Source: Bigelowiella natans CCMP2755 (taxonomy: Eukaryota > Protista > Cercozoa). Taken from it: 64,000 nucleotides of DNA. The stretch spans positions 63,624 to 127,623 of the forward strand of contig ADNK01002621.1 of NCBI GenBank assembly GCA_000320545.1, written 5' to 3'. The notes under the pieces were generated by a model. That model was not told where the DNA came from and made no database searches. It worked only from the letters and a program-made list of their open reading frames with translations. The position numbers and the translations under genes are program-made. Positions 1 to 64,000 of the stretch are shown here, in pieces (positions within the stretch are counted from its first letter, which is position 1; every line of letters starts with the position of its first letter).

Positions 1-331
1 GATGCACCAATACAATGTGGCTGCGAATAAATGATCGACGCTCGCCGAGTCAGCAATTTTGCGTTGTGCGTAGTGCTGCGGCATTATGATTCTATGACAC
101 GTCCTCGCTCAGGCTCTGTGTCTATAATCGCAAATTGATCGCAAGGTGCAGGTATATGGCGTGCAAAATGAAATTTGATGTGCCTGTGCCATGCAGCATG
201 TGCTGCACCCAAACCTCGTGCACACCGAAAGAGAGTTGTGAATGTGCAAGATGGCCGATTGTTTCCGCTTTTCCTGCAAGAACCACTTTCTCCATTCCAG
301 CTAGTGTAACTTGTGTATGCATCGTTGCCCC

Positions 332-803
332 TTAGTGTGGTTTCTTGCGTCCTCCACCGTTTTGAAATCTCCCGCTGGAACTTGCTCCTCCGCCTCTTCC
401 TCCCTCATTCAAATACTGATCATTACGTTCGGTAGTATTGCCCTTGCTACTTGCTCTGAAACGTGTACGCAACGGTTCCAACGTTTGTGAGGTGGTCCAG
501 TTCTCAAAGCCAGGAAACAATGAATTTGAGAAGGTGGAAAATAGTTGAGCTGCCGCGTAAGCATCAGTTGCCGCGTAGTTTAACTGAGGACACAAAAAGG
601 TGATTGGTAGGTCAATAGTATAGTAGCAGTAGCTCACAAATCGAAGAATAGAGAAACAGAGTACAACCACGTAGTAATTGAGAAGAGGAAAATAATAAGA
701 ATACACCTGGCTTTGCTTCAGAGACTTCCGATCCCAAGATTGACGGCGTCGAGATTTTGCAAGCCGGAAACGCAAAAAGAACGCTACGAAAAAAGTTATT
801 ATG

Positions 804-838
<35 letters not shown>

Positions 839-2257
839 TATGACTATTCTCATCACTCCGCATCAGGCAGCACAAATACACCGACCTACTAACATAGCCA
901 ATGAATTCGTTTCCAGTTTAAAAGGGGCAACAATGCGGCGGAGGTCTAGAATGCCTTTTGCGCTTACCTGAATCATCAATACCATATCAGATACGTGAGT
1001 AAATATTTTGCCGCTACTGCGTTTCCTGATCATTCGAGTTATTACGAGAGATGATGCGATAATTCCTGTCAGTTTTCTTTCAACCCTCTCAATTTTCGCT
1101 CACGGTTTTTCTTATCGTATGTTGTAATTGGTGTTACTACTTACTGATTGAAAGTGCCAGCGTTGCAGTAGTTCCACGTCCTTCTCAATCCCAACACCGA
1201 CTTTTATGACGTTCTCATTTTCTGTCATCGAAGAAATCAACCTCACCCTCCATGCTCGTAATCGTGATTATTGTATTATTTTATATTCACTTCAAAGCAG
1301 GTCACTACACATTCATACTACTTTTGCACGACGACGAATATTCATGTACAGTGCAGAGGGATGGATGCACCAGCACACAGCACTCTTATAACATACTTTT
1401 TATGGTACTTCTTTCCCCCTTGTCATCATCGTCCGTGTGCAGTCATTCACCACATTGTACGTAAAAACACGTACATGAGAAAAGAAATAATACCCAAAAT
1501 GGTTTGAATTCTATGCCTAATGGAGGGGCTCATTTGAAGTAACTGGAACACTGCAGCTCGCTCACAAGTTGCAAGCTGCATAAATACAGAAGAGACGATG
1601 ATCGATGAAGTGATTCAAATTGTCGTCGGTGGAAGCATGATTACTCATCATCACCTGGAGAATGGCAGGGGGCTGAGAGTGGCGAGACGAATTCCAGCTG
1701 TGAGCAGTCTCTATGTCAAACCCTATATGCGTAACCGATTATGAAGACAATTGCAACGGTAAATAATGTGAAGGAAAGGAAGTAGTAGTCATGCAGCAGA
1801 CCAGGTGATGACTATTATCATCATCATCACCATCATCATCATCATCCTCATCATCTGCACACCTACCTAGAACCGGTGCTTCTTCTAGCCATGAGAGGTC
1901 TAATCGCTTCTCTGTGCGATTGTTCACCACAACCACCTCACCCGAAAATTGCATCTGAAAAGGAGGAGGAGGACAATGCTCTGTTTGAATTTCGAGATGG
2001 AGTTGTACAAGATAGAGGTACTGCTGATTCGCATGTAAGGTAGAACATCCTACTACCAAAGGCATTGATATGAATGCCGTGTAGTTTGAAACTTGATCCC
2101 TCCTTACGCCAGCCCATACACCACTTGCATTCACATATCTTGGAAATCCCTCTGGGTATGAGTATGGAGGCGACGGCGGCGACGGCGACGAAGATGATGA
2201 TTGTGGTGTTAAACCACTGACGATATATGACAACGACAAGGCAACGACAGAAGACAC
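332..2257 (-). CDS. WRN/EXD2-like DEDDy 3'-5' exonuclease (multi-exon; 5' start uncertain, between ~2260 and 2303)
   Basis: Spliced exons read MQFSGEVVVV..LEEAPVL|GFDIETAHSW..PPAILQ|LATCERAAVFQL..ENENVIKVGVGIEKDVELLQ..KGILDLRRIV..SLAML..SWDRKSLKQSQ|LNYAATDAYAA. These contain ExoI (GFDIE), ExoII (KVGVGIEKD) and ExoIII (YAATDA). Stop at 332. Confidence 0.85.
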
Positions 2258-2301
2258 CTCAGGGCTGCTAATTCAATCAAACTGACAGTTTAAAAACTTG
2301 C

Positions 2302-3052
2302 ATGCTAGTGATTTTCCACCGCTCATTTTTCGACACAGACATCATCACGAAAACAGCCCCCCCCCCCCCCCCCATCACACATGCACAAATCCAGGCGTCG
2401 CAGTGGCTCGCTCTGGTGAACCAAAATCCCGAGATTAGAAGCATATTCTCTTCCAAAATCGAGTTTCGAGTGACGTGTTTTAGGCTGGGCCACCACTTCT
2501 TCCGCAGGTGGATTACGATTGACGATCATGATGATCATGAATCATTATTACTTACGTTTTATTATTGTAGTGCTGAGATGGCGGGCAGCTTAGGAGCGGG
2601 TATAGCAAAGCGATTCGGATGGAAAGTAGTTGCAGTAGTAGTAGTAGTAGTAGCGGTAGTAATGGTAGAGTATTATTACGTTGAATTACAATCTCTGGTC
2701 ACTTCTTCTTCCTAATTCTAATTTCTATACGCACCATTGCTCATTGATTGATTCATTGATTGTTCGTTGTTGCATCCTCCCCCCCTCTAGGTTAATTTGA
2801 CATATCCAAAGCTAGAGGTACGGTGCGCGTTTCTCCTCATAGTAGTAGTTGTAGCGTGATAATAATAATAATAAATAGTAGGAGAAGTTTCTGATTCGTT
2901 GTGGCAACATGATGATTAATTATAATGATGATGATACGGTTATGCTCTTCCCGCCATTATCACCGAATCATGCGGCGATGAGAATATGAATTATGCTTAA
3001 AAAGAACAACATTGAACAAGGTACATCTGTGCTACAGAGGAGCATTATAATT

Positions 3053-3083
<31 letters not shown>

Positions 3084-3613
3084 TCATCACTATTGTTATC
3101 TTATTCATCAATACGTAGGTTTACCTGCACGTTTCCGACACAGACGTGATATCAGGAATAAGGTAGTCAATGGTGTTGTGAGAGTGAAACAACAATATAA
3201 CATCATCATCATCATCATCATCATCACTTATCGCATTGTTGGTACTCGTCCTTGTGAAATTCATGTACAATAAAGTGATGCTTGATCGAGTTGTAATAGC
3301 TGTGTATCTTAGGATCACTCCCTTCAGAACAGCTGCCAAAAGCGCGGAGACTGCTCACGGCGACGATTCAAAAGACGAAATCACTGCTGCTGCTGCTGCT
3401 ACTACTGCTACTACTATTAACAACAGTAGTAGCATCACCAAATTAACCAAAAATAAGGAATCGAGCAAGAATAAACAAATAAAGGTTATCTATGTTGTCC
3501 ATATTACTTCGTCACTATTGAAAGCGCGGTGATGGTGAGAGGAAATTCATGTTAACCCCATCACCATCATCATCATCATCACCATCATCACCATCATCAC
3601 CATCATCACCATC

Positions 3614-3661
<48 letters not shown>

Positions 3662-4721
3662 TATGTTGCTGATATTGACTACGAATATTTAGTACGCAAA
3701 ACGCAAAGGCAAGCACAAGGACCGTGGAACCCATTTCGCGAAAATGAAAACCGTATGTGTGTGCTGTTTGTCAATAACTCTCATATGAATATGTGCATCC
3801 GGTCTTCTTCTTCTTCTTCTTCTTCTTCTTCTTCTTCATCTTCTTCGCACTTCAATACCTGTATTCTTGCTGTTATCGTTAATTACAGGTAGCGCTGCAA
3901 TCAGCCATAGCGTATGGACTCACAAAGATTCCGTTGCTGTATCTTACACCTAATATCACAATTCATTCTATATCATCATCGTCGTCATCGGTGGCGTCAC
4001 TACCAGAAAAGGAATCAAAATCGAGTTATCATCGTCAGTGTCGGCGTCTTGTGCAGCGACAAGCAAAGGGAGAAACTATTGATTCTATTGCTAATACAGC
4101 TATTCTTCCTCCCCCCCCTGCATTTGATGTGGGGGGTGCTGCATCTTCAGGATCACTACGACGTGTAACAGCAAAAGCAGCTACTACATTATGTTCATCA
4201 ACATCCCTACTACTGTCTTCCTCATCCTCCTCCTCCTCCTCACCTTCATTCACGCTTGCCATCGACCCATTCGCAGGTAGTAGCATGCAGCACTGATGAA
4301 GCAGAGAATGGCAGCAGCAGCAGCAGCAGGAGAAATCATGATATCAATTAGTACCGTGAATAATACTCGTCCTTGCTTCGTATTGCATCATCATCATATA
4401 TCAAGGTACGGGGGCAATCGGTTTGTTTCACGCCCTAGGGTCCCTCCGCAATAAGGAAAGCACGCAGTCAAAGAGGGGGGGGGGGGATGGGCGCCAACGC
4501 ATCGATCGAAGAGAAGACCAAAAAGAGAAATCCAAGGAAGGAAAAATCAACGATGACGACGCCAATGATGATGCTTTCGGAGGACCACATCATCGGTCTC
4601 AAAAACTACAGTATTATCACTATTCCTTCCACCACTTCCACGATGATGAGAATGGCGTGGCCGATAATGATGAGGGCTCTCATGGCGATAGCAAGGCTAT
4701 AATAAATACCCCCCCTAGTGA

Positions 4722-4754
<33 letters not shown>

Positions 4755-4849
4755 CAGTGGTAGTAGCTTGCTTTCGTTGCGAAAAAGATTGTGGGGATCA
4801 GCTGTGTATTTCATTCTCGGTGATGCTGATGAAGATGCAGTTACAGCGG

Positions 4850-4881
<32 letters not shown>

Positions 4882-4889
4882 GCGCCTAG

Positions 4890-4923
<34 letters not shown>

Positions 4924-6152
4924 ACACCTACTGATCGGATCTTATGATAGCCTTCTTGCTGCTAAGACAGACTACCTCCTTTACTTTATTTTATAAACAG
5001 TGCGGACTGAATTGTCGCAAATCGTATGGCCGCTGTGACACCCTCAACTGGGACGCAAGGAGGTTGTAAAATGGGTTTATTTTTGCGCACGTGTAGTAAT
5101 GATTCCGCAATCAGCGTCATCGACATTCATTCTATCGTCGCCTCGTTCTTCCTCTTCCTCATCATCATTGCATTGTTCACTATTTGAAAACTACTCTTAC
5201 TGCCATTCAAGGCACCCCAACAACCCGGCAAAATGGAAAATGTCCTGATATTATTCATGCTGCAACAATTGCTATTATTAAATTGTTAGGCTCCCCGTTC
5301 GGTCTGGAGTGTGCGATGTTATTGTAATGCAATTAATATTTGTTTAGGTTATTGTAATGCAATTAATATTTGATATCTTTGCAAAAATATTATATTGATC
5401 TTTATTTAGGATCTGTTACACCATATTATGTTACTTTTCTACGTGATGCAATGTTACTTCGCATAGCACAGCAAGATAGCCCAGAGAATGCATTTGACGA
5501 GACTTTCCACACATCAAATCCTCCTACTACATTTAGATTACGGATGCTCCATTTGGTCATCGCTGTGGCAGCAAAAAAGCTATAAGAAAACTGTATGTGA
5601 TTGTGACTATAACTATAATGATGATGAGGATGATGGTTATGATGATGCAATTGGCGATGATGAAAGTAATGAAAAGCCATCTTCTCTCAGTTGAATGGCA
5701 GAAATACTAGTGAAACTGAAATTCATAATTGCTTCTATCTTCATTTGTTATAACATGTAAGTGGTCTGAACTCGGAACATTAGCATCTTTCATTTTGGTA
5801 TATGAAGATAAACATGAGAGCCATTGCTATTGTACATAATTACAGCTATCCACGAGCGATTGCAGAGTGCCTAAGGTTGCTGCGTAAAGGCGGAATCATG
5901 GTATTTTTAAGTGTTGATGAGGAGACAAACCTGGTTGATGCCAGCCTTAGGTACAGCAATGCTAGAAGTTTGTAGTAGTCGCAGCAGTAATGAACGCCAT
6001 CTTTAACTCCTATGATTGGTGTTTATACGTTGATCTTTGTGTTCATATTTCGTGATGGTTTCCGCAGATCTTCGGCTGCTTGGAAAATGTTGGACAAGAT
6101 TCTGATCTACATGGGTTTTGTGTGCATCGCCACCGTGGCTCAGAAGCGGTAG
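2302..6152 (+). CDS. THUMP-domain tRNA (guanine-N2) methyltransferase, THUMPD3/Trm14-like (multi-exon; N-terminus appears short)
   Basis: THUMP domain: FRVTCFRLGHHFF|SAEMAGSLGAGIAKRFGWKV|NLTYPKLEV. Methyltransferase part: ALQSAIAYGL, IDPFAG|TGAIG (SAM motif I), CDTLNWDARR|LPFRSGVCDVI|ITDAPFGHRCGS, YPRAIAECLRLLRKGG. TAG at 6150-6152. Confidence 0.85.
3559..3661. repeat. (CAT/CAC)n microsatellite, representative of dozens of intronic simple repeats ((CAT)n, (TAG)n, (CTT)n, (GA)n, (CA)n, (TA)n)
   Basis: Directly visible tandem trinucleotide array within an intron of the THUMP gene. Confidence 0.95.
5318..5372 (+). repeat. 30-bp tandem duplication spanning an exon/intron donor site
   Basis: gttattgtaatgcaattaatatttg occurs at 5318 and again at 5348. 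Confidence 0.9.
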
Positions 6153-7309
6153 CAAGCATGTTGGTGACATCTAACTCTTGTTGACCGACGAAAAGCTGGT
6201 TGTACAGATAATCATCGCGTCACTTCTAAAATGTGCCTTTTAGATCTTACCGATGAATCGAATATTGATCTTGTGGACAAAAAAACATTAATGGCGGTTT
6301 TATGTCGTACGTACTTGTAATCGCAAAATGATTCCATTGATCCAGACACACAGAAGATTTACATAAACTTCACTTGTTGTAATCTGCCATGTGGCGATGC
6401 ACAAGAACGCATGCTAGCATGCCAGCTTGATGCCAGTCTGAAACATCTAGACATGCGTGTCAACATTAATGATGTCTGTTCGATCGTCAGAAAGTGTGGC
6501 TGCATTCCACACATGAGAGTGAAATACCGGCAGCGTCATTTACAGTAGTGTGCATGCAAAAAAGGCAGCGCAATGTGTGTTGTGCTGCACACTGCGCTGA
6601 ATCGGAACAGCACCATATTGATTGAGTCACTAGGCATCCCGAAACAGCTGCATGCATGCGTAATGTATATCTCACTCTCGCCCCCTTTTGTGTTCATGAC
6701 TGCTTAGTCATAGTCAATCATGCATGTTGTGTATCGTAATCGAGCCGTACGCACGCCTATAATTTAATTGTATGCATACTAACCGCGCACGCATGTACCA
6801 ATTGGCCGTGGCTGTGCCTGTGGCTTCACTGTAATCTTCGGATTGTATGAATTTTGTACTTCTAGTACTTGAAATACTTCTAAACGTAAATTTAACACGA
6901 CATGTATGTGTCAATATTTAAATGAGAGCCATCAAGCAAAGATTGTACTTTCTTTTAGAAACATATTCACGTTGTCGGATAGAGTACTTTATAAAGCTAA
7001 TTGATTGTATTTTGAAAAATATATCATGCTAGTTTGAAAGAAAAGCGAAAAGAATTGTGAACAACCACTAAGAAAGCTGCGGTCCGCAAGTGTAACCCTT
7101 ACCATCCTTGAAATATTGATTCAGAGACAATATTACCACATTCGAGCTGATAGTCCAATTATTTACATCCCCTTTTTTTTAATTTGATACTATTTTTCGC
7201 AGCTGAATAGCTGTTTTGCGGAGTCATACTTCTTTGATTTTGTATGTATGTTACAAAAATGATGAAGTTTTATGATACAGATATTATTCTTTAGGACTAT
7301 TTTTTGAAT

Positions 7310-8839
7310 CTATACTCCAGAAGATAACTCAGGCATAGATAGTGGTGATGACATGGCAGCCATCCTGTTTTTGCGCGTCAGTGGTGGTGGTGGTGTTTGT
7401 GCGGTTGATTTTTGAAAGTTGCAAGAAGTTTTTGAGTAGTTTCCTGTCGTCATCATCGGTGAAGTAGTCCCATCATTTCGTATCACTATTTCTGTTGATG
7501 ATCTTCTTCTTCTTTCTCGCTCCGTTTGTAGGGAACGAAGTAGTCTTTTCCGAGGTCCAATTTTAGGAATGAATTCCTTCAGTTCCACCTCTGTCACAGC
7601 GCCATACAGAAGATCTTCTACGAAAATACCTTCATTCACCAAGTTGCTCATGATAAGATCTCTGTCACTCAAAAGCCGTGCTTTGATCAAAGTCTCCTCC
7701 AATGCCATTTTGGCATGTAACTCTCTCTCTTTTGTATACACCTGAGGAAAAGGGGAAAAGTACATTCCGGCAATCTTGCTTCATTTTATAACAAAATGAA
7801 CTTGATGACGTTGTGATGATGATGAGGATGATGATGGTTGTGAATGATATGATATAGCAATACTCACAGACAAAACACATGAAGTGGAGGACCAATCGAT
7901 ATTCCTGTAAAGCATCGCTCATCCTCTTCGCCACCATCTCGACGTGCTGATTCATTTCAAAAAAAGTCACGGGGATAATACTCAATAATATGTAGAAGAA
8001 AACCAAATAAAAGATGCCAACTCGGTAAAAGTCAATTTTCAGTGCATCAAGTGATTATTCTTTAGTTGCACAACACCTCTGGATACATGCTAATGCCAGA
8101 ATCAATGTCCTTAAATTCTTCCAATACTCCATTGGCCAGCTTTTGGATAACAGAAGATAGAAATGTGAGGATTACAAATCGATAGTGAGGTTTGACGTTA
8201 TTATTCTAGGCCAACTAGCCAGACCTTTGTATAGCTGTCTTCTTTGAAGTCAAAATCGAACGAAATCTCCTAGATATCAGATACACGATTTTCACATCAC
8301 AACTCATACCTTCTTGGCTATTGATCAACCTTTTTGAGACCATTCTCTTCCAAAGTGACTTCGACGTTAACCACTGAGGATCCATGCGAGGTTTTGGAGA
8401 CCTTGTTGGTAACGATAAATATATGAATTGTCGCAAATGATCAACTTCAGTACAACCTTAAGATCTACTATTGAGAAATTTCCGAGTCGATCTATTGGAT
8501 GCTGCTCTTGTTTGTATAAGGTACTCATACTAGGGAATGAGGATTCAATAGACTTGATAGTTTGCATTGATTCCAAGACTCTTCCACTTGCCCTTGAATC
8601 TGGAATGTTCAACATCGGAGTCATTCTTAATCCCATATTATGGTTTAATTGCGACTTTCGACATTGGAACCTGTGCTACAATCACTCGAGCGTCTTGACG
8701 CAGTTTCGAACGAGCTTAGAGACAGGGAACCAAAACTCTGTATTTTGGTCGAAGAATGAGTCTTCCTTCTCCCTAGATAACGCTGGTTTTGTATGTGAGA
8801 AGTTTTCTCCTCCTGGGATTCTTGATCGTTGAAATTCAT
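7310..8839 (-). CDS. Protein with WNK/OSR1 CCT-like domain and C-terminal SAM domain (short introns; apparent frameshift near 8645; 3' end may extend to ~7070)
   Basis: Exons VVNVEVTLEENGLKK|EISFDFDFKEDSYTK|LANGVLEEF..|HVEMVAKRMSDAL resemble the CCT pattern (IxFxFDxxxDTxxxVAxEM). LVNEGIFVEDLLYGAVTEVELKEFIPKIGPRKRLLRSL matches a SAM domain. Confidence 0.6.
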
Positions 8840-10039
8840 GCCCGAGCAAAAAACAATCTATCTTTCAATTCTTGTTACTTTGAAACTGCGAGATCGACTG
8901 TGCTAATATTTTTCGTCAAGCTTTAAGGGAAAACTGTGGATACTCGCTGGTTTCCTACTCGTTCCTCTTTAACCTTATGTTGTCGGAAACAAAACTAACG
9001 TGATTTTAAAGGTCGTAGAGGTTAGAATTACTTTCATTTTATCATTTCAATGAATCAAAAGTGATTTCGGATAGGGTTATTTTCAAGTGTCTGTGCCAAT
9101 GCTACTACTGTGGAAGAAGCGGGATAAATAGGCTGCGCCCATTCTGAACTAAACACCCGCAATATACATGTAGCCACATCTTTCACCAATAGATGTTACC
9201 ACAACACAAGGACGTACTTTCGATTGTTCTATCCCGTAGGTAACTATTGGTCCCAGAAAATGTTCAAACTGACGCAAGGGGGGGAGAAACCTGTGTGGTG
9301 TATTCAATGACGACAAGCTTTTAACCAAATATCGTGAGGAAGTGTAGGGGTTTTACGCATATTTTTTATTTGCAGGAGATAACAAGCGCAAAGCTTGTGG
9401 TTTGTCCTAGAATTGCAATTTCCTAGAATTTCACCCAAAATCAGCCAACTGTACAAATTCCAGCTCTAGAAATTGACAGGCGATTTTTCGGTAAAATTGG
9501 TTGCAAAGTGGTACCCCGTTAATCCTCCAGCAACAGCTGGTGTGAACTCCAATATCAGACCACAACTGCCCCGATTAAAATCAGTCCGTCACGTTTGTCG
9601 CAGCAGGTCAAATTAGTTTGTCTTCTTCTCTGATGTTGGCTATTACGAACCTTTTCTTGGAAAATGGCAAGCGTTACGTGAGATTTGGATGTCTTGCCGA
9701 ACTTTTATTTGTTGTTTTTGGATGTGCGACAAAATAAAAGTGACACCTCACCGAGACCTTACCTCTCTTCTTCCACACTATCGATCTGCCTGCCACCATC
9801 ATTCTTCGAGAGCTCGTCATTCACAAGTGGACGCATTGACGACACCGTGCTGTCCGTGTCAACGGTACGTAGTGCGAAGAAACGTGCTCTGTTTGCTTAC
9901 GTACATGGATGTACACACGAGATGTTACCACTTTGTCAACCAACAAAAGAGGAACGTACAAAAAGAGGCTACGAAAAACAATGACAACGGATGTGAGCTC
10001 ATGTCTTTACCAATTTTTTCCGATGCAGTGCATGGACTG

Positions 10040-13000
10040 ATGACAACCGGGCGTTACATCATCCTGCTTTGCTACTTCGCTACTCTCGCGATCTCGGTCA
10101 ATCATTCGAAGGACCCGAAAAGTGGCAATGAGGATGGTCCTCTTAACCCCAAAATTGCGATCGTTGGGGGTGGGATAGGTGGGTCGGCTGCAGCTGTATT
10201 CTTGCGATCCATCATTGGGGAAAAAATAGACATCACTCTTTATGAGAAAGAGGTATTATCAATGTAGTGTGGAGAGTTGCTCCTGGTGCTACCTCCAATA
10301 GATGTCCATCCTTCGGTCTTGTGGTTAGCTTTTGGAATCTGTGAAGGAATGAAGAGGAAGGAGCTGCCTTTGAAATGTTTGTTATGTTGTTTGATACCCA
10401 AATTTGTTTCCCCTAAAATGACATAGGACCACACATGTGGAAGGTTAGGATTACTTGAAGTAAATGGAAAGGTGATGTTGCTGGGTAGCGGAGAGTAAAC
10501 TCACGACTCTCTCTCTCTCTTTCTCTCTTCTCTCTTTCTCTCTCGTGCGCTTGTTAACATATCCACATAAATGAACAAACATGCATTCATAAATATTCTC
10601 AGTCAGCGGGTGTGTGTGCGGCGAGAGTACGAATGTATGGGTGTACGTACATTTAAAGTTGTTTGAATCCATCTTTTGCAATTAAATATAGTACTACAAC
10701 ACTGGCGGCTGTGTCGTGCACCCGAGAAACATGTAATACTGTCAGTGTAGCTAATCCTTCTGATTCTTAGCATCATTAACTATCCTGATGTAATTTGTGT
10801 TCGAATACGCTGTGTTACACCAAATGTAATTGGGGGACATCCAAATTCGTGTAAATGATATTGTACGAGCATTCTGTGCACCAACACTGTGATAAGCAGT
10901 GATATTTCTATCACGGAAGAAAGAAAGGGGGGAAGGGGGAAATTCATAACCAAAAAAATAACAATAATTTACTATTTAAAGGCACATGCAAAACCTTACC
11001 AAGCTAGCAGGGTTTCACCATGACGAAGATGGTAGTATGTAACTTTTTGACTGCTAATATCATCATTTATAACAACTCTCTGTACCATTCATGACGGTGG
11101 TCGTTGCTAACATTATGACTTGTCTCATCATCAGCTCATTCCTTGCTCATTTATATTTTTCCATACGAATTACAGGCGATGGCAAGATGTATTTCTATGA
11201 TCCTGCCTCGAAGACATTTCCTCTCAAGCAGACTGGGTAGAGGATTAATAGTGGTAGCAGTTACCATAGCAGAATTATCAATGAGAATCACCCGGAAAAG
11301 CTGAAGGACTCTTCATATAGCACAATAATTGCTTCTCGTTTTTTGTTCATTCCTTTGTAGATTTGATATACTTGATACAATGCTGGTCCTTTGGAGGTAC
11401 GGTCTTGGCCCTCTCCGTCTCAATGTAGTATTTTCAGACGCAAGATAATGATTATGAATGGAGACCAAGAATATTTGATTGATGCTATCATACTAAAGTT
11501 GTCCTTGTTCGCAGTGGGCAGTTGAAGCAATGCTTAAAGACTTTGACAATATCTACAAACTACAGGTATTATTATTACGATAGAGATCATATCGTGATGA
11601 TGCATGCTTATGTGTTGAAAAGTGATGGTGGTTGGAGCAGCAGCTAGCACCGAGTAGGATAACACTAGTCAATGTTTATTATTTCTTCCAGTAGCTAGTT
11701 CTACATGGCTTTCAACTACCACTTTCTAATAAGTTTACAACTACTACTGCTACTACTACCAGCATAATAATTATATGTACATAAAAACTCGGTTATATGA
11801 ATTACACCTCGGTTAATCCGCCCGATGAAATATAATTCGTAATACTGTACGACATGAATTGGATAATTTCATGCTTCAATCCCTTATTATTTACACGTAG
11901 GAGCAAGGAAGGGCATTCGATACAGTCGAAGAAATGTTGCATGCAATGGGTGACAACCATAAATCTTCTATTCAAAAATTATGGCTACTATCAAAGCACT
12001 CAAACCGCATCATTACGCACACATATAAACACACACACTCACTCACTCACGTGTATATGTGAGTATGCATGCAGGATTTAATGACTTCTATCTTTCGTGT
12101 GAATCATAACGATTTTAGACTTAATCATCGTTCATCGTATAGCTGTCATCAAACTCGATATTGTTGGCCAAAGTATGACTAAATTGTATTCAATGGACCC
12201 ATCATCTGGTTATCATCTTAGGGGGTGAAGAATTCGTCAGGATGCTCAAAATTCCTCTTAGGGACTATTTAGAAGAACGGGTAGTTGTTGCAGTAGAAGC
12301 ATTCGTGCTCCTACAACAAGTAGTAGTTCACATGAGCTCCTTCCCTTCTGTCAAAAACCTGCTCACAAACCCTGATCATCATATTGCCATCATTTTCTCA
12401 TTACGTGCGTAATAATAGGCGTTAAAAGATCCTTTGATCTCCGAATTTGCTGGAGTTGCCATGGCTGTCAATTATGGCCAAAATATACAAGTAGCCGTAA
12501 ATTAGCGTCATAAAAAGAAGATCAATTGAACGCATTTGCTGCTACAATTAAAGAGCAATGGCCGCTAAATACGCTAGCTAGACTGCTGCGGCGGTGAGGG
12601 TCGAATAACCTCCATCAATTGATCACAGTGGTTTTATCAATAGCTCTATCCAACTTTACCCCCTATTCTGTCTGCCTATGCTATTGTTCTACGTTGTTAC
12701 AATAAAAAGGACATGCAAGCCTTCGTGGGAATGGTGTCAATGGCAGGCATTCAGCCTGGACTTTGGAGGATTAAAGAAGGTGGTGATTACGATAAACATG
12801 TAGAATTTGAAGCCAAGGTGTAGAACGATAACAAACACCAACAACATGCCATAATGCTCAAGGCTGTAATGATGCACAGATGTCCTAATCTGTTCGTTTT
12901 TCCATTCTCGTTCTTTTCGCGTGGTAGCATCTGCAATTATCTCTTTGCTTGCTTGCCTTTTCGGCACTGACAACATGTACAACAACAACAACAACATTAT

Positions 13001-13726
13001 ACACCTTCCCTATCCTGCTGTCACGTCTCGTCGTCTTCTTGAAGGAAACGGTGCCATTTGCGACCGTTTGCTGTCCCATGCAAAGGCAGATGTGCGGTTA
13101 TCCACACCGGTGACTACCATCACGAGGATAGCCTCACCATCGACGTCAGCAGGGGAGCAACCGATGATGACAAAGTATTCGATAAAAACTGGGGAAAGGG
13201 AGGAAGAGGAAGAAATTTATGATGGATTAATTGTAGCAGCACCATTACAACTAGCGAAGATTCAGCTAATCAACTTTCCATCTCTCGAGGAACAGGGTGA
13301 TTATGATGAGGGTCACTACCATAGAACTGTTGCAACATTTGTTACCTCCAATATGGTCGATCCGACATTCTTCCAACAACATGATGGATTCGATCCAAAG
13401 AACCCTCCGGATATCCTAGCAATAAAGCCTGGTGACCAATTCTCAAGCATAGACACACAAGACCCAGCTTCTTATCCGGGTAGTAGCAGCACCACCAGTA
13501 GTAAGGAAGAGGAGCAAGAAGAGGAGTTTCACGTGCATAAGGTGTTTTCGAACATGCCTTTGGAGGACGATACTATCAATCGGCTGTTTGGTAAAGATCA
13601 TCATGGGCGGCAAGTTCATCCCGTCGAGTAAGCAAATAATGGATTCAAACCAGATATGACATGATGATAACACATGAGTGTTGGTAATCATACATATCTC
13701 TCCCCTCTCTCTCTTTCCCATTGTGG

Positions 13727-13787
<61 letters not shown>

Positions 13788-44686: not shown

Positions 44687-47578
44687 ATGGCGCCGATGGT
44701 TACCATGTCTTCCTCCTTGCATCCTTCCCGTACCCTCCCTCTAAAGCGGCGACAGCAACGATGGTTTTACCATGCGGTAGCCTCGCTAGCGATTGTATCT
44801 GCAGTGTTGGTTGTCCTAAGCAGCAGTAGCAGTAGCACATCTTGGAGGAGTTGTTCACTTGAAGCTGCTGCTTCTTCCTCGATTGCTTCCGGGAGGACCG
44901 CAATTTTGCCGATGACACACAGCCGCTGCCAATTTGCTCGCAGGCGTCAGCCACTTCTTAAGGCGTATAGCAGCACTGACGAGAAAACATCTTCATCGCT
45001 AGATCTTCTATCTTCGATGTTAGGCGGTAGTGAGAACATGCAATGCGTATGCAACTGTATGTGTAGACCACATGCTTCTGGCACTTGATATTTTCAAACA
45101 TCACACACCTATACGTAAATGAATACAGACAGGCAAATACTCTATCATCCCACGCTCCCCCCCCCCCCCCCACACACACATACTCAACAGCATGCTTGCT
45201 TACGAAGCTTAATCATCTTCTTTAATGAAGCCTCTGTTCTTTCTCTCAGGAGAAGAAGACAGTCCCAAAGATAGTCCTTCCGCTAGTTCAACAGAAGTTT
45301 CCTCTTCTCCTGCTGTCATGTCTGAGGAGGCCCTGGAACCCCTCAAAATGATGCTCAAAGCTGGAGAATCTATGGATCTCGACGGCCTTTCCAAAGTCGA
45401 AATAACTTTTCATCACCATTCATTAGATATTATACTAATTAGTGAAATTTTTTTTCAAAAGCTGAATCCTGATGTCATACGATGAATATTGGTCTATAAT
45501 CTTTGCATGACGATGGTTGCTGCTGCAGGAGTTATCAACTTTGAAAGACTCAAAGATTCTTTCTCGATGGGGATCAGCACGTGATTCGTTATCACCTCGG
45601 TCTATTAACGTAAATCAACTTCAGTCTGCCGGTGTGTATTAAAAACTACTATTAAATCTAGGAAGAGGATGATACGATATGAAAATATTAACGTTTATTG
45701 ATTAATGGCAGACATTGCATCTCATCATGCAACAATATTATTCTTAGTACTACTACTACAACTATTATTATTATATTTATTATTTACATAACTACTATAA
45801 TTGCTTATTTACGTTGGCTGGTACAACATAATAATACTAGGTATCCGCAATCCTGAAGCATTGGCGTTTGGCTCTACAACTGATGATCTAATCCTCCTAG
45901 TTGTGGTAGTAGTGAAGGATGGATGGAATGGATGATGATCATGATGATGATGATGATGATGTTGCTGCTGCTTACTGTTTTCCCTGTTAATCTGGTTGCA
46001 CAACTGGCATAAGTGTTCGACTTTCTCTTCCTACCTATCTTCCTCCTCCTCTTCCTGAATATCTTGTGTCCTTATGGGGAAATGTTTGGTTTACACATGA
46101 TCTTGTGTCCTACTTTCTTCTTCTTCATTTCCTTCTTATTATTCTTCTTCTTGTTGTTCTTGTTCTTAGTATGTGCTGGTTGCTTCGGTGCTAGCCGTTG
46201 GTGCTGCTGCCGTGCTGCCTGGACAACTGGGGTATGATGATGATGGGGAGGAGGAGGAGGAGGAGGAGGAGGAGGAGGATGTGTGCTATTCACATGCATT
46301 CAGTGATCCTTCCACGTTGTATTCTTGTATGTATGTGGTGTATATCAACGATAATGATGGTGATAATGATGATGAGGATGATGATAATGATGAGCGAGGC
46401 TGACAGGACAGATCAATCATCTAATTGCTGCTGGTGGTGCTCTAACTACTACTACTACTACTACTACTACAGGTTCTTCGTGCCATACTTGATAGGAGCA
46501 TCTTCACTTGTTCTTCTAGCAGTTGGTAGTACTGCTTTGTACTATGAATATATTCAAAAAAGAAAAAATAATGTACATATTGCCTTTCAAAATCTATCAA
46601 TTTTGATCTATAATTTCTTGTTCCCTTCCTCCTTCTCCTCCTCCTTCTCTTGCTCCTGCTGCTGCTGCTGCTGCTACTTAGGATCTACGAACCCTGGCCT
46701 TCTTCAAGGACCAAAGGTACTGTTTCATCAAAATTAAGTCAACACAACAAACAACAAGCTCCAAGTATAGTTATCTACATGCATGATGGAAATAGCGAGC
46801 GATGATACAACATTTAATCGAGTTATTGGAGTATATTTCCCTGATGCTTTCCTCCTCTTCTTTCTCCCTATCCCTGTCGACCTCAACTTTCAAACACGTT
46901 TGATTTCATTACTATCCGTACTGTATGTAGGATGCTATTGGTCGATTGAATCCAGAGTGAGTATTCTCCCCCCCCCCCCCTCCCCTCTTCTACGACTTTA
47001 TCGTATTTGATGACGAGTGACGAGGCTCTAAGCGATGGTCAACACATGGATGTTTCTGTTGTCGTAGCTGTAGCAAAGCTTGGCATAGTAGTGATACTTA
47101 TTTTATTATCATTGGGCAAAGGTATGATCGTCGTCTTGTGCGCCATGAGGCTGCTCACTTCTTGGCTGGATACTTGCTGGGAGTGCCTGTGACCGAATAC
47201 AACTTAAATACTCCGACAGGTACTACTACTACTACTACTACTACTACTATGTTGTTGATGATGATAACGGTGAGTCATCAGATTCCTAATGATATCAGCT
47301 GTTTTTCCTTGTTCGATTGTTCTTAAGATATTATTACTACTGAGCTTGTTCGTCTTGCTCTTCTTCACCATCACCATCATCATCATCATCATCATCATCA
47401 TCATTGTGACAACAAACAATGTATAGGAGTGTCCCCCCATGTTGAGTTTGGGGAGTTGATGACTCCTGAGCGCATGATGGAGAAGGTTCCAAGAGACGAA
47501 TTGGTAGTAAAGCAGTAGTAGTAGTAATAACACAACCATAACGAGTTGGCTACTACCGATTAGGATATCATAAAAAAT

Positions 47579-47610
<32 letters not shown>

Positions 47611-47906
47611 TTGATGATGATGGCTTAAGAATATGAGAAATGTCGATGAAGGGGTAAGGACTAATTCATCAGAAATCGATCCTTGGCTAATCAAATAACG
47701 ATGGCAATCTGCTGTTGTTGTTAATTGTCATTTAGAATGTCATGGGCCCTCTAGCAATGTCGGGGCTAGCAGCAGAAGGAATGCAATACGACGACGTGAA
47801 AGGAGGACAAGCAGATTTATTGCTTCTTCAATTGCTCATGGATAGAGCTGAACCAAGAATGACACCTGCAGAGCAGCAGGATTTCACAAGGTAGCAATTT
47901 TTATTC

Positions 47907-47947
<41 letters not shown>

Positions 47948-48225
47948 GAAACAATAAGAGAAACAGATATGATTAATAATAATCAAACAACACCTACTTG
48001 CGCTCAGATGGTCAGTTTACAAAGCGATCGAAATGGTCAAGTATAATAGAAGGTAACAGCATTTTGCCCTACATAGAAGACACCAGCTGACCCCATTTTC
48101 TCTCTTTGATAAGCATTATCTGAATGAGTGTATGTTTAAATTTAAGGGCGCACGATGCATTGATGGAAGCCATGACAGAGGGAAAGAGCGTTTATGACTG
48201 TATCCTAGCTATAGAGAAAGCCTAA
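44687..48225 (+). CDS. Plastid-targeted FtsH-protease-domain (M41-like) HExxH protein lacking an AAA ATPase domain
   Basis: Bipartite presequence (hydrophobic AVASLAIVSAVLVVL followed by an S/R-rich segment); FFVPYLIGASSLVLLAVGSTNPGLLQ; RHEAAHFLAGYLLGVPV; AMSGLAAEGMQYDDVKGGQADL; AHDALMEAMTEGKSVYDCILAIEKA*. Confidence 0.85.
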
Positions 48226-48260
48226 TCATTGCTACTCGAAGCTGCTGTCATGATGTCATT

Positions 48261-48301
<41 letters not shown>

Positions 48302-48381
48302 TTAATTCTGTAGCCGCAACATTGCAAAGCTACATTAGGATGACAATTGGAAAAACTTAAATTCATTATATCTGTCTTACG

Positions 48382-48422
<41 letters not shown>

Positions 48423-48483
48423 TTGTGTGTGTGTGTGAAAACTATGTCTGCTGCATCACTATAGATCTAAACATTGTCAGCAG

Positions 48484-48578
48484 CTGATTATAGACACAGT
48501 AATAGCATATATACTATATATATATATATATATATATATGATACACTGTATACTGATTATAGACACAGTAATAGCATA
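48484..48578 (+). repeat. Short direct repeat in intergenic DNA
   Basis: ctgattatagacacagtaatagcata occurs at ~48484 and ~48553, separated by (TA)n. Confidence 0.8.
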
Positions 48579-49439
48579 ACTATATACTATATATATATGA
48601 TATTACATGTCTATTATGCTGTGTGCCATGCAGCCGCGCTGTACACATACAAATATAATGAATGGACACATGTCATCGCATTCTGCTTTCAAAGGTCATC
48701 CTAATGCACGTAGCTAAGTAGCTGCATACATGTACATGTATATACATATATGTGAGACAGTTGTAATGAAAGATTTAAATACATATATGTATATATATAT
48801 ATATATATATATGCACATCTAGCTAGCTAGACATGCAAATATGCGATGACTGACACATTGCTGTGAAAAACTCTACACGGCATCTGCACGACTAACAAAT
48901 CAAGCTAAGTTGTAAGTGCTGCACATTTGTTTTAATTCAGCATATAAGCATGCCTTTTTCGCACCTACGTACGACGTAGTATAATTAGTGCACTATTGCA
49001 TGTATAGCCCATGCGAGCGATCGATTAATATCGCATGCAGTGTCAGCCTATCAGGCTGTGCATGTCTTAGCTTCATACACATACGTGTAAAGCTTGCGTG
49101 CATGCACAACGCTACATGCAATGGCAACAGGACGTTCGGCTCACATGCAAAAGCACGGCGCTACGAGGTGGTACATCGTCACTTAGCGCAGAGACACAGC
49201 AGTAGACATACATGAGCGATCTAATCCTATGTAGAAAGCCCAGGCGATAGAGGGTGGTGGAGGCATATATATCGTATGGCGATAGGTGCGGATTTATATT
49301 ATTTCCGCTCATCATGCAATGAGGTTATGATTTCCATGTACACATAGTTAGTAGAGAGTGATAGGCGATGCAAACGTAGGACATCGCACAGGATTATTTC
49401 ACAAGAACGAACAAAGCTGTATGACTACCACATTGTCTG

Positions 49440-49879
49440 TCAGTTTTCCACCACTTCACCATGGATCTCGAGGCTCTCCTTCACCTGAAAGTAAAAATAG
49501 TGATGATTTATCGGGATGATGCCAACGATGAATAAGCAGAAAAAGTAAAGCAAAACAGGGATAATTAATTACCGGGTATCCAAACTCCTTCTCCTTCCTT
49601 TTCTTCGTCTTCGCTTTCGCATTGGCTTTATTATTTTCATGTTTGTCCATACACATTACATTAGAACAAACCATCATAACTCACAAATGCTGCTGCAGCA
49701 ATTCCATACAGCCCTTCTTCTCTTCCTCCTCCCTCCCCTTAATTACAACGTGTGGGTTGAGCTTACATAATCGATTTTGGTCCGAATCCAGGGAATATTG
49801 CATTCATAATCTCAGACTTTAGCATTGGTACTTTCGGCAGGTGCTTGTGGATCACATCTTCAGTGTTCTGTATCATCAT

Positions 49880-49910
<31 letters not shown>

Positions 49911-50037
49911 AGCAGGAGCAGCAACAGCAGCCACACCATCAGATTATTTTTGAAGTTTTCGAGAATGAGAATAATATTTAAAACAGTAATTATAAGAAGG
50001 AAGGAAGAAGAAGAAACTATATTATCACCACCACTTG

Positions 50038-50072
<35 letters not shown>

Positions 50073-52056
50073 GTAGTACCTTGAGTCTAATGCGATCTTC
50101 CAGCCGTAGTTCTTCAAAGGACTTATCAGCCTTTACGTACCTGAACAACGAATGGAGGAGGAAGACTATATCATGTCGTTGTAGTCGTATAAATTATTAT
50201 TATTGTAATGACAACTGCCATAAAGTATACTATTACATTTCCATTTTCCCTATCGTATGTGCAATCCATGTGCGGTGTCTGTGGAAGCTCTTTGTGTCTT
50301 CAAATGTACACGTCTTAAATGGATAGCGGAAAGTCCCCACCTGCATGATATGCACACATACGTCGTCGTGGTTTGCATATTAGACTGTGGTATGTGTATG
50401 CTACTGCAAAGTGTGTGTCATATGTGCGTGTGTTTGTTATCGTGGGTGAGTGAGTGAGTGAGTGGGTTATGAAGTTTGGCGGGGAGGGAGGAACCATTCT
50501 GATGTTGTGATGTCATGTGCTGCTTGAAGTAAATATAATTCATTATAATGCTGCATCATCATCATCATCATCATCGTTTAAAGCTTATCCTCTCAATTCG
50601 TACCACATCAGATTCTTCTTCTTCTTCATCATCCTGCTCTACTTTCTCTCCCCCCTCCTCTTCTGCAGCAGCTTGATGTCGTTGTTGACCTTCTTCCCCT
50701 CCTCGAAAGCAGGGGAATGGTGAGGAGAAGGGAGGGGAGGAGTAGGAACTATGCTGTCGGTAGTGAGCCACCTCTTCCTGCAAATTTAGGATACGACGTA
50801 TCATATAACGCAGCGCCTTGAGGTCCTCCGTGTCCTCCAGCTGCTGCTGCTGCTCTGTTTGACATATTGATGATGATGAAAGTGTTGTTCCTCGTTGTGA
50901 TGATAATGGTATTAATGATGAAGACAACCCACTTTCTGACGATAAGGAGGTTGCTGCTGCTGCTGATGCTGCTTCTCCTGTAGCTGCGGGCATACCATGC
51001 TCGGTAGTAGCACACGTAACAACAGTCCTACCATCCCCATCATCATCAACCTTTTCAGCATTATCATCATCATCCTCCTCCTCCTCCTCTTTCTTCTTCT
51101 CTTCGTTGGCCATGTATATCATTTTCTTAGCAGCAAAGCTACTTTCGTAGAGCTCCATGGCAATCTCTACATCACCAGGACCTCCTCGAGTTTCATGTGC
51201 GGTAGCAAGTTTATTCTCAATCTTTGCCACTTCAGGATGGTACTTCACGTCAGTCGATAGATACATCTCTTTTATCAGCACTAAGCTGCTTTCATAGAGC
51301 TCGATTGCCTTGTCAAGATCAGGTGTTCTCCCTCCTCCTCCTCCTCCTCCTCCTTCTTCTTCTATTCTTCCACGAGCCATCAGCATATCAGCAAGTTTGC
51401 TTTGACTGATCGCCACATTCGCTTTGTTTTTCAGATTCACTTTTCTTGTTTCTGCTAATCTGCATTCTAAGAGCTTAATTGCGGAGTCAAAATGAGATGA
51501 ATGCCCTTGCTGCATCATACTTTTATTCCCAGTAGTCTTTCCATCCTCCCCTTTTTCGTCTAATTCGTTATTTTCTACCGTTAAAATTGTGTTATTTGTA
51601 CAGCAATATTAGATGTTGTACGAATATTGATGATGGTAGCAATAAAACAGTGATGGAAGCTAAGAAAAACGATGAGATATGCCTGTGATGGCACTGATGA
51701 TGGTAGTAAGTAATGATAATAAGAAAATAAAAGTTATGATGATGATGATGAAGAAGAAGAAGAAGATATAAAGCGACGTGACCGTTAAGTGATGCAGGTT
51801 CGCCCTTGAGTGTTGTTGTTGTTGCTGTTGGCGCTGCCACCGAAGCCTCCTTCAAGTTTTCTGTTGTTGAAGACTTTATATCATTCTCATTCTCATCTCC
51901 TGGGACGCTGCTGGTGCTTCTCTCCTCTTGTTGCCTTCGTAGGGTGTTGTTGTTGTTGTATCCAAGGACATGGAAGTAGCTTCTTTCTGGGTAACGCTCC
52001 TTTGCATGCTTTACTAGATACTGTTAAGCCCCAAAACACATATTATTAATAACACT

Positions 52057-52140
<84 letters not shown>

Positions 52141-53800
52141 TAAAGCCTACCCCAGCCCTCCACACCCTATCTCTAATCTCAGCATTATTACCTCCTCCAC
52201 TCTTTCAAGAGGCAAAATTTCAATTTCATCGTTTGATCTCATACTGAGCTGATAAAAAAATAGCATTTCGATGTCTTAGAGGTTTGCTTCACCGAACAAA
52301 ATCGTTAAACATAATGTATATTCTACTGTTCCAGCTACTTTTACCACTTACCCCACCACGATCTACGACGAAATAGTAGCAGTTGTATACTTAGTCTCCA
52401 CCAACCAACCTGCTTTGCTGTGTTGTCTCGATATAGTAGTATGCCGTTATACACAAACCGAACAGGTCCTGTCAACACCTGCTCAATAAAACAACAACAA
52501 GAACAAGAATGATAATTTGCCATTCATTGAAATGCCGATATCACGGCCATTATCATCTTTTTGGTTAAAACAACTAATTACCATGTTATAGTAGGCCTTC
52601 ATCAACATTCCGAGGGGTTTATTCTCAAGAGTACTAAAGCGGAGTGGAATGCCGTCTTTACGGTAAGTTACCAAGTCGATACGCTCTCCTTCAACACCCG
52701 GAAGCAGCTCGATAGGTCTAATAACACCATTACCTTCTTCTTCTTCTCGACCCAAAGCACTTCTACTTTCCAGACACCGACTTAAAGGATATTCCGTATC
52801 GTCTTGCCGGAGAGGAGGTGGAGAGCCATCACTAAACCTTGGATGGTATGTGCTATTGCCTGTACTAATAGACATTTCACCAATGGAACTATCATTCGTT
52901 CTGCTACCACCAAATCCAAATCCTCCATTGAATGCAGAAGTAGGGGTATGAGTAGTAGCAGCACTATGTTCTCTCGTACCATCACCACCACCATCATCAA
53001 AAGTATTATGTGAGTTTGAAGAGGGGAAGGAAGATTCCAACGCACGACCACCATCGCCACTGCTGCTCTCACCACCATTTTGTTTCGAATCGGTGGCAGC
53101 AAATAACCCATCAGTTGTTCGAATGCTCTCCTCCCCATTTTCCGACAATGTCGGTGGTGATAACTTAGGTGCTGATGTTGATGGTGATCGTGTTAATGCA
53201 GACGATGATGCTTCTAAAGAGGAACAACTAGCACCGTTAGCACCGTTAGCACCGCTCCTTCTTCTTCTTCTTGTACTAATTCTGCTACTGCTTTTGGGAG
53301 CAGCAGCACCAGCAGTACCGTGCCCTACTCTTACCAGATTATTGAAACTATCGTTTCCAATGTTGCGAAACTGCGGGGGACTTTCAGCTCTGGAATTACC
53401 GAATCCAAATGCAGAAAAAGTTCTAGTAGCATCAGCGCCCAACTCCCCCCCCCCAAAAGCCCCAATACCAAAACCATCCCCACCGCCAAGGCCATGCTGC
53501 TGCATTGACAAACCAGAGTCCTCACCGCCAAGCCCGCCACCGCTAGAACCACCAAAGATAGATCCTAAGGATCCAAATGCTCCATTTTCTGCTGGAATGT
53601 TATTTTTCGCCTCTTCTTTTCCCTCACCAGTGGATGATGTTTCCCCAAGTTCTTGTTTTGTGTTCCCAGCTTCTTGTTTTGTTTCTGAGAACCAACTCGC
53701 CTCATTGTCACTTAGATGATGTTCATGTGAATCATCCTTCAATTCTTCCCTTTGATCTCTCATCGCTTCTCCTTCTCCTTGTCTAATTAAATTGTTCCTG
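49440..53800 (-). CDS. Large multi-domain protein: FG-rich region + SUMO-like domain + kinesin-light-chain-type TPRs + Nup98-like GLEBS motif (both ends uncertain)
   Basis: FG-rich: GAFGSLGSIFGG, GFGIGAFGG, SAFGFG, GGFGFGG. SUMO-like: RIDLVTYRKDGIPLRFSTLENKPLGMLMKAY..VRFVYNGILL..LSMRSNDEIEIL. TPR: AIELYESSL..HPEVAKIENKLA. GLEBS-like: TIGKMEMYVKADKSFEELRLED. Confidence 0.65.
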
Positions 53801-54433
53801 TAGATGCGAACAGCGTGTGTGTGTGTGTATGGTTGTGTGTGTGTGTGTTTGTGTGATTGTGCTGGCAAGATAACAATCATTATCACCGTCATCGTCATCA
53901 TGTCATCATCATATTTGTTGTTTCTTTGGCATTAATGGATCGTGTGCTGTACAAGTAGTGGTAACACGATTTCTGTACTTTTCCTCCTCCTCCATGTTGC
54001 CAAAGGTGGTGGTGGCTACAATAGATTGATTGTGACTTTCTTGCAACAAAGAAGAGTCCCATTCTTAACTACGACAACTAAAATGTTGCTTTTTATCCAA
54101 TTTTCACATGCCTTTCCAGGAATAACATTCGGGGAAGGATCCCGGAGCCGCATTCCAGATGAAACCCGCTTACTGCTAACTCCAAGCTATATCAATTTTT
54201 CTGCATGTCGGTGTTGCTAAATAGTCGGCCTTTTCTGATCCTGAAATCTCGGCTGCATTCTTTGAAGAAAGAAAATGCAGGCCATATTTATGGAAAATAT
54301 GGTAAAAAACGCAGAGTAAGAGGAGCAAGTGCCATGCCTCTCTCTCCACAAAGTAGTGCCGATGATGATTCCGATACTCTTGCCTACCAGGGGAAGTAAG
54401 TAGAGTGTAGAAGAGAGCCGTTCTCAAGCAACA

Positions 54434-57281
54434 ATGGATTCATTTGCTCGTGAAACACCTACCGATACTGACCGGGTTGTTGATTGGGTGGTAAGGACAA
54501 GGCAGGAAAAACAACACTCGACTGCTGTCTACTGTGGGGAGGAGGGATTAGTTGGTCTTAATAACTCCTCTTTTCCACTTGCGACGAATCGTCCTAAGTC
54601 AGCTTTTGAGCACTTCTCTGAGAGCCTGTGTGATGAATCTCGTCTTCAAAAAGTATTCACACCTTTGGATATAAAGGAAGTGATCGCTGTTCCTTCTTGG
54701 GGAAGGCTAAGTTTAAGTCAGAAACAAAAGTAGTAAATGGTTAATCGATCGGATGGTGTAGAGTAGCATTGACTTTTCAATGTAACATTTCATAGATATA
54801 TAGAACTTGCGGAGCTGGATCGAGACCGTTGGAAATATGTGAGTCCCACCATTCAAATCAGATTAGTTGATTGGTATAAATCATCCTGAGTAGTTCAAAG
54901 AACAACTCGACAACCCTTCTTAGGTGTTGACTTCATAATTAGGAAACATGGTTGTTGACTGGTAGTGTGGATGATTATAAATATTCAATCTATAACACTA
55001 GATTGGGTGGTGAGAAGAATTCAATCAATTTTGGGGGACTTCGCGGAATGCAGCAAAAGCATTGTGACATTGATGATGATGATGATCGTCACTGCAATAA
55101 GTTGGATAATGATGGCGGAACCAATGACATGAAGACATTAAAGAATCAACTCAAAAATCGATTTGCTCGGTTCAGACCAGTAGATGCTCTATATGTGACA
55201 GTCGGCGGTGCTGGAAAATTTGATCCTTTCGCACAAACCCACAGTATGCTAAATTTTGATGACAAGGAGTCAACAAGAAGGCTGAATCTTGCGAATACCA
55301 AGCTGGTGGAACTCTTACAAAAGGGTAGCACTCACAAACAGAATAGCCATCGTAGAGGTGCTACTGATACACAACTTCACTCGTCTGATGTTGGAATTCA
55401 CAAGAAGAAACATCAATACCTTTCCAAGTCTCTACCACTGCTGCAGGTAGAATTCCCTTTAAGCAGCAGCAGCTCTATGGAAGATGGATTGTTTTCAAGC
55501 GGTGGCTCTAAAAGAGGACTTGGTGTAAAAGACAGTAGTAGCAGTGGATATCACCGGAACAACCACGTATCTATACTTGGAAGTGAATTCCAAAATTACA
55601 ATGACAAGAATAAACTCGAAGATATTATGACATCGATCACAACATATTCAAACGTAGGCACCGAGATTGGCAGCTTACCTCACGTAGAGACCAGAAATCC
55701 TACGAATTTGACAGAACTTGATGATGAAAGAGACGTACTTATTGATTCTGCACTCTCTTCTTCATCACATCACGAGGATATCAAGAGTAAGAGTGATGAT
55801 GAATGTGGAGAAGGGGCAGAATTTTCAATTGAGAGAAGTGAATCAAACCCTGAAGGAAATCTACCTGATCTGAACCACATGCCGATTTCTATAACTGAGA
55901 GAAGTGTTCAAGATCCTCATTTTGGTAATAATTGCATCATTGCTGAGACTGGTGAAGCTGATCAACAACCACAGAGATGCAATGAAACATCATGGACTAT
56001 GGAAACCTCCCTGTCAAATTATCGTAAAAAGGAAATGCAGGTTTATATCCCGAAAGAAAAATTGAAAGCAGGATCGAGAGTGAGGGTGTTTTGGGCGACA
56101 AGAGGTATGGATAGGACTGGTACAGGTCTTAATTACACATACCAACCCTCTTCAGTCATCATTTCACTCATTGAATATTCGTGTTGCAGTTCGCGAAATT
56201 CTAGACAAAAGTGATGGGAAGGGTACAAATGTTGGCGTGGAATATGATGATGGAGAGGTAATATTTCGAACCATTGTTTTGGTATTTTGTCCCTAAGATA
56301 CATACTTTACACAGTGGGTGGATCACATGTCAATAGAGGATTGGCCACACACGATTTTGAGCTTGCCAAATGATGATATCGAAGCAGCAAGCTTGAATCA
56401 TCATCATGTGGCACACAGCGACTCTGAGAATAATGGTAAATTTTTAGGGAAAAACTGTGATTCATCCGAGCGATAATACGATTTCAATCCCTTTTTTAGA
56501 AGGACCTGATATTAAAAGAGATTCCGACCAACTTGATAGAACTCAAGAAAATGATGAGCAAGAAACGGAGGAGTCGACTTCTTCTCTACGGGAATATGAT
56601 GTCGACTACAATGAGAGCAGCTATAGGCAGCAGAGTTACTACATTGATCCACACTCCTTAAACAACAATATTCACACCGATGAGGATGATGACATGCTGG
56701 TTAGTAATAGTAAAAGAGGATCTGAGGAATTCAAATCTAAATTTCACATTGATAGACCGAAGTCGCTCTTTGTTGGGAAAAACAGTATTTCTGAAATGGC
56801 ATTGATAGTTACGCCAACACACAATCTCATGGATTTCTCACCCTGTACCCACGGTACTCCGCATACCGTCGTCGATGGAAAGACAAATTCTTTAGGTAGG
56901 ATAGTTCCAAAACCTTTGAAAGATGCTCAAATTATGTTGGAGCATGTAAAGCAACGAAGCCCATTTCAAATGGAACGTGAAAGTTATTGCAGGCGCAAAA
57001 GTTACACCACGAAGAAAAGCAAAGTTTCATCGGCCATGAGTCAACGCCCAAAGAGTCAAGGAAGGTAGTACAGATAGCAATTCACTTTTCAAAATCTAAA
57101 AAATTCACGGTTTGATCATTTTTCACATGAGTTTGCCATTTCTACGGTTTGTCTGTTTCGCAGAGAGCCAGATGAAATTTCAAGCCCAATCCATAAACCA
57201 ATTCATTTGCGCTTGAAGCGACATCGAAAACAGCAGGTTCCTACTGTTTCTCCCAACACAAAGGTTGAATCCGGCACATGA
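54434..57281 (+). CDS. HMG-box and Tudor-like domain chromatin protein (start uncertain, ~54333-54434)
   Basis: HMG box: RPKSAFEHF..WGRLSLSQKQK|YIELAELDRDRW. Tudor-like: LKAGSRVRVFWA..VGVEYDDGEW. Long acidic/Ser-rich linkers. TGA at 57279-57281. Confidence 0.7.
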
Positions 57282-58257
57282 TGAAAAATAGTCAAGGACA
57301 CTGATACATCGTGCGTGAAATGCAACACTAGCAGCTGCTGTGGCTTAATTTCACAAGTGGCATTGCTATTGCGACATTACATCGTGGTAATGTTTCCAAA
57401 TTACGCCAGAGTGGACGGTGTTCAAATGCGATGTACAGTCACAAGTGCATCCGTCCGATTCTGAATGCTGTGGCTTTTTATGTGGCTGAGACGTACACGA
57501 GTACAACATATCATCAGAGATGTTTTTGGCAGTGCCCTTGCGACTCCTGCGCATGCTCGTGATGGGCTCAAGGAGCTAGCAAAAAAATGGCATGAAGTCA
57601 TGCATGCAAGTGATGGTGACTCTGTCTAGCTCTGAGATGTGTTTGATGAGAAACGAGTGCTCAAATGTGTCTATTATCAAACAGATTACACGTGAGTTTT
57701 GGTGAACAGCGTCGTCAGGTTGCAATGGGACAATGGACGCTTGCCACTTGCCGCGCACACCACGCTAAGCACACATCTAGGTTATGTTACCTAGACATGC
57801 ACATCGCTAAATCGTGTACGTGTGGTGCATGATTCCCACGCTAGCACGTTCGTCCACTCGTTAAAGTCTGCAAGTGCTCGTCATGCAAGCCGGTGAATGT
57901 GTATAACAAGTCCTCAATTTTCTCTGTGAAGCAGGCTGATTGAGGATCTAGAATGTGAGTCAGTCAGCGCACTGCTATTGTTGTTGTTCACACGCACTAG
58001 CGCAGCATGTGTCCAATAAGGCTAGCTAGCTACTAGCCAGCTAGACGTCCAGGTGTGCATGTGCATTGGACGAGACATGCAAGCACATATGCAAGCCGAT
58101 GCTGTGCACTAGAGCACATCTAGGCATGAGTGCTGCAGCTTTGCGTACTTTTTTACTATGTCTATTGTGCATGCTAGCATGAACCAAAAGCATGGCATCG
58201 TGTCATATGAGTCGAACTAGCAAAGTATTTCCATATCTAGACATCATCACCGGTTGC

Positions 58258-58816
58258 TCATGCTTCATTTAGATCCCAGTTGTAGTCCGCGAACACCAGT
58301 TTTGGCTAAAACACATCAAATTGCAAATTCGATGTGTGCATCACACAATCACCGAGTTATTCGAGACGGAAAGGGGGGGGGGGGGGGGGAGAGAGCATGA
58401 GAATCAAAGGAATTATATTCGCCCGTTCGTATTATGATGCACAATCACCCAAAATATCTTACAAAAACACTTTGATGGTAGATGTAAACAAAAACCTTTG
58501 GAGCTTCCTCAAAGAAATTCTTCAAGCTTATCCCCCTCTTGCCGGTAACTCCATTCACGAGTAATTCTAACATTTGACATCTCTAATCAATGGAAGGCAA
58601 GATGGCAGAATTGTGTTGGACAGCCGTTTGGCCAGTTGTTTTCACCGCACATGCAACAAATCTTCATAGCATACGCATAAGTCAAATATCCATCTCACAC
58701 CGTTGTCTATTAAGCTACAACATGCACACGAGTAGTACACCTTGTAGTTGCAAATCACTTCCAAAGTCAGGGCGATACCATTGAAAAATCTTCGTTGATG
58801 AAGAAAGAAAGAGAAG

Positions 58817-58855
<39 letters not shown>

Positions 58856-58901
58856 GGACGGAGAGAATAATCGAAACTATACCAAATAATATAAATATAT
58901 A

Positions 58902-58941
<40 letters not shown>

Positions 58942-59663
58942 TAGAGTTCGGATGCAATACTAGTAGCACAACAACTAGTACTAGTATTAGTACTACTATA
59001 GGGTTTGGTGTAAGTTGAAGATTGAGGATGTGTGAGCAAGTACTAGTCTATTACTAATGTGTATGTACCTTCGAGAGTGTAAGTGTATTTGAGTTTCGAT
59101 CAAAATTTACATTGCTTTCATCCGCCTGAAGTGGTAGTAAGTAGTTCAAACAGCACACACAACACAACACACACAACACAACACACACACACACACACAC
59201 ACACACACATTCACACACTATGCTACAATAAATCTGGTTAACAAAATGAAAAGCTTATTATTACACAGAACGATTCTGTGGCCGCTTGAAGTCCCATTTC
59301 AAGAGCATTTCCGGTGTACACTCTTATCGCAGGGCAGCTCTTAGCCCCACAGTTGAGAGCAAAGTGAATACGAGGGTCAGGAGGAGAAATTACCTTCAGG
59401 GGTTATTCAAAGAGACAACAGCAGGATGAATACAAAATAATGTGCACTTGTCTTGTTTTCCCAATTCCTCCATAAATGTTCCGAGGTAGCAGTATTATTT
59501 TAAGATTCTCAAGATTGCATGAGGTGTTTGCGTGTATGTGTTTGTGTGAAACAACAACAACTACTACTACAAGCCCAACACCACGACTACAATCAACTGG
59601 TGCTGCTGCTACTGCTTCTTCTATGCCTATTACTAAGCCTACTCTTACTGCTACTACTACTAC

Positions 59664-59696
<33 letters not shown>

Positions 59697-60129
59697 GCGA
59701 CAGTCGCGGATCTCCTCCCTTGAAAGGTCCTTTTCAAGCGTAGAATTAATTTATTCGTGGTGGGTGCATGTGTATATGTGAGAATAATTTTTTTGGTATC
59801 TTGTAGGAACTACTAGCAGACATATATCTTTCATATACCCTTCTATCTTGCATCTTGCAGGCTCATAATACAGCTATTGTTGTAGTATTCTACACGAACA
59901 ATACCACTACTACTAGTACTAGTACTCTACCAGTAGGTTTTGTGAAAGGTAGCTGAACAGATGCAGGAGATGGACGATTACCACGTAATACACCGTTTCT
60001 AAAGGGGGGAGGAGGAGGAGGATGCAGATTACAATAGCAATTTAGCGTTTTTCTGTTTTCTAAACACTACCATCTTCTCCGTCAACAACAAAAACAGCAG
60101 CTCTTACTTCATTAATAACAACTTTTGCT

Positions 60130-60175
<46 letters not shown>

Positions 60176-61242
60176 TCGTCCCACTACTACTGCTATAACT
60201 ACTACTACTACTACTACTACTACACTACTCGATATCGTTGCAAGAATATTCATTCCCAGCAATCACATATTTAGCTTCCCCATAGAACAACATACGCGCG
60301 GCCAAATTTCTAGATAAGTACCAACATGTGAATAGAGGGGTTAAGGAGTAGTTAGCGGTTTGGAGATGGAGGGAGAGAAGATTAAAAAGGCAAGAAAGAT
60401 GACTAGTAGGTAGCCCAATCATCACTAAGGGTGGTAGCAGTTGGTACTGCTTATCACATATTCGGTATCATATACTGTGCGTCTAAGTCCGCTCTAAATC
60501 GATCGAGTAATAGACGTATTCTCGCTAGTTTTTCTAAACATTATCATTGTCATCGCTATCATCATCATCATCACCATCCAGGCAGCCTGCATACCCCCCG
60601 CATTACTTATGTACTTAAAACACGTGTCGTTGTCGTCGTTGTCTTCTATAACAAGCAAACGTACGGTGGGGGCCCTCGAGCTGTCATCGCATGGACAATC
60701 AAGACATTATAGATATTGATGTAGAAGGCCATCCTCTCATCTAAGAAGAAACAACAATTCATTTCTTCATTTGCGTGCTAACAGAGGAATAATTATAAAT
60801 ATGCGTGTGTGCGTGTGTGTGTGTGTATGTGTGTGTAAGGAGTATATTGATACCTCGTGAGAGAACAGCTGGGTCACTCTTAGCAAGTTGATGTGAGAGA
60901 CGTACAATATCACCAAAAGCTGGATCCTTAGCCAACGCTTTGTAATCGATTGCTTTACCCCTGGTAACCAAACACCACCTCCATCATCTTACCATCATTC
61001 AAATGCGCTAATTATAAAATGCTCACAACACAATGTCAGCGGCAGCAAGAATAGCATGAATGGCTCGTCATTCTCCTCGTGATTAGTCTTTTCAAATGTT
61101 TGTCCTCCTCCTTCATCCTTTGGCGGCTAAAAAACGACTAGGATGAAATAGATCAAGTGTTAGTACCCCTCTCGGCCATGAGAATCCAATAGTTGGGACA
61201 TCCCTCTCTGCAGCAACTCTGAAATCTTTACGTAAAAGAACA

Positions 61243-61279
<37 letters not shown>

Positions 61280-61984
61280 GGGTCAGGCATAGATCGGAGA
61301 TACCATCATCATCATAGTGGGTGTTAGAGCAAGCAGGAAGAAAGGAAGCAAGAGCACGCAAAACTACAAGGATGATACGACGCTGATGCGAAAGTACAGA
61401 AGGAAAATGAAGAAGAGACGACGGCGGGTGATATTTACAAACAATTTCGACACAATACGATTCTTGTCATCATTTAATCACAAAAATATCACAACTAATG
61501 ATGATTATGATGATGATCACGTGTGATCACCATCATCGTCATCGTCATTATTGTGACCTGAGAGGGCGGGAGAACATGCCCTTTCCATTCGAAACATGAG
61601 TTTATGGCCTCACCTACTCTCGATAGCCCCACCATACCAGAATCAACAAGGATGACAACAACAACAACAACGACCAACGATGGGGAAGATGAGAGAGCAG
61701 GAGGAAGAAGAGGAGGAGGAGGAGGAGAGGTATTCATTTCTTTTATCACCTCTTTTGGGAGGGGGAGGGTTCGTGGTGAATATTAGCTTTCCTCCCTTGG
61801 TCTCAGCCATGAGGTTGCTGTGAATCAACTCCTCTAACATTCCTTCGATATCAACATGATCATCTTTCTCTGGCAGGTGTTTATGCTGATGAATCAGGGC
61901 CTCAAGAACTTCGTTGCGGCTCAGTTCCGGATGTGCATCGGTGGGGGTGATGAACACTATCACCATGACATAAATGGATAGATC

Positions 61985-62022
<38 letters not shown>

Positions 62023-63583
62023 GAAAGATGGTAAGTAAGAGTAAGAATGAGGATGATAATGGTTGCAATCATATTTGTAATAGTGCAATGTTGTGAATAT
62101 TGTCAATTCTCCCTGGACACCATCTACATAGTACTACCTGTTTTGAGCTTGTCCCATGAAATGAGAATTTGCTCAGATACATCTCGGTATGCTAGCGCCA
62201 CTATCTTCTCCTTAGCATCGCCAACTCGAAGCTTTTCAATCGTTGGTGCGGGCAAAATTTTGGATTTATCAGCAGCAGAGAAGAAGCTTTTTCTTCCTCC
62301 TCCCTCTGACTGATCATCGTTATCAGATTTAACTAGAAGTGATATTGTGGCCTCGCCATCACCGACAAATGCCCCTCCCACAAACACCTGGGGCACCGTT
62401 TTGAGGCCACTTACGCTGGATAAAGACGCCAGCAACGAAGGATCATTAGAGACCTAAGTAATACACGCAACACAAACACAAACACATAAACACACACAAA
62501 CACATACACACCTATTTAAAAGGGTGGTGTCTGTGAATACGCAAAACGACTGCACAACAATCATGCACAAGCACGTCATCAGCAATCATTATCATCACCA
62601 CCACCACCCCCATCAAGCATTATAACCAACCACGCAAAATTCGAACCGATAACTCCTCAAAAGGGATCCCACGTTGTGACATCCTGAGAAGTAGTAATAT
62701 GACAATCAAGATGTACAAACCACCTGCTTTTGCTGTGTCAGCCTATTGAAGATAATAGAAATTATATGCACAACTATCATTTCTGTGTTCTGGGCGAGGT
62801 GTTTTCTTACGCTTCTTTCGTTCTTTTGCAGAATTTACAGCCTTTACTTGTCACGATCTGAACCACCACCTACCAACATCATTATTACCATCATTACTAT
62901 AGTTCTATTACTATCATTATTATTCATGTGAATCAAAGTTGCTATCTGCAACCGGTCCCGACACTACCACCAGTATCTCATGAGTGTATCTCCTCTCTAC
63001 TATCACCTCCTCAGGGTCTGACCGTCCAGCTTCAGCGTCAACAGCGTGGCATTTTCGATCCCCCAGTTGTTGCTGTTGTAGCTGAGGATAACGATGCTGC
63101 TTCCTTGTAGCCGTTGTCATCTGATCCCAGCCTACAAATAAACAGTGGTATAGCATAGTTATGATCATTCTTCTTATATCTGCCTACTGCACAATGTTAG
63201 CCAAGTTCTTTTTTTTTAAATGAAAGTTCCATTGTTGAATGTAATACGAGCGAGGAATGATGATTATTATGATGGTGATAATGATCAATATGGGTTATCA
63301 TTGCTCCCGTAGTCCCAAAAAGTGAGGCGCTATATGGTCCTCATTTCGAGCGTTCAATTCGAGTATTATTCGGCAGTATCTTCCTACCTCTCCCCACGTG
63401 CAACCATCGAGAAGCAGCCCATCGGGTTGTTCGAGTTTGTGGAGAAACGGAGGATCTTGATCTTCTCAATGGAGGATGAGAAAGAAGATGTGCAACCTGC
63501 TGGGGGCAAATGATAATTTCCAGGAATGTAGCCAGACCGAACAGAAGGAGGAATGGTCGTGCCTGAGCCACGAGGGCCTTCAT
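58258..63583 (-). CDS. Glutaredoxin + DUF547 protein with bipartite plastid-type presequence (multi-exon)
   Basis: Presequence MKALVAQARPFLLLFGLATFLEIIIC followed by an R/S/T-rich segment. Glutaredoxin: IVTSKGCKFCKRTKEA..KTVPQVFVGGAFVG. DUF547: IDYKAL, ERMAFYINIYNVLIVHA, GVLRGNR, DPRIHFALNCGAKSCPAI, LSKIFQWYRPDFG, DYNWDLN. Confidence 0.88.
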
Positions 63584-64000
63584 TGTGTTTTGTTCACCGA
63601 CAGAGAGCCTTGATTAGAAACTATTGTTAGTCAGTTCCTCATTTATTTAGTTAGTGAAGCAAGTCGCATCCTTGACTGCCCAGCTACAAGCATTCACAAA
63701 GAAGTAGCACGAGTTAAAGTGAGTCACCAGCTGTGGTGTGGTAGGATCGTAAATGATGATGATGATGATGATGATGATGATGGTGATGATGATGGCACTT
63801 CTTCTTTTAGATCTACTTCTTCTTTTTCTTCTTCTTTCTTCTTCTTCTTCTTCTTCTTCTTCTTTCTTCTTCTTCTTCTTCTTCTTCTTCTTCTTCTTCA
63901 TGAACACCTGCGTATATACATATTTATATATCCTAATATCCATATCAATAAATATATATATATATATATATACATATATAATAAATATTTATAATATTCC

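What the first reader, a model, noticed from the sequence alone, without database searches (positions are those of the whole stretch)
49440..53800. Nucleoporin-like mosaic protein: FG repeats + internal SUMO-like domain + TPRs + Nup98-type GLEBS motif
Seen: manual splicing gives four modules in order. (a) A Gly/Ser-rich region with FG dipeptides (~53600-52900). (b) A domain over three exons (52690-52192), RIDLVTYRKDGIPLRFSTLENKPLGMLMKAYYNM|VLTGPVRFVYNGILLYRDNTAKQ|LSMRSNDEIEIL, with no diglycine. (c) TPR-like repeats (~51500-51110). (d) Exons 50340-50237 and 50140-50080, which join in frame to VGTFRYPFKTCTFEDTKS..TIGKMEMYVKADKSFEELRLED. Established: SUMO/Rad60-SLD domains follow the pattern I.L.V...DG..V.F.IK...L.KLM.AY....FLFDG..L....T...L.M.DGDEI. 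The Nup98/Nup116 Rae1(Gle2)-binding GLEBS motif ends in ITAMKEYESKSLEELRLEDY and is preceded by GT..KF. Inference: this is not canonical Nup98, since no autoprotease or Nup96 region is visible. It may be a Rae1-binding adaptor linking mRNA export or the nuclear pore to SUMO-pathway enzymes and a TPR cargo. I do not know this architecture from any characterised protein.
Basis: partly seen in the sequence, partly recalled or inferred. Interest (0 to 1): 0.8.

Follow-up and report, generated by a model that had tools for sequence, protein, structure and literature searches.

The report
SUMO-like/TPR scaffold gene of Bigelowiella
This is a real, single-transcript gene of the alga Bigelowiella natans. 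It encodes a lineage-restricted scaffold protein with a built-in SUMO-like domain, TPR repeats and a highly conserved tail that only weakly resembles the Rae1-binding motif of nucleoporin Nup98, so it is an intriguing orphan rather than a demonstrated nuclear-pore protein.

Summary
The window is Bigelowiella natans nuclear DNA (a chlorarachniophyte, not human). The gene is JGI model Bigna1 90578. An intron-free transcript contig (L001) aligns to 53955-49255 in nine blocks with GT-AG introns.

- **SUMO-like domain: confirmed.** About 140 PDB chains match, essentially all SUMO. The best single-domain E-value is 7.8e-5 over the whole beta-grasp. No diglycine follows.
- **TPR repeats: confirmed**, through relatives that are TPR_12 proteins.
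- **FG repeats: only 8 FG dipeptides.** There is no GLFG and no Pfam FG-nucleoporin hit.
- **GLEBS: below threshold.** Nup98_GLEBS scores 12.8-17.4 bits against a cut-off of 27, and only its second half matches. It is nevertheless the top Pfam hit in both species, and the EE pair is present. No solved GLEBS chain was recovered.
- **Canonical Nup98 and Rae1 exist separately** in this lineage (PMC6411479).
- **The only orthologue found**, an MMETSP transcript, has just the TPR plus C-terminal half.

Best reading: a lineage-specific adaptor. Docking to Rae1 or Bub3 is plausible (about 0.3) but unproven.

The parts
49255..53955 (-). Span of the spliced mRNA. Nine blocks: 53955-52582, 52478-52410, 52248-52192, 52020-51783, 51559-50604, 50340-50237, 50140-50080, 49867-49573, 49484-49255.
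   Evidence: blastn of transcript contig L001 against the window, 99.7-100% identity. Intron ends are GT..AG (with the sequence used to resolve overlaps).
53761..53763 (-). Start codon as called on the transcript (MRDQREEL...). An in-frame ATG further upstream (53901-53899) and two short uORFs also lie inside the transcript, so the true start is uncertain.
52729..53763 (-). About 345 aa Gly/Ser-rich low-complexity N-terminal region. It has two FG patches (53577-53398 with 6 FG; 52920-52909 with FGFG) and an RRRRR basic patch (P0001 residues 165-169).
   Evidence: FG count against shuffles. No Pfam family, including the FG-nucleoporin models.
52213..52698 (-). Integral SUMO-like beta-grasp domain (P0001 residues 356-429). 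It is split over exons 1-3 by introns 52581-52479 and 52409-52249. No Gly-Gly follows it.
   Evidence: phmmer against PDB: 140 chains at E<=1, essentially all SUMO2/3, SMT3 or SUMO1. Best single domain is 2mp2_A, E=7.8e-5, aligned over SUMO3 residues 1-76. The exon-1 piece alone already hits SUMO2/3 in register. Pfam Rad60-SLD scores 19.4-20.6 bits, E=4e-4 to 9e-4, just under the gathering score of 23.8.
51783..52020 (-). Exon 4: a 79-aa linker (YLVKHAKERYPERSYFHVLGY..., then low complexity). It joins the SUMO-like half to the TPR half in frame.
   Evidence: The exon 4/5 junction is also seen in the independent MMETSP transcript product P0003.
51111..51494 (-). Three TPR_12-like helical repeats (P0001 residues 538-665), with recurring A(I/M)(E/K)L(Y/L)E(S/C) motifs.
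   Evidence: Pfam TPR_12 E=0.008, 16.8 bits, below the 30.1 cut-off. The exhaustive HMMER search finds about 50 multi-repeat proteins that match this stretch several times, with E down to 1e-30. Those checked are TPR_12 proteins. Identity to the orthologue is 60-70%.
50760..50822 (-). Conserved helix-like segment LKALRYMIRRILNLQEEVAHY (P0001 residues 762-782), inside an otherwise divergent acidic/Ser-rich linker.
   Evidence: Alignment A1. About 80% identity in this stretch, against 13-47% in the flanking linker.
49767..50340 (-). Highly conserved C-terminal module (P0001 residues 835-923), in exons 50340-50237, 50140-50080 and 49867-49767.
   Evidence: 79% identity, with 76 of 96 columns invariant, between B. 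natans and the related species. No relatives elsewhere by word search. No PDB sequence relatives.
50095..50244 (-). GLEBS-like core MEMYVKADKSFEELRLED (P0001 residues 867-884). It is split by intron 50236-50141. The coding parts are 50244-50237 and 50140-50095.
   Evidence: Pfam PF21240 Nup98_GLEBS: E=0.0046 on exon 7 alone, E=0.005 and 17.3 bits on a 57-aa piece, and E=0.071 and 13.6 bits in the orthologue. All are below the gathering score of 27, and only profile positions 20-38 of 39 match.
49456..49625 (-). Alternative 3' coding exons (49625-49573 and 49484-49456) that encode the conserved tail IQCESEDEEKEGEGVWIPGEGEPRDPW, with stop TGA at 49458-49456. They are used when intron 49766-49626 is spliced. 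When that intron is retained, the protein ends ...KSIM at TAA 49765-49763.
   Evidence: JGI model P0054 against transcript product P0001. The same pair of isoforms exists in the related species (P0055 and P0002).

Best explanation
The locus is one nuclear gene of Bigelowiella natans (JGI Bigna1 90578). It encodes a 923-971 aa modular scaffold restricted to this lineage.

**Shown**
- One spliced mRNA carries, in order: a disordered Gly/Ser-rich region with a few FG dipeptides; a single non-conjugatable SUMO-like beta-grasp domain; a linker; three TPR_12-type repeats; an acidic linker with one conserved helix; and a very conserved C-terminal module of about 90-125 aa.

**Inferred**
- The protein works as an adaptor.
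- The TPR repeats and the C-terminal module are the core functional unit. They are what the orthologue keeps, and they are the most conserved parts.
- The SUMO-like domain acts as a built-in SUMO mimic that recruits a SUMO-recognising partner (a SIM-containing protein or a SUMO-pathway enzyme), as in Rad60/Esc2/NIP45.
- The C-terminal module is a docking site. Its most specific candidate partner is a Rae1/Bub3-type WD40 propeller, bound through the GLEBS-like core M..Y.....KSFEELRLED with its EE pair.

I rate the adaptor reading at about 0.5 and the Rae1/Bub3-docking step at about 0.3. The protein is not a Nup98 family member, and there is no positive evidence that it sits in the nuclear pore.
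For: - **One transcript:** L001 is intron-free, has a 923-codon ORF, and aligns in nine blocks with GT-AG junctions. The JGI model P0054 agrees.
- **SUMO-like domain:**
- **TPR:**
- **Conservation profile:** TPR 60-70%, conserved helix 80%, C-terminal module 80-100%, against 13-47% for the linkers.
- **GLEBS-like core:** Nup98_GLEBS is the top Pfam hit for the module in both species. The matched half corresponds to the part of NUP98 (residues 181-224) that is sufficient for RAE1 binding (PMC2133102). The EE pair that is invariant in all GLEBS motifs is present (PMC9147866).
- **Candidate partners exist:** chlorarachniophytes carry duplicated Rae1 and Nup98 (PMC6411479).
- **SLD mechanism:** SUMO-like domains are known to recruit Ubc9 and SUMO machinery (PMC7849368, PMC11065178; abstracts as listed).
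Against: - All Nup98_GLEBS scores (12.8-17.4 bits) lie below the gathering score of 27, and the first half of the profile is unmatched. The full-length orthologue P0002 and its 127-aa C-terminal piece give no hit at all.
- phmmer and hmmsearch of the module against PDB sequences recover no Nup98, Bub1 or Mad3 GLEBS chain, even at E<=10.
- The whole C-terminal module is nearly invariant between the two species, so conservation does not single out the GLEBS-like core.
- The AlphaFold2 models were low-confidence (pLDDT 51 and 54) and add nothing.
- In the SUMO-like domain the acidic residue of SUMO's FDG/FEG turn, which I recall as important for Ubc9 backside binding, is Asn here (FVYNG in the alignment). 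Several basic residues of SUMO2's beta2/alpha1 SIM groove are also replaced. The SUMO-mimic step is therefore uncertain.
- The N-terminal half has no detectable orthologue.
Confidence: 0.5

Rival explanations
1. The C-terminal module is a lineage-specific domain or interaction surface unrelated to GLEBS. SFEELRLED is then a chance resemblance inside a charged helical segment, and the protein has nothing to do with Rae1, Bub3 or the pore.
For: - Pfam scores are sub-threshold, and only half of a 39-position profile matches.
- No PDB GLEBS chain is recovered.
- The hit vanishes for the orthologue unless a 57-aa piece is cut out.
- AlphaFold2 suggests, at low confidence, a beta-hairpin plus several helices, that is, possibly a small fold of its own.
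Against: - Nup98_GLEBS is still the best Pfam hit among 24,736 models in both species.
- The EE pair and the M..Y...KS.EELR.ED pattern fall in the minimal Rae1-binding part of the motif (PMC2133102, PMC9147866).
Confidence: 0.55
2. The long ORF is a recent fusion or read-through of two units: an N-terminal FG/SUMO-like gene and a TPR plus C-terminal gene. The functional product of the second unit would be a protein of about 430-460 aa, as in the related species.
For: - The only orthologues found (P0002 at 434 aa and P0055 at 460 aa; MMETSP, ORF type 'complete') begin with M-DEKG exactly at the exon-5 boundary and lack the N-terminal half.
- The N-terminal half has no detectable relative in the 283-901 aa size range.
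- B. natans has in-frame Met codons near the start of exon 5 (MMQQGH).
Against: - In B. natans, exons 3, 4 and 5 are joined by canonical introns in frame on a transcript contig.
- The JGI EST-extended model agrees.
- The product of an independent MMETSP transcript carries the exon 4/5 junction.
- 515 stop-free codons across four exons are not expected by chance (inference).
- A fusion would still make the mosaic real in B. natans.
Confidence: 0.2
3. It is a genuine, divergent FG-nucleoporin or pore-associated protein that anchors Rae1 at the pore.
For: - FG dipeptides are enriched over shuffles (8 against 2.8), with two FGFG.
- There is a GLEBS-like core.
Against: - There are only 8 FG dipeptides in two short patches, and no GLFG.
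- There is no Pfam Nucleoporin_FG hit, no autoproteolytic domain and no other nucleoporin domain.
- The GLEBS-like core lies about 580 residues from the nearest FG patch rather than embedded in FG repeats.
- Chlorarachniophytes already have host-type and nucleomorph-type Nup98 (PMC6411479). That survey did not, as far as the held text shows, list this protein.
Confidence: 0.1
4. It is a divergent Bub1/BubR1/Mad3 ('MadBub') checkpoint protein. That family also has a TPR domain followed by a GLEBS motif, which binds Bub3.
For: The order TPR then GLEBS-like motif is the same as in that family (established knowledge; PMC9147866 for the GLEBS of BUB1/BUBR1).
Against: - There is no Pfam hit to Mad3_BUB1_I or Mad3_BUB1_II, even at E<=10.
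- The repeats are of the TPR_12 type.
- There is no KEN box.
- There is no kinase domain.
Confidence: 0.05

Closest known systems
SUMO2/3 and the SUMO-like domains of the Rad60/Esc2/NIP45 (RENi) family
   Same: A SUMO-homologous beta-grasp domain, about 31% identical to SUMO3 over the whole fold and including the PL..LMKAY helix. It lacks the C-terminal Gly-Gly, so it cannot be conjugated and is a built-in part of a larger protein, as in RENi proteins.
   Different: RENi proteins have two tandem SLDs at the C-terminus. Here there is one, internal and split over three exons. Pfam Rad60-SLD is just below threshold. The acidic residue of the FDG/FEG turn is Asn here. No TPR or GLEBS-like parts are known to me in RENi proteins.
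Nup98/Nup116 GLEBS motif (Rae1/Gle2-binding sequence)
   Same: The core KSFEELRLED with the invariant EE pair, preceded by M..Y. It matches profile positions 20-38 of 39 of PF21240. This corresponds to the minimal RAE1-binding part of NUP98, residues 181-224 (PMC2133102).
   Different: All scores are below the gathering score. The first half of the motif is not matched. The motif lies near the C-terminus rather than embedded in GLFG repeats. There is no autoproteolytic domain. By my recollection Tyr follows LED in Nup98; here it is Arg.
BuGZ/ZNF207
   Same: A non-nucleoporin, non-checkpoint-kinase protein that combines a long low-complexity region with a GLEBS motif used to bind and stabilise a Rae1/Bub3-type propeller (PMC9147866, PMC4602037). 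This is the closest functional analogy if the GLEBS reading holds.
   Different: BuGZ has N-terminal C2H2 zinc fingers and no SUMO-like or TPR domains. No sequence relationship was detected here.
Bub1/BubR1/Mad3
   Same: A TPR domain followed by a GLEBS motif.
   Different: No Mad3_BUB1_I or Mad3_BUB1_II profile hit, no KEN box, no kinase domain, and the repeats are TPR_12-type.
TPR_12 (kinesin-light-chain-type) repeat proteins of protists, e.g. TIR/AAA_16-TPR_12 proteins
   Same: The three helical repeats match these proteins' repeats many times over, with E down to 1e-30.
   Different: Those proteins have 5-13 matching stretches plus TIR/NTPase modules. Here there are only three repeats in a different context.

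Membership tests
Nup98/Nup116 nucleoporins | Extended GLFG/FG repeat domain | tested here: not met
   8 FG dipeptides in 330 residues, no GLFG. No Pfam FG-nucleoporin family at E<=10.
Nup98/Nup116 nucleoporins | C-terminal autoproteolytic (Nucleoporin2/APD) domain | tested here: not met
   No such Pfam hit on P0001 at E<=10. The C-terminus is instead a lineage-specific module.
Nup98/Nup116 nucleoporins | GLEBS motif reaching the Pfam PF21240 gathering score (27 bits) | tested here: not met
   12.8-17.4 bits, profile positions 20-38 of 39 only.
GLEBS-motif proteins (Rae1/Bub3 binders: Nup98, Bub1, BubR1/Mad3, BuGZ) | Invariant Glu-Glu pair in a motif of about 40 aa | tested here: met
   FEELRLED is read directly and is invariant in the orthologue. 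The EE pair is described as completely conserved in PMC9147866.
GLEBS-motif proteins (Rae1/Bub3 binders: Nup98, Bub1, BubR1/Mad3, BuGZ) | Statistically significant similarity over the whole motif | tested here: inconclusive
   It is the top Pfam hit in both species, but E=0.005-0.13 and below threshold. No PDB GLEBS chain is found.
GLEBS-motif proteins (Rae1/Bub3 binders: Nup98, Bub1, BubR1/Mad3, BuGZ) | Physical binding to the top face of a Rae1/Bub3 propeller | not testable with these tools
   No multimer prediction or experiment is available. The single-chain AlphaFold2 model of the module has pLDDT 51.
SUMO-like domain (Rad60-SLD, PF11976) | SUMO-homologous beta-grasp domain | tested here: met
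   phmmer against PDB gives 140 hits, essentially all SUMO, with full-domain alignment at E=7.8e-5 (single domain) and 5.8e-10 (tandem SUMO2). Pfam scores 19.4-20.6 bits against a gathering score of 23.8, so the curated Pfam cut-off itself is narrowly missed.
SUMO-like domain (Rad60-SLD, PF11976) | No C-terminal Gly-Gly, so the domain is integral rather than a conjugatable modifier | tested here: met
   The sequence after the last strand is EILPLERVEEYLVKH. The ORF continues for about 490 more residues.
RENi family (Rad60/Esc2/NIP45) | Two tandem SLDs at the C-terminus | tested here: not met
   There is one SLD only, at residues 356-429 of 923.
RENi family (Rad60/Esc2/NIP45) | SLD binds Ubc9 or the SUMO machinery | not testable with these tools
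   Needs a binding assay or a complex prediction.
Bub1/BubR1/Mad3 | Mad3_BUB1_I TPR domain, KEN box and Mad3_BUB1_II GLEBS | tested here: not met
   No Pfam hits at E<=10. No KEN.
TPR_12 repeat proteins | Repeats matching the TPR_12 profile | tested here: inconclusive
   The direct Pfam score is 16.8 bits, below 30.1. The closest relatives by exhaustive HMMER are bona fide TPR_12 proteins that match the stretch repeatedly. This is transitive support.

The most novel reading that the evidence does not exclude
A chlorarachniophyte-specific adaptor that docks a Rae1/Bub3-type propeller through a stand-alone C-terminal GLEBS motif and carries its own SUMO mimic and TPR platform. It could be tied to the unusual duplication of Rae1 and Nup98 into host-type and nucleomorph-type copies in these algae. 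If the upstream in-frame AUG is used, the hydrophobic N-terminus it adds might even route the protein towards the endosymbiont compartment.
Probability: 0.12. Interest if true: 0.7.

Novelty: new variant of a known kind. Interest (0 to 1): 0.4.

Why it matters
If the C-terminal motif really binds Rae1 or Bub3, this would be a fourth kind of GLEBS carrier, after Nup98, the Bub1/BubR1 family and BuGZ. It would be the first to couple that docking site to a SUMO-like domain.

It would also sit in a lineage where Rae1 and Nup98 are the only pore-related proteins retained for the nucleomorph, and where their function there is an open question (PMC6411479).

If the motif does not bind, the gene is still a clean example of a lineage-restricted mosaic. 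It shows an integral SUMO-like domain outside the Rad60/Esc2/NIP45 family, and probably a recent fusion of two units.

Tried and rejected
1. **Exon-by-exon Pfam**. The exon-1 piece of the SUMO-like domain gave nothing, because the domain is cut in three. The PDB phmmer search on the same piece did show SUMO2/3.
2. **PDB sequence searches with exons 2, 3, 6 and 7 alone**. Nothing meaningful was found.
3. **Word-index searches.** The C-terminal module in a long context and a short context found only itself. The N-terminal half found nothing.
4. **Two scans of metagenome contigs**. No relatives were found. The first scan used uninformative patterns.
5. **The look-up of encoding contigs for the orthologue products P0002 and P0055**. 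They are not on record, so their 5' ends could not be inspected.
6. **AlphaFold2.** The C-terminal module (4-row alignment, pLDDT 51) and the SUMO-like domain (single sequence, pLDDT 54) were both too uncertain. Foldseek on the latter gave only noise. The other model was not searched.
7. **Profile of the C-terminal module against the PDB**. No hits.
8. **MadBub hypothesis (TPR plus GLEBS).** Rejected: no family profiles and no KEN box.
9. **Supplement of PMC6411479.** It holds no protein identifiers.
10. **Direct alignment to a Nup98 GLEBS sequence.** Not done, because no tool gave me such a sequence and I did not type one from memory.


Full report
**Source and rules**

The window is eukaryotic, with short GT..AG introns, many microsatellites and about 42% G+C. 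It is Bigelowiella natans nuclear DNA. An exhaustive HMMER search with exon 5 returned a 923-aa protein, P0001, at 99% identity. Its 90%-identity cluster mate P0054 (971 aa) carries the name jgi/Bigna1/90578 estExt_fgenesh1_pg.C_730097, EukProt Bigelowiella_natans P017264. The contig is therefore not human, and that operator clause does not apply.

The joined window model was never handed to any search or fold. Whole-protein tests used the independent database records P0001 and P0054 by id.

One disclosure: the script concatenated the nine window blocks in memory, only to count their length against L001. The mismatch count it produced was uninformative, and I do not use it.

**Observation**

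All quoted peptides are present at the stated places on the minus strand.

The splice model is verified by a transcript. P0001 is encoded on a 3384-nt JGI contig (L001, sample 3300017095) as one uninterrupted ORF. L001 aligns to the window at 99.7-100% identity in nine blocks:
- 53955-52582
- 52478-52410
- 52248-52192
- 52020-51783
- 51559-50604
- 50340-50237
- 50140-50080
- 49867-49573
- 49484-49255

All eight gaps are GT..AG introns of 88-263 nt once the blast overlaps are resolved. One mRNA therefore spans all four modules.

- The transcript uses an exon-5 acceptor 15 nt downstream of the one in the JGI model (...SLN|DEKG against ...SLN|ENNELDEKG).
- The last coding intron (49766-49626) is retained in L001, giving ...KSIM-stop. 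It is spliced in the JGI model, giving the tail IQCESEDEEKEGEGVWIPGEGEPRDPW-stop at 49458-49456.

**Module by module**

(a) **N-terminal region.** This is a low-complexity region of about 345 residues, rich in Gly and Ser. It has 8 FG dipeptides in residues 1-330, against 2.8 +/- 1.5 in shuffles (p about 0.003). Six lie in residues 63-122 and two at 282-285. There is no GLFG and no Pfam family. It is FG-flavoured, but it is not an FG-repeat domain by any profile.

(b) **SUMO-like domain: solid.**
- The last 60 residues of exon 1 alone give 28 weak PDB hits, 27 of them SUMO2/3-type chains in the correct register.
- P0001 residues 350-450 give 140 PDB chains at E<=1, essentially all SUMO2/3, SMT3 or SUMO1. 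These include 4bkg (tandem SUMO2, E=5.8e-10) and 2mp2_A (SUMO3, E=7.8e-5, aligned over SUMO3 residues 1-76, about 31% identity).
- Pfam Rad60-SLD scores 19.4-20.6 bits (E=4e-4 to 9e-4), just below the gathering score of 23.8.
- The domain ends ...DEIEILPLERVEE and has no Gly-Gly.

(c) **TPR.** Pfam TPR_12 is sub-threshold on this protein (16.8 bits). However, the exhaustive search found about 50 proteins that match residues 81-157 of exon 5 repeatedly, with E down to 1e-30. Those inspected are TIR/AAA_16-TPR_12 proteins, with TPR_12 E-values down to 1e-111.

(d) **C-terminal module.**
- Pfam Nup98_GLEBS is the top hit for exon 7 alone (E=0.0046). It is also the top hit for a 57-aa piece of P0054 (E=0.005, 17.3 bits) and for the same piece of the orthologue (E=0.071, 13.6 bits).
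- It is always below the gathering score of 27 and covers only profile positions 20-38 of 39.
- The full-length orthologue and its 127-aa C-terminal piece give no hit.
- No PDB chain, Nup98/Bub1/Mad3 GLEBS peptides included, is found with exon 6, exon 7, the module or its profile.
- In favour: the matched half corresponds to NUP98 181-224, which is sufficient for RAE1 binding (PMC2133102). The EE pair, completely conserved among the GLEBS motifs of NUP98, Mad3, Bub1, BUBR1 and BuGZ, is present (PMC9147866).
- From memory only, and therefore a lead and not a test: the spacing from the upstream GT(F/I)(R/K)(Y/F) to the EE pair also resembles human NUP98.

I rate a functional propeller-docking motif at about 0.3.

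**Relatives and evolution**

The only specific relatives in 1.84 billion representatives are P0001, the messy MMETSP product P0003, and P0002. P0003 carries the exon 4/5 junction. P0002 (434 aa) and its isoform P0055 (460 aa) are MMETSP transcript products from an unidentified related species.

These two cover only the exon-5-to-end part. They start M-DEKG exactly at the exon-5 boundary and are labelled 'type:complete'.

| Region | Identity, B. natans vs the related species |
|---|---|
| TPR | 60-70% |
| Acidic/Ser linkers | 13-47% |
| Helix LKALRYMIRRILNLQEEVAHY | about 80% |
| C-terminal module | 80-100% |
| Tail | 93-100% |

Searches give the underlying alignments.

The N-terminal half has no detectable relative. 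That search sees only proteins of 283-901 aa that share short words with the query, so absence is weakly supported.

The TPR plus C-terminal unit therefore looks like the older core. The FG/SUMO-like half looks like a B. natans (or Bigelowiella) addition, or else the relative's transcripts represent a short isoform.

**Context**

[quoted passage not shown] One copy is host-related and one is nucleomorph (green-alga) related, the latter often with signal peptides. It also means candidate propeller partners are present in duplicate.

**Conclusion**

- The mosaic is real and lies on one mRNA.
- The SUMO-like and TPR modules are real.
- The protein fails every defining test for Nup98 membership.
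- The 'nucleoporin-like' and 'Rae1-binding' labels rest on a sub-threshold motif match plus a handful of FG dipeptides.

The best reading is a lineage-restricted adaptor. Its conserved business end is the TPR plus C-terminal module, it has a built-in SUMO mimic, and Rae1/Bub3 docking is a specific, testable but unproven step.

The structure predictions were too uncertain to help.

Noticed in passing
window 49456-49867 (- strand): There are two 3' isoforms. Retention of intron 49766-49626 ends the protein at ...KSIM-stop. Splicing it adds a 28-aa acidic, Trp-containing tail (IQCESEDEEKEGEGVWIPGEGEPRDPW). Both isoforms, with the same KSIM ending and a 26/28-identical tail, also occur in the related species (P0002 and P0055). 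The alternative splicing therefore looks conserved.
   Followed up: partly
window 53763-53955 (- strand); L001 1-195: The transcript's 5' region holds two short uORFs and an in-frame ATG at 53901. That ATG would add 46 residues starting MMTMTVIMIVILPAQSHK..., a hydrophobic, signal-peptide-like start that runs through a (CA)n microsatellite. The JGI model instead splices in a further upstream exon (MEEEEK). The true N-terminus, and hence any targeting signal, is unresolved.
   Followed up: partly
window 51559-51574 (- strand): Exon 5 has two acceptors 15 nt apart. The JGI model uses 51574 (adding ENNEL) and the transcript contig uses 51559.
   Followed up: yes
window 49255-53955 against L001: Six nucleotide differences separate the window and the transcript contig. 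Five of them change an amino acid (S65T, P274S, E605V, D758N, P798S in P0001 numbering). This is probably strain or allele variation, or possibly assembly error. The non-synonymous share is high, but the numbers are small.
   Followed up: partly
window 9689-10267 and 12921-13631 (+ strand): These are two ORF pieces of an FAD-dependent prenylcysteine lyase/oxidase-like gene. One has an NAD_binding_8 N-terminus. The other matches Prenylcys_lyase at E=7e-22. They are separated by about 2.6 kb, so the gene has at least one long intron or further exons.
   Followed up: no
window 17441-18043 (+ strand): An ORF with a PIN_6 ribonuclease domain (E=1.5e-8).
   Followed up: no
window 52061-52135, 53815-53861, 49872-49931, 50038-50071: Perfect or near-perfect microsatellites sit inside this gene's introns and 5' region: (AC)16 next to (AG)21 in intron 3, (GT)20 in the 5' region, and (ATC)9, (CAG)11 and (TAC)11 in intron 7. 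There are also coding triplet repeats that give the Gly8 run at 51331-51354.
   Followed up: no
window 54952-56214 (+ strand): A divergently oriented 420-aa ORF lies immediately upstream of the gene. It has no Pfam family and is Ser-rich and low-complexity.
   Followed up: no
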